The notes beneath the pieces are model-generated. The model was not told the origin of the DNA. It saw only the letters and a list, made by a program, of their open reading frames with translations, and searched no databases. The position numbers and the translations under genes are program-made. Below are positions 1 to 64,000 of a stretch of 64,000 nt of DNA, one piece after another. The stretch's first letter is position 1. The number at the start of each line of letters is the position of its first letter. The DNA lies in sequence record SRR31156797_381. One strand, given 5' to 3'.

Positions 1-41
1 TAAGCAAACTTAAAGACGCCTTCCCAAAGGAAAGACGTCGT

Positions 42-128
42 TGGTGCGAATGGTGGGACTTGAACCCACACGTCCGTAAAGACACACGGTTCTGAGCCGT
101 GCCTGTCTACCAATTCCAGCACACTCGC
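42..128 (-). tRNA. tRNA-Leu (anticodon CAG)
   Basis: Reverse complement GCGAGTGTGCTGGAATTGGTAGAC...CACGG-CTCAGAA-CCGTG...GGTTCAAGTCC...TTCGCACCA; long variable arm, encoded CCA. TTGCAA/TATAAT promoter-like hexamers at 156-183 on the minus strand. Confidence 0.97.
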
Positions 129-425
129 AAAAACATATTTAAAAACGTAAGTAGTATTATACTCTTTTTTTTATTTTTTGCAAGTGAAAATCAATGATGT
201 TTCAATGATATTTTCAAAATATCTAATATCAATCTTCAATAAGATTACTATCAGCATTATCCCCTTTATTAATCACAATTATAATGCTATAAGAATAACA
301 ACTCAGATTTAATAAAGAATAATAGTACAAATATAATAAAAGTAAATAATAATTATTGAAAGTTCAAATTGCTTGTTAATAAACAATGTAAATGATAAAA
401 TAATACTTATATTACTAGTATATTA

Positions 426-1106
426 ATGGAGAACAACATGAGTTCATTTGGAATATTTGATATTATCGGTCCTGTTATGATAGGACCATCCAGCTCTCAT
501 ACTGCAGGAGCTAATAAAATCGGGAATATTGCCAGAGCAATAGCAGGTGAGGAAATAGGACGAGTATTTTTCTATCTTCACGGTTCATTCTATAAAACCA
601 GAAAGGGTCACGGTACAGATAGAGCATTGCTAGCTGGTGTTATGGGGATTCCTTCTTCTGATGAACGTATACGGGATGCATTCCAGATTGCTGATGAAAG
701 AAATCTAATCTACTCATTCCATCACGAAGATTTAGGTGACGTTCATCCAAACTCTGTTAAAATACTGATAGAATCAACCAGCGGTAAGCAAACCCACATA
801 ATCGGCTCATCTATAGGCGGCGGTAAGGTTATGATTACTCGTATAAATTCAACTGAAGTGGAATTCGATGGCGAATACACCACTCTTATTACAAAGCATT
901 ATGATAAGCCGGGAGTAATCGCAAAAGTCACAAAGATTTTAGCAGACTTTGAGGTTAATATTGCATTTATGAAAGTATTTCGCCACAGCAAAGGTGATAT
1001 TGCTCGACTTATTATTCAATTAGATGACGATATTAAAGATAATATTGCCGAGAAAATTACAGCTTTGGATGAAATAAAAGAAACGAAAATAATTAAATCG
1101 ATATAG
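426..1106 (+). CDS. sdaAB: L-serine dehydratase (Fe-S dependent), beta subunit
   Basis: FDIIGPVMIGPSSSHTAGA, GHGTDRAL, HPN and SIGGG motifs; C-terminal ACT domain. Confidence 0.95.
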   Translation: MENNMSSFGIFDIIGPVMIGPSSSHTAGANKIGNIARAIAGEEIGRVFFYLHGSFYKTRKGHGTDRALLAGVMGIPSSDERIRDAFQIADERNLIYSFHHEDLGDVHPNSVKILIESTSGKQTHIIGSSIGGGKVMITRINSTEVEFDGEYTTLITKHYDKPGVIAKVTKILADFEVNIAFMKVFRHSKGDIARLIIQLDDDIKDNIAEKITALDEIKETKIIKSI

Positions 1107-1119
1107 AAAAGGCACACAT

Positions 1120-2001
1120 ATGATAATAAATACTGGAAAAGATATAATCCGCCTATGCGATGATAAGAATATAACTATTGCTCAGTTAGCAGCAGAACAT
1201 GAAGCTATCAAAAGTGAAACTACCGCCAACGAGGTAATTCAAAAGATGGCTGGCATCTATGAACACATGATTGCTCCTATTGAGAAGTACTTTGCCAATC
1301 CTGAAGGAAGCAGTCAATACCATGGTAAAATTGTCAAGGATTATAGCAAAAAGCTAAATAAATATGTAAGAGAAAACAAATCTCTGCTTGGAGAAACTGC
1401 ATCTAAGGCTGTAGCGAATGCCATGGCTGTGATGGAAATAAACATAAGCATGGGAAAGATTGTTGCATCTCCTACTGCAGGTTCATGCGGTGTGCTGCCT
1501 GCAGCTATTGTGTCCTGCATTGAGACACATAATCTCAATAATGATAAAGCTATTGATGGACTACTAACAGCTGGATTGGTAGGTATGGTAATAGGCAAAA
1601 ACGCAACTCTGTCCGGTGCACAAGGGGGCTGTCAGGCAGAAATCGGTGCAGCATCTGCTATGGCTGCGGCTGCAGTTGTATCGATGCTTGATGGTACTCC
1701 AGAGATGAGCTTAGATGCCGCTGGATTTACCCTGAAAAATATGATGGGCTTGGTTTGCGATCCTGTAGCAGGGCTTGTTGAGCTGCCCTGTGTCAAGAGA
1801 AACGGATTAGGCGTACTAAATGCCCTAATGTGCGCTGATATGGCTCTTAGCGGTATTGAGAGCGTTATACCATTTGATGAAGTGGTTGTTGCTATGGGTA
1901 AAGTAGGATGTGCAATTCCCCAATCATTACGTGAGACAGCAGAAGGCGGAACAGCTGCAACACCTACAGCAAAGTGCATTGCAAAAGAAATCTTTGAATA
2001 G
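1120..2001 (+). CDS. sdaAA: L-serine dehydratase (Fe-S dependent), alpha subunit
   Basis: PTAGSCG, GGCQAE, CDPVAGLVELPCVKRN and LRETAEGG motifs. Confidence 0.95.
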   Translation: MIINTGKDIIRLCDDKNITIAQLAAEHEAIKSETTANEVIQKMAGIYEHMIAPIEKYFANPEGSSQYHGKIVKDYSKKLNKYVRENKSLLGETASKAVANAMAVMEINISMGKIVASPTAGSCGVLPAAIVSCIETHNLNNDKAIDGLLTAGLVGMVIGKNATLSGAQGGCQAEIGAASAMAAAAVVSMLDGTPEMSLDAAGFTLKNMMGLVCDPVAGLVELPCVKRNGLGVLNALMCADMALSGIESVIPFDEVVVAMGKVGCAIPQSLRETAEGGTAATPTAKCIAKEIFE

Positions 2002-2027
2002 AATAATTAGGATATTCAAACAACAAC

Positions 2028-2058
2028 AAAAAACCACAGCATTACTTCGCTGTGGCTT
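2028..2058. terminator. Intrinsic terminator between convergent sdaAA and rpmF
   Basis: AAAAAA-CCACAGC-8 nt loop-GCTGTGG; U-tail on the minus strand. Confidence 0.7.
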
Positions 2059-2103
2059 AATTTGCTTTTTCATTAGCTAATGCTAAAAGTCGATGCATAA
2101 ATA

Positions 2104-2286
2104 TTATGCCTCTTCCACTTGTACTGCGGCACGTCCATTGTAGTAACCACATTTCTTACATACTCTGTGTGGAAGTTTCTTTGAGTGACACTGTGGACAT
2201 TCAGCGATAGCAGGTGAAGATAGTTTCCAGTGTGAACGTCTCATGCCTTTTTTTGCTTTGGATTTTTTACTCTTTTGTACAGCCAT
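2104..2286 (-). CDS. rpmF: 50S ribosomal protein L32
   Basis: MAVQK...RRSHW, CPQC...PHRVCKKCGYY zinc ribbon. Confidence 0.97.
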   Translation of the reverse strand: MAVQKSKKSKAKKGMRRSHWKLSSPAIAECPQCHSKKLPHRVCKKCGYYNGRAAVQVEEA

Positions 2287-2288
2287 TA

Positions 2289-2843
2289 TTACACCTCCTT
2301 GTTATCATCGGATATTAAATCCTTTAATGCAGCAAATGGATTGTCTGCATTTAGTTTTTCTTTTTCAGCATTTTCTTCGCTGCTTTCCTCAACACGAGAA
2401 TTACAGCTGCAATCTTCTTTGTTTAGATTTGCACCACACACTGTACATAGTCCTTTGCAGTCATCTTTGCACAAGTGCTTTAGCGGCAGATTCAAACAAA
2501 TTAAATCAAATACCATTTTTGAAATATCTATATTATTACCGACATATGTATACCTGTCAGGATAATCCTCATCCGAAGCTACTGCAAATTCTTCATTATA
2601 TTCACAGTTAACCTCGCCTATCACCTCATCGCCGCACAACCCACAAATGGTAGTGTAACGAGCCGCAAAACTCCCTCTTAAGGAAAAATTATTGCCAGTG
2701 TATATCATAGTTCCGCTTATATACACAGGATTTCGAATGATAACCTCATCGCCGTAAACATCAATATTCGGAACATCTCCACTTACTTCAAATGCAAATG
2801 ACTGTCCCGGATGCTGCAGGCTCTGTAAAATATCAATAATCAT
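2289..2843 (-). CDS. DUF177/YceD family protein
   Basis: CxxC plus LCxxDCKGLCxxCGxNLN and NPFAAL; canonical position upstream of rpmF; start moved to ATG 2843 after AGGAGA. Confidence 0.9.
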   Translation of the reverse strand: MIIDILQSLQHPGQSFAFEVSGDVPNIDVYGDEVIIRNPVYISGTMIYTGNNFSLRGSFAARYTTICGLCGDEVIGEVNCEYNEEFAVASDEDYPDRYTYVGNNIDISKMVFDLICLNLPLKHLCKDDCKGLCTVCGANLNKEDCSCNSRVEESSEENAEKEKLNADNPFAALKDLISDDNKEV

Positions 2844-2913
2844 TTTATCTCCTAATCTATACAAACAGCAGAATATATTATACTCTTTTAATGGATTTAT
2901 GTCAACGAAAATA

Positions 2914-4266
2914 TTAGTTTTTCAGGCTCTGCAGCGGAGCTGGTATTCTGCCGCCTCTATTAATAAATTCTAAGCTGTCACCTTCATTTAGCGGCATTAT
3001 AGGAGCCGTACCCAATAGTCCGCCAAAATGTGCAGTATCACCTATGCCTTTTCCCGGTACAGGGATTATCCTGACTGCTGTAGTCTTTGAGTTCACCATT
3101 CCTATTGCCATTTCATCAGCTATTAGTGCAGACAAAGTAGATGCTGTAGTATCTCCCGGTACTGCAACCATATCCAGACCAACTGAGCACACTGCTGTCA
3201 TAGCCTCCAGCTTCGCAATAGTAAGGGTTCCGCTCTGCGCAGCAGCTATCATTCCCTCATCTTCACTAACAGGAATAAATGCACCTGATAGACCGCCTAC
3301 GGAGGAAGATGCCATTACTCCACCTTTTTTGACAGCGTCATTCAATAATGCTAGAGCTGCAGTTGTACCGCATACACCGCACTCAGAAAGTCCCATTTCC
3401 TCCAATATTCTTGCAACACTGTCTCCGATTGCAGGTGTCGGTGCAAGTGATAAATCCAGTATACCAAATGGTACACCTAGTCTTTTACTTGCTTCATTGG
3501 CAACTAATTGCCCAGCTCTGGTTATCTTGAATGCTGTAGACTTGATAGTCTCTGCTACAGCCTCAAAGCTCTCACCGTGAACCTTCTCCAATGCTGATTT
3601 CACTACACCAGGTCCAGAGATACCCACATTTATTACCTTCTCGCCTTCACCACATCCGTGGAAAGCTCCAGCCATAAACGGATTATCCTCCACAGCATTA
3701 CAGAACACTACAAGTTTCGCACATGCAATTCCATCAGCATCAGATGTACGCTCTGCACAATCTTTGATTATACGTCCCATCGCACCAACTGCGTCCATAT
3801 TGATACCTGCACGGGTAGAGCCTACATTTACAAAAGAACACATTCTATCTGTTGAACTTAATGCCTTTGGTATTGATGCAATCAGCAATTCGTCCTGCTT
3901 TGTATATCCCTTTTGCACCAATGCACCATAGCCTCCTATGAAATTTACACCTACAGCTTTTGCAGCATCATCCAGTGCTTTAGCATATTTAATCATATCA
4001 TCTATGGTATCTGCATTTGAAATCAGGGAAATAGGTGTAACTGAAATTCTCTTATTTACGATAGGAATGCCGTATTCTATCTCAATATCTTCCCCTACTT
4101 TAACTAAATCTTTAGCAGATGATGTTATCTTATTGTAAATATTCTTACATGCGATATCAACGTTACTGTCAGCACAGTCAAAAAGAGATATACCCATTGT
4201 AATTGTACGAATATCCATATTTAGTTCATCAATCATCTTGATTGTATCTAATATTCTCTGCATCAT
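2914..4266 (-). CDS. DUF711/UPF0210 (PFL-like fold) family protein
   Basis: [45 protein letters not shown]. Confidence 0.92.
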
Positions 4267-4275
4267 AATATATCC

Positions 4276-4545
4276 TTAAACGTTGTACATACTGTCAAAC
4301 AAATCCTGACGCTGTATTCGAATAGACAGCTTGCTGTCCTCACCGTATACATTTAGTTCGTCCTGAATGTTCTTGAAATCCTTTTTTGCAGAGCTTAAAT
4401 CCACCATCATAATCATAGTGAAATAATCATCCATAATTGTCTGACTGATATCCAGTATATTAATATCCAGTTTTGCAAGGATATTTGCAACACCTGCAAT
4501 AATTCCAATTCTGTCACAACCTATAACAGTAACTACAGCTTTCAT
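4276..4545 (-). CDS. ACT domain protein (UPF0237)
   Basis: KAVVTVIGCDRIGIIA...NILDISQT; usual partner of DUF711. Confidence 0.9.
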   Translation of the reverse strand: MKAVVTVIGCDRIGIIAGVANILAKLDINILDISQTIMDDYFTMIMMVDLSSAKKDFKNIQDELNVYGEDSKLSIRIQRQDLFDSMYNV

Positions 4546-4607
4546 ATTATCCTCTTTCAATTTGTCTTTTTGCCATGATACATTAATTTACTAGAGAATT
4601 CAATAAT

Positions 4608-5822
4608 TTATTGTTCATGCAATACAATATCTTCTTTTTTAACCTTTGCTTTATGCTTTTCTTTGTTCTTCTTACTGTGAACATATTTTTGAATAATTAA
4701 GCGGATAATTGCTGCTACTGGGACGCATAGGATAACTCCAACCAATCCAAATAAATGTCCGCTGATAACAACTACAGATATTACCCAGAACGGATTCAGC
4801 CCCATCTTATCTCCGATTAAATATGGGTCAATTATATATGCATCCACCTGCTGGATAGCAATTATTGCAACAAGCACCCATATTGCAGTAGTCAATCCAT
4901 CAAAGAGCCCAAAAATCACTGCTGGAATGGCACCAATTACAGGTCCTATAAAAGGAATAACATTGCATATTGCCACAAAGAATGCTAATAGTGTAGATAA
5001 ATCAAGCCCAATAATTATAAAAGCAATCTGAGTTATAATAAATACTACTAACATTTGTACCAGCTTTGCAGAGATATATTTACCAAATACCCAGTCTACA
5101 TTCCTTAGAAATCCCATAACTGAATTGGTTTTTCGCCTACCGAATTTAAGTTCACTAAATTCAATCATATTGCGCTTTATTTCTTTGCCGTAAATTAATG
5201 AATATATTGATATTGCCAGAATTAAGGTGAAGTTAAATATACCTGTTACAATACTTAGTGCACTGCTTGCCAGAGATTCTGCTACCGTTATTACAATATC
5301 ATTAACATTTTCCGTCAGTACAGTCTCCGTATTCACAGTTAAATTATCAATATATTCGTTATCAAAATATTTACTTGTCTTAATAGTTTCATTGTACCAG
5401 TCGGTAATTTTCTGTCCATAATCTGTAAGGTTGTCCGCCAGTTCAACAATATTATCAAATAAATTCGGAACAATAAATAAAATCGCAACAACTATAACTG
5501 CCGCAAGCAATAAATACACCAAAATAATTGATGCACTAAACATCCTTTTTCGTGATTTAGCAGATGCAGCTTTTTTGAAGATTTTCTTTTCCAGCTTATA
5601 TATACTTTCTGCAATGGGAGATAAAATATATCCTAATATCAATCCTATTACAACAAGCCTTATGGACCTCCACAAGAAGTTCAAAGATGACATTATAGTT
5701 GCAAAGAGATTATCAGTAGAATTCACTATTTTCCATAATATTATCAATAACCCAAACGTAGCAAGAACGTACAGGGATATCTTAAAATATTTGCTTTCGG
5801 TGTTTATTTTTCGTTTGCTCAT
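4608..5822 (-). CDS. AI-2E (PerM) family transporter
   Basis: Multiple TM segments; NVIPFIGP, QQVDAYIIDPYLIG, GVILCVP motifs. Confidence 0.88.
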   Translation of the reverse strand: MSKRKINTESKYFKISLYVLATFGLLIILWKIVNSTDNLFATIMSSLNFLWRSIRLVVIGLILGYILSPIAESIYKLEKKIFKKAASAKSRKRMFSASIILVYLLLAAVIVVAILFIVPNLFDNIVELADNLTDYGQKITDWYNETIKTSKYFDNEYIDNLTVNTETVLTENVNDIVITVAESLASSALSIVTGIFNFTLILAISIYSLIYGKEIKRNMIEFSELKFGRRKTNSVMGFLRNVDWVFGKYISAKLVQMLVVFIITQIAFIIIGLDLSTLLAFFVAICNVIPFIGPVIGAIPAVIFGLFDGLTTAIWVLVAIIAIQQVDAYIIDPYLIGDKMGLNPFWVISVVVISGHLFGLVGVILCVPVAAIIRLIIQKYVHSKKNKEKHKAKVKKEDIVLHEQ

Positions 5823-5971
5823 TTTCACTCCATGTTTTCTTACCATTTTATTCTATATGTTATTACGTTAAAATACAATACCATTACATTTGCTTGCAGC
5901 TAACATTTTAATGTTAGTTATGTGCACACCAGCTAATTATTATTTTGCCAAAAAATCAATGATTTACACAC

Positions 5972-6008
5972 AAAAAAGGCTGATAATGCTACACATTATC
6001 AGCCTTTT
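5972..6008 (-). terminator. Intrinsic terminator after SipL-like gene
   Basis: AAAAGGCTGATAATG-loop-CATTATCAGCCTTTT inverted repeat. Confidence 0.8.
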
Positions 6009-6025
6009 AATATGCTTTATCAGAT

Positions 6026-7540
6026 TTATGCTTTTTTATAAATTATTACAGGTGCTCCTTTGAGTGCATCTGCTGAAAGATTAGGATTCAGATCCATAAT
6101 GTCCTCAACACTGACTCGACATCTTTTTGCCAATGACCAGAGAGTATCATCTGCTGAAGCAATAGCCAGCATTAGTGTGTATTTGTCATACTGCTCTATC
6201 TCCTCTTCCTCTATCTCTTCTACTACCCGAATCTTCTGACGGCTCATAGCCTTTATGTTTACATCAATCTCAGCATTAGCTATCCATTCATTATCATTAT
6301 TCTGATATATGCTGCTGCGTTTTAGTGTAGCATCACAGGAAATTACTGCATCATCTAATACATGTTCGGTAATTATGTCCAAATTATACAGTGAATCAGT
6401 GCTCTGATATCTGCCGTCCTTGCTCCATACACGTAGTTTTAATAGCCCTGATATAGATAGTTTCTTTCCTTCTGCTACCAAAGCCTCTGCAGTAACATGA
6501 CCTATGCTAAAAAGATTATCACTCTCAAATGTATTATCTAAGGGTAATTTTACTGTTATCTGGCAATTATTCTTCTTGATATATTTAGTTTCTTCAGGCA
6601 GTTCAATATCAACATAGTTCAAAGTCAGTTCACTGTCTGTGCTGTATGCATCCAATACTACGCTGGCTGTATTTGGTACTTCCTGAGACACTATAGAATG
6701 GATTGGAGCCTCAATGGACAATATCTTGCGCTTACCATCCTCATCTTCATATATCTTAATATCCATGTATTTAACATCAATATCTGTACAAACAGTTTTA
6801 TTCTCAATTATATCTGGATTTTCCAATACAATTTCACAAGGTAATTTCGCATAAGTTTTGTCTGTTCCCAGATCATGAGCATAAATAATCTCAACAAGTG
6901 CAAATCCAGATATATTTACGCAGCCCTTTGTTACAACTACATTATCAATTATGTAATTAACTGAGTTATCCAAGAGTGTATTTACCTCAGGCTTACCATC
7001 CTCAATACGGATATCCTGACGAATTGTATTATCTGAATGTGTAGTAATCAGAGAGCTGATCCAGCAGATTTCTGATGTTTTTGTTTCGAATTCATCTGCA
7101 CGACTTGAATTTGCCTGAGCTATCATAATGCCTTGATTAGCATATGCCCAGCCTGTAATCTCTACAACACACTGAGCTGAAATCGAGGATGATGTGGTCA
7201 CCCTGCACTCTTCACTGTTGCAGACAGCTTGGGCATCAACCCACATATTCTCATCAATTGCAGGGTAGCTCATACTGTGCTCAAAGGCTGTTTTCGCTTC
7301 CAAAGAATGCTTAACATCATCTCTGTCTTTGTACACCACTACAAAGTTTACAGAGGCATTTATCTGCACTCTTCCATCTAAACAGGTAGTATCTACATCT
7401 GTGATTTTTGCATGTGAATATATAATTTCTTCGACTAATGGCATAGAGCTGGGTATATCAATAATACCCTGTGCAATAGCCGCTGACATTATTTCAACAG
7501 TGGGAGCATCAAAATTAAGTGAGTAATTTGAATAGTTCAT
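6026..7540 (-). CDS. SPOCS/DUF3794 repeats + C-terminal LysM; SipL-like spore coat morphogenetic protein
   Basis: Repeated beta-rich segments, C-terminal DTLWSLAKRCRVSVEDIMDLN LysM; SigE-type promoter upstream. Confidence 0.75.
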   Translation of the reverse strand: MNYSNYSLNFDAPTVEIMSAAIAQGIIDIPSSMPLVEEIIYSHAKITDVDTTCLDGRVQINASVNFVVVYKDRDDVKHSLEAKTAFEHSMSYPAIDENMWVDAQAVCNSEECRVTTSSSISAQCVVEITGWAYANQGIMIAQANSSRADEFETKTSEICWISSLITTHSDNTIRQDIRIEDGKPEVNTLLDNSVNYIIDNVVVTKGCVNISGFALVEIIYAHDLGTDKTYAKLPCEIVLENPDIIENKTVCTDIDVKYMDIKIYEDEDGKRKILSIEAPIHSIVSQEVPNTASVVLDAYSTDSELTLNYVDIELPEETKYIKKNNCQITVKLPLDNTFESDNLFSIGHVTAEALVAEGKKLSISGLLKLRVWSKDGRYQSTDSLYNLDIITEHVLDDAVISCDATLKRSSIYQNNDNEWIANAEIDVNIKAMSRQKIRVVEEIEEEEIEQYDKYTLMLAIASADDTLWSLAKRCRVSVEDIMDLNPNLSADALKGAPVIIYKKA

Positions 7541-7568
7541 ACTGTCCGTCCTTTCATCTTGTTAAGAA

Positions 7569-7597
7569 ATAATATGATAATAAACGAACAAATATGA
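7569..7597 (-). promoter_or_regulatory. SigE-type sporulation promoter
   Basis: Minus strand TCATATT-14 bp-CATATTAT upstream of an AAAGGA RBS. Confidence 0.7.
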
Positions 7598-7631
7598 ATA
7601 CTATATAATACGTAATTTAGTTATATTTATC

Positions 7632-9059
7632 TTATTTTACGTTAACAACTTTCATTAGGTTTGTATATGGTGTTGCGCCCAAAGGAACGCCTGCTGTAAT
7701 GACAACAACATCGTCTTTTTCCAGCAGATTATATGACTTAGCCATATCGATTGAGTGAAAGAACAGTACGTCCATAGAATCCACTTCATCTACCAGTATA
7801 GGGATAACTCCCCAGTATAAAAGCAGCTGACGCTGGACCATATAATTAGTGGTTGTTGCAATGACAGGACACTTAGGATGATAGCTGGATATCAGCTTAG
7901 CAGTTCTGCCGCCATGTGTTGGCGAAATAATCGCTGCTGCGTCTAGATAGTCTGCAGTAGAACAAGCCGCATAGCTGACCGCATTTGCTATATTTACCTC
8001 ATCTGAATGTTCAATAAGTGAACTCTTTTGCTTATAATCCAATGACTTTTCAGTAACTATTGCTGATTTCGCCATTTGCTTTAGTGCCTTTAATGGATAT
8101 TTACCTGCAGCAGTTTCACCAGATAACATGATAACATCTGCACCGTCAATAATTGCATTGGAGATGTCTGATAGCTCTGCACGAGTAGGTGTTGGGTTTG
8201 AATACATTGACTCAAGCATTTGAGTAGCAATGATTACAGGCACACCTTGAGCATTACATGCACGAATAACTTTCTTCTGCAGCAAAGGAATGCTTTCCTT
8301 TGGCATTTCTACACCTAAGTCACCCCTTGCGACCATTATTGCATCTGTTACCTCTATGATTTCATGTATGTTATCTAGACCATGCTGATTCTCAATCTTT
8401 GAAATAATAGAAACGTTGTGTCCGCCGTTTTCATCCAGGAACTTTCTTATCATTTGTACATCTTCCACATTTCTGACAAATGAAGCAGCTACAAAGTCAA
8501 TCCCCTGAATAATACCCTCTGCAATATCTTCCTTGTCCTTGCTGCTTATTATAGGAAGCTGAAGTGAAACCCCCGGTATATTTATACCTTTATTATTCTT
8601 AATAATACCGCCGACTACCACTTTACATACAACATCGGTTTTATCAATTTTTATTACCTTCAGTTCCAAAGCACCATCATCCAAGAGGATAGTAGAGCCT
8701 TCGTCAATATCCTTATACAAATTTTCATATGTAATAGCAATAACCTCGCTGTCACCAGCAAATTCACCATATCTAAGAATTACATTGTTATCTCTGGTTA
8801 ATTCAGCAGAATCACCCTTAAATACACCTGTTCTGACTTCAGGTCCTCTGGAATCAAGCATAATAGCAACTGGTATTCCAACTTTATTTCTAGCCTTTTT
8901 TATTCTGTCAATAGTTGTTACAAATTCATCTTTGTTAGTATGAGATAGGTTAAGACGACAGATGTTCATACCTGCAACAATCATATCGGCTAGCATCTCT
9001 TCTGTATTACATGCAGGACCTATAGTACATATAATCTTTGTCTTTTTATTCTTTTTCAT
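7632..9059 (-). CDS. pyk: Pyruvate kinase
   Basis: TKIICTIGPA, IMVARGDLGVE, ATQMLESM, MLSGETA. Confidence 0.97.
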   Translation of the reverse strand: MKKNKKTKIICTIGPACNTEEMLADMIVAGMNICRLNLSHTNKDEFVTTIDRIKKARNKVGIPVAIMLDSRGPEVRTGVFKGDSAELTRDNNVILRYGEFAGDSEVIAITYENLYKDIDEGSTILLDDGALELKVIKIDKTDVVCKVVVGGIIKNNKGINIPGVSLQLPIISSKDKEDIAEGIIQGIDFVAASFVRNVEDVQMIRKFLDENGGHNVSIISKIENQHGLDNIHEIIEVTDAIMVARGDLGVEMPKESIPLLQKKVIRACNAQGVPVIIATQMLESMYSNPTPTRAELSDISNAIIDGADVIMLSGETAAGKYPLKALKQMAKSAIVTEKSLDYKQKSSLIEHSDEVNIANAVSYAACSTADYLDAAAIISPTHGGRTAKLISSYHPKCPVIATTTNYMVQRQLLLYWGVIPILVDEVDSMDVLFFHSIDMAKSYNLLEKDDVVVITAGVPLGATPYTNLMKVVNVK

Positions 9060-9192
9060 TATTCCCTCCAAAAATATTCTATGGATAGTATATTATTTAA
9101 ATTTTACTTGAATATCTATCTATATAAAGTATATATTATTTATAATACCTCAGTATTTTATTAATTAAATATAAATGTAAAATTCTATGCTT

Positions 9193-10572
9193 TTATTCAA
9201 GTATTGCATCATATATCATTTGGATTACCCTGTAGTACTTACCTAATTCAAAATCCTTATCCGCAGCAAAAGCCTCGTCTATAATAGGACAATGCCGCTT
9301 ATTAGTCAAGAGTATTATGGATAAGTCCTTCTCATAATCTACTATGGAAGCACATCCTGTCCACCCGTTATGATAGAAAACTCTGCCGTCAACATAATCT
9401 GTAAGTTTTCTGTAAGCATTTGCATTCCAAAATCCTAATTGGTAGTGTTCGTCATTGTAAATATTCATAAATTTATCTACAGTACTTTCGCTTAATATTC
9501 TTACTCCATCGATTTCACCACCGCTTAGCAGCATAGTATTAAGTATTGTCAGTCCATTTGCATCTGAAAACAATCCTGCATGACCAGACACCCCTTCAAA
9601 TGAGTAATATGCGTTCTCATCATGAACTTCTCCACGGATTGTATATTCACGAATACCGTCAAAGAATCTTGTCATATCTCTTGTATTACCACACCGCTCG
9701 CTGGCAGCAGTTTCAGATATTGATATACCATTTTCCAATGGTTTATAAGTAGTCCTTGCAAGCCCTAAGGGTTTATAGATATTTTCATATGCGTAGCTGT
9801 CAATCGACATTCCTGTAACAGCTTCTACTATACTGCCCAAAAGCATATAATTTGTGTCAGAATATTTATAAATTGTATTTGGCACATCATCTAAAGGAAT
9901 ACTCTCTATAACCTGTTTAGCCGTAGTTTTATCCATAGCATAGTACTCATCCTTTTCCAGAGAATATAATGCATATGTATTTGTATGCCCTGATAAATGC
10001 GATAAAAGCATAGAGATTGTTACATGTTCTTTATTATCTCCTACATAACCTGGAAGATATTGAACCACTTTGTCATCTATACTAATTTTGCCCTCATCAA
10101 AGAGCTTCATTATACAAAGTGTTGTTGCATATACTTTGGTAAGACTGGCTAAATCAAATACTGTGTCTTCATCCATTTTTTCAGGATTATCAAGCAGCTT
10201 TAGTCCATCATACTTAACCTTGTAACCATATGATTTATGAAAAACAATATTTCCATCTCTGGCAATCATCAATACAGCACCAGGGAATCCATCTGCAATT
10301 TCGCTGGCAATGAAACTATCCAGTTCATTTATCTTATCAGTATCTAATCCATGCTCGCTCAAATCCCCTTCAGGCAGTTCTACTGCTTTAATTGGTGTAC
10401 TGGTTGGCTCTGGTGTATTTGTGCTTACAGCTTTTATTATGCTAGGTGTAGGCTGAGGTAACTCTTGATTTGAATTGTTATAAACAGCAAAAACGATTAC
10501 AAATATAAAAATTAGGATGACAGTCGATATTATTGCTGTAAGAATACCACCAACAGAAACTTTATTCGTCAT
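9193..10572 (-). CDS. Membrane-anchored beta-lactamase-fold serine hydrolase (YfeW/PBP4b-AmiE-like)
   Basis: N-terminal TM and Pro/Thr linker; FDLASLTK (SxxK), YSD, GEVHDENA, GHAGLFS. Confidence 0.8.
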   Translation of the reverse strand: MTNKVSVGGILTAIISTVILIFIFVIVFAVYNNSNQELPQPTPSIIKAVSTNTPEPTSTPIKAVELPEGDLSEHGLDTDKINELDSFIASEIADGFPGAVLMIARDGNIVFHKSYGYKVKYDGLKLLDNPEKMDEDTVFDLASLTKVYATTLCIMKLFDEGKISIDDKVVQYLPGYVGDNKEHVTISMLLSHLSGHTNTYALYSLEKDEYYAMDKTTAKQVIESIPLDDVPNTIYKYSDTNYMLLGSIVEAVTGMSIDSYAYENIYKPLGLARTTYKPLENGISISETAASERCGNTRDMTRFFDGIREYTIRGEVHDENAYYSFEGVSGHAGLFSDANGLTILNTMLLSGGEIDGVRILSESTVDKFMNIYNDEHYQLGFWNANAYRKLTDYVDGRVFYHNGWTGCASIVDYEKDLSIILLTNKRHCPIIDEAFAADKDFELGKYYRVIQMIYDAILE

Positions 10573-11251
10573 TCTTTTTCTCTTTTTTCTTATTATTTTT
10601 CTTTTTCTCTTTTTGTTTCAGCTTTTCCTGCTTTTTTCTTTCTCTTATTATAGTTTGAGCTTTGTTGATAATTACGCTGTTTGCAATCTCATTATATCCG
10701 CCTTCTGGGATTATAACATCAACGTACCTTTTGCTAGGCTCGATAAATTCGTGATACATTGGCTTTACAGTACTAGTGTATTGGTTAATCACAGAATCAA
10801 GGCTTCTGCCTCTTTCCTCAACATCCCTTAGAATTCGGCGAATGAGGCAAATATCCATATCTGTATCTACGAAAACCTTTAAATCCAACAGTTCTCTTAG
10901 CTTTGGTTCCGTATAAATCAGTATTCCTTCAACTAGTATAACATTCTCGGGAGAAACCTTCTTAGTTGTATCTTTTCTGTTATGAATAGTAAAATCATAT
11001 TCCGGAACATCTACAGTCTCACCTCTTTTTAGAGCCTTTAGATGCTTAATCAGCAAATCCGTATCCAATGAATCGGGATGGTCATAATTGATAGCACACC
11101 TCTCTTCGTATGTCATATCATTATGTCTTTTATAATATGAATCATGCTTTAATAAAACAGCGTGCTTATTTAATGGTGTATATATCCTCTGGGCTATTGT
11201 AGTTTTACCTGAGCCAGAAGGACCTGCTATACCAATTATAATATCTACCAT
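10562..11251 (-). CDS. udk: Uridine kinase
   Basis: GIAGPSGSGKTT, NYDHPDSLD, RRILRDVEERGR, FIEPSKRY. Confidence 0.95.
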   Translation of the reverse strand: MVDIIIGIAGPSGSGKTTIAQRIYTPLNKHAVLLKHDSYYKRHNDMTYEERCAINYDHPDSLDTDLLIKHLKALKRGETVDVPEYDFTIHNRKDTTKKVSPENVILVEGILIYTEPKLRELLDLKVFVDTDMDICLIRRILRDVEERGRSLDSVINQYTSTVKPMYHEFIEPSKRYVDVIIPEGGYNEIANSVIINKAQTIIRERKKQEKLKQKEKKKNNKKKEKKNDE

Positions 11252-11365
11252 TTCATATCCTCTCATTTATTTGTCTATAAATATTTTATCAAACATTATT
11301 TTTTTATGCAAATGTGATTTACTACAAATTTATTATTAAAACTTATTTACTTGTATTAAAATTAT

Positions 11366-11644
11366 ATGTATAATAAAAAAATGGAAAGGACAACTTTAAT
11401 AATTTTAATTCTGATAGCTGTCAATACTATAACATTTCTAGCATTTGCAGTAGATAAAGCAAATGCGAAAAAAGGAAATTGGCGAATACCCGACAATGTA
11501 TTGTTATTCTGGTCAATCTTTGCCCCATGGGGCAGTTGTATTGGTATGAAGGTAATGAATCACAAGACTAAACATAACAAATTCACATTACTAGTTCCAT
11601 CATTTATGATGCTTCATATTGTGTTATTAATTGCTATAATATAA
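11366..11644 (+). CDS. DUF1294 family membrane protein
   Basis: DKxxAKKGxWRIP...HKTKHxKF. Confidence 0.85.
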   Translation: MYNKKMERTTLIILILIAVNTITFLAFAVDKANAKKGNWRIPDNVLLFWSIFAPWGSCIGMKVMNHKTKHNKFTLLVPSFMMLHIVLLIAII

Positions 11645-11725
11645 TAACCAAAAGCGATTAACTGTAAAAATAAACACCTCTGAAGGTAAAAATCAGAAGT
11701 GTTAAAAGAATCGAATTATATTATT

Positions 11726-12679
11726 TTATCGCTTGCCTGCATCATATGGAATACCCGCTGCCTTTGGAGCTTGTGAATTCTTTGATGATACTGCCAATAC
11801 AATAAGTGTTGCAATATATGGTATCATCTTATATATACCGCTTGCAATACCCAGCTTCTCCAGCCATGGTATACCAGAATATGCAGCAGAAATAGTTCCC
11901 ATAAACCCAAAGAAGAATGCAGCAAAGAGTATCCTCTTCGGTTTCCATTGTCCGAATATTAATACTGCCAGTGCCAAGAAGCCATAGCCAGAAACCGTAG
12001 CAGCAAATTCTGTGGATATTGGAACGATAAATATCAGTCCTCCAAGACCAGCTAATGCACCAGAGAGCAATACACCTGCATATCTCATCTTGTACACGTT
12101 TATACCAACCGAATCAGCAGCCTGCGGATGCTCACCACACGCTCTAAGTCTAAGACCGAATTTAGTTTTGTATAATAAGAATGCTGCACCTATAAGGATT
12201 GCAATTCCTATATATGAAGTAATATATACATTTTGGAAGAACATAGGTCCAATTAGAGGAATCTTACCAAGTACCGGTACTGATTCAATTCTGAAAGTAT
12301 TATCAAACCCAATATTCTTTACGCCCTGTATCTGTCTAGCTGTGAATATTGCAAAAGCAGGAGCAAACATATTGAGTGCTGTTCCTGATATGACCTGATC
12401 AGCTTTCATATTGATTGAAGCATATGCATGAAATAGTGAGTAGACAACCCCTGTTGCAATAGCAACCAGAATAGCCAGTATAAGCAGCCACTGCCCTGAC
12501 ATATAATCATCCATAATATTTATAAAGAAAATAGATACAAAACCACCCATTATCATAATGCCCTCAAGTGCAATGTTTACTACACCGCTTCGCTCAGAGA
12601 ACATACCACCCAAAGCTACAACCAGCAAAGGGATTGAAAAGAACATTGTCTGCTGTACTAAAAAATATAAACTACTCAT
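11726..12679 (-). CDS. Nucleoside/sugar (CUT2) ABC transporter permease
   Basis: SERSGVVNIALEG, GLRLRACGEHP. Confidence 0.9.
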   Translation of the reverse strand: MSSLYFLVQQTMFFSIPLLVVALGGMFSERSGVVNIALEGIMIMGGFVSIFFINIMDDYMSGQWLLILAILVAIATGVVYSLFHAYASINMKADQVISGTALNMFAPAFAIFTARQIQGVKNIGFDNTFRIESVPVLGKIPLIGPMFFQNVYITSYIGIAILIGAAFLLYKTKFGLRLRACGEHPQAADSVGINVYKMRYAGVLLSGALAGLGGLIFIVPISTEFAATVSGYGFLALAVLIFGQWKPKRILFAAFFFGFMGTISAAYSGIPWLEKLGIASGIYKMIPYIATLIVLAVSSKNSQAPKAAGIPYDAGKR

Positions 12680-13802
12680 CTGCGTCTCCTCCCTCACTTA
12701 TTGTCTTTGAACTCTCTCTTAACTTTTTCCTCTTTTTCTTATTCCATTTCTGAATTAAATTCTTGATTATCAATGCAAATGCACTAAAATAAATGATTAC
12801 AGCAATTATTATATCGATAATTTCAGGAGCGAAATTATATAGCTGCATATAGAAGCCGCCCATTGTAATATACCCAATAAACAAAGCAGCGAAGAAAATT
12901 CCGATAGGATTAGATAACCCTAAAAGTGCCACTGGAATACCCATAAAACCTTCATCAGCCAGTATATCAATTACACGAATATATTTTCCTGAACCTGCTA
13001 AGTAGATAAGAGCACCTGCGCATCCTGCCAATGCACCAGCTATAGCCATTGATAATACAATATTTTTCTTTGAATTAATACCAGCATAGTCAGCAGCGTT
13101 TGGATTGTAACCACACGCTGTAAGTTCGTATCCAAATACTGTCTTATTCAGCACTATGTACACTATTATTACCATTAATATTCCTATGAAGAATCCTGAA
13201 TTAGCAGAAGATCCAACAAATATCCTATCAAGTCCTAATTTTGGCAGTACTGCTGTGCTTAGTACAGGCATAGATTGATTTTTTAGCTTATTATATACTG
13301 TTCCGACAACAAGCATGTTTACCAAGTACATTCCAATGTAATTCATCATTATACATGCTATAACTTCGTGAACATTAAAGAATGCTTTCAGCAGTCCAGG
13401 TATACTTGCCCAGACAGCACCTGCTAATATAGCTGCCAGCAATGCTACAAGCCAATGTGCTCCTCCCAGAACTGGCATCTTTACACCAATTAAAACAGCA
13501 ACATATGCACCTATCATCAACTGACCTGATGCACCGATATTAAATAGTCCTGTTTTAAATGCAAAGCCTACTGATAGACCAGTTAATATAAGCGGTGTTG
13601 CAACATACAACACATCGCCAAGTCCTGACATGCCGCCCGTTGAGCCGCCTGCAATAATCGTAATAAATCCGCCTATAGCCTGAGAAGGATTAGCAATAAT
13701 CAGTATAATCAGACCGAACACCAATCCAACAATTACAGCAGCAACAGATGACATTGAGCTGGAGAAGCCTTGGGTTTTTATAATCTCTTTTATCTTTTTC
13801 AT
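12672..13802 (-). CDS. Nucleoside/sugar (CUT2) ABC transporter permease
   Basis: GLFNIGASGQ, HEVIACIMMNY, GYNPNAADYAGI. Confidence 0.9.
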   Translation of the reverse strand: MKKIKEIIKTQGFSSSMSSVAAVIVGLVFGLIILIIANPSQAIGGFITIIAGGSTGGMSGLGDVLYVATPLILTGLSVGFAFKTGLFNIGASGQLMIGAYVAVLIGVKMPVLGGAHWLVALLAAILAGAVWASIPGLLKAFFNVHEVIACIMMNYIGMYLVNMLVVGTVYNKLKNQSMPVLSTAVLPKLGLDRIFVGSSANSGFFIGILMVIIVYIVLNKTVFGYELTACGYNPNAADYAGINSKKNIVLSMAIAGALAGCAGALIYLAGSGKYIRVIDILADEGFMGIPVALLGLSNPIGIFFAALFIGYITMGGFYMQLYNFAPEIIDIIIAVIIYFSAFALIIKNLIQKWNKKKRKKLRESSKTISEGGDADE

Positions 13803-15328
13803 GAAGCACTCTCCTCTTTCTTTGCCCCAGCCATATACAGCCCCAATTCCTGTACTGTAGTCTCGTTTGGATTAAGGTCAGCTACTATCTCCCCGTCGTG
13901 AATTACTAATATCCTGTCACTGACATTCATTACTTCATCAAGCTCAAGAGATACCAGCAAAACAGCTTTGTTGTTGTCACGCTGCTCAATAAGCTGACTA
14001 TGAATATATTCAATAGCACCCACATCCAAGCCTCTGGTAGGCTGAACCGCAATCAATAGGTCTGGATTCCTGTCAATTTCACGGGCAACAATAGCCTTTT
14101 GCTGATTACCACCAGACATACTTCTGGTAATAGTATCTCCGCCCTGTCCGCATCGCACATCAAATTTCTCAATAAGTCTATTGGAATATCTTTTTATCTC
14201 ATTAAAGTTTAGGAATCCATGTTTTTGAAATTGACTTGTATAGTATTTCTGCAGCACTAAATTCTTTGCCAGTGAATAATCAAGAATCAGACCGTGCTTA
14301 TGCCTGTCCTCAGGTATATGAGACATACTGTGTTCATTCCTGTTTCTGACCGAATAGTGAGTGACATCTTCACCACTTAATTTGATAGTTCCGCTTGTAA
14401 CAGGTTCTAAACCTGTCAATGCATAAACTAAATCAGACTGACCATTGCCGTCAATACCTGCAAGGCAGACTATTTCTCCCCGACGAACATTGAAGGATAC
14501 ATTATTTACTACATTTTTATGGGATAATTTTGATTCAACACTGAGGTTATTTACTTCCAGCACTACATCACTTAGTTTAGCTTCATCTTTTTCGACAACA
14601 AGCGATATCTTCCTGCCTACCATCAGTTCTGATAAGTGCTCTTTTGTTACACTCGCTACATCAACAGTATCTATGTATTTACCCTTTCTAAGGACAGTAC
14701 ATCTATCTGCAACTCTTTTTATTTCGTCCAGCTTATGGGTAATAAACAGAATTGACTTGCCTTCCTTTACAAGTCCTTTCATAATGCCCATTAATTCGGT
14801 TATTTCCTGAGGAGTAAGCATTGCAGTAGGTTCGTCAAATATCAATATCTCATTATCACGATAGAGCATCTTTAGTATTTCAACTCTTTGCTGCATACCT
14901 ACGGTAATATCTGAAATCAATGCCTCTGTATCAATAGAGAGCTTGTACTTTTCGGATAACTTTTTCACCTTGGATCTAGCTTCATTCATCTGAAGTCTGC
15001 CGTTTTTTGTATCCTCGGCTCCCAGTATAATATTTTCTAAAACCGTGAAGTTATGAACCAGTTTGAAGTGCTGATGCACCATTCCTATACCATGATTATT
15101 TGCATCATTAGGATTAGAAATTACGATTTCCTTATTATCCTTTTTTATAGTACCTTTCTCGGGTTTATACAAACCAAAGAGTATACTCATTAGTGTAGAC
15201 TTGCCTGCTCCGTTCTCCCCAAGCAAAGCATGAATTTCTCCTCGTTTCAGCCTGAGGGTTACATTATCATTTGCCAGAATACCCGGAAATTCTTTCGTAA
15301 TTCCCAGCATCTCAATTACATAGTCCAA
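13799..15328 (-). CDS. Nucleoside ABC transporter ATP-binding protein (two NBDs)
   Basis: GENGAGKST, MVHQHF, SGGNQQK, QPTRGLDVG. Confidence 0.92.
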   Translation of the reverse strand: MDYVIEMLGITKEFPGILANDNVTLRLKRGEIHALLGENGAGKSTLMSILFGLYKPEKGTIKKDNKEIVISNPNDANNHGIGMVHQHFKLVHNFTVLENIILGAEDTKNGRLQMNEARSKVKKLSEKYKLSIDTEALISDITVGMQQRVEILKMLYRDNEILIFDEPTAMLTPQEITELMGIMKGLVKEGKSILFITHKLDEIKRVADRCTVLRKGKYIDTVDVASVTKEHLSELMVGRKISLVVEKDEAKLSDVVLEVNNLSVESKLSHKNVVNNVSFNVRRGEIVCLAGIDGNGQSDLVYALTGLEPVTSGTIKLSGEDVTHYSVRNRNEHSMSHIPEDRHKHGLILDYSLAKNLVLQKYYTSQFQKHGFLNFNEIKRYSNRLIEKFDVRCGQGGDTITRSMSGGNQQKAIVAREIDRNPDLLIAVQPTRGLDVGAIEYIHSQLIEQRDNNKAVLLVSLELDEVMNVSDRILVIHDGEIVADLNPNETTVQELGLYMAGAKKEESAS

Positions 15329-15420
15329 AACTAACCTCCATCTTTAATACATTCGCATATTATATTTGTAACCTTAATAATACCATATTTACTAGAATAA
15401 ACAAAGCTAAACTACGTAAA

Positions 15421-15458
15421 AAATCCAACACTCAATTTAACATTTTTGTGTTGGATTT
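15421..15458 (-). terminator. Terminator downstream of pnp
   Basis: AAATCCAACAC...GTGTTGGATTT inverted repeat. Confidence 0.65.
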
Positions 15459-15490
15459 TATTTAATAATTAATTTAATTCCAGAAAAATA

Positions 15491-17599
15491 CTACTGCATA
15501 TCTTTAAGCATTTCTTTTTCCTGTTCGATTAGTTCCTTACGAGATAAATCGATTCTATTGTTATTGTCAATCTTAATAACCTTAACCAAAATCTTATCAC
15601 CGATCTTTACCTCATCCTCAACCTTTTCCACTCTGTGGTTAGCTAATTTTGAGATATGGCACAATCCATCTTTGCCAGGCAATAGCTCGACAAACGCACC
15701 AAAGTTCATAATCTTAACAACTGTTCCTAGATATACTTCGCCAACTTCAACTTCCTTGACAATTGCTTCAATCATGCTGCGAGCCTTATCCATAGCTTCC
15801 TGATTAGCTGTTGCTATATAGATAGTGCCGTCTTCTTCAATATCAATCTTTACACCTGTTTCGGCAATGATATTATTAATAACCTTACCGCCGGCACCAA
15901 TAACATCACGTATTTTGTCAGGATTAATAGTAAAGGAAATAATCTTTGGAGCATATTTTGACAACTGTTCATTTGGCTCATCAATTGTTTCCACCATTTT
16001 ATCCAGAATAAATAGTCTGCCTATTCTTGCCTGTTCCAATGCTCTTTCAAGTACTGGTTTGTTAATACCCTTAATCTTGATATCCATCTGGATAGCAGTG
16101 ATGCCGTCCTTTGTACCTGCAACCTTGAAGTCCATATCACCTAGGAAATCCTCAAGTCCCTGAATATCAGTCAAAACTGCTACATTATCAGATTCAGCAT
16201 CCTTAATAAGTCCCATAGCTACACCAGCAACAGGTGCTTTAATAGGAACACCCGCATCCATCAAAGACAATGTTGAACCACAGACAGATGCCTGAGATGT
16301 AGAACCATTAGATGATAATACCTCTGATACCACCCTGATTGTATATGGGAAATCAGCTTCATTAGGAATTACTGGCAATAGTGCTCTCTCTGCAAGTGCG
16401 CCATGACCAATTTCTCTTCTTCCTGGGCTTCTTAATGGCTTTGGTTCGCCAACAGAGAATCCTGGGAAGTTGTAATGATGAATATAGCGCTTTGTTTCAT
16501 CAGTCGTTATTCCGTCCAGCTTCTGTACTTCGCTCATTGAGCCAAGAGTTGCAACAGATAAAACCTGCGTCTCACCACGTGTAAATATACCTGTTCCATG
16601 TGTTCTAGGCAGTACTCCTGTCTCACACCAGATTGGTCTGATTTCTTCTGTAGTTCTTCCGTCTGGACGAACTCCTTCTAATATCTTACTACGAACGATT
16701 TCCTTTGTAATGCCGTAGATTATATCACCTGCATCTGAAATGGTTTCAGGGAATCTTTCTTCCAAAGCAGTCTTTATCTTCTCATCACAAGCTTGCTGCT
16801 TTTCACGTCTCTCGCCTCTGTCAAATGGCTCTAGAGCTGCTCTGATATCTTCATAGAATTCGCTTCTAATAGCTTCTTCTAATTTTTCATCAGGTTTTGC
16901 AATCATTGGCTCAAGTTTTTCTTTGCCAACTTCTGCTTGGATTCCCTCTATAAATGCAACAACCTTTTTGATTTCTTCATGTGCCAGTAAGATTGCATCC
17001 AGCATTTCTTTCTCTGTTACACCACCAGCACCAGCCTCAACCATCATAACCGCATCTTTAGTACCTGCAACGGTTAAATCCATTATTGATTTTTCTCTTT
17101 GCTCTAGGTTTGGATTTATAATATATTCACCGTCTATCATAGCCACATTAACAGCACCTGTAGGTCCTGCAAATGGAATATCTGAAATACTTAATACAAC
17201 GGATGAACCAATCATAGCCAATATTTCTGGTGAATAGTCCTGTTCAACACTCATAACAGTAGCAATTACCTGAACATCATTTCTGAATCCTTTAGGAAAT
17301 AGTGGTCTTAATGGTCTGTCTATTAGTCTTGATGTCAATATTGCATGCTCTGGCGGACGGCTCTCTCTCTTGATAAAGCCTCCTGGTATCTTGCCTACTG
17401 AATACATTTTTGGTTCGTAGTCAACGCTTAGCGGGAAAAAATCCACTCCGTCTCTTGGTTGGTCGCCCATTGTTGTCACTACAAATACAACAGTCTCGCC
17501 ATTAGAAATCATACATGATGCATTGGCTTGTCCTGCTAAGTTGCCGGTCTCAACTTTGATAGTCTGTCCAGCTAACTCCATCTCAAATGTTCTCTTCAT
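15491..17599 (-). CDS. pnp: Polyribonucleotide nucleotidyltransferase (PNPase)
   Basis: [35 protein letters not shown] and S1 domains. Confidence 0.98.
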
Positions 17600-17908
17600 T
17601 TGATGTGCTCCCTTCGTTTTATATCATTTTTATTTATTATTACCAAATCTTCAGTTTATCTGCCTTGTATTTTTTTGCAGATATTTTTACTGCATTATTA
17701 TGCTTTACACAAATGATTGCATTGTTATAAGCATATATTTTTATCTAATTATTATAATACAGATACTAGTTTTTTTCATATTTTGCTTACGTAATCGTGC
17801 TACGTACAAAAACAGTCGTAAAACTGATTGTTTAAGTACACTGTATAGGTTTAATCCGCAAATGATCTAATGCTAAAGCATTAAAATATTTGCTTAATAA
17901 TAAACAAC

Positions 17909-17929
17909 GAAGCGGGAACATCCCGCTTC
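17909..17929 (-). terminator. Hairpin/terminator after rpsO
   Basis: GAAGCGGGA-TGT-TCCCGCTTC followed by GTTGTTT on the minus strand. Confidence 0.7.
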
Positions 17930-17943
17930 TAAAAGTAGAACTA

Positions 17944-18207
17944 TTATTTTCTCAAGTTCAATCTTTGGATAATGCTACGATAGCGTTCGATATCCTTTTC
18001 CTTTAGATATGTCAATAGTCCACGACGCTGACCAACCATCTTCAGCAGACCACGTCTTGAGTGGTGATCCTTTTTGTGAGTTGTAAGATGTTCGTTCAGA
18101 TGGTTAATTCTGTGTGTCAGCAATGCAACCTGTACTTCTGGAGAGCCTGTGTCTCCGTCACATGTTTTGTACTCATTAATAATGTCTAGTTTAGTTTGTT
18201 TATCCAA
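17944..18207 (-). CDS. rpsO: 30S ribosomal protein S15 (TTG start)
   Basis: [28 protein letters not shown]. Confidence 0.98.
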
Positions 18208-18290
18208 AACTAATACCTCCTATTTAATCGCCTAAACAGCACAGTATTCAGTCGGTTAATCTGAAAACCGTGCCAAGGTTCAATATTCAT
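18208..18290 (-). promoter_or_regulatory. Structured rpsO 5' leader (probable S15 autoregulatory element)
   Basis: Stem GCACGGTTTTCAG/CTGAATACTGTGC (18239-18273) between the promoter (TTTACA-17-TATTAT) and the AGGAGG RBS. Confidence 0.6.
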
Positions 18291-18531
18291 AACAAGTATA
18301 ATAACATAAACCAGGCACTATGTAAATATATAGGGAGTAAATTCCTTGTAATAATATCCACTTATTACAATCCTGCAGAGTTCTGATAAGCTATATTCAG
18401 ATATTCTCCATAAATTTACCTGATGCATAACTCTCTGTCATTAACCATATAATACTTTTTGTATTGTAAATACCTATGGCATTTTTTCTATTTCCCTTGT
18501 TATTATGCTTGAATCTAAGCCCTTTTAGGAT

Positions 18532-20679
18532 TTAATCCTTATCCTTTGGTTCCACCAGCTCGAAATCAATATTACTTTCTACAATGTCTGCTCTGATGCA
18601 TCTTACATTTACAGCATCACCTAACCTGTACTGTTTTCTTATACGTTCGCCCATGAGCATATACTGCTTGTCATAATATACATAGAAATCATCTGTCAGT
18701 TTGCTGACATGAACCAATCCCTCTATAGTATTAGTTAATTCAACATAGAAGCCATATTCCTTAACTCCTGATATAATGCCCTCATACTCTTCGCCAATGT
18801 GATAGGACATATATTCAGTCATTTTCAAATCATCTACTTTTCTCTCAGCTTCCATAGCAGTTCTTTCCATTTCGGAGCAATGTGTAGCAATATCCTCCAC
18901 CTGTATATGCATTGCTTCCAATTGAGCTTTGTTATTCTTCATGCTGGCTCTCAAAGCTCTATGTACTATTAAGTCCGGATATCTTCTGATAGGTGAAGTA
19001 AAGTGACAATAGAATTCACTAGCCAATCCAAAGTGTCCCATATTGATAGGTGAATATCTTGCTTTCTGCAATGTCCTTAAGAGTATTCTGTGTATTACAT
19101 CCTCTTCACGATTGCCGCTTACATTGTCTAACAACATCTGCAAATCTTTTGGAGTCACCTTCCTAGGATCTGCACTAACTCTATATCCTATGTTACCAGC
19201 AAATTCCAAGAATTCTTTCATCTTCAATTCATCAGGGTCTTCGTGTACACGGAACAATCCCGGAAGATTTTTATCCATCAAGTGCTTTGCTACGGTTTCA
19301 TTAGCACATAACATAAATTCCTCAATCAGCTTCTGAGAATCTCCTCTTTTTCTAGCGGAGACGGAAACAGGTACACCCATATCATCCAACCTAATATGGG
19401 GTTCATCAATATCCAGCTCCAGCGAACCTCTTTGTATTCGTTTTCCGTTGAGAATCTTTGCCAGTTTATTCATCTGGTTCAATTCTTTTATGAAGTCCTT
19501 ATACTTTGTCTTTAGTTCTTCATCGCCTTCAAATATAGCGTTTACATCATCATAGGTAAATCTTGCATGAGAACGGATAACTGTTTCTTTAATGCTGTAA
19601 TCAATTACCCTGCCGTTGGCATCAACATCCATAATACAGCTCATTGTCAGCCTATCCACATTTGGGTTAAGGGAGCAAATTTCATTTGATAAACTCTCAG
19701 GCAGCATAGGAATGACCCTGTCCACTAAATATATGCTGGTAGCTCTGCGGCGAGCCGTTTTATCAATATTACTTCCGTCAACTACATAATGGGATACATC
19801 TGCTATATGTACACCCAAGCGCCATTTATTAAGTCCTATCTTCTGAATTGAAACAGCATCATCAAAGTCCTTTGAATCGCTGCCGTCTATTGTAAATGTT
19901 TTTAGTGAGCGCAAATCCAGCCTGCCCTTAATGGAATCCTCAACTGGAACTTGACTCAATGCCTTTGCTTTTCTAATTACTTTTTCTGAAAACTCATCCT
20001 CTATTTCCATTGCTTTCACAATAGATAGAATATCCACACCTACGTCCAACGCAGAGCCAATTACTTCAATTATCTTCCCTACTGGTGAACGCTTTTTTTC
20101 AGGAAATTCAACAATCTGAACAACTACCTTTTCCTTATCCTGTGCACCGTTTAAATTCTCTCTGGGAATATATATGTCCGATGTAATATTAGTCTTATCA
20201 GGAACTACGAACCCTCCAGAGGGTATTGTCTCCAAAGTACCGACGATATTGTCTGTACTTCTTTTTAATACTTTATATATTTCTCCTTCAGTTTTCCTAC
20301 CCTTTGGTGTGTTTTTTGCAATGAGCTTTGCAATTACTAAATCACCGCTCATAACCCCCTTAAGATTAGAAGGAGGAATAAACACATCCTCATGTTCTTT
20401 ATTAAGTGGTATCAGAAAACCAAAACCTTTTTGATTTCGTTGTATATTTCCTATTAAGTACCCTATTTTCTCAGGAATCGCCCACTTACCACGCTGGGTC
20501 TTCATTACCCTGCCCTCTTTTTGGAGATTCTTAAGTGCTTTTTTTATTTCTTTAAATGTAAGATTACCGCCAATAGTCATGGCAAGCTGTTTTTCATCAG
20601 GCATAGTGCCTGTCCAGTTTTCCAATGTATTAACAAGCAAATCTTCTAAATTCATTTTCTTGTTTATTTCTGTATTCAT
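18532..20679 (-). CDS. rnr: Ribonuclease R
   Basis: TIDGSDSKDFDDA, HFGLA, HFTSPIRRYPDL; C-terminal S1 domain. Confidence 0.96.
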   Translation of the reverse strand: MNTEINKKMNLEDLLVNTLENWTGTMPDEKQLAMTIGGNLTFKEIKKALKNLQKEGRVMKTQRGKWAIPEKIGYLIGNIQRNQKGFGFLIPLNKEHEDVFIPPSNLKGVMSGDLVIAKLIAKNTPKGRKTEGEIYKVLKRSTDNIVGTLETIPSGGFVVPDKTNITSDIYIPRENLNGAQDKEKVVVQIVEFPEKKRSPVGKIIEVIGSALDVGVDILSIVKAMEIEDEFSEKVIRKAKALSQVPVEDSIKGRLDLRSLKTFTIDGSDSKDFDDAVSIQKIGLNKWRLGVHIADVSHYVVDGSNIDKTARRRATSIYLVDRVIPMLPESLSNEICSLNPNVDRLTMSCIMDVDANGRVIDYSIKETVIRSHARFTYDDVNAIFEGDEELKTKYKDFIKELNQMNKLAKILNGKRIQRGSLELDIDEPHIRLDDMGVPVSVSARKRGDSQKLIEEFMLCANETVAKHLMDKNLPGLFRVHEDPDELKMKEFLEFAGNIGYRVSADPRKVTPKDLQMLLDNVSGNREEDVIHRILLRTLQKARYSPINMGHFGLASEFYCHFTSPIRRYPDLIVHRALRASMKNNKAQLEAMHIQVEDIATHCSEMERTAMEAERKVDDLKMTEYMSYHIGEEYEGIISGVKEYGFYVELTNTIEGLVHVSKLTDDFYVYYDKQYMLMGERIRKQYRLGDAVNVRCIRADIVESNIDFELVEPKDKD

Positions 20680-20680
20680 T

Positions 20681-21229
20681 TTATACCTTCAGCAATCTGG
20701 CGACAGCCAGTATTCCCGATACTGTTTTGCTGTCTGCTAATTCATTTCTCATTATCATTTCAACTAATTCTTTAAGAGGTATTTTTACTACCTCTACGAA
20801 CTCATCATCATCTGGGTCGGTTTCGCCTTCTGTCAAATCAGATGCATAAAAAATATGGATATTCTCAGTTGCAAAGCCTACAGATACCATGGGATTAAAG
20901 AGAAATTTCATATTTTTGGCTGTATAGCCTGTCTCCTCTTTAAGTTCTCGTACAGCACACTGAATTGCTGTGTCACCTTCATCAAATTTACCTGCAGGTA
21001 TTTCCAAAGTAATCTTATCGCAAGTTATCCTATACTGTTTTACCATGATTACGTTCATGTCTTCGTCAACTGCCACAACTGCAGCAGCTTCAGGATTGAT
21101 AACTATATCACGGTAAGCTTTCTCACCATCTGGAAGTATTACCTCATGCTGTTCTACATCAAAAATCAACCCTTGATACTTGGTCTCACTTTTTACTTTC
21201 TTTTCTAACAATTTATTATCACTCATCAT
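20681..21229 (-). CDS. nudF: NUDIX hydrolase (ADP-ribose pyrophosphatase-like)
   Basis: EIPAGK...AVRELKEETG Nudix box; DDDEFVE. Confidence 0.85.
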   Translation of the reverse strand: MMSDNKLLEKKVKSETKYQGLIFDVEQHEVILPDGEKAYRDIVINPEAAAVVAVDEDMNVIMVKQYRITCDKITLEIPAGKFDEGDTAIQCAVRELKEETGYTAKNMKFLFNPMVSVGFATENIHIFYASDLTEGETDPDDDEFVEVVKIPLKELVEMIMRNELADSKTVSGILAVARLLKV

Positions 21230-21245
21230 TAACCTACCTGTAAAT

Positions 21246-22310
21246 TTATTTGGATGCTTTTATTATTTCATCAAATAGCCTTTTTAATCCAGAGGACATG
21301 TCGGCATCTTTCATCGCTTTTTTATATACTTTTTTATTTTTATTAAGACAGTCAATCTCTTCTATCAATTTCTGCAGTGTCAAGTCTTGCTGCTGAAGTA
21401 CTCTGGCATATCCTTTTTCTTTAAAATACTTGGCATTTAGTATCTGATCTCCCCTGGATGCTTCAAGAGGTAAAGGAATTAAAAGCATTGGTTTGTTGAC
21501 AGCTGCAAACTCAAATATCGAATTAGCACCAGCACGTGATATAATTATATCTGCTGATTTCAATAAATGCGGAAATTCCTTTTTCACATAGCCGAATTGC
21601 TTATACCCTGATATTTTATCTAATTCCGGCTTAATGTTCTTTGCACCCCGCAGGTGAATTATCTGATATTTCTTTGTTAATTCTTCTAAAGCACTATCAA
21701 CACACTCGTTAATAGCTACAGCTCCGGATGAGCCTCCCATTATCATAACAATAGGTTTTTCTTTATTAAAACCGCATAATTCTCTGCCCTTTGCAGGTAT
21801 GCCTTCCATTATGCTTTCTCTTACAGGTGATCCTGTGCATACACCTTTTTCACCAGCTTTATTTGCTGCCTGCTCAAAAGTTGTACACATTGTTGTGCAA
21901 AATGGTAAAGACATCTTATTTGCCAAACCGCTAGTAATATCACTTTCATGAATAACTACAGGAATTTTTAACATACTTGCTGCAACAACAACAGGAACAC
22001 TAACAAAGCCCCCCTTAGAAAAGAGAATATCCGGCTTAATCTTTTTTAATATTTTTCTGGATTGAAATAACCCTTTAATTATTCTAAACTGATCAGTAAA
22101 ATTCTCCAGAGAAAAGTATCTCCGTAATTTACCGCTGGCAATAGCATGATACGTAATATCTGTCTTATCCTTTATAAGCTCTTTTTCTATGCCGTAATAT
22201 GAACCGATATAATCAATCTTGTATCCTGAATCATTAAGCATAGGTATCAATGCAATATGAGGTATTACATGACCAGCTGTCCCTCCTCCGGTCAAAACTA
22301 TTGATTTCAT
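21246..22310 (-). CDS. murG: Undecaprenyl-PP-MurNAc-pentapeptide N-acetylglucosaminyltransferase
   Basis: GGGTAGH, KGGFVS, HESD, GGSSGA, SRAGAN, DQxxNA. Confidence 0.95.
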   Translation of the reverse strand: MKSIVLTGGGTAGHVIPHIALIPMLNDSGYKIDYIGSYYGIEKELIKDKTDITYHAIASGKLRRYFSLENFTDQFRIIKGLFQSRKILKKIKPDILFSKGGFVSVPVVVAASMLKIPVVIHESDITSGLANKMSLPFCTTMCTTFEQAANKAGEKGVCTGSPVRESIMEGIPAKGRELCGFNKEKPIVMIMGGSSGAVAINECVDSALEELTKKYQIIHLRGAKNIKPELDKISGYKQFGYVKKEFPHLLKSADIIISRAGANSIFEFAAVNKPMLLIPLPLEASRGDQILNAKYFKEKGYARVLQQQDLTLQKLIEEIDCLNKNKKVYKKAMKDADMSSGLKRLFDEIIKASK

Positions 22311-22334
22311 TTATACCTCCAATATTACAAAATT

Positions 22335-23012
22335 TTATTTAATTATTGCACGCAGCTCATGTAAATTCTCGCACATCATATCGTATCTGACTTCACCTTT
22401 TACAGTATGCCCATATCTATTAAGGAATATTGCTTTCATACCATATTCCTTTGCAGGATTGACATCATGAGCTATGGAATTACCTACATGTAATATCTGC
22501 TGAGGATACATTTTTAATTTATCCGCTACATACTCATATATTCTATAATTTGGTTTATAAGCTCTGGCATCCTCGGACGTTATAATGTCATCAACACTTA
22601 GTCCCAGATAATCCACAGCGCTTTCAACTATTTCCCTGTCTCCATTACTGACTATTACACAGGGCAATGGGAGCCTTGTAAGAAAAATCCTTGCATCATC
22701 AAATACTCTGGGTCTTAGGCTTTCACTCTTTATCTCCTGATATATTTCATTAGGATCAAGTCGTGATTTGTAATACTCCAGTAGTTTTGTGATTATTACA
22801 ACTTCTAATTCTTCGTAGGATAGGAACTTATCACCATAACAAATCTGATAGAACTCATTGGCTAGATTAAACCAAGATTTGCCTATCTTAGCAGGCGTTG
22901 CTTCATACACTCGGCTGGTGGCATTAATCCTTTTGCAAATATCCACAAGTGATATGTAATTATCTGAAGTCAACGTTCCATATAAGTCGATTGTTATAGC
23001 TTTAATCCTCAT
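22335..23012 (-). CDS. HAD-superfamily hydrolase
   Basis: DLYGTL, SNGD, YKP, HVGNSIAHD. Confidence 0.85.
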   Translation of the reverse strand: MRIKAITIDLYGTLTSDNYISLVDICKRINATSRVYEATPAKIGKSWFNLANEFYQICYGDKFLSYEELEVVIITKLLEYYKSRLDPNEIYQEIKSESLRPRVFDDARIFLTRLPLPCVIVSNGDREIVESAVDYLGLSVDDIITSEDARAYKPNYRIYEYVADKLKMYPQQILHVGNSIAHDVNPAKEYGMKAIFLNRYGHTVKGEVRYDMMCENLHELRAIIK

Positions 23013-23038
23013 CCCTTGCCGTTTCCCCTATTAAATTA

Positions 23039-23830
23039 TTAGAAGAAGATATTAAACACCAATTGATCCAATACAACATATAGTCCTAAAATACCTACAT
23101 ATATACCAAATAACCACAATTTACCCTTCTTAACCAACTTTACCATCCATTTTAATGATAAAATACCGGAAATCATTGCAGCAAGTGTTCCTATTAAAAT
23201 ATTACCTGTAGATATACTTGCAGATTCAGTAATAGTCAGCAAATCCTTTAACTGATAGACTAATGAGCCAAGTATTGCTGGAATGGACATCAGGAATGAA
23301 AACTTTGTTACTGCTTCCCTGTTGCCTTTTGTGAACAATCCGCCGCAAATAGTAGATCCTGCTCTGGATGCACCGGGCATAATAGCTATTGCCTGCATAA
23401 ATCCCATAGCAATTGACTGCTTTGTAGTAATTTTATTGATATCTGTATCCTTGCTTTTTTCTTTTACTACACCTGTGAGGAGTAGAATAACAGCTGTAAA
23501 TATGAATCCGTAGCCTAGGAATTCACCTCCAAAAGCTCTGTCTATAAAATCACCAAAAAGTAATGCTACAATGATTGCTGGAATTGTTGCTATAATTATA
23601 TTTAGTGTTAGTTTTGTAAAGGGTTTTTTTAATATTTCCCAAATATCTTTCCAAAGTACTATAAAAATTGCTGCCAGAGTCCCCAAGTGCAGCAGACTAT
23701 CAAACAACAGTTCACCCTCAGTTATTCCAAAAACATTCTGAAACAATACCAAATGTCCCGAAGAGGAGATCGGCAGAAATTCACCCAACCCCTGCAATAT
23801 CCCCAATATTAACGCCTGCCACCAATTCAT
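23039..23830 (-). CDS. uppP: Undecaprenyl-diphosphate phosphatase
   Basis: QGLGEFLPISSSGHL, PGASRAGST, FSFLMSIP. Confidence 0.95.
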   Translation of the reverse strand: MNWWQALILGILQGLGEFLPISSSGHLVLFQNVFGITEGELLFDSLLHLGTLAAIFIVLWKDIWEILKKPFTKLTLNIIIATIPAIIVALLFGDFIDRAFGGEFLGYGFIFTAVILLLTGVVKEKSKDTDINKITTKQSIAMGFMQAIAIMPGASRAGSTICGGLFTKGNREAVTKFSFLMSIPAILGSLVYQLKDLLTITESASISTGNILIGTLAAMISGILSLKWMVKLVKKGKLWLFGIYVGILGLYVVLDQLVFNIFF

Positions 23831-23912
23831 ATACTACCTCACTGTAAATTTTATAAATATCTGACCTATATATTAATTATATAGTTTGTCTTAGTTATTA
23901 TATGATTTTTTA

Positions 23913-25286
23913 CTACTGCTGATGCTTACTGTCAATATCAGCAAACCGGACAATATCCCCAAGCCAAGTCAGCTTAATAGTTCCAGTAGGACCAGATCTG
24001 TGTTTAGCTATTATAATTTCAGCTTCATTTGTCGCCTTATCCAAGTCAACTTCTTCTTCCCTATTTTTATAATAATCATCTCTGTATATGAACATTACAA
24101 CGTCAGCATCCTGCTCAATAGAGCCTGATTCACGCAAGTCAGACAAAAGAGGTCTGTGGTTCTGTCTCTGCTCAGGTCCACGAGACAGCTGTGCAGCAAC
24201 AAGTACAGGAATGTTTAAATCCATTGACATAATTTTCAGCATTCTAGTCATTTCTGAAACTTCCTGTTGTCTGCTCTCTTTTCTGCCGTATGATGATATT
24301 AACTGAAGATAGTCAATGATTACCATGTCTAGTCCCAGTTCTGCCTTTAACCTTCGGCATTTAGAAAGCATTTCAGGAATTGTTATACCTGTAGAATCAT
24401 CTATTAATATATTGCATTGTCCCAAGTCTTCACCAGCATTACTTAAGTTGTCCCAGTCTCTTTCAGATAACTGTCCAGTTTTTATATTCTTTAAAGGCAG
24501 CCTGCCTGCACTAGACATCAGACGCTCTGTTAATTGGTCATATGGCATTTCCAAAGTAAATATTGCTACTTTAGCATTATCCAAAAATGCAGCATTATGT
24601 GCAATATTCAATGCTAAAGCTGATTTACCCATACCAGGACGAGCAGCTACTAGTATTAACTCACCATTGTGGAGCCCTGTTAACAGCATATCCAGCTCAT
24701 TAAACCCTGTTCTCAGTCCTGTAATCGCATCTGGATTGGCATATCTTCGCTCTACATTATCGATTACTACATTTGCCGCCTCTTTGATATGAATGAATTT
24801 CTTCTTATCATTTGCTTGTGAAAGTCCAAAAATCAGCTTCTCGGCATGGGCTATTATCTCGAATGTATCTCTGTTATCATCATAACATGTATCAGTTATC
24901 TCACCTGCAATACCAATTAACTGTCTTAGCAAAGAATGATTCTTCACAATATGTGCATACTGCTCAATGTTTGAAATTACTGGAACAAAGCCAGATAATT
25001 CTGCAAGATACGAATATCCTCCTACATTCTCTAATAATCCCTGTTTATCCAGCTTATCAGAAACAGTAACCATATCCACATTTTTACCAGCGGTATTAAT
25101 TACAACCATTGCGTCGAAAATCTTCTGATGAGCCAGCATATAAAAATCTTCATCACGAATATTCTCTGTAGCTGTATTTACTGCTGATTTAGACAGCAGC
25201 ATTGCTCCCAGAACACTTTTCTCTGCCTTTATATCATGAGGCGGTATTCTTACTTGTGTGTTATTTGAAATATTATTTTCACTCAT
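23913..25286 (-). CDS. dnaB: Replicative DNA helicase
   Basis: AARPGMGKS, IDYLQL, SDLRESGSIEQDAD. Confidence 0.97.
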   Translation of the reverse strand: MSENNISNNTQVRIPPHDIKAEKSVLGAMLLSKSAVNTATENIRDEDFYMLAHQKIFDAMVVINTAGKNVDMVTVSDKLDKQGLLENVGGYSYLAELSGFVPVISNIEQYAHIVKNHSLLRQLIGIAGEITDTCYDDNRDTFEIIAHAEKLIFGLSQANDKKKFIHIKEAANVVIDNVERRYANPDAITGLRTGFNELDMLLTGLHNGELILVAARPGMGKSALALNIAHNAAFLDNAKVAIFTLEMPYDQLTERLMSSAGRLPLKNIKTGQLSERDWDNLSNAGEDLGQCNILIDDSTGITIPEMLSKCRRLKAELGLDMVIIDYLQLISSYGRKESRQQEVSEMTRMLKIMSMDLNIPVLVAAQLSRGPEQRQNHRPLLSDLRESGSIEQDADVVMFIYRDDYYKNREEEVDLDKATNEAEIIIAKHRSGPTGTIKLTWLGDIVRFADIDSKHQQ

Positions 25287-25323
25287 ATATAGTCCACACT
25301 TCCCTTAGAAATCTCTGTTTAGC

Positions 25324-26472
25324 CTAATCCAATTTCAATGAGGAGAACTCACCAAACATAGGTACATCCTTAATTGGCTGAGTCAAGGTAAAACTGCCGT
25401 TCTTAATATTATCCTTCAAAATACCTGCAATCTCACGAGCCATATGTAATGATGACATAGGGGCTGTCGGAACCATTTTCCCATTTAATTCAACTTTTCC
25501 GCTTCTTAGCTCCTGATAGGATACTCTTCCTAGATTTGGCATCTTTAATGCACCTGTTGAATAATCTATAAAGCTTGTATATAGTTCAGCATTGGTTCTT
25601 ACCAGATTCCTAAATAAATCCTCATCAAGTACTGGTATTGGTACACCGATACCAATATATATTGAAACTCCATAATTCTTTAGAACCGCAGCACGTATAT
25701 ACCTAGGACTCATCTGCTTCAAATCACCAATTACTGCTATAGTGCCGCCGGAAAAGTCTATGCCCTCCTCATATTCTGTAACATTTTTCTCGGATTGCGT
25801 TCCCTGCCATGTGACATATCCTGTTGCACCGCCTAGGAAAATCCTTGTTCCTAAGCCGATTGTCCTCATTTCAGGGTCTTTTAACAACGGAGAAAGCTCT
25901 CCTGATGTAGAGTATGTAACATTTTTGTTATTTGGCAGAAGTGTGCCCATATATGTATACATTGTCTTGTCACTACAGTTGGTTGCAGCGTTATAATTCT
26001 GGTATGCATTTCTTGGGTTATACATATACGCCTGATTTAAATCTGAGAGAGATACCTGTGCTATTGCTTCTCTTCTGGGATATGCTGCAGTTCCATAACT
26101 TTTTGCTTGTAGTGTAACCTTCTCACCTTTTAACAAATCCTCAATTACATGTGCACCGCCATAGGTCATCATTCTATCCGTTGATCCTTGTGTTGCACCA
26201 ATATATGTATCCACAGCGGCAAGCCCCCCTGAGCAGGGTACATTGTTCAGAGTAATATCAACCATTCTTATTCTCTTGTCAGTATGACCAAAGTTAAGAA
26301 AAGCACCCGAAGAACACATCATGCCAAAAGTTGCACAAGTTACTACATCGATATTTTCATATGCTTTGCTAAACCCCTGCTCCTGACACATCGCTATAGC
26401 TTCCTCAGCCGTAAATACCGCAACGTCGCCAGACTTAATCTTGTCATTGATTTGTTCATAAGTTCTAATCAT
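25324..26472 (-). CDS. DUF39 homocysteine biosynthesis protein (aspartate-semialdehyde sulfurtransferase-like, no CBS pair)
   Basis: DVVTCATFGMMCSSGA, GLAAVD, YGGAHVIEDL, NPRNAYQNY, GELSPLLKDP. Confidence 0.88.
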   Translation of the reverse strand: MIRTYEQINDKIKSGDVAVFTAEEAIAMCQEQGFSKAYENIDVVTCATFGMMCSSGAFLNFGHTDKRIRMVDITLNNVPCSGGLAAVDTYIGATQGSTDRMMTYGGAHVIEDLLKGEKVTLQAKSYGTAAYPRREAIAQVSLSDLNQAYMYNPRNAYQNYNAATNCSDKTMYTYMGTLLPNNKNVTYSTSGELSPLLKDPEMRTIGLGTRIFLGGATGYVTWQGTQSEKNVTEYEEGIDFSGGTIAVIGDLKQMSPRYIRAAVLKNYGVSIYIGIGVPIPVLDEDLFRNLVRTNAELYTSFIDYSTGALKMPNLGRVSYQELRSGKVELNGKMVPTAPMSSLHMAREIAGILKDNIKNGSFTLTQPIKDVPMFGEFSSLKLD

Positions 26473-26604
26473 TCCATTACTCCTTTATCTAATTATATCT
26501 TTAATCAATATAAGCAATTACAATTAGACTATTATACCATATTTATTTATTTTGTGCTTCTGATTTTTATGTGTAATTGATAATCTTCCTTAATTACTAT
26601 TGAT

Positions 26605-26967
26605 TCATTTTAGAGGACAAGTTACCTCTATTTCATTCCCTTCACTATCTGCAAATTCCAGAACCTTATTTTTGCCTATAACTGTTAAGGGAAAAACGAT
26701 ATTACAGCCTAATTCTTCTAGCTTATTTAACACCAAATCAATATCATTTACTTCTAAACTTGGTATGCAGTTATTCCCCCATCTTTTTAATTCATTCTTT
26801 TCTTCATTAGCAAATAAACCATATCTAAAACCATTAATGTCAAATACCGAGTAAACATTATCCTTTTCAGTGACTTTTTGGTCTAACAGGCACTCGTAAA
26901 AATCAATTGCCCTTTCCATATCTTTTACGCATACATATAATGATTTTAGATTAAATGTTAAATCCAT
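26605..26967 (-). CDS. VOC/glyoxalase family protein
   Basis: VKDMERAIDFY...EFADSEGNEIE. Confidence 0.85.
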   Translation of the reverse strand: MDLTFNLKSLYVCVKDMERAIDFYECLLDQKVTEKDNVYSVFDINGFRYGLFANEEKNELKRWGNNCIPSLEVNDIDLVLNKLEELGCNIVFPLTVIGKNKVLEFADSEGNEIEVTCPLK

Positions 26968-27101
26968 TTCTATCTCCCTTAATCAACTTCTATACAATCA
27001 TATTAACAAATTATTACAAATTAACAATATTATTTATCAAAGATTTATATAAAAGCAGAGCAAATATTTATGCTCTGCGAAACTTTCTATAGTATATTTA
27101 C

Positions 27102-27701
27102 CTATACATATTCCTTTACACTATTCTCCGCTTCAACATCTTCTGTTATATCCAGCATAAGAAATGCCTCCAGAAACTCAGTGTAGAGCACAAACCACTG
27201 CTTTAGTACTTCTGTGTCCTTTATTATTCCTGTCTGAATTCTTGTCAATAAACTTTCGCTATACATTCGATTGCTATTATACTTCATCTTTTTAGGTATT
27301 CTAATATTCAGCCTTTTTGTACTCAATAAGATACTCTTAATATTTCCTTTTGCTAAAATCTCATCAATCATATAATCATCACTGGCCCTTACAACAATAT
27401 GGTCGTTTAACTCTGTATCTTTTAGCTCCACATTACTTACTCCAAAGAACTTCCCAATCTTGAATAAAAAATTCTTGTTGCGAATACTGAAAGTAATCTC
27501 CGGCTTATTAAGAAACATTGTCTGCATTCTGGTATAGGTAACAGTGGAATTACCAGTATTCACAGTATAGATATCCAGAACTATTTTAAAGCTCTTATAA
27601 TTTAGTAATACTTTGCATCTCTTAAAGCCCTTTTTGGGTATAAACTCCCCTCCTATTTCCTGTGCCAGACTATTCCATGCATCTTTTTGCTTTACTCTCA
27701 T
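27102..27701 (-). CDS. Hypothetical protein
   Basis: 199-aa ORF with GAGGT RBS; no confident motif. Confidence 0.6.
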   Translation of the reverse strand: MRVKQKDAWNSLAQEIGGEFIPKKGFKRCKVLLNYKSFKIVLDIYTVNTGNSTVTYTRMQTMFLNKPEITFSIRNKNFLFKIGKFFGVSNVELKDTELNDHIVVRASDDYMIDEILAKGNIKSILLSTKRLNIRIPKKMKYNSNRMYSESLLTRIQTGIIKDTEVLKQWFVLYTEFLEAFLMLDITEDVEAENSVKEYV

Positions 27702-27914
27702 AATATCTACCTCACAAAGTGCTCTACTCTAGACTTATACGCATTTTATCATAATCATTGTGCAATCTGCAATTGCAATATAACATAATACTAAACTAAC
27801 AAATTATATAATACTATATATAATGACACATATTATACTTCTAGCTACTTACAAACATCATATTTAAATATAATCTTACAAAATATGAACAGTCGAAATG
27901 CTTCTATCCTTGAA

Positions 27915-28703
27915 CTAATTATTAATCATTTTATTTATTATCTTAATTTGATAAATAATGTTTTTGCTTATTTGTTCTTCGGTTTCACCGTCAATACCAT
28001 TGTATTCAAGTGTAATTATTTGGGGCTTACATATGGACAGTGCAAATTCCAGAAGCTCATAATCCTCACCGTCCATTGCTTTATGGGTATCCATTGGGTA
28101 TCCATCTTCATCAAATGAAGAACCATTTATATGTATTTCTTTGACTCTGTTAATTGGTAAGCTTTTAATATACTCATGAATATCAATATTATGATACATA
28201 GCTGTTATTTTTGCATGAGTTAGATCAAGCAGGAAACCAGTATCAGTTTATTCAGTTATAGTTATATAGTCCTCAGTTTTATAAAATGGATAATGATCAA
28301 AAACAGTCCTGTCTACGGGGCAATCAGGAGGATTTTCTAAAATCAATGGAACATCAAAGCTGCTCTTCATGATATTTATATTAGAAATCATCCTTGATAT
28401 AATCTCGTCCATAGTAGTAGTCGGTGTTACGCTTGAATTATTAATCGATGCATGAATGCCTATATGAGGTGACTGGTATTTCTTTAGCATAGCATTTACA
28501 CTTGAGAAATCTATAATATTAACATCGTCCATACCTATACATTCATTTAGTCCTAATCCATGTAAAAGCACAGGATACTTTTTATGTGTGGAAGCATTCA
28601 ATTCTTCTAAGTTCCAGCTGCCTGCTTTTATATAATCAATTTCCACAATTTCATCTTCTAAGAGTTTACTTAGCTGCCTAGACCAGTTGCATCCAATTTT
28701 CAT
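27915..28703 (-). pseudogene. DUF692/MNIO (multinuclear non-heme iron oxidase) family gene interrupted by an in-frame TAA
   Basis: The two ORFs share a frame; read-through gives LLHG...LILEN...ITE*TDTGFLLDLTHAK...KEIHING...DTH...TLEY; stop at 28248-28250. Confidence 0.8.
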
Positions 28704-28899
28704 ATAATTACTCCAAATCAACATTTATCCTTTATATATACATATCATACTGTTCTCAATTTCTTCTACTGTAATGCCATTTACTAAAAGAAAATCGACA
28801 AATAATCCAAATCAGCCTTTTAATACAAGCACATCTATTATCCCACCTCATAGCACATGTGCTTATTCGATACACCCTTTATCATATTTTACCATTTAA

Positions 28900-28937
28900 A
28901 AAGCCATACTGAAACAAATTATTTCAATATGGCTTTA
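28900..28937 (-). terminator. Terminator after marR-CoADR-DsrE operon
   Basis: AAAGCCATA...TATGGCTTT inverted repeat. Confidence 0.7.
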
Positions 28938-28962
28938 ACAAATTATATTACTTATTTATGCA

Positions 28963-29721
28963 TTAAATAAACAAAGTATTCTGGGATTCCTGAGCTTCTC
29001 CAATGTACGTTGCAACACCGCCGTATGAGATACCATCAATTAATTCTTCCTGAGTAATTCCCATAACATCCATACTCATAGTACATGCTACCAAGTCTAC
29101 TCCATTTTCCTTAGCTTGTTGTACCAGGGATTCCAAGCTGTCTACATTCTTTTTCTTCATGGTATACTTCATCATCTTCGTACCCATACCCATCATGTTT
29201 AACTTTGAGATTTTTAGTTTCTTTAGTCCTCTTGGCATCATAGCCCCAAACATTCTATCAAGGAAACTCTTTTTTACATTAGCATTTGAGTCTTTTCTAA
29301 GTGCGTTTAATCCCCAGAACGTAAAGAACATTGTTACTTTGTGACCCAAAGCTACTGCACCGTTAGCAATAATCATTGATGCCATTACCTTATCCATATC
29401 GCCTGAAAAAACAACCATTGTTGTAGCTCTGTGAGCCTGTTTCTCATTGTCAACTGCAATTATTCCCCTGCCTTTGCTAATGACAGCTTTAACAGAACCG
29501 CCTGCTGAATCTAAGTCAAGCAACTGATTACCGGTCTTTTCACACCAGTTCTCCACATCTCTTGCAAAGCCTGGGTCAGTAGAGACTACCTTTACTGCTT
29601 CACCTTTATTCATATCATCCAATACCTTTTTTGTTTTAAGGATTGGACCTGGGCACTGCATACCTGAGCAGTCAACAGTCTTTATGTTTTCGTTTATTTT
29701 CGTAAAGCTTACAGGTTTAGT
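28963..29721 (-). CDS. TusA/SirA + DsrE/DrsH sulfur-carrier module (C-terminal part of a frameshifted fusion)
   Basis: Frame open upstream of ATG 29661: KTVDCSGMQCPGPI (TusA motif); MFFTFWGL and ACTMSMDVMG (DsrE2/DrsH). Confidence 0.85.
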   Translation of the reverse strand, partial: TKPVSFTKINENIKTVDCSGMQCPGPILKTKKVLDDMNKGEAVKVVSTDPGFARDVENWCEKTGNQLLDLDSAGGSVKAVISKGRGIIAVDNEKQAHRATTMVVFSGDMDKVMASMIIANGAVALGHKVTMFFTFWGLNALRKDSNANVKKSFLDRMFGAMMPRGLKKLKISKLNMMGMGTKMMKYTMKKKNVDSLESLVQQAKENGVDLVACTMSMDVMGITQEELIDGISYGGVATYIGEAQESQNTLFI

Positions 29722-31397
29722 TTTTTTTTCTCAGATTTTGTGAAGCTTGCCTTTGCCATCTTGTACAATCCATAACCGCCTGTTAAGTTATACAGATTCG
29801 TGTAGCCCAAGTTGTGTAGAATCCGAATGCCTACGTACGCCCTGTGACCTACCTGACAGGTTACATACAGCGGAGCTTCCTTATCCTTTGGCAGTTTATC
29901 AGTATTAGTTCTGATTGTATCCAATTCCAGCGGATGTGAACCTTTAATATGACCAAGTTCATATTCATTTGGAGTACGTACATCCAATAAATATCCGCCA
30001 TTAGAAATTATATCGTCAATCTCATGATACTGAACTGTTTTGTAAACACCGTCAAATACATTTTCAGCAATATATCCTAAAATATTTACTGGATCTTTTG
30101 CAGAGTTAAACGGCGGAGCATAGCATACTTCAATGCTTGATAAATCATTTACAGTTGCACCAAATTTCATAGCTGTTGAGATGATGTCAATTCTCTTGTC
30201 AACACCTTCTCCACCAACGCCTTGTGCTCCATATATGGCACCAGTTTTCTTATCAAACACAAGTTTCAGAACAATTGGCTTTGCTCCGGGATAATATCCA
30301 GCGTGACTTCCTCTGGTAGCATAGATCACATCATAGTCTAGACCTTTTTCCTTAGCACTCTTCTCAGTAATACCAACACTTGCCATAGTCTTGCTGAATA
30401 CTTTAATCACACTTGCACCATTTATAGCATCTTTTTTGATAGTTTTATTATGAATGCTGTCTGCCACCTGCCTAGCCTGTCTGTTTGCTCCCCATGCTAA
30501 AGGCACCATTACATTTTCGCCGAACTGGTTCTTCTGCATTATTGCATCACCAACAGCGTAAATATCTTTATCGCTGGTTTTTAGCTCTTCGTCAACTAAT
30601 ATTGCCTTTGTCTTTTCATCTACATCCAGATTAGCGTCTACTGCAAGATTTGATGCTGGTCTAATACCAACTGACATGATAATCATATCTGTATCAATCT
30701 CTTTACCTGACTTAGTGAATACTTTCTTACCATCTGGTGATATCTTAGACACCAATTCACCCAACAGCAAGTCAATACCATTAGTAGTCAGCTCATTATG
30801 CAAATATTGTGCCATCTCGTAATCAGCAGGACCAGCCATTATCTGCTCCATAAAATCAATTAATGTAACTTCGATGCCTCTATCACGCAGGTTTTCGGCT
30901 GTCTCCACGCCAATAAATCCAGCTCCAACAACGACTGCTTTCTTAACATCATTATCTGAAATGTAATTGTAGACCTTATCTGTATCTGGTACTGTCTTTA
31001 GCACAAATACATTATCTGCTTCTTTTATATTTTCAATAGGAGGAATAATTGCACTGGCACCTGGTGAAAGTATCAGCTTATCATACTTTTCAGTATACTC
31101 CTTGCCTGTTTCATAGCTTTTTACAGTAATCTGTTTATTATCTCTATCAATTGACATTACTTCGGAATTCACTCTGATATCCAGGTTGAATCTCTTTCCC
31201 ATTCCCTCAACTGTCTGTACCAACAAATCATCTCTATCTTTTATAACACCGCCGATATAATACGGCAAACCGCAGTTTGCATATGAGATATAAGGTGTTT
31301 TTTCAAACATTATTATCTCATCTGTTTCGCTTAATCTCCTCAGTCTTGCTGCTGCTCCAGCACCGCCAGCAACACCACCTACAATTAAAATTTTCAT
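29709..31397 (-). CDS. CoA-disulfide reductase-like flavoprotein with rhodanese domain (Npsr-like)
   Basis: GGVAGG, SYANCGLPY, GAGFIG, YAPPF, DVRTPNEY, CQVGHRAY. Confidence 0.92.
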   Translation of the reverse strand: MKILIVGGVAGGAGAAARLRRLSETDEIIMFEKTPYISYANCGLPYYIGGVIKDRDDLLVQTVEGMGKRFNLDIRVNSEVMSIDRDNKQITVKSYETGKEYTEKYDKLILSPGASAIIPPIENIKEADNVFVLKTVPDTDKVYNYISDNDVKKAVVVGAGFIGVETAENLRDRGIEVTLIDFMEQIMAGPADYEMAQYLHNELTTNGIDLLLGELVSKISPDGKKVFTKSGKEIDTDMIIMSVGIRPASNLAVDANLDVDEKTKAILVDEELKTSDKDIYAVGDAIMQKNQFGENVMVPLAWGANRQARQVADSIHNKTIKKDAINGASVIKVFSKTMASVGITEKSAKEKGLDYDVIYATRGSHAGYYPGAKPIVLKLVFDKKTGAIYGAQGVGGEGVDKRIDIISTAMKFGATVNDLSSIEVCYAPPFNSAKDPVNILGYIAENVFDGVYKTVQYHEIDDIISNGGYLLDVRTPNEYELGHIKGSHPLELDTIRTNTDKLPKDKEAPLYVTCQVGHRAYVGIRILHNLGYTNLYNLTGGYGLYKMAKASFTKSEKKKLNL

Positions 31398-31831
31398 TAT
31401 GTCCTCCTGTTCATTTCTCTTAGTTTTTCTAATAATCTTTCTGTTGTTTTTATATAATCTTCAATATCATCACTGGATATTCCGTCAAATAATTCATTTT
31501 CAAACTTATCCTCAATACACATAACATTCTGACACATGGTATGAGAAATTTCTGATAAATTTAAGTTGTATCTTCTTTTATCATCCTCATCTTGAGTTTT
31601 TACCAAAAATCCTTTTTTTACAAGCCTGTTTACAATATCAGATATTGTTACTCTGTCAAAACAAAGGCTATCAGCAATCTCCTTAGCAGAAATCTCACCG
31701 TCATTTAGCCTGACAGCCTTCATTACACGCCATTGCGGATAGGTTAAGTCTATCTCATCTTCTATATGAGTAATGAATGCCCTGCGAAATTCATTATTAA
31801 AATCAGCAATAGTTTTTACAAATAAATGCAC
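31397..31831 (-). CDS. MarR family transcriptional regulator (GTG start)
   Basis: LTYPQWRV, HTH, DEDDKRRY wing; stop overlaps CoADR start. Confidence 0.9.
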   Translation of the reverse strand: MHLFVKTIADFNNEFRRAFITHIEDEIDLTYPQWRVMKAVRLNDGEISAKEIADSLCFDRVTISDIVNRLVKKGFLVKTQDEDDKRRYNLNLSEISHTMCQNVMCIEDKFENELFDGISSDDIEDYIKTTERLLEKLREMNRRT

Positions 31832-31865
31832 TCTTCATCTCCATTCGTTATATTTATCACAATAT

Positions 31866-31898
31866 AGTAAGTATACTAACTTGTTAATTATTTGTCAA
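31866..31898 (-). promoter_or_regulatory. SigA promoter with MarR-type operator and Rex-like box
   Basis: TTGACA-17-TATACT; imperfect palindrome AGTAAGTATACTAACT over the -10; TTGTTAA-TTAT-TTGTCAA over the -35. Confidence 0.7.
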
Positions 31899-32351
31899 TA
31901 CCAAATCCATAAAAAAGTATGAACTAATTATGTATTCCTCTCCAAAACTATAATTAAATACAAGTGAAATGTTCAAACATAATTATTTTAACTCGTTAAA
32001 GGTTATTTTAAGCTTTCTATGATAAATATATGTTTTGATTAAGTATGTGTAGTTTTTGTCTGTTTTAATTTTGAAATGAGAATTTATGTAATTATCAGTT
32101 CTTCTGCTATTGCTGTTCTTTACATAAGGTTTTTATTATTTAAATACTACTGAAAATAAAAAACCACCTAATACAATTAACTTTAATATGAATAACAATA
32201 TCAGAGCGCAAATGAGCATCTCAAAGGTACATCAATAAACAAAATTGTTAACAAATCGACAAAACAAATATATTTATGTTAAAATAATCAATATTTTGAA
32301 TCAATAGAAGTAATTGTTATCAAAAATAATATTACTTAGAAAGGCAAATAA

Positions 32352-32867
32352 ATGAAAAAAATTAGTACGCTATTTATAATCATTGCTGTTATAGGGCTTT
32401 TTAGTGGATGCCCCGGCAGCTCTTCCTCTGCTAATGCCACAGGTGAAGCAGAAGTGGACGGCTGGATTATTACAACAAGCAACTTCGAGCTAGTAGACGA
32501 TTTATCAAATTCCATCAGCTCTCAGGAATACAACGGAGGCACAATAGAAGTTGAATACAACGAAAAACCTGGTGAAGGAATGCTCTTTGGCCTGATAAAA
32601 ATCACTGCAGAAAAGACTTCTGATGCTACAGGTAACTTCTCATGGGAAAACACATATGTAGAGGACAATGATGGGAATAAATACTACAGACATGAGAATG
32701 ATACATTCCTTTCCAATTACAATTTTCAACGAATTAAGTCAATTGATTTAACACTTGGTACAAGTAAAGGTTTTGCATGCTATGAAATATCTGAAAGCAG
32801 CAAAAAGTCCGATTTGTTTTTCGTTTATGAAGGTACAAACGATACAGTTAAAATTCAATTAAACTAA
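32352..32867 (+). CDS. Lipoprotein, possible DUF4352-like Ig-fold
   Basis: Lipobox LFSGC; beta-rich with VEDNDGNKY and KGFACYEI segments. Confidence 0.65.
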   Translation: MKKISTLFIIIAVIGLFSGCPGSSSSANATGEAEVDGWIITTSNFELVDDLSNSISSQEYNGGTIEVEYNEKPGEGMLFGLIKITAEKTSDATGNFSWENTYVEDNDGNKYYRHENDTFLSNYNFQRIKSIDLTLGTSKGFACYEISESSKKSDLFFVYEGTNDTVKIQLN

Positions 32868-32904
32868 GTCAGTTTGATTCAAATACAATATAAAGGGGAT
32901 TTAT

Positions 32905-33213
32905 ATGTTTATTTTACAACTATTAATGTTTCTGGCTCCCGGGTTCTTCGCCTGCATGTACTATTACAATGTGCGAAAAAAGAGCCTTAGTTCAGTCAAT
33001 TACTTTGTAACTTCTCTACTATTCAGTTTTCTAATAACAATATTTTCTATAGTTATGATGCTTCTGCTAAACGGCAATATAGAAATTGCAAAAGTATATT
33101 CAGATTTCAAAGGTGTGGTTACTTTCTCTACTTTTGCAGTGGTAGGAGCTGCAATACTACCGAATATACTGCTTTTATTTTCAATCGGTAAAAAGGAGAA
33201 ATCCAATGAGTAA
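32905..33213 (+). CDS. Small 3-TM membrane protein
   Basis: Three hydrophobic segments; GGGGA RBS; overlaps next start. Confidence 0.65.
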   Translation: MFILQLLMFLAPGFFACMYYYNVRKKSLSSVNYFVTSLLFSFLITIFSIVMMLLLNGNIEIAKVYSDFKGVVTFSTFAVVGAAILPNILLLFSIGKKEKSNE

Positions 33214-34894
33214 CATCAAAAAACTAATTCTTGGCATAGCTTCTATTGTTCTGCTGGCTGTAGTTATTGTATTCGGAGTGCTAAGTTCAGATAAAGATAT
33301 TACAGGTAATCTGAAATCGATTTTTAGTAAAAATACTGAAACTGAACAAGAGGTTGCAGTGGATAGTAATTTAGCAGAAATAAATAAAAGAATTGCTAGA
33401 CAATCCGAAGTGGATGCTATGCTATTAGCAGAACTAGAATCAGGTAATTACACATTAGACAATCCGCTGATTGTAGTTGATCCATATGATTGTTCACCGC
33501 TTACGGCAGTTGTAGTCTTTAATACCGAAAACGAAAGTAAAATATCAATACATGTCGAAGGAGATACTTCCCTCGCTGATGTAGATTTCACATTTGACGA
33601 CTACGGCACAGATCATATTATTCCTGTCTATGGATTATATGCTGACAGGGACAATAGTGTCACTTTAACAGCAACAACTAAAAGCAACTCAAAAGAGGAA
33701 GTTGATTTAACTATTACCACTTCATCATTAAATAAAGAAGTAAACGAGCTCATTATTGCGTCTGATTTAGCCCAACCCAGTAAATATCAGCCGGGTTTTA
33801 CTTTTTGCTTTAGAACACGCTTAATCAATGGAAAGAGCGCATTTGATGTTAACGCAGATGTAAGATGGTTCTTAGAATGTGATTATCAATCTTTTTCAAT
33901 CTATGATTATAATGGCAATATGCTGTTTTATGATGGCTCAGATTATGAGAATGGTTACATTATTGAATGTAATCCTCTAGGCAAAATATATAAGGTAATG
34001 TATGCCAAGTACGGTATACACCACGATTTATGCCAAATTGATGAGGACACACTTTTGACGACGGGAAGCTCTACACCAGATAAAACAGTCGAAGATATCA
34101 TTGTAGCGATTAATACTGAAACAGGCGAAGAAGAAGATATCATGGATTTAAAGACTATTTTCCATACTGCAAGGGATAAAGGAGATGTATCCCTGGAAGA
34201 CCCTTTCCATCTGAATGCCATTGTTCAGGTCGAAGATACCAATGATATACTCCTTTCACTGCGTTCTCAGAATGCAGTTGCCAGAATTTCATGGCCTGAT
34301 GGGGAAATTAAATGGATTATATGCCAGACAAAATACTCCACTCCGATGTATGACCCATATAGGCTTACACCAATCGGCGATGATTTTGAGTATTTTTATA
34401 CACAGCATGCTCCGTATATTATGGAAGATTTAGACGATAATCCTGATACAATTGACATACTTCTATTTGACAACGGAAGAACAAGAGAGCAGTTTGAAGA
34501 TGATATTACAGCAGATGATGTGTACAGCCGTTTAGTACATTACAGAATAGATGAAGTCAATATGACAATAGAGCAAATCGGACAGTTCGGTAAGGAGTAT
34601 GGTCTTGGTTTATTCTCAAATGTCAGAGGCGATGCAAATGTTCTGCCAAACGGTAACTGGATGGGGTTGTTTGATGTAAACACACAAACTGGCGAAGCAA
34701 ACTGGTCAAAAGCTCCTGCATATGTTGAGGTAGACGAGAATATGGATATCGTCTGGATGATGCAGATAACGACATACAGAGAAACGGAAAACGATATTTT
34801 CTTTGCAGAATACAGAACCGAGAGAATGGAAATATACAACTCCAGTGCAAATGACCTACGTATTGGAGAGGACGCTATTAATTTAATAAACTAA
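33206..34894 (+). CDS. Aryl-sulfate sulfotransferase (ASST) 1, N-terminal membrane anchor
   Basis: DPYDCSPLTA, IPVYGLYA, GIHHD, FHLNA, SLRSQN, YTQH, LFDNG, YRTER. Confidence 0.88.
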   Translation: MSNIKKLILGIASIVLLAVVIVFGVLSSDKDITGNLKSIFSKNTETEQEVAVDSNLAEINKRIARQSEVDAMLLAELESGNYTLDNPLIVVDPYDCSPLTAVVVFNTENESKISIHVEGDTSLADVDFTFDDYGTDHIIPVYGLYADRDNSVTLTATTKSNSKEEVDLTITTSSLNKEVNELIIASDLAQPSKYQPGFTFCFRTRLINGKSAFDVNADVRWFLECDYQSFSIYDYNGNMLFYDGSDYENGYIIECNPLGKIYKVMYAKYGIHHDLCQIDEDTLLTTGSSTPDKTVEDIIVAINTETGEEEDIMDLKTIFHTARDKGDVSLEDPFHLNAIVQVEDTNDILLSLRSQNAVARISWPDGEIKWIICQTKYSTPMYDPYRLTPIGDDFEYFYTQHAPYIMEDLDDNPDTIDILLFDNGRTREQFEDDITADDVYSRLVHYRIDEVNMTIEQIGQFGKEYGLGLFSNVRGDANVLPNGNWMGLFDVNTQTGEANWSKAPAYVEVDENMDIVWMMQITTYRETENDIFFAEYRTERMEIYNSSANDLRIGEDAINLIN

Positions 34895-34914
34895 ACTACT
34901 ATTAGGGGGAACTA

Positions 34915-37023
34915 ATGAAAAAACAATCAAAAAGGATACTATTAATCATTGGTGTTATAGTCATTGTACTAGCAGCACTGGCAGCAGCTTATTACTTCTT
35001 TGTAATGAAATCGCCACTTACACCAAGTGCAAAAGAACTAGCTGAATTAACAGAGGTACCAGAAACTGATTTCCTGCAGGCACAAGCTGAAATTGAACAG
35101 GAGATACTTGCTGACTATAGTAACGGCAGTTATACTATTGATAACCCATATATTATAATTGATCCATATGACTTTAATCCTTTGTCAGCATTAATAATAT
35201 TTGATTCTGATACTTCCAGTGATATTACAGTCACTATAGAGGGAACTGATGAGTACTCAACTATTGAATATACCAAATCCATTGATGACACCCACTATGA
35301 AATCCCTGTAATCGGGCTATATGCAGGTAAAGACAATCAAGTAACTATCACCGATGGAGACGGAAATTCTGTTCAATTAACAATCACTACTGAACCTCTG
35401 CCAAGCGACTTTGATACACATGAATTAATAACATCACAACCTGATAAAATGGAACCTGGACTTACTTTACTTAGCAAAGCAATGAATATTTCATACAGTG
35501 CACTTGTTGACTGCTATGGTGAAATCAGAGGATATGTTTCACAGACTACTATGGTTCATGGATCTGCAATAACGCTATTAGAAAATGGTCATATGATAAG
35601 CTCAGGCAATGAATATCTGTTTGGTTCATACAATAAATACACTATGATTGAGTTTAACTGGTTAGGCAAAATATTCACTGAATATCAAATGCCAAATGGT
35701 ATTCACCACGATGTGGAAGAACTGCCTGACGGAAATCTGCTGGTAGTGTCAAATCCTGCTGATGCATTTGCTGCTGGTACTGTAGAGGACGTAGTTATTG
35801 TTGTAGACCGTGAAACAGGTGAAGTAATAAAAGAATATGATTATAGCAATATAGTCGACAATACACTTGTTCCATTCACTAACGGAGCAAATATACAAGC
35901 ATATGGTGCACTTAACGACTGGCTGCACATAAATAGCGCAACATATGATAAGGAGCATAATATGATTATTGCATCTGCTCGTACTCAATCATACGTTGTT
36001 GCGATTGATGCTGATTCTTTAGAAATCCAATGGGTTCTAGGTGCAGATGAATTGTTTGAAGACTCATACATGAAAGATTATCAGCTGACACCAGTTGGAG
36101 ATGATTTTGAGATACAGTGGTGCCAGCATGAAGTGCAGATTATGCCTGATATGGATGACAATTCTGATACTATGGATATAATTCTCTTCGACAACGGTCA
36201 ATATAGATCTACTGATATGGAAACAGTCGTTGCAGCTGAAGATAACTATTCCAGAGGTGTTCAGTTTAGAATAAATATGAGCGAAATGACTGTCGAACAG
36301 ATTTGGCAGTATGGTAAAGAACGGGGAATAGAAACCTATTCTGCAATCTTAGGTGATGCAAACTATTATGAATTAACCGGCAATAGAATGATGTGCTACG
36401 GAGGACAGGTACGAGATGGAGACGGTAATTCTGCTAATAATCCTAGTGTAATATATGGTAACGGCGGCAAGCTGATTTCACGCATTATTGAAGTTACAGA
36501 AGATAGAGAAATTGTCTTTGAGTTAACAGGCGAGCCAAGTGAGAATGATTATTCTGGTGAAACATATCAAGCTACAAGAATACCATTATATGTTGATAGT
36601 GCTTATGACTATCAGTTAGGAGATATCACTGGTGAGCGTCTGGGGACAACACATGTCGAGTCGCAGGTAGCCGATATAAGTGAAATGCCAGAGGAGTTTA
36701 CAGACACTATAGATGTACAAACAAGCAATATCTATCAAAAGGATAACAGGCTGATAATATCAGGCACAATCAAAGGAACAGGAGATATGAATTCAGTTAT
36801 TGGCATCTGTAATGTTGCATTTATTTCAAAAAGTGAGTGTATAGCATACGAAACACGTATTGGCAGCTCTGGTGCATTCCTTGCATCTATTGATTTATCT
36901 GAACTGCCAAAAGGCGAGTATATGATTACTTACTATGGAGAAGTTACAGAATCATCTACTATGGAAGATGCTGAGTTTGTATCAGGTCACATAAAGAGCG
37001 GTTACAAAATCACAATCGAATAA
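34915..37023 (+). CDS. Aryl-sulfate sulfotransferase (ASST) 2, with C-terminal extension
   Basis: DPYDFNPLSA, IPVIGLYA, GIHHD, DWLHINS, SARTQS, WCQH, LFDNG. Confidence 0.9.
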   Translation: MKKQSKRILLIIGVIVIVLAALAAAYYFFVMKSPLTPSAKELAELTEVPETDFLQAQAEIEQEILADYSNGSYTIDNPYIIIDPYDFNPLSALIIFDSDTSSDITVTIEGTDEYSTIEYTKSIDDTHYEIPVIGLYAGKDNQVTITDGDGNSVQLTITTEPLPSDFDTHELITSQPDKMEPGLTLLSKAMNISYSALVDCYGEIRGYVSQTTMVHGSAITLLENGHMISSGNEYLFGSYNKYTMIEFNWLGKIFTEYQMPNGIHHDVEELPDGNLLVVSNPADAFAAGTVEDVVIVVDRETGEVIKEYDYSNIVDNTLVPFTNGANIQAYGALNDWLHINSATYDKEHNMIIASARTQSYVVAIDADSLEIQWVLGADELFEDSYMKDYQLTPVGDDFEIQWCQHEVQIMPDMDDNSDTMDIILFDNGQYRSTDMETVVAAEDNYSRGVQFRINMSEMTVEQIWQYGKERGIETYSAILGDANYYELTGNRMMCYGGQVRDGDGNSANNPSVIYGNGGKLISRIIEVTEDREIVFELTGEPSENDYSGETYQATRIPLYVDSAYDYQLGDITGERLGTTHVESQVADISEMPEEFTDTIDVQTSNIYQKDNRLIISGTIKGTGDMNSVIGICNVAFISKSECIAYETRIGSSGAFLASIDLSELPKGEYMITYYGEVTESSTMEDAEFVSGHIKSGYKITIE

Positions 37024-37047
37024 ATATATTCATATTAATACACAGAC

Positions 37048-37083
37048 ACAGGCATATCATTATGGTATGCCTGTTCTTTTTTT
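37048..37083 (+). terminator. Terminator after ASST2
   Basis: ACAGGCATATCA-T-TATGGTATGCCTGT followed by a T-run. Confidence 0.75.
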
Positions 37084-37202
37084 ATATAGTATTACATTTA
37101 CAATCATATCTGCCTAACAATATATCCATTATTCTATAGTTATAATATCCCAATTATGATATAATAATTGTTGAGTTTTTATAGGTTATTTGGGGGAATA
37201 CA

Positions 37203-39305
37203 GTGGATAGAAAGAAAAAGCTGCTATTAATTTATTGCATAATAATCCTGATATTATTAATTCTAATCGGAGGTTCTATCTATACCTTAACTCAAGGTAT
37301 ACTGGTAAAACCAGATGCAGAAGAATTAGCTGGATTAAATAATATACAAGATAAAGATATTATAGAGTTCCAGTGTCAGCGTGAAATTGAAATTTATTCT
37401 GATTATTACAGCAATCATTATACTATGAAAAGTCCCTATGTAGTTACAGACCCATATAAATTTAACCCATTATGTGCTCAGGTTATTTTCGATGCAGACT
37501 ATTCTAGCGATATCAGAGTTGTAATAGAAGGCAAAGATATATATTCAACAATAGAATACACAAAGACAATTAATGACACTCACTATGAAATACCAATTAT
37601 AGGTCTGTATCCTGATACTCATAACAAGGTACATATATACGATAACAGAGGCAATTGCAAGGACTTAACATTTCTAACTCCTCCTCTACCTGATGACTTT
37701 GAAGTATATGAAATGGTAACCTCCAATCCTCAGTTAATGGGAAAAGGGTTAACTCTTGCATCAGCATATTATGAAAATTCATATACCGCCCTACTAGACT
37801 GTTATGGTGATGTCAGAGGATATATTTCCAACAAACAAATAGCTCATGGTACATCAATTACGCTATTGGAAAACGGCAGAATATTATCTGCTGGAGATGA
37901 ATACAAGTATCTTCCTAATAATATGACCAATCTATATGAATATAATTGGCTGGGAAAAGTATTTAAAGAATATATGATACCAAATGGTATCAGCTGCAAT
38001 GTGAAAGAGCTTGATAACGGCAACTTGATTGCTGTAAGCAACAGATATGATATGTTCCATCACAGTACAAACAATGATACAGTAATTATTATTGATAGGA
38101 ATACTGGTGAAATAATCAAAGAATATGATTTTAATGATATCCTGGGCAATACAAAGCAGGCTTCTTCCTTCTTTATGCAGAATAATTTCGTTTATTCACC
38201 AATAAATGACTATCTCATGATAACTTCTGCAGAGTACAATAATCAAAACGATAGCATTATTGTAGCATCAAAAAAACAATCTCAATTAATATGTATTGAT
38301 GCCAAGACAAGTGAGATAAAATGGATAATTGGCTCTTCTGATAATGACGAAGAAACCAGTGATTTTTTGTCAGACTATCAATTAACACCAACTGGCGAAA
38401 ATTTCCAATGGCAGCGAAGCCAGCATCAGATTACGATACTGCCTGATATGGATAATAATGAAAATACAGTAGAGATAATCCTCTTTGATAATGGCCAGAA
38501 CAATAGTTATTCAGAGGAATATACTTTTACCACTGAAAATAGTTACCCAAGAGGAGTTATCTACAGCATAGATGAAAGGAACATGACTGTAAAACAATTA
38601 TGGGAATATGAGAATATGCTAGAAACCCAGTGCTATAATACTATCCTAGGATATGCAGATTATTTACCTGTAACACAAAACAAGATAATATGCTATACCA
38701 GCCAGGATCAGACAGATAATGATGAGATAGAAAGTATTGCATCAAGTAATCAGATAGTATCAAAGATAGTTGAGATTACAAATGAAAATGAAGTAGTCTA
38801 TGAAGTTACATGCACTCCTTCAGATAATGATTATTCAGCAAATATCTATCAGGCTAAGAGAATACCATTGTATATAGATAAAGCTTACAATTACTATATA
38901 GGAAATATTTATGGTCAGCGAATAGGCAACGAGTTGTGCGACAACTTGATAACGAACAAGAAAAACGCAGTACCAATTTACTTTACAGATTCACTGTCAG
39001 TCAATTTTAATACTCTATATCAAAAGGATGATAGATTAATAATCGATGCAGTATTATCAAAGAGTGACGATACTTCTATAAACAATCAGATTAATCTAGC
39101 ATTAATATCACAAGAAGATAAATTCGGCTTTACAACACGGCAGGGGTTATCCGGCAGAATATTATGCTCTATAAATTTAACACAAATTCCCAAAGGAGAA
39201 TATTTAATATCATTCTATGCAGATGTCAATTGCGAAGATGCTCCCTTTATATTTAGATGGATGAAAGGACACTGCAGAACAGAGTATAAAGTAGCAATAC
39301 ATTGA
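37203..39305 (+). CDS. ASST paralogue 3 with degenerate active-site motifs
   Basis: Colinear with ASST2, but GISCN, YLMITS and ASKKQS replace GIHHD, WLHINS and SARTQS; SQH retained. Confidence 0.82.
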   Translation: MDRKKKLLLIYCIIILILLILIGGSIYTLTQGILVKPDAEELAGLNNIQDKDIIEFQCQREIEIYSDYYSNHYTMKSPYVVTDPYKFNPLCAQVIFDADYSSDIRVVIEGKDIYSTIEYTKTINDTHYEIPIIGLYPDTHNKVHIYDNRGNCKDLTFLTPPLPDDFEVYEMVTSNPQLMGKGLTLASAYYENSYTALLDCYGDVRGYISNKQIAHGTSITLLENGRILSAGDEYKYLPNNMTNLYEYNWLGKVFKEYMIPNGISCNVKELDNGNLIAVSNRYDMFHHSTNNDTVIIIDRNTGEIIKEYDFNDILGNTKQASSFFMQNNFVYSPINDYLMITSAEYNNQNDSIIVASKKQSQLICIDAKTSEIKWIIGSSDNDEETSDFLSDYQLTPTGENFQWQRSQHQITILPDMDNNENTVEIILFDNGQNNSYSEEYTFTTENSYPRGVIYSIDERNMTVKQLWEYENMLETQCYNTILGYADYLPVTQNKIICYTSQDQTDNDEIESIASSNQIVSKIVEITNENEVVYEVTCTPSDNDYSANIYQAKRIPLYIDKAYNYYIGNIYGQRIGNELCDNLITNKKNAVPIYFTDSLSVNFNTLYQKDDRLIIDAVLSKSDDTSINNQINLALISQEDKFGFTTRQGLSGRILCSINLTQIPKGEYLISFYADVNCEDAPFIFRWMKGHCRTEYKVAIH

Positions 39306-39423
39306 TTTTAATACCAAAAAGCTGCTATGATAATGTGATTAATCCCTTATATTATGCAATTAATAGTTAATATAGGGGATTTGTGATATACTGTTCTCAA
39401 ATACAGTGAAGCAGGAGATTATC

Positions 39424-40107
39424 ATGGTTAACATAAGTGAAATAATATTTAGTCTGGCTTATTTAGTAATAATGACAGTAATAATAATATTTATGTTGAT
39501 TAAATTAAAAAAGATTAATCCAGATGAAAAATCTCTTGCCAAACTCTTTATTGCAGCTTTCTCATTACTCTTAATAGGTGATGGTTTTCACTTAGTTACC
39601 AGAATAATTGCTATTACGAATAGCAGCTTGCCAACTATATCAGTACTAATGGGCTTTGGTTCAATAACAACAGCTATAACATTTACTATTTTCTTTATGA
39701 TATTTGCATCAATTTGGTGCAAGAAATCCAATTGCAACCATAATGCACTTTGGTGGATATTGATTTCTATTGGTATTATCAGATTAATAATTCTGCTTCT
39801 GCCACAGAATGATTGGTTTGGCGAATCATCATCTAGGACATTGCAGTTGATCAGAAATGCATTTTTGATAATTCAAGGATTCAGTACCGGTTATGTGTTC
39901 ATTAAATATGGTCTTAAGTATAAAAATAGGTTATTTAAGTCTATGGGTTTTATGATTATAATTTCATTTTTAGTGTATCTGCCTGCTTATCTTTTTACAA
40001 AATTAAGCTATCAGATAATAATTACTGTATTCATCCTGCACACTATATGTTATATAATAACTGCTTTTATTACGGCTAAATGGTTTTATATTAACGCAGC
40101 ATCATAA
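39424..40107 (+). CDS. Uncharacterised ~7-TM membrane protein
   Basis: GDGFHLVTR, PQNDW and IRN motifs; AGGAGA RBS before ATG 39424. Confidence 0.7.
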   Translation: MVNISEIIFSLAYLVIMTVIIIFMLIKLKKINPDEKSLAKLFIAAFSLLLIGDGFHLVTRIIAITNSSLPTISVLMGFGSITTAITFTIFFMIFASIWCKKSNCNHNALWWILISIGIIRLIILLLPQNDWFGESSSRTLQLIRNAFLIIQGFSTGYVFIKYGLKYKNRLFKSMGFMIIISFLVYLPAYLFTKLSYQIIITVFILHTICYIITAFITAKWFYINAAS

Positions 40108-40160
40108 ATAAGGCAAAAGAAAAGCCCTCTATGGGCTCTCTTTATTGCTTATTATGGGTA

Positions 40161-40451
40161 TTAAACCATGCTCTCAGCATCAAATTCTTCGTTTACAGAA
40201 TCAATTCCACGTCTGTCAAACATTAGCTTTGTATCATCAGGACCAATAGAAACAGTTATAATATCGTCCTTGATTTTTACAACTGTACCATACATACGTC
40301 CGATGGTTGTTATTCTATCTCCAACCTTCAAATTATTAAGCATTTCCTGTCTTGTTTTTTGTTGCTTTCTTTGTGGTCTTATTACAAAGAAGAAGAAAAC
40401 AACTCCCATTACCGCTATCATTAATAGCATTTGCATTGTTTCGCCAGTCAT
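40161..40451 (-). CDS. yajC: Preprotein translocase subunit YajC
   Basis: FFVIRPQRKQQK, LKVGDRITTIG. Confidence 0.93.
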   Translation of the reverse strand: MTGETMQMLLMIAVMGVVFFFFVIRPQRKQQKTRQEMLNNLKVGDRITTIGRMYGTVVKIKDDIITVSIGPDDTKLMFDRRGIDSVNEEFDAESMV

Positions 40452-40568
40452 ATTTAATTTCCTTCCTTCAATTATTTTAATTTACGCCAGTTTATAATAC
40501 ACTAGAAAGAGCCAATTTGCAACTTTAGTGTATAAATTGTCATAAATTCTGTTCGTATCCCATATTTT

Positions 40569-42715
<2,147 letters not shown>

Positions 42716-42729
<14 letters not shown>

Positions 42730-43765
42730 AAAAACTCAATTGTTTATCTTTCTTCTTATTTGTATTGTCTTGATATTTCAAGCCAAGGTGTTCATATGCG
42801 GCAGGCATTGCAACTCTGCCTCTTGGTGTTCTGCTTATAAATCCTAATTGCAGCAGATATGGCTCATATACATCCTCGATAGTAACATTTTCCTCGCCTG
42901 TTGCTGCTGCTAAAGTGTCAAGCCCTACTGGTCCGCCGCCGAATTTCTTAATAATTGCATTAAGGATATTCCTATCCACATTATCAAGCCCCAGCCTGTC
43001 CACTTCCAGCATATCAAGCCCAGCTGATGCGACTTCCTTTGTAATTGTACCATCAGCCCTCATTTGTGCATAATCACGAACACGCTTAAGTAGTCTGTTT
43101 GCTATTCTTGGCGTACCTCTGGAGCGGAGTGCAATCTCTATTGCACCATCATCATATACTTGAGTATTCAGTATTTTAGCTGAACGCTTTACTATTGTAG
43201 CCAGTTCATCAGTATTGTACATCTGCAGTCGGCAGATTACACCGAATCTGTCGTATAATGGTGATGTCAGCATACCTGCTCTGGTTGTTGCACCTACCAA
43301 AGTAAACTTCGCCAAGTCAAGACGAATGCTTCTAGCAGATGGACCTTTACCAATTATTATGTCCAGTTTGTAGTCCTCCATTGCAGGATATAAGATCTCA
43401 GCAATAGAATTATTCAGCCTGTGGATTTCATCTATAAAAAGTACATCACCTTCACCAAGGTTGGTAAGAATAGCTGCCAGGTCTCCTGTTCGCTCAATGG
43501 CAGGACCTGATGTCGTACGAATCTGAACACCTAATTCATTAGCAATAATATTACTTAATGTGGTTTTCCCCAAGCCCGGAGGTCCATACAGTAATACATG
43601 GTCAAGAGCCTCGCCTCTCTCCTTTGCCGCACCAATAAATATCCCAAGCTGTTCTTTCGCCTTTTCCTGTCCAATATATTCACTCATCCCGCTGGGACGG
43701 AGAGATTTCTCAATATCTATGTCCATTTCGGACTTATTAGCATCCATATATCTATTCTCTATCAT
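42716..43765 (-). CDS. ruvB: Holliday junction branch migration helicase RuvB
   Basis: [30 protein letters not shown]. Confidence 0.98.
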
Positions 43766-43766
43766 G

Positions 43767-44372
43767 CTATTGTCCTCTCATCCTTAACGCCAATGTTATC
43801 AATTCCTCCACACTGTCAACCTCAACAGTAACTTTGGATACAGCCTTGCTTGCCTCCATTGACGAAAAGCCTAATGCCATCATTGCCTGAATTGCCTCAG
43901 ATGCTATATTGTTTCCGCCTGCTGACGATACAACATCTCCAGTGCTTTTTACTCCTAATTCCAGTTCCTCTTGGTCAACCTTTTCCTTTAATTCTAATAT
44001 CATTCGCTTGGCAGTCTTTGCACCGATGCCCTTAACCTTTGTTATCGATTTAATGTCTTCGGTAACTAGAGCTATTGCTAACTGTGATGTGTTCATAGCA
44101 GAGAGTACAGCAAGAGCCGTTTTTGCCCCGATACCAGAAACAGATGTTATTTTGTTAAACATCTTTCTCTCTTCTTTTGTAGCAAAGCCAAATAGGGTCA
44201 TGGAGTCTTCTCTGACAATCAGCTGGGTATAGAGCAATTGCTCCTCACCGGAAGGTTTGACCTTTTCTATTGTAGATGTAGAGCTTAATAGCTGATATCC
44301 GATGCCATTTGCTTCAATCACTACCATATCGCTTAATTTTGCTACTACTATCCCTTTTATAAATTCAATCAT
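43767..44372 (-). CDS. ruvA: Holliday junction branch migration protein RuvA
   Basis: [29 protein letters not shown]. Confidence 0.97.
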
Positions 44373-44379
44373 TTCTTAC

Positions 44380-44880
44380 CTATTTTATCTTAAATATTTC
44401 CTTCATGTTGCATACCTGAGAGTGACAAAGTGCTATTGCCAAAGCATCCGCTGCATCATCCGGCTTTGGTATCTTGTCCATATTAAGAAGTACCTTTACC
44501 ATCTGCTGAACCTGCATTTTATCTGCATGCCCATATCCGCACACAGCTTGCTTCACCTGCATTGGAGTATATTCATAAAGATTATCTGAGCCAATAAGAT
44601 TATTACCAGCTATTACGCAGACACCCCTCGCCTGCCCTACATCAATGCCAGTTGTTACATTACGATAAAAGAAAAGCTCCTCATAAGCAATATTATCAGG
44701 CTTATGGCAATTAATAAGCTCTGTAATATCCTCATATATTATGGAGAGACGCTTGGGCAAAGGCATTTTGGCAGGGGTTGATATAATGCCATAATCTATA
44801 AGCCTTGTACATCTGTTATTCTTTTCTACGACTCCGAAGCCAATAGTCGCCAGCCCGGGGTCAATACCTAGAATTATCAT
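44380..44880 (-). CDS. ruvC: Crossover junction endodeoxyribonuclease RuvC
   Basis: ILGIDPG, QARGV, PDDAADALA. Confidence 0.97.
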   Translation of the reverse strand: MIILGIDPGLATIGFGVVEKNNRCTRLIDYGIISTPAKMPLPKRLSIIYEDITELINCHKPDNIAYEELFFYRNVTTGIDVGQARGVCVIAGNNLIGSDNLYEYTPMQVKQAVCGYGHADKMQVQQMVKVLLNMDKIPKPDDAADALAIALCHSQVCNMKEIFKIK

Positions 44881-45029
44881 TATAATATTGTATCATATTA
44901 TTGTTGGTTAATGCTAGTCATTTTGTTGCACAATACAGAACATTTAATTCTAATAAAAAAAGAAGCAACATAAAGCACTTCTTTCAAATTATATAGTATT
45001 AACAATTGAATAACCAATTGCATTCATCA

Positions 45030-45953
45030 TTACTTTTTCAAAATATATGGAATATCTGTGCATATTGGTTCGAATCCTAATCGTTTATAAAATACCTGAT
45101 CAGAGCCTACATACATTTTTATTGCTCCCAAATCAATACTTCTGTTAATTAATTCATTGATTACTGCCCTGCCAAGACCTTTCTTTTGTTCAGAAACAAT
45201 TGTACCTACCGGTTCAAGTATAGCAATTTCATTTTTACTATCAAACCATGCATTAGCAAATGATCCAACACTCCCATTATCGTTTAGTACAAACAAATCC
45301 AATTCTGTGCGATAATCAGGCTGTAGTCTCATAGCATCAAAGCCTATAGCACAATTTAACTTAAGCTTTTCATCTGCATCATACCCAAATGCCAAGCGAT
45401 GTGAATCAGAACGTTCAGTACTTGAAACCTCATCTCTGTTTACGATACAGTAACCTTTTGGCAGGATTACATCTCTCTTATAATCAATTAACAATACTGA
45501 TGCCTTCTCTTCCCAATCACCCTTTTTGTATCCTCTTTTCTTTGCTATATCAGCAGCCTTTTGATTTTCCTTCGCTATACGTAATATGACTTCCATGTTA
45601 CCATCTTTTTTAATCATTAAATTAGTTTCTACAAAGTCAAACATTTCATTTAATACAGAAGCAGGCAAATCATATGTTGAAATCTGAAAAAATGCTTCTC
45701 CTCTAAGTTCTCCCTCTGTGTTTACTATGGCTATCAGTTCATCATCAGCGTACCATAGTCGATTATGTTCCTCAAAGTATTTATCGTCAGTTCCATTCAT
45801 TGCAGCAGAAACGGTAATAGTAAACTCCAGTCTGTCAATAAACCAATTGGGAGATATATCAAAAGTCTTATAGTGTCTTATAAGAAAATTTCTGACCTCT
45901 AAATATCTATCCATTGTCATTTGCATACTAGTAATCCTGCAGTTTTCATACAT
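45030..45953 (-). CDS. GNAT family acetyltransferase
   Basis: LEPVGT...QKKGLGRA...FYKRLGF; GAGGAGG RBS. Confidence 0.8.
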   Translation of the reverse strand: MYENCRITSMQMTMDRYLEVRNFLIRHYKTFDISPNWFIDRLEFTITVSAAMNGTDDKYFEEHNRLWYADDELIAIVNTEGELRGEAFFQISTYDLPASVLNEMFDFVETNLMIKKDGNMEVILRIAKENQKAADIAKKRGYKKGDWEEKASVLLIDYKRDVILPKGYCIVNRDEVSSTERSDSHRLAFGYDADEKLKLNCAIGFDAMRLQPDYRTELDLFVLNDNGSVGSFANAWFDSKNEIAILEPVGTIVSEQKKGLGRAVINELINRSIDLGAIKMYVGSDQVFYKRLGFEPICTDIPYILKK

Positions 45954-46012
45954 TATATTTTCCTCCTCTTACGATATCTTGGTCCTTAACGTATATCACA
46001 ACTACTCTAATA

Positions 46013-46041
46013 TTGCTAATTCCTACATCCCATAGTATAAT
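46013..46041 (+). promoter_or_regulatory. SigA promoter for the raiA-motif RNA
   Basis: TTGCTA-17 bp-TATAAT ending 7 nt before the terminal helix. Confidence 0.75.
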
Positions 46042-46048
46042 GAGTAGC

Positions 46049-46255
46049 ATCTTTGCAGGTCTGTGATTGAAAGTCGATGCTAGTCGCGGGCAAAACGATC
46101 CACATAAGCTGATAAAAATATCAGTGAGCATGGCGCGGTTTAGAGGTAAGTCCAGCCTTGGGAGACCAAGAGAGGTGAGGCGTGATGGGAATACACCCTA
46201 AGCAAGACACTCAGCTGGCGGGTGTGGGGTCAAAAATCAGGTCAGCTGCAAAGAT
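46049..46255 (+). ncRNA. raiA motif RNA
   Basis: GC-rich island closed by ATCTTTGCAG/CTGCAAAGAT; signature strings TTGAAAGTCGATGC, GGCAAAACGATCCAC, TGAGCATGG, GTAAGTCC and GTGTGGGGTCAAA..CAGGTCA match the family as I recall it. Confidence 0.88.
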
Positions 46256-46264
46256 TATTTTTTA

Positions 46265-46823
46265 TCAGTTTTTTATAGTCATTGACTCACGTCTATTATA
46301 CTCCCGCTCTAATAATGCATATTGATATGAGCTAAACCATAAAGGATTGCCATATTCATCTGCCTTAAAGAACATATTGTCAATCCTTGTGGCTTCTCTG
46401 CGAAAATTCACCCTCTCAAGCAATCTCCATGATGCCATATTCTCAGTATTGCAATATGCTATTATTCTGTGTGCTTTAAGTGAATTAAATAAATAGTTTA
46501 ACAGGCATATGACTGCTTCAGTTGCATACCCCTTGCCTTGGTAGTGCTTATTAAATACAAACCCTATCCCATATGTATCTACTTTTTCTGGAGTTATTTT
46601 ATTAAAGTACAAGTTACCAATTAACTTGCCTGTACCCTTTAGACATACCACAATAAATGAAGGATTATCTGCCGGTTATCACTTCGTCCTCTGCCATATC
46701 CAAAGTAAATGGTTCATATGGCTCATATAGTACTACATCTGCGTCAGATAAATATTCATACAAATCATCTTTATCGCTGGACATAAATCTTCGGAGACTT
46801 AGACGCTTGCTTACTAATATCAT
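46265..46823 (-). pseudogene. RimJ/RimL-type GNAT acetyltransferase, frameshifted
   Basis: ATG 46823 MILVSKRLSLRRF...EDEVITGR* (TAA 46665-46667); continues in another frame as ADNPSFIVVCLKGTGKLIG...QGKGYATEA...NMASWRLLER. Confidence 0.78.
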
Positions 46824-46855
46824 TATGTATCTCTTTACTAAACAAATAGTACTTT

Positions 46856-47599
46856 CTATTCTTTAGGCTTTCTCTTAATCTTATCCCACATTTTATATGT
46901 ATGCGGTTTTTTAATCGCCAGCATAATATATTTCTGTGCATCATGGCCTTCAGCGAATTTATCCAAAAGCTTTATCAATTCTTTCATATCCTGCCGTTTT
47001 GTTTCTCCGTCAGCTGGACATTGAGATTTGATAATTGGCAGACTATTTCGCTTCTGAGCGAGAATAACTTCCTTTTCTGAAGCATATATCATAGGACGTA
47101 TCTGGGTAATATCTGCCCTGTCCATATATGTCAATGGTGCAAATGTATTCAGCCTGCCTTCATACAGCAATCCCATCAAAAACGTCTCAACTACATCATC
47201 TCTGTGATGCCCTAGTGCAATTTTATTAATATCATAACGCTTACAGACATCATGAATAGCACCCCTTCGCATCTTTGAGCACAACGAGCAGGGATTCTTT
47301 TCCTGTCTGCTTTCAAAAACTACACTATAAATATTTGTCTTTTCCACATGATACGGGATATCCCATTCATCGCACAAATCCTGTACAACCTGAGTATTCA
47401 TATTCTCTTCTATTCCCATATCTATGGTTATTGCATGTAGTTCGAACTCGGCTTTGGAAAAATATCTAAACAGGTGCATTGCCTTTAGCAGCACCATGGA
47501 GTCTTTGCCGCCAGAAACCCCAACGGCAATTCTATCTCCATCTTGTATCATATCAAAGTCTTCAACTGCTCTCCTGATGCAGCTTAGAATATATCTCAT
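46856..47599 (-). CDS. ttcA: tRNA 2-thiocytidine biosynthesis protein TtcA family
   Basis: SGGKDS PP-loop, PCSLCSKMRRG, GHHRDD. Confidence 0.88.
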   Translation of the reverse strand: MRYILSCIRRAVEDFDMIQDGDRIAVGVSGGKDSMVLLKAMHLFRYFSKAEFELHAITIDMGIEENMNTQVVQDLCDEWDIPYHVEKTNIYSVVFESRQEKNPCSLCSKMRRGAIHDVCKRYDINKIALGHHRDDVVETFLMGLLYEGRLNTFAPLTYMDRADITQIRPMIYASEKEVILAQKRNSLPIIKSQCPADGETKRQDMKELIKLLDKFAEGHDAQKYIMLAIKKPHTYKMWDKIKRKPKE

Positions 47600-47602
47600 A
47601 CA

Positions 47603-49438
47603 TTAAATTCCTAAAACTATATTTTCCTGCTCCTGTTTGAACTGATTAGTGTACAGATTATAATAATGACCATTGTTTTCTAGCAGTTCTTCATGTGTAC
47701 CGTCTTCAATTATCTTGCCCTTTGAGATAACCAATATTCTGTCAGCATGTCGTATAGTTGACAGGCGGTGAGCAATGATGAAACTGGTTCTGCCCTGTAA
47801 TACTTTTTCAATCGCAGACTGAATAATTGCTTCTGTCTCAGTATCAATAGAGCTTGTTGCCTCATCCAATACAAACAGTGCAGGATCAGCAAGTATAGCA
47901 CGAGCAAAGGAAATAAGCTGTTTCTCACCCGTTGAGAGCTTACTTCCGCCTTCACCTACTACTGAATCGTATCCATGAGACATTCTCTCGATGAAGTCAT
48001 GAGCATTTACCATCTTTGCAGCTTCTATTACCTGCTCTTTAGTAGCATTTAGATTACCATAAGCAATATTATCATATATCGTACCAGAAAACAGGAATGG
48101 CGTCTGCAGCACGTAGCCTAAATTTGAGTGCAGCCATATCTGGGAACGCTCTCTGTAGTCAACTCCATCAATCAGCACTTCACCCTTTGTTGGTTCATAG
48201 AATCTGCACAGCAGATTTACAATTGTACTCTTTCCGCTTCCTGTCTCTCCGACTAAGGCTATAGTATCTCCCTTATTTACATTCAGATTAAAGTCTTCGA
48301 GCACTTTTTCGCCGGTTTTATACTTGAAGTCTATGTCCTTAAACTGGATATTACCCTCTAACTTTTCCCAGTTTTCTTTCTTTAGATTAATTTCATCACC
48401 ATATTTCGCTATAACATCATCTCTGTCAATAATATCACTGCTAGATTCAACTAATCCCAGAACTCTTTCTGCGGCAGCCTGTGAAGACTGAAGTTCACCA
48501 AAGATTCTGGCAATCTGGTAAATAGGTTCAAAAAACATAGCTGACATTGAGATGAAGAAATTCAGTTCACCGTACATGATAGCCTTATCCAACACCTGCT
48601 CGCCGCCAACAAACAGCATTACAGCAGTTGCAATTGCACCAATAGTCATAACAATAGGCATGTATATTGATGATACTGTAGCTGCCTTAATAGATGCTCT
48701 TCTCATTCCTGTTGTCAATCCGTCAAATTCCTCGAAGTTTTTATCCTCACGCATCAGGGTCTTTGTAGTGCGTGCACCCATTATACCCTCGTTAAATGCT
48801 GATGTTATCTTTGAATTCATTTTCTTAACACGTCTTTGATATTTCAAGATTATTGTACTAAAATATCCTGACGCGAATGCTATAGGAATAATTACAGCAA
48901 TTATTATCAATGCCAGTTTCCAGTTAATAATCAGCATTCCAATTAATGCTGCAATCATGAAGAACACGCCCCATACAATATCTACTAATGCCCATGCAAT
49001 AGTCTCCCCTAGTCTGTAGGCATCTGCCGTCATTCTTGCCATAATAAACCCAACAGGTGTTACGTCATAATATGACAGCGATAGTTTCTGCAATTTATCG
49101 AAAGCATCATTTCTGATATCATATGTAATATGAGTCTCCAGAATTCCTGCCTTAAAAATAAAGAAAAAGACTAAAACTCCTGCAACAAGTCCAATAGCCA
49201 GATATCCTATTGCAAAATTAGTTAAACCAGTACTGTCTCCTGCAATTACAAATTCGTCCAATGCATAGGACCTCATATATGGCAGGACTACGTCTACTAC
49301 AGCCATTACTATCATAGCTATACTCATCAATATCAGATGTTTTTTGTGGTTCATAGCATAGGTTAAGAGTTTACCCCAGGTTTTTATCTCAACCTTTTTA
49401 TATTCAAATTCCTCTTCATAGTAATTCATCGTATCCAC
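47603..49438 (-). CDS. Heterodimeric ABC exporter, TMD+NBD (consensus NBD)
   Basis: GETGSGKST, LSTGEKQ, LDEATS, AHRLSTI. Confidence 0.92.
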   Translation of the reverse strand: MDTMNYYEEEFEYKKVEIKTWGKLLTYAMNHKKHLILMSIAMIVMAVVDVVLPYMRSYALDEFVIAGDSTGLTNFAIGYLAIGLVAGVLVFFFIFKAGILETHITYDIRNDAFDKLQKLSLSYYDVTPVGFIMARMTADAYRLGETIAWALVDIVWGVFFMIAALIGMLIINWKLALIIIAVIIPIAFASGYFSTIILKYQRRVKKMNSKITSAFNEGIMGARTTKTLMREDKNFEEFDGLTTGMRRASIKAATVSSIYMPIVMTIGAIATAVMLFVGGEQVLDKAIMYGELNFFISMSAMFFEPIYQIARIFGELQSSQAAAERVLGLVESSSDIIDRDDVIAKYGDEINLKKENWEKLEGNIQFKDIDFKYKTGEKVLEDFNLNVNKGDTIALVGETGSGKSTIVNLLCRFYEPTKGEVLIDGVDYRERSQIWLHSNLGYVLQTPFLFSGTIYDNIAYGNLNATKEQVIEAAKMVNAHDFIERMSHGYDSVVGEGGSKLSTGEKQLISFARAILADPALFVLDEATSSIDTETEAIIQSAIEKVLQGRTSFIIAHRLSTIRHADRILVISKGKIIEDGTHEELLENNGHYYNLYTNQFKQEQENIVLGI

Positions 49439-49443
49439 CTCCT

Positions 49444-51225
49444 TTATTCGGTAGCTGTCTGTATTTTCCAGATTCTTGAGTAAAGACCAGGTTCATTGAC
49501 CAGCTTATCATGTGTACCCTCCTGAACTATCCTGCCATCATCCAGAACCAAAATCTTGTCTGCCTCTTTCAGGGTAGTTATTCTATGGGAAATAATGAAT
49601 GTAGTCACACCCTTTTGTCTGTCTCTCAATTCACGTCGTATTTTCTTATCTGTTTCAGTATCAACGGCTGAAAGCGAATCGTCAAAGATTAATATGTCAC
49701 TGTCCCTTAATACTGTTCTGGCAATTGCCACTCTCTGCTTTTGTCCGCCTGACAATGTAACTCCACGCTCACCAACCATGGTATCGTATCCATGCTCGAA
49801 GCCTTGAATAACATCATGAACAGAAGCTATCCTTGCGGCTTTATATATTGCTTCCTTATCTCTTTCATTCTGGGTTATTCCTATATTATCTTCAATACTT
49901 CTGGAATAAAGAAATGGTTCCTGCAGTACAATGCCGATTCTTTTCCTCAAGTGGTTCTTGTCAATATCACGAATATCCACACCACCTATAGTTATTGAAC
50001 CACCATCAATATCATATAGTCTCTGCATAAGCTGAACTATTGTAGACTTACCAGTACCTGTCGCACCAAGGATTGCAATAGTTTCACCGCTTTTAGCCTT
50101 GAATGATACATCTTTTAATACCACATTGTCATCATATCCAAAGTGAACATTTTTATATTCTATATCTTCATCCAGAAGCACAACAAGAGGATTTGTACCA
50201 TTCTCTTCCCTCTTTTGAGTCATTATTTCATCCAGTCTGCCTGCTGCTATCAATGCTTTGCCAATATCTGATAGTATTCTGCCAAACTGTCTGATTGGCC
50301 AAATCATCATCATAACATAGGAAATAAAAACAATGTATTGCCCTGCTGTAATGTCACCTCTAATAGTGAATAATATCCCCAATACCATGCTGATAATTGT
50401 CTGTATACTAACCATACCATCAGAACCACCGTAAAAGAAACCGAAATATGAGATAAGTTTTAGTACCTTGTCTCTTAAGTCAACACTGGTTTCCATAAAC
50501 TTTTTACGTTCAAATTCCTGCCTTCCAAAGGCTCGAACTACACGAACACCAGTCAGTCCCTCCTGCAAAATGGTAGAAAGTTTACCATCTGATTCTTCTA
50601 CCAATGTAAACTGTTGCTGTACTTTCTTAAAAAACAATATTGAAAACAGTACAATAAACGGCATAAGTATAAGAGATGCCAGTGTTAAGTATCCGTTAAT
50701 AGGTATCAGAATCACAAGTGCAATAACTATCATAGTAACTACCCTGACAAATTCAGTCATCTGAATAGCTAGGAACTTTCGTACCGTTTCCACATCCGTT
50801 GTACATCTCTGTATCAAATCACCTGTTTCTGTATTTACATGATAATCATATGGAAGCCTCTGCAAATGGTCATACAGAGAATTTTTCATCTTCCTTACTG
50901 TATTTTCACTACCAACAGCAACAAATCTTCCACGAACATATAACGCAAATGACCTTACAGCCATTATCGCAAAGAAAACTACTGCCAGTATCCATAGATT
51001 GCCTAGTAGAGCTTCCTGTCCGCCGCAAGCATCTACAAACTTTAGTATTACTGCGGGATATTCCAATTGATCAACTCTGGTCAACAGGTCTATAAGCAAT
51101 GCAACTATTAATGGTCCTAAGAAGTTAAAATAGTTTTCAAGTGTAACTCCTATAAAGCCTATCAGGAATTTCCCTCTAGAACCTTTAGTATACTCATATA
51201 TAAATTTTAATTTTCGTCTATTCAT
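49444..51225 (-). CDS. Heterodimeric ABC exporter, TMD+NBD (degenerate Walker B)
   Basis: GATGTGKST, LSGGQKQ, FDDSLSAVD, SHR. Confidence 0.92.
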   Translation of the reverse strand: MNRRKLKFIYEYTKGSRGKFLIGFIGVTLENYFNFLGPLIVALLIDLLTRVDQLEYPAVILKFVDACGGQEALLGNLWILAVVFFAIMAVRSFALYVRGRFVAVGSENTVRKMKNSLYDHLQRLPYDYHVNTETGDLIQRCTTDVETVRKFLAIQMTEFVRVVTMIVIALVILIPINGYLTLASLILMPFIVLFSILFFKKVQQQFTLVEESDGKLSTILQEGLTGVRVVRAFGRQEFERKKFMETSVDLRDKVLKLISYFGFFYGGSDGMVSIQTIISMVLGILFTIRGDITAGQYIVFISYVMMMIWPIRQFGRILSDIGKALIAAGRLDEIMTQKREENGTNPLVVLLDEDIEYKNVHFGYDDNVVLKDVSFKAKSGETIAILGATGTGKSTIVQLMQRLYDIDGGSITIGGVDIRDIDKNHLRKRIGIVLQEPFLYSRSIEDNIGITQNERDKEAIYKAARIASVHDVIQGFEHGYDTMVGERGVTLSGGQKQRVAIARTVLRDSDILIFDDSLSAVDTETDKKIRRELRDRQKGVTTFIISHRITTLKEADKILVLDDGRIVQEGTHDKLVNEPGLYSRIWKIQTATE

Positions 51226-51307
51226 TTCTTTCCCCTTATTTAAAAGCTCTTTTTAAGCTGATTATGAATTATTATTTGTGTCAGTCTGCTTATTCTAAAA
51301 AATGCAC

Positions 51308-51339
51308 AAAAAAGCCACAGGGTCTTAACCTGTGGCTTC
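51308..51339 (-). terminator. Attenuator terminator in ABC exporter leader
   Basis: GAAGCCACAGG-TTAAGAC-CCTGTGGC-TTTTTT between the promoter and the first gene. Confidence 0.85.
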
Positions 51340-51362
51340 ACATAACAAAATAGAACTGTTAT

Positions 51363-51434
51363 CTAAAATAACACAGCAGACCGACTCGTATTCATCATTA
51401 ACGCACCTAATGGATATCTTTTTTCATTATTCAT
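51363..51434 (-). CDS. Putative leader peptide MNNEKRYPLGALMMNTSRSAVLF (23 aa)
   Basis: AAAGGAG RBS, ATG 51434, TAG 51363-51365; lies between the promoter and the terminator. Confidence 0.65.
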   Translation of the reverse strand: MNNEKRYPLGALMMNTSRSAVLF

Positions 51435-51467
51435 TAAATCGGTCTCCTTTCTTAAAAATTCTTATTT

Positions 51468-51496
51468 ATCATATCAGAATATACTAATAAAAGCAA
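51468..51496 (-). promoter_or_regulatory. SigA promoter for leader + ABC exporter
   Basis: TTGCTT-17 bp-TATGAT with extended -10 TG. Confidence 0.7.
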
Positions 51497-51502
51497 GAGG
51501 AA

Positions 51503-51841
51503 TTATATCATTTTTTCATTTAATTTTTTTCCGGCTAAAATATGCCAGTGTAAATGATTTACTGTCTGTCCTCCGTCCACTCCCGTATTAATAATCAGTC
51601 GGAATCCACCTTCCTGCAAACCTAGTTTCTCAGTAACTTTATATACACCTGCAGTAATATCATTTAATATATCTCTTTCATCTACACATCCTAGTATATT
51701 TTCGACATGCTTTTTGGGAATCACCAGTACATGAATAGGTGCCTGCGGTGAAATATCATTGATACAAATTACTTTGTCATCTTCATAAACTATAGTTGAT
51801 GGAATCTCTTTATTAACTATTTTACAAAAAATACAATCCAT
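51503..51841 (-). CDS. Histidine triad (HIT) nucleotide-binding protein
   Basis: DCIFCKI, GQTVNHLHWHIL. Confidence 0.95.
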   Translation of the reverse strand: MDCIFCKIVNKEIPSTIVYEDDKVICINDISPQAPIHVLVIPKKHVENILGCVDERDILNDITAGVYKVTEKLGLQEGGFRLIINTGVDGGQTVNHLHWHILAGKKLNEKMI

Positions 51842-51853
51842 AATATCCTCTTT

Positions 51854-52687
51854 CTACATATTATTCTTAATCTTATATATTATACCACATATTTTGTCTA
51901 ATTGCTCAATACTTAGGCGTTCTGCTCGAATGTCTTTTGCAATACCAATAGCTGCAAACTGTTCCTCTATAATGGATTTCTCAATACCAAAATCATTGCT
52001 TAGATTTTTGGCAAACTGCTTTCTTCTATTGGTAAATCCGCTCCTGACTATTTTCCTGAAGTCATCAATGTCCGATTTTATTATCATTTCATCATACATC
52101 TGCAGATTTAATAATGAGGAAACCACACTTGGCTGAGGTGAAAATACATGAGGTGGCAAGTCGAATTCTTTAGTAGGATTTGCTCTTATCTGAGTCATAA
52201 TGGTTAGTACACCATAGTCCTTGCTGCCCTCTTTTGCTGTAATTCTCTTTGCAACTTCTCTCTGCATCAATAGCCGCATATTTTTAATAGGTAAATTAGA
52301 ATCCAAGAGTTTCATCATCACAGGGGTTGTAATATAATAGGGCAAATTAGCCGCAACGGAAAATTCACCCATTATTTCGTCATTATATAATTTATCCAAA
52401 TCACATTTCATAAAATCCAGATTAACAAGATGGAAATTATCAAATTCAGTCATAGTTTTATCAAGGAATTCACACATTCTAGTATCAATCTCCACAGCAA
52501 TGACTTTATCACATATTTTGCATAATTCTCTGGTTAATCCGCCTGGACCTGGACCGATTTCCAAGCAGATTCCCTTCTTATCTCCAGCAATCTTTCTTAA
52601 AATGTTTTCATCATATATAAAGTTCTGACCAAGAGATTTTTTGGCAATCAGTCCATGTTCATAAACCAGTGATTTCAGATTAGTCAT
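51854..52687 (-). CDS. rsmA: 16S rRNA m6(2)A1518/1519 dimethyltransferase
   Basis: KKSLGQNF, EIGPGPG, ANLPYYIT. Confidence 0.95.
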   Translation of the reverse strand: MTNLKSLVYEHGLIAKKSLGQNFIYDENILRKIAGDKKGICLEIGPGPGGLTRELCKICDKVIAVEIDTRMCEFLDKTMTEFDNFHLVNLDFMKCDLDKLYNDEIMGEFSVAANLPYYITTPVMMKLLDSNLPIKNMRLLMQREVAKRITAKEGSKDYGVLTIMTQIRANPTKEFDLPPHVFSPQPSVVSSLLNLQMYDEMIIKSDIDDFRKIVRSGFTNRRKQFAKNLSNDFGIEKSIIEEQFAAIGIAKDIRAERLSIEQLDKICGIIYKIKNNM

Positions 52688-54238
52688 CTAGTATCCTCTT
52701 CTTAATATATATACCTTTACGTCATCACGTCTGCCCCATGTGTAGCATTCATCTTTTGTGTTCATAAATAAGTCTATCTGATTCCATCTATCTGCGTCAT
52801 GGCGGAATGCTCCTGTATCCTCTGCTATACAGTAGCCGTATCCTGTTACATAAAGCAATGAACCATATGGAATAGTAGATGGCACTACAGCGCATGTACC
52901 GGGATTTTCCAGAGTTCTGGTTGACCTAGGCTGTGTGCCTGTTGCTGTACCAGAACCAGTATGAGTATAAGCAGTTACGTGACCTGACATAGTTTCAATA
53001 TAGCTGGATGGTGCAGCTGGTATTGATGGATTCGTTGCCTGTTCTCCTGGATTACTTACCGTTATCTCGTCATAATCACTGGTATCATCATCAGAATCGT
53101 CGGAATCAGATGAACTGTCGCTGCTGCCGGAACTACTTGCTATTGCTGTACCCCACAATTTTATCATAGGAATTGCTTCAACAACAACTTCACGAGCTAT
53201 CTCAGTTCTGCTGTCTTCTACACCGTCAATATACTTAACTTCATAAGTAATCTGAGCAGTACCGTCAACACCCTCCTGAGTAATGGCATAGAGCCCTGCA
53301 TTAACTGTATTGGTTTCGCCCTCTTCTACTTCATATGGAATAGTCTCAACAACTTTTATTTCCTCTGTACTCACATCCTTGTACACTATTTCCATGTCAG
53401 CCTCAACCATAGTGTCAGCAGAAGGTTCCACAATGTCAGCTTCCTCATATTCAATTCCTGCATCTTCCAAGACCTGACCTACTGTAGTGTAGTGAGTTGT
53501 AACTCTGCTAGAAGCATTATTTTTTACTATATTAACTTCAATCTTTTGTGATACTACAATCTCCATTGTATCATACAGACTATCATCCAGCTCAGATGAT
53601 ACATGAATATCATCAGTTACTTCTATATTGTTTTCTTCTAAAAGCTCACCTACAGTTTTTACATTTGTCTCCAGTTTGGTTTCAATTCCGTTATGAATAA
53701 GAGTTAGTTTTACTGCGTCCTCAGAAACACTCTCCATATTTGTATTAACCAGAGTAGTTTTTTCTTTAGGAGTAAAATCAAAATCAAATGATTTAAATGC
53801 AAGATACCCTGCCGTAATTACAACACAAGCTATTACACCGATAAAAACTCCACGAAATACCTTTCGTCTCTTATCATGATATTCCTCGATCTTTTCTCTC
53901 TCTTTTTTACGCTTATATTCTTCCGAAGATCTGCGTCCTTCATCAGCTGTTTTTGCGTCATTTCTGCGTGAAAAGCGTGAACTTTCTTTTATTTGATTTG
54001 TGTCATTATTTAGTTCATTTTTTTCTTCTTTATCCTGCTTATTAAAACGTCTGCTTCGAGTGATTTTGGATTTTATATCTACAATTTTACTATTCTTGTC
54101 TAATCTGTCTATATTTTTATTATTTTCTAATGCTTTTGCCTTTTCATCAGCTTTGTCTGCATTTTTCTGCGCATGAAAAGAGTCGGCGAATCCTCGCCTT
54201 TGCTTTATACTCCTATTCTTGTCTTTATTTAAAATCAT
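52688..54238 (-). CDS. YabE-like cell-wall protein: TM + DUF348 repeats + G5 + 3D domain
   Basis: TVGELL/TVGQVL repeats, QEGVDG G5, TAYT...TATG...AEDTG...IDLF; adjacent to rsmA. Confidence 0.85.
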   Translation of the reverse strand: MILNKDKNRSIKQRRGFADSFHAQKNADKADEKAKALENNKNIDRLDKNSKIVDIKSKITRSRRFNKQDKEEKNELNNDTNQIKESSRFSRRNDAKTADEGRRSSEEYKRKKEREKIEEYHDKRRKVFRGVFIGVIACVVITAGYLAFKSFDFDFTPKEKTTLVNTNMESVSEDAVKLTLIHNGIETKLETNVKTVGELLEENNIEVTDDIHVSSELDDSLYDTMEIVVSQKIEVNIVKNNASSRVTTHYTTVGQVLEDAGIEYEEADIVEPSADTMVEADMEIVYKDVSTEEIKVVETIPYEVEEGETNTVNAGLYAITQEGVDGTAQITYEVKYIDGVEDSRTEIAREVVVEAIPMIKLWGTAIASSSGSSDSSSDSDDSDDDTSDYDEITVSNPGEQATNPSIPAAPSSYIETMSGHVTAYTHTGSGTATGTQPRSTRTLENPGTCAVVPSTIPYGSLLYVTGYGYCIAEDTGAFRHDADRWNQIDLFMNTKDECYTWGRRDDVKVYILRRGY

Positions 54239-54565
54239 ACAATACCTCACATTAAACATATTACAATTATATTACAGATACGTTACACTGTCAACGAAAC
54301 TGCAGTTGGTATAAATATGCAATTCCAAAATACCTATATTTATATGCTGATTATTTCTTTATTATTCCTAAAACATAACCATAAACTAAAAAAATAACTA
54401 TGTCAATATATGAAAATAGGCTTAAATGTTAATATTTCCTTAAAATTTTTATGCTATTATCATTAATCTAGGTTATTTTATTAGTTTACTATCAAATACT
54501 ATTAAAATATCTTACTACTGAATATAAATACATATATTTGTTATTATAATAATGAGGAAACACAT

Positions 54566-55129
54566 TTGAGCATATTTGAATTAATTGTAATATCTATAGC
54601 CCTTGCAATGGACTGTTTCAGCGTATCCATATCCTGTGGTCTGTGTGATATATATCATAAGAGAAGAACTGCCACCAGAGCAGGCTTATATTTTGGAACG
54701 TTCCAGGGATTAATGGTCCTGGGCGGTCTGTTAACTGCATCAACCTTTGCAAAATACATTGAACCTATTGACCACTGGGTAGCATTCGTACTTCTTTGTT
54801 TTATCGGCGGCAAGATGATATATGAAGCATTCAATGAAGGCGAAGAAAGAGCAGATATGACTTCCACTAAATCCATGATAATACTGTCAATAGCAACCAG
54901 TATAGATGCATTTGCAGCTGGTATTGGATTGGCTGCAGTCAGTGCTCCAATTCTACTGTCAGTAATAATGGTTTTTTCAGCGTCTCTTATTCTGTCTTAC
55001 TTTGGTGTACTAATTGGGTGCAGACTGTCAAAGAATAATCCTTCAAAACTCTTTGATGTATTAGGCGGAGTAATCCTGCTTATAATTGGAACCAAAATAC
55101 TCATTGAACACTTAATGCAGCATCAGTAG
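54566..55129 (+). CDS. mntP: Manganese efflux pump MntP family (TTG start)
   Basis: ALAMDCFSVS, DHW, ATSIDAFAAG. Confidence 0.88.
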   Translation: MSIFELIVISIALAMDCFSVSISCGLCDIYHKRRTATRAGLYFGTFQGLMVLGGLLTASTFAKYIEPIDHWVAFVLLCFIGGKMIYEAFNEGEERADMTSTKSMIILSIATSIDAFAAGIGLAAVSAPILLSVIMVFSASLILSYFGVLIGCRLSKNNPSKLFDVLGGVILLIIGTKILIEHLMQHQ

Positions 55130-55195
55130 CTTTAGTAATTGAATCAAGTATATACAAAAATAATGAAGGTTACTACTTTGTCTTAATGATACTTA

Positions 55196-56170
55196 CTAAA
55201 GACTCTCAACATATCTTGCTTTTATCAGGATGAATTCCTCCATCTCTATTAAGTACTGATACAAAGTTGCACGGCACTCAAACTGTTCCCGTGTTTTTGG
55301 CAATGGACGCAGCTTAAAGTATTCGTAGTACTCCTGTGTAAGTTTCAAGAGATCATCTACAGGTGACTGAGCTGAGAATCTATTGGATATTATCTGCGTG
55401 AATTCACTTAGCTTATCAGCCTCATGATGAGAAATAAACAATAGTTCCAGCTTCTCCTTCATATGCATTAGCCTATACACCTGTTCATGTCTCATGTCAA
55501 AATACTTATCATAATCAAAAGGTGTGCTGAAAAGTGCATTGTTTCTATATCTTTCTGCTATGGAGATATAGTTCTGTATCCGTTTTTCTATTTCAATGAG
55601 AGAGTGAGCATTATCCTCAAGCATACAATGATTTTTTAGGTTGTGAGACATTACAATCAGATGATTCTTATACTGATCTTCAATATATTTTATTCCCTCC
55701 TTGAGACGCTTTTCCTCATCTGGCATATGAAGCGTAAGTATGAACCCCATAACAACACCAATAAGCAGTATGTATACTTCATTAAGAAATACAGAAGAAG
55801 TGATATTCCTTATCATATATAAATGCCCTGCCAATACCAGAGAGCTGGCTATAGAAAAAGCCGAATTTGCTAGATATGATAGAAAAGATACAATTAAAAC
55901 GAATACTGCTAACGCCCATAGATTATACCCTATGGTTGCAAACAATATTGTAGCAATTGTTAAGGATATAATACCAGCAATTACTCTTTTTACTCCCACA
56001 CGCAGTGTTTCTTTGCGACTGCCAAGAAGGCTCAGTATTGCAATTATTCCCGAAGATAATGGATAATTAAGCCCCAATAAACTAGCTATCAGTATTGCAA
56101 GAGTTGCACCCACTACATTTTTCATAGTATTATACAGTGCTTTAATAATAGTTTTCTTAGTTATATTCAT
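55196..56170 (-). CDS. Aromatic acid exporter (ArAE_1/FUSC-like) family protein
   Basis: SSGIIAILSL N-terminal TMs; YFDMRxxQ; LPKTREQFECRATLYQ. Confidence 0.82.
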   Translation of the reverse strand: MNITKKTIIKALYNTMKNVVGATLAILIASLLGLNYPLSSGIIAILSLLGSRKETLRVGVKRVIAGIISLTIATILFATIGYNLWALAVFVLIVSFLSYLANSAFSIASSLVLAGHLYMIRNITSSVFLNEVYILLIGVVMGFILTLHMPDEEKRLKEGIKYIEDQYKNHLIVMSHNLKNHCMLEDNAHSLIEIEKRIQNYISIAERYRNNALFSTPFDYDKYFDMRHEQVYRLMHMKEKLELLFISHHEADKLSEFTQIISNRFSAQSPVDDLLKLTQEYYEYFKLRPLPKTREQFECRATLYQYLIEMEEFILIKARYVESL

Positions 56171-56343
56171 AGTTGAGCCTTCTAAATAAGATTCTTATAT
56201 TTTACCACAGATTACCTGCTATTTACTTAATTTATCCAAAAAACAGTATTTAAATGAATTAGCATCAGTTTGTTAAAATGTCATACAAAAAGCAGCCGAA
56301 GAATAAACCATCAGCTGCTTTAATAATTACTTCATATAAATAT

Positions 56344-57381
56344 TTACTGAACCTTAACTCTGACCCAAGCATCATCATATATTGATTTAAATTCACCTAA
56401 GTCATTGTACACATCACATCTTGCTACTTCCTCTGCTGTAGGATTAAATGCTGAAGTACCTAGCATAGTTTCATCTTCTACCATAGAAAGTGCTTCAGAT
56501 TGTGGTGTAGAATAGCAGATATAATCAACATTTTGGAACGCGATATCTGTAGAACACATAAACTCAATAAACTTAACTGCATTATCATAGTTTTTGCTTG
56601 TCTGTGGTATAACCATTGCATCTACCCAAATATTCGAGCCTTCCTCAGGGATAGCATAGGCTAAATCCTCATTCTCCCATATTGTCTCCATAGCATCACC
56701 TGAATATACTACAGCAAGTGCTGCTTCACCTGCAATCATTTTGTCCTTACCGTCGTCTGTAATATATGCTAATACCAATGAGCTTTGCTCTATTAACAAA
56801 TTTCTAACTTCTTCGATTTCAGCTTCATTTCGGGTATTAATGTCATAGCCAAGTTTTTTCAAAGCTACCATCATTGAGTCTCTGGCAGAATCGTACATGA
56901 ATATCTGACCGGAATACTTCTCATCCCACAAAATATCCCAGCTGGTAACTTCTTCATCAACCATAGTTGTATTATACAGTATTCCAACAGTACCCCACAT
57001 ATATGGAACTGAGTAACTATTTGATTCGTCATATGCTAGGTTCTTGTAATTCTCATCTATCAAATTATAGTTTGCTAGATTTGCAGTATCAATCTCTGCC
57101 AGCATATCTTCATTTATCATGCGTTCAATCATATAGTCAGATGGAAAAAGCACATCATAGTCCCCAGCACCAGACTTAATCTTTGCATACATTTCCTCAT
57201 TTGATGCAAAAGTTGAGTAGTTTACTTTGATACCTGTTTCCTCTTCAAACTGAGCTATAACATCTTCACCAATATAATCACCCCAGTTGTAGATATTTAG
57301 CTCATCTACGTTGTCACCTGTACATCCTGCTAGTGAAAAAATCACTGTAACTGTCAATATTAACACAATTATTTTTTTCAT
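56344..57381 (-). CDS. potD: Spermidine/putrescine ABC substrate-binding lipoprotein
   Basis: Lipobox LAGC; YNWGDYI, SNEEMY, PSDY, PYMWGT. Confidence 0.93.
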   Translation of the reverse strand: MKKIIVLILTVTVIFSLAGCTGDNVDELNIYNWGDYIGEDVIAQFEEETGIKVNYSTFASNEEMYAKIKSGAGDYDVLFPSDYMIERMINEDMLAEIDTANLANYNLIDENYKNLAYDESNSYSVPYMWGTVGILYNTTMVDEEVTSWDILWDEKYSGQIFMYDSARDSMMVALKKLGYDINTRNEAEIEEVRNLLIEQSSLVLAYITDDGKDKMIAGEAALAVVYSGDAMETIWENEDLAYAIPEEGSNIWVDAMVIPQTSKNYDNAVKFIEFMCSTDIAFQNVDYICYSTPQSEALSMVEDETMLGTSAFNPTAEEVARCDVYNDLGEFKSIYDDAWVRVKVQ

Positions 57382-57420
57382 TTTAAATTCCTTTCATATA
57401 TAAAACTTTAACTATTATCA

Positions 57421-58185
57421 TTAATCATTACTTAAAAACAATCTTCTGCCTACTGCAAACATCAGAGCAAATACTACTATAAACATTATACTCATCAATG
57501 CGTATAGCGAAGGCTCAATGCCTCGTCTGGCAGTAGAATAAATATATATTGATAAATTCTGTACTCCCGATGTAGTAAAGAATGAAATTATAAAATCATC
57601 AATAGACAAGGTAAATGCCAGAATCATACCTGTGATTATTCCCGGCATTATCTGCGGCATTACAACCTTTGTAAGTGCCTCAATCTGACTTGCGCCTAAA
57701 TCCAGTGCCGCTTCATATGTATTCGGATTCATCTGCTTAAGTTTAGGCATTACAGAAAAAATTACATATGGTGTATTAAAAGCTATATGAGCTAGAAGCA
57801 TCGTAAAAAATCCCAGCTTAAACTTAAGAAATACAAACAATATCATCAAGGATATTCCGGTAACAATATCAGGATTAATTATTGGGAAATAAGAAACATT
57901 TAATATCAAGTTTCTTGACTTGCTGCCAAGTCCGAATATACCTACTGCAGCAATAGTCCCTATAGCACCGGAAATTATTGATGCCAGTACTGCAATAGCA
58001 ATTGTTACATATAGTGCTTCTCCAATATCACTGCTGCTAAATAATTCCTTATACCATTGCAGGGAAAAACCACCAAAATTAGCTCTGGATTTACCCTTTG
58101 AAAATGAGAATACTATTATCATCAGAACCGGAGCATACATAAATATTAGAACTAAGCCAAGGTATGCTTTCTTATACCATTTCAT
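57421..58185 (-). CDS. potC: Spermidine/putrescine ABC permease
   Basis: NPDIVTG, EAALDLGA, SIDDF. Confidence 0.93.
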   Translation of the reverse strand: MKWYKKAYLGLVLIFMYAPVLMIIVFSFSKGKSRANFGGFSLQWYKELFSSSDIGEALYVTIAIAVLASIISGAIGTIAAVGIFGLGSKSRNLILNVSYFPIINPDIVTGISLMILFVFLKFKLGFFTMLLAHIAFNTPYVIFSVMPKLKQMNPNTYEAALDLGASQIEALTKVVMPQIMPGIITGMILAFTLSIDDFIISFFTTSGVQNLSIYIYSTARRGIEPSLYALMSIMFIVVFALMFAVGRRLFLSND

Positions 58186-59000
58186 ATTATTGAGCTCCTG
58201 TCATCATTATCACCGCTTACCTTGGTCAATGCTGTCATTGTTATTAGAATCAATATCATCATTACAACTGACAGAAGCGAGCCAAAATTCCAGTTACCAC
58301 TTGCCATGAACTGCTGCTCTATTAAATCACCAAACATCATAAACTGAGAACCGCCTAATAATCTGGAAATAACAAAAGTGGTTACTGACGGCATAAAGAC
58401 CATGATTATTCCAGAAATGATTCCGGGAATAGACAGCGGCAAAGTAACACGAAAAAACACTTGCATTGCATTTGCACCCAAATCACCCGCAGCCTCTAAG
58501 ATTGATTTATCCATTTTCTTTAGTACCGTATATGTAGGTAGTATCATAAAGGGTAAGAAATTATAAACCATACCCAAAAGTACTGCTCTTGCATTATATA
58601 GGAGCTGGACTTTTTCGAAACCTAGGTATGCCAAAAATGAATTTATTACACCAGTGTTTTCAAGCAGTGACATCCATGCATATGTACGTAGCAGCAAATT
58701 AATCCACATCGGAAGAACAAACAGCATTATCCAAACCGAACTGACATTGCTTCTGGCTAAAATATAGCTGATTGGATAACCGATGATAAAGCAGATAACA
58801 GTACACAAAAACGCTGAATACAACGATCTCCAAAGGACTTTCAGATATATAGGGTCAAAGAATTTTATCAGATGTTTAAATGTAATACTACTGTCAGAGG
58901 GCACATTGGTAAATGCAAAATACACTACCAGAATCATTGGAAGTATTGTAAATACCAACATCCATATAATATAGGGATATGCAAAGTGCTTTCTTTTCAT
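58182..59000 (-). CDS. potB: Spermidine/putrescine ABC permease
   Basis: PMWINLLLRTYAW, EAAGDLGA. Confidence 0.93.
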   Translation of the reverse strand: MKRKHFAYPYIIWMLVFTILPMILVVYFAFTNVPSDSSITFKHLIKFFDPIYLKVLWRSLYSAFLCTVICFIIGYPISYILARSNVSSVWIMLFVLPMWINLLLRTYAWMSLLENTGVINSFLAYLGFEKVQLLYNARAVLLGMVYNFLPFMILPTYTVLKKMDKSILEAAGDLGANAMQVFFRVTLPLSIPGIISGIIMVFMPSVTTFVISRLLGGSQFMMFGDLIEQQFMASGNWNFGSLLSVVMMILILITMTALTKVSGDNDDRSSII

Positions 59001-59004
59001 ATCG

Positions 59005-60054
59005 CTATTCCTCTCTCATCAATTTCATTACATGAATATCATTTGGCTCTATCTCGATACCTACTTCGCTTCCTACTTCCTGCGGGTCAACATTATGGCA
59101 CAGCCACATTATGCCATTGAAATCCAGTATCTGCATTTCATAATGTACGCCTTTAAATATAATTGACTGAACAATTCCCTTTAGCATACCTTTGTCTTCT
59201 GGTACAATATTAATATCCTCAGGGCGGACTACTACTTCTACACTTTCATTCTTTTCAAATCCCTTATCTACACATATAAATTCCGTGTCAGAGAATTTGA
59301 CTAAGTAATCCTTAATCATAACTGAATCGCTTATTATATTGCTTTCACCTATAAAATCTGCAACATAATTATTTATCGGCTCATTGTAAATATCTATAGG
59401 AGTACCCATCTGATGAATTTTCCCATCCTTCATTACAACCACAGTATCACTCATAGTGATTGCTTCCTCCTGATCATGGGTAACGTATACAAAAGTAATC
59501 TTTAGCTCCTGCTGCATCTTCTTTAGCTCTAATTGCATCTGCTTACGAAGCTTTAAGTCCAGTGCTCCAAGCGGTTCATCCAGCAGAAGTACTTTTGGCT
59601 TATTAATTAGTGCTCTAGCGATTGCTACTCTTTGCTGCTGACCACCAGAGAGCTTAGTAACTTTTCGCTTACCATAGCCCGTTAAATTGACCATTTTAAG
59701 CATTTTATTTACTTGCTTATCTATTTCATCATTTGTCAACTTCTTTAGCTTCAACCCAAATGCAATATTGTCATAAACATTTAAATGGGGAAACAGTGCA
59801 TAATTCTGAAAAACAGTATTTACCTGTCTTTTATTTGGCGGTATATCCTGCAAATCCTGACCGTTCATTGTTACTTTACCGCTGTCAGCACTCTCAAAAC
59901 CTGCAATTATGCGAAGAAGCGTAGTCTTGCCGCAGCCAGAGGGTCCTAAAAGAGTCAGAAACTCATGTTCCTTGATTGTCAAATCAATATCGTCCAGAGC
60001 TACAGTATCACCATCATATACTTTTCTAACATTTTCTATCCTAATCATACTCAT
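59005..60054 (-). CDS. potA: Spermidine/putrescine ABC ATP-binding protein
   Basis: [33 protein letters not shown]. Confidence 0.95.
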
Positions 60055-60056
60055 AC

Positions 60057-60596
60057 CTAAAAGCTTGGAGGCTGTGCCACCCAAATTATCCTTGCTTGCT
60101 TTTTACCTTCATTTATTAAATAATGTGCCTGATGAGGTTCAAAATAAAATGACTCACCTTTTTTTACTTTATGCTTTTTATTACCGATACATACTGAAAT
60201 CATACCACTTATAACATATCCGAACTCTTCACCCTCATGAGGGTCATGGCTATTAGTTCTCCCGCCCTCATCCAATACAACCAGTATCGGCTCCATCATA
60301 TTTGTCTGTGCATTAGGAACAAGCCATGTAACAGATGCACCAATATCTTCAAATACTTTTTCTCCAAAGTCTGACGCGCGAAAAACTACCTTTTTTGCTT
60401 CATCATCTGAAAAAAATTCATTTAAATCAGTGCCTAGGCAAGAGAGTATATCTACCAATGTTGATATAGACGGTGAAGTCAAGTCTCTCTCCAGCTGAGA
60501 AATATAGCCCTTTGTCAGTTCTGTTCGATTTGCCAGCTCCTCCTGAGTCAAGTTGTACATAAGCCTAAGGGATTTAATTTTATCACCAATCATCAT
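60057..60596 (-). CDS. XRE HTH-cupin regulator (PuuR-like) heading the pot operon
   Basis: LTQEELA...[23 protein letters not shown] cupin. Confidence 0.9.
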
Positions 60597-60620
60597 GATA
60601 ACACTCTTTCTAAACCTGAC

Positions 60621-60637
60621 GTTTAATATTATTAAAC
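60621..60637. promoter_or_regulatory. Perfect inverted repeat, candidate operator of the XRE-cupin regulator
   Basis: GTTTAATA-T-TATTAAAC between a TTGACA promoter and the RBS. Confidence 0.55.
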
Positions 60638-60741
60638 TTTTATAGTATATTTTTATCATATAGCAAAAAGAATGTCAATATAAAAAAAGAGCCTGAACTA
60701 AGAAGTTTTTGGCTCAAATTCTATATAATATTAAATAAAAA

Positions 60742-62541
60742 TCATTCGTTAGTTTTAAACATCAATGTTACAGGAATATCATTATTTTCAATGTTAAAAA
60801 AGCTCATGAGTATCATTTCATCAGAATCTATACCGTGGTATATTGCACCCGTAATCATATCCATCTCATAGCTTAATTTCTTAGTATCTACATTATAATA
60901 GTATAGTGCAACAGGAAATTCATCTTCCCAGTCAATAACATTGTCCTGAGTAAAATATACTCCGGAACTATCCGAATTAAATGCATACGCAACCACCATC
61001 TTATTATCAACGATTTTTGTCAGTTCTTTACTGTCTAAATCATATAAAAACAAAGAATTCATGCTGGCGTCGTCAGTAGGCATATCATTTACTATCATCA
61101 TTTTACCGTCATCAGATATCTTAAAGGAGTTGCCCTCTACAATGAATTCCTCCTCGCCACTTTCAATATTCAGTGCATAAATACCAACAAAAGCCCCATC
61201 ATTATTTAGATAATAGATTTTTCCGTTCCGTACATAAAGCATTGATGCCATATGTACTGTATCATTAATGGATTTTGCTTCTATCTTTTTATATTTTATC
61301 TCGTAACAAATCAGATGTTTTATCTCACCCTCCCCAACAATTGCATACAAACAGTATCCATCCTCAGACCATGCAATACTTGAAATATCACTACCGTAAT
61401 CCAAATCCTGCACTTCTTTGACATCACCAGAAATACTGTCAATGATGTATAGCATACGATTTTCATTTTTTTGATCTATTAGGGCAATGTACCTGCTGTC
61501 ATAGGAATAATCAGCAAAAGTAATTGATTCAAATTGCATATCAGTTATTTGTCTTTTTTCACTCTCAGAGCAAAACCACAATTGTTCATATGTTCTTATG
61601 CCGCTATCATCTTCCTCGACATAGTATTTAGCAAAAAGGTTTGCTGAAAAGTTACTATTCATTGATAAAAATCTGCCCTTACACAGAAGCTTATCAGCAT
61701 AATGCATAGTCCCTTTCTCACCTATAGGTTCATCTATGATATCATCGATTTTGTAATCATAGCTGTATTTGGGAAGTGAATTGTAATTAATATTGATGAT
61801 ATCAATTTCTTCAGTAAATAAACTCTCACCAATATTATTATCTAAATACTCCTGAGCATCTTCTGCGCTATCAAATGGTCCATTAAGCATTAAACTGTTT
61901 GTCAAATCATCGCATATACATGGATAAAAGTCCACCAGATTAAATTCACCAAGGGTGTATTCATAGAATTTATTTGCTGCTAAGTAGTATCCATCGGTTT
62001 GAATTGATGCTTTAGGTGAAAACTGTATAATCAATTTGTTCTTATTTTCTAAAACATTGTAGGTGTAATCATTTAAAGTGGAAATATATAAATAAACAGC
62101 TCCATCTACAGAAGTCTCCTGAAGCAAGATACCGGATATTACTTCACTTACTATACTTGAGTTCTGACTATCTGTATAAGAGACAGAATCTAATCCATCT
62201 ATTTTTATAACCATTCTGTCTGCGCCGTCGATTCTAGATATAGAATACTGTGGTATTCCTTTCCTGCGTATAGATGTGGAAAACTCGCTTCCGTCATTAT
62301 CCTCAAATGTTATTTGCAGTTCTTCAAGATTATCATCATTAACTAAGACAGTTACTGATTGTAAACCAAGATTATCTATGTCCCTGCCGCCTTCTACTAC
62401 ACTTTGCTCATCATAAGCAAACATAAACTCGCCCACATCAAGATTAACCTTTGTGTTTGTTTTGCAGGAAACAAAAGTCATAACAAGAATAATAGCACTA
62501 AGTGCTACTATAATAATTTTATTTAAATGCTTGTAGTTCAT
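60742..62541 (-). CDS. Lipoprotein with C-terminal WD40/TolB-like beta-propeller
   Basis: Lipobox FVSC; repeats YSYDSRYIA, WSEDG, ISDDGK, FNSDSSGVYF. Confidence 0.7.
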   Translation of the reverse strand: MNYKHLNKIIIVALSAIILVMTFVSCKTNTKVNLDVGEFMFAYDEQSVVEGGRDIDNLGLQSVTVLVNDDNLEELQITFEDNDGSEFSTSIRRKGIPQYSISRIDGADRMVIKIDGLDSVSYTDSQNSSIVSEVISGILLQETSVDGAVYLYISTLNDYTYNVLENKNKLIIQFSPKASIQTDGYYLAANKFYEYTLGEFNLVDFYPCICDDLTNSLMLNGPFDSAEDAQEYLDNNIGESLFTEEIDIININYNSLPKYSYDYKIDDIIDEPIGEKGTMHYADKLLCKGRFLSMNSNFSANLFAKYYVEEDDSGIRTYEQLWFCSESEKRQITDMQFESITFADYSYDSRYIALIDQKNENRMLYIIDSISGDVKEVQDLDYGSDISSIAWSEDGYCLYAIVGEGEIKHLICYEIKYKKIEAKSINDTVHMASMLYVRNGKIYYLNNDGAFVGIYALNIESGEEEFIVEGNSFKISDDGKMMIVNDMPTDDASMNSLFLYDLDSKELTKIVDNKMVVAYAFNSDSSGVYFTQDNVIDWEDEFPVALYYYNVDTKKLSYEMDMITGAIYHGIDSDEMILMSFFNIENNDIPVTLMFKTNE

Positions 62542-62572
62542 CGCTTCTTAATCCTCATAATTGAACACATCA

Positions 62573-63853
62573 TTACGTCAGTGCTGCAAAAGATTGTTCA
62601 AACTTATCTACTATATCCTCTAGTTTTATATTTAACAGATTCCCTCTCTCCATCAGCACTTTACCGTCAATCATAGTCATTTCTATCTCATTTCTAGACG
62701 CTGAGTAAACGATATTATTGCATGTGCCTGCCTTTGGTATCATAAAGGGCGATTTGTTATTTATCATTATAATATCTGCTCTTTTTCCTGTCTCCAAAGA
62801 GCCAATCAAATGCTCCATACCAAAAGCTTTTGCTCCATTTATTGTTGCCATTTTAATGGTTGATTCTGCATTCATACTCGCTGGATTATTGGCAGCGCAT
62901 TTAACCGCCAGTGAACCAACATGCATTTCCTCCAGCATATCAAGATTATTATTGCTGGCTGCACCATCAGTACCTAAAGCTACATTTATTCCTGCATCAA
63001 TGATTTTATTAATTGGAGCAAATCCGCTTGCAAGTTTCATATTGCTGGACGGACAATAGACAATAGATACATTGTACTTTTTGAATATTTCAATATCTTC
63101 ATCACTAAGTGCAACGCAGTGAACTGCAATAACTCCTACATCAAACAGTCCTAGACTCTCTAAATACTTAACAGGTGTCATGCCCGTACGCTTAATACAA
63201 TCATCCACTTCCTTATATGTTTCTGCTATGTGAATATGTATCTTTTTGCTACTTTCTTTGGCTATCGCAATTACTTTCTTAATAGTTTCTTCAGTATTGG
63301 TATATTCAGTGTGAATACCTGCCATAGTTTTGATTTTATTATCTCCAAGTTCAAATACATATTTATTAAGCGATGTGTATTTATCTTCTGAATCTGAAGC
63401 TACAATGCCGTTTGATAATACTGCTCTAATGCCCATTTCTAAGGCGATATCTGCTATTGTTTCCTCGTAAAAATACATATCAGAAAAGCACGTAGTACCG
63501 CTTAACAGCATTTCCATTATACCGATTTGCGCACCTAACCTTACATCTTCTGCTGTCATCTTCGCTTCGGCTGGTAAAATCTTCTCATTAAGCCATCTAT
63601 CAAGAGGCAAATCCGTACCATATCCTCTCAGTAAAGTCATTGGAACATGAGTGTGAGTATTCACAAGTCCCGGCATGATAATCTTGTTGTGTGCATGTAT
63701 AACGCTGTCAGCGTCAAATTCTTTCTCAAAATCCAGACTATATTCACCAACATAGGCTATTTCATTGTTTTTAACCCCCAGCATTCCATTAGTTATTATA
63801 TCAAAATTTTCATTTACAGTTACTATTTCCGCTCCCTTAAAAAGCCTTTTCAA
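62573..63853 (-). CDS. mtaD: 5-methylthioadenosine/S-adenosylhomocysteine deaminase-like amidohydrolase (TTG start)
   Basis: PGLVNTHTH, HIAET, SNMKLASG, GTDGAASNN. Confidence 0.85.
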   Translation of the reverse strand: MKRLFKGAEIVTVNENFDIITNGMLGVKNNEIAYVGEYSLDFEKEFDADSVIHAHNKIIMPGLVNTHTHVPMTLLRGYGTDLPLDRWLNEKILPAEAKMTAEDVRLGAQIGIMEMLLSGTTCFSDMYFYEETIADIALEMGIRAVLSNGIVASDSEDKYTSLNKYVFELGDNKIKTMAGIHTEYTNTEETIKKVIAIAKESSKKIHIHIAETYKEVDDCIKRTGMTPVKYLESLGLFDVGVIAVHCVALSDEDIEIFKKYNVSIVYCPSSNMKLASGFAPINKIIDAGINVALGTDGAASNNNLDMLEEMHVGSLAVKCAANNPASMNAESTIKMATINGAKAFGMEHLIGSLETGKRADIIMINNKSPFMIPKAGTCNNIVYSASRNEIEMTMIDGKVLMERGNLLNIKLEDIVDKFEQSFAALT

Positions 63854-64000
63854 TATTTGACCTCCAAACTTTTCAGGTGATTTTCCTGATCCTTTGTAAA
63901 TGTATCATTTACATTCTTTAATAAACTCAACTTGATGCGAACTATATCCTCACCAATCCCTTCTAGAATAGAATATACTCTGTTGTGCAGCACACTATTC
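63850..64000 (-). CDS. Partial ORF (3' end), resembles adenosylhomocysteinase C-terminus
   Basis: ...HNRVYSILEGIGEDIVRIKLSLLKNVNDTFTKDQENHLKSLEVKY*; TGA overlaps the mtaD TTG. Confidence 0.5.
   Translation of the reverse strand, partial: NSVLHNRVYSILEGIGEDIVRIKLSLLKNVNDTFTKDQENHLKSLEVKY

Follow-up and report, generated by a model that had tools for sequence, protein, structure and literature searches.

A full-length raiA-motif (ModT) RNA gene with its own promoter between two minus-strand GNAT genes

In a window of 64,000 nucleotides (the whole stretch of sequence record SRR31156797_381 that was analysed), a short plus-strand element lies between two minus-strand genes. An initial annotation, made from the letters of the DNA, had called it a stand-alone raiA-motif RNA; we asked whether it is a true member of that family and what it could do where no gene follows it on its own strand. 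The family, whose member in Clostridioides difficile is known as ModT, comprises 2,377 different sequences from 2,720 species (2024 PNAS paper, PMC10861870). Our analysis leads us to read the element as a functional, self-transcribed raiA-motif (ModT) RNA gene of about 210-215 nt that acts in trans, a reading to which we give a probability of roughly 0.9.

The identification as a raiA-motif RNA is upheld by a covariance-model search, the check that had been suggested at the outset. Positions 46050-46254 (+) match Rfam RF03072 (raiA) over model positions 1-209 of 209, that is over the entire model, and score 176.3 bits where the curated cut-off is 101.3 (E 9.6e-45), a wide margin of 75 bits. 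A tRNA at 128-45 is the sole other Rfam family in the 64 kb, and a permissive scan of 44800-47700 gave no family besides raiA at E <= 1. Mapped onto the secondary structure of the Rfam model, the window sequence forms 53 of the 57 model pairs as standard pairs. The differences from the consensus had been described as compensatory and they do behave in this way: 21 of the 57 model pairs (42 positions) keep their score as pairs despite non-consensus letters, a count made on the Rfam alignment for this one sequence against the Rfam consensus. The four non-standard pairs are 46103/46129, 46104/46128, 46108 against a gap, and 46190/46195. Two of the four are explained by the updated structure model, since C46103 and A46104, unpaired in the older Rfam drawing, are both paired there in P4; disagreement between the Rfam and updated models in the P3/P4 region is noted in the ModT paper.

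The RNA gene extends over 46049-46255 (+), with a core of about 205-207 nt. With subtype and helix names that follow the text, as distinct from the figures, of a cryo-EM paper (2026, PMC12968392), it appears to belong to the subtype that has P5-P8 and lacks P2, of which the C. acetobutylicum RNA is an example. The 5' strand of P1 (46049-46068, +) comprises P1a (46049-46058), a GU bulge (46059-46060), P1b (46061-46063) and P1c (46064-46068). The 3' strands (46223-46255, +) hold in turn P4 (46223-46227), the PK2 strand with a bulged A (46229-46234), P1c (46235-46239) and, in the remaining P1 part (46240-46255, +), a GGU bulge (46240-46242), P1b (46243-46245) and P1a (46246-46255). The closing helix of 10 bp that the initial annotation had drawn is present, 46049-46058 pairing with 46246-46255. 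The Rfam model counts nine of these pairs (46050-46058 with 46246-46254, 9/9 formed), and A46049-U46255 is an extra tenth; a letter check gave 3/3 pairs for P1b and 5/5 for P1c. Both P1 bulges, the GU and the GGU, carry letters that are conserved according to the cryo-EM paper, which names the length of P1a as conserved too. A long-range pairing of TGATTGA with TCAAAAATCA, also drawn initially, stood in part: five of its base pairs (46064-46068 / 46235-46239) are P1c, and its other letters fall in the GAAA turn and the PK2 strand. This turn (46069-46072, +), which comes directly after U46068 and was read from the sequence, corresponds to the GAA(A) tetraloop-like turn that links P1c straight to P3 in P2-less RNAs. 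By the letter check RNA positions 19-23 are UGAAA and position 183 is an A, so that U19, G20-A23 and A183 of the C. acetobutylicum numbering hold unchanged in this RNA; in the C. acetobutylicum RNA A183 is the long-range partner of the turn.

The P3a/P3b hairpin follows at 46073-46099 (+), with P3a formed by 46073-46076 and 46096-46099 (4/4 complementary), and its distal loop (46082-46088) provides the 5' strand of PK1. The second long-range pairing that had been noticed, of TAGTCGCG with CGCGGTTTAG, is this pseudoknot PK1 of the published description, 46082-46088 and 46134-46140 being complementary over all 7 bp (7/7). The 5' strand of P4 (46100-46104, +) pairs with 46223-46227 at 5/5 positions. 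The 3' strand of PK1 (46134-46140) and the conserved 10-nt single-stranded linker UUAGAGGUAA (46140-46149) together occupy 46134-46149 (+). In the three solved RNAs the linker reads UUAGA(C/A)GUAA (PMC12968392); ours matches it, with a G at the single variable (C/A) position. For PK2 we found only short complementarity around the bulged A46232, and its 5' partner may lie at about 46125-46129. The core hallmarks named by the cryo-EM paper, namely P1a, the GU and GGU bulges, the GAAA turn, PK1, P4 and the linker, are present.

The two local hairpins listed by the initial annotation are peripheral arms. The first is P5 (46109-46124, +), with a 6-bp stem and a 4-nt loop, and it is seen in the sequence, in the Rfam alignment and in the minimum-energy fold; four of its model pairs are off consensus and still scored as pairs. 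The second, with a 5-bp stem and a GAGA loop, is P7 (46157-46170), which is enclosed together with P8 (46174-46211) by P6, the whole arm covering 46152-46218 (+). P6 itself is the CCAGC/GCTGG pairing that had been pointed out before (46152-46156 / 46214-46218, 5/5 complementary). The P8 helix is present, and the letters that the model conserves in its internal loop are replaced in our copy, in a part of the molecule where the confidence of the Rfam alignment is lowest. We take this off-consensus loop to be the E-loop. In the family an E-loop in P8 that docks on PK1 is said to be "often" present and is not universal (PMC10861870). The minimum-energy fold of the core has a z-score of -2.81 (-1.11 with the 3' flank added); it retains P1, P5 and P7 and loses the pseudoknotted core, a loss that is expected. 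The RNA would fold into the published compact core made of P3a-P3b, P4, PK1 and PK2, from which P1 would extend as a long arm, P5-P8 forming the peripheral arms.

The promoter that had been seen in front of the element, TTGCTA-17-TATAAT, was located at 46013-46041 (+) and is of sigma-A type, with the -35 box at 46013-46018, a 17-nt spacer and the -10 box at 46036-46041. Scoring 10 out of 12, it is the top of four promoter-like sites in 45800-46500, a region that is unenriched overall (4 sites compared with 2.5 +/- 1.4 in shuffles). Sites of at least 10/12 occur 67 times in the 128,000 positions of the window, which gives an expectation of 0.0026 for the five-position slot before P1. The -10 box ends 8 nt ahead of A46049, leaving 7 nt between, and transcription is predicted to start at 46047-46049, most likely at A46049, the first base of P1a. 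Transcription would then be independent and driven by the housekeeping sigma factor. The -35 box overlaps an opposite-strand TTAGCA (46014-46019), a possible promoter element for the divergent gene; no convincing -10 box was found after this TTAGCA.

At the other end, a U-rich run (46255-46263, +; 8 U in 9 nt) lies directly 3' of P1a. Folding of 46256-46300 gave no hairpin 3' of the RNA, and a scan of 45800-46500 for classical terminators, which covers loops of 3-8 nt and is blind to P1, gave 0 sites. It may be that P1a and the U-rich run together act as the terminator, in which case transcription would stop within 46255-46263, just past P1, and the run would likely mark the end of a transcript of about 210-215 nt. 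A single isoform is expected here because no separate terminator is predicted, as for the C. acetobutylicum RNA.

Both neighbours had been described as minus-strand GNAT genes, and GNAT-domain matches on both bear this out. The divergent neighbour (45030-45953, -) encodes a 307-aa protein whose GNAT domain, at the C-terminus, is weak (PF00583, 21.6 bits at a cut-off of 20.7; PF13508, 24.4 bits at a cut-off of 27) and whose N-terminal part of about 215 residues has no assignment; the gene starts 96 nt (45954-46049) from the RNA, and to its left lie ruvC, ruvA, ruvB, queA and tgt. The convergent neighbour is a RimJ/RimL-like GNAT gene (46265-46823, -) whose stop codon is 2 nt past the U-rich run. 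It is read in two frames, 46823-46665 and 46651-46265, giving an N-terminal piece of 52 aa and a C-terminal piece of 128 aa that matches PF13302 positions 58-138; three-frame translation places the change of frame near 46665-46680. The two pieces look like one gene, which would be either a pseudogene or the product of a sequencing error. Further to the right come a TtcA-like PP-loop gene and two genes for ABC exporters. The idea that GNAT genes and the RNA are linked was dropped: in Dataset S1 (PMC10861870), which gives 20 neighbours per genome, "GNAT" occurs 70 times, about the background by rough reckoning. In a few rows of Dataset S1, TtcA or RuvC stands among the neighbours.

The RNA is the sole plus-strand feature between 40569 and 54259, within a 14-kb block of minus-strand genes. 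That no same-strand gene follows it proved correct: 3' of the RNA the plus strand has nothing but short mechanical frames, which run antisense to the GNAT gene, and the next plus-strand ORF of at least 70 aa starts at 54566, 8.3 kb downstream. The absence of a nearby raiA gene was confirmed over the whole 64-kb window, in which none of the 59 ORFs of at least 70 aa matched hpf/RaiA or ComF (NCBIfam on all 59, with 14 left unmatched; Pfam on those 14, after which 5 ORFs are still without a family). The window thus lacks the usual neighbourhood of comFC, RNA and raiA/hpf, which is not obligatory for the family. Elsewhere the RNA follows comFC in 74% of cases and precedes raiA in 66%, at variable distance and orientation (PMC10861870), and the gene upstream of it is usually on the same strand. 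A lone plus-strand placement of this kind agrees with the view of the ModT paper that synteny is a poor guide to the function of the RNA.

What could such an RNA do? Genetic complementation has shown action in trans in two species (PMC10861870 and the ModT paper), the PNAS paper reporting rescue in trans of sporulation and aggregation defects, and in C. acetobutylicum deletion of the RNA gene left the levels of neighbouring mRNAs unchanged (PMC10861870). The context here suggests that our copy too would act in trans, in agreement with the complementation in two other species. By homology the RNA may be abundant and stable, the ModT of C. difficile having a sigma-A promoter and very high abundance. 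It would probably function as part of a ribonucleoprotein, in which the candidate partner, KhpA-KhpB, would sit on the exposed linker: the cryo-EM paper (PMC12968392) reports KhpA-KhpB binding at about 2 uM, and the conserved linker is the published candidate site. This partner is disputed, since earlier C. difficile analyses, as cited in the ModT paper, found no binding between ModT and KhpB. The ModT paper ties the RNA to the growth-phase transition and to c-di-GMP, and the RNA encoded here may likewise help to set the moment at which growth gives way to stationary phase and sporulation, partly via c-di-GMP levels.

The closest points of comparison are the two well-described RNAs. The locus shares with ModT of C. 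difficile the sigma-A-type promoter and a context with nothing to regulate in cis, here together with a full-model match; the excess of G+C is also common to both (50% in the RNA and 36% in the window here, 45.6% and 29.1% for C. difficile ModT). Unlike C. difficile ModT, in which a downstream terminator produces a second, longer isoform, it has no downstream terminator hairpin. The RNA of C. acetobutylicum (Ca-raiA, 204 nt) is P2-less and P8-bearing and falls in the same length class as ours (205-207 nt); the two have P5, P6, a short P7 and P8 in common. For Ca-raiA a single isoform and no predicted terminator are described. Ca-raiA directly follows comFC, whereas our window contains neither comFC nor raiA/hpf and the genes to either side of the RNA run on the opposite strand, unlike at the usual ModT/raiA loci. 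The G in the linker and the off-consensus P8 internal loop also set our copy apart from the solved RNAs and from the model, respectively.

Relatives of the neighbours offered a further comparison. The 307-aa protein has two relatives in the species collection, in a spirochaete MAG and in Paenibacillus (36-38% identity; unrelated phyla), and the TtcA-like neighbour has relatives at eight metagenome loci (43-55% identity, mostly short). An Rfam scan of these 10 loci, all of them from distant relatives, gave 0 raiA matches and one tRNA, a blank that tells little about synteny among closer ones. RF03072 had no match in one genome that was searched, and 14 control genomes were equally without a match, which leaves that blank uninformative. 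Sequences close to the RNA itself were met in an RNA library, one run of which contains 0.06 of the sequence words. A contig of 171 nt, from a close relative, aligns to 46059-46229 with 7 differences, and another agrees over 46059-46109 before diverging. Close and more distant relatives of the RNA are thus present in an RNA library, which hints weakly at best at a transcribed gene here, the run consisting of metatranscriptome contigs that may include DNA, with the flanks of the RNA gene outside their cover.

The alternative that survives best, though we consider it unlikely, is that the element is a displaced or decaying second copy and that the working raiA-motif RNA gene occupies another site of the genome, flanked by comFC and hpf. 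Its placement is indeed a minority one, given the 74% after comFC and 66% before raiA found elsewhere, the frameshifted gene on one side and the rare gene on the other are what a variable region may contain, and the P8 internal loop is off consensus. Decay fits poorly with a full-model score 75 bits beyond the cut-off and with the fact that every conserved letter and helix that we tested is intact, and the near-consensus promoter stands at exactly the right distance. Nor is the placement without parallel, as some rows of Dataset S1 (PMC10861870, part 1) have neither ComF nor RaiA within ten genes. No flanking repeats or mobile-element scars were found around the GNAT-RNA-GNAT block; the repeat matches there, of 14-20 nt at 73-93% identity, are read as chance. 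A self-transcribed, trans-acting RNA gene thus remains our preferred reading.

More speculatively, the element could be the only raiA/ModT gene of its lineage, relocated out of the comFC-hpf neighbourhood to a head-to-head position in which it would share the 96-nt control region with the gene of the rare 307-aa GNAT protein and be co-regulated or cooperate with it. We regard this as a long shot. If it were true, such a lineage-specific partnership of RNA and acetyltransferase would offer a way into the biochemistry of the family.

Could the RNA instead act chiefly on its neighbours, in cis or as an antisense transcript, by read-through into the GNAT gene or by interference with the promoter of the 307-aa gene? 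The geometry would allow it, with the U-rich run ending 2 nt short of the convergent stop codon and the 307-aa gene starting a mere 96 nt from the RNA, and Rfam carries RF03072 under the type label "Cis-reg; riboswitch". A cis role was already doubted in the 2017 discovery paper, and the family is trans-acting in the two species examined. At this locus the nearest same-strand ORF of at least 70 aa is 8.3 kb away, and the convergent GNAT gene is already broken. Moreover, the two relatives of the 307-aa gene lack the RNA (0/2 loci), and the lack of an RF03072 match in the one genome searched weighs weakly in the same direction, the controls being blank too. With riboswitches and cis-regulatory leaders the RNA has in common a complex conserved fold with pseudoknots; unlike them, it has no same-strand gene downstream, runs at once into a U-rich stretch and belongs to a family that acts in trans. 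Its mode of action is not that of a riboswitch, and cis or antisense action of any kind seems to us very improbable compared with independent action in trans. That the element encodes a small protein is scarcely credible: a 44-codon frame (46067-46201) and a 47-codon frame (46182-46325) are both open, but they start with TTG and GTG inside conserved helices, conservation tracks the RNA structure model, and the conserved features of the family include no coding region, as PMC10861870 notes.

The raiA-motif RNA at 46049-46255 is hence a clear, full-length copy with its own promoter and an ordinary member of its family, ordinary because placements away from the usual flanking genes are already on record. 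The initial annotation rated the find too highly in this respect, stand-alone placement and action in trans having both been published; nothing in it is new, and a routine Rfam scan gives the same identification. The copy has its use as a clean natural example of this RNA as an autonomous gene. In annotation the stretch should carry the label raiA-motif/ModT RNA gene, and the short frames that overlie it should be disregarded.

Elsewhere in the window, a SipL-like protein with a SPOCS domain and LysM is encoded at 6026-7540 (-). We take SipL-type proteins to belong to spore-coat assembly and to indicate a spore-forming clostridial host. The G+C content of 36% together with the SipL-type protein fits, and so suggests, such a host. 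Hosts of the RNA family are Bacillota or Actinomycetota (PMC10861870). Three paralogous arylsulfotransferase (ASST) genes (562, 702 and 700 aa) stand in tandem at 33206-39305 (+), flanked by four plus-strand ORFs without a family match. Finally, two adjacent ORFs of 94 and 158 aa at 27915-28724 (-) each match parts of MNIO-type RiPP maturase models, and the pair may be a split MNIO gene.
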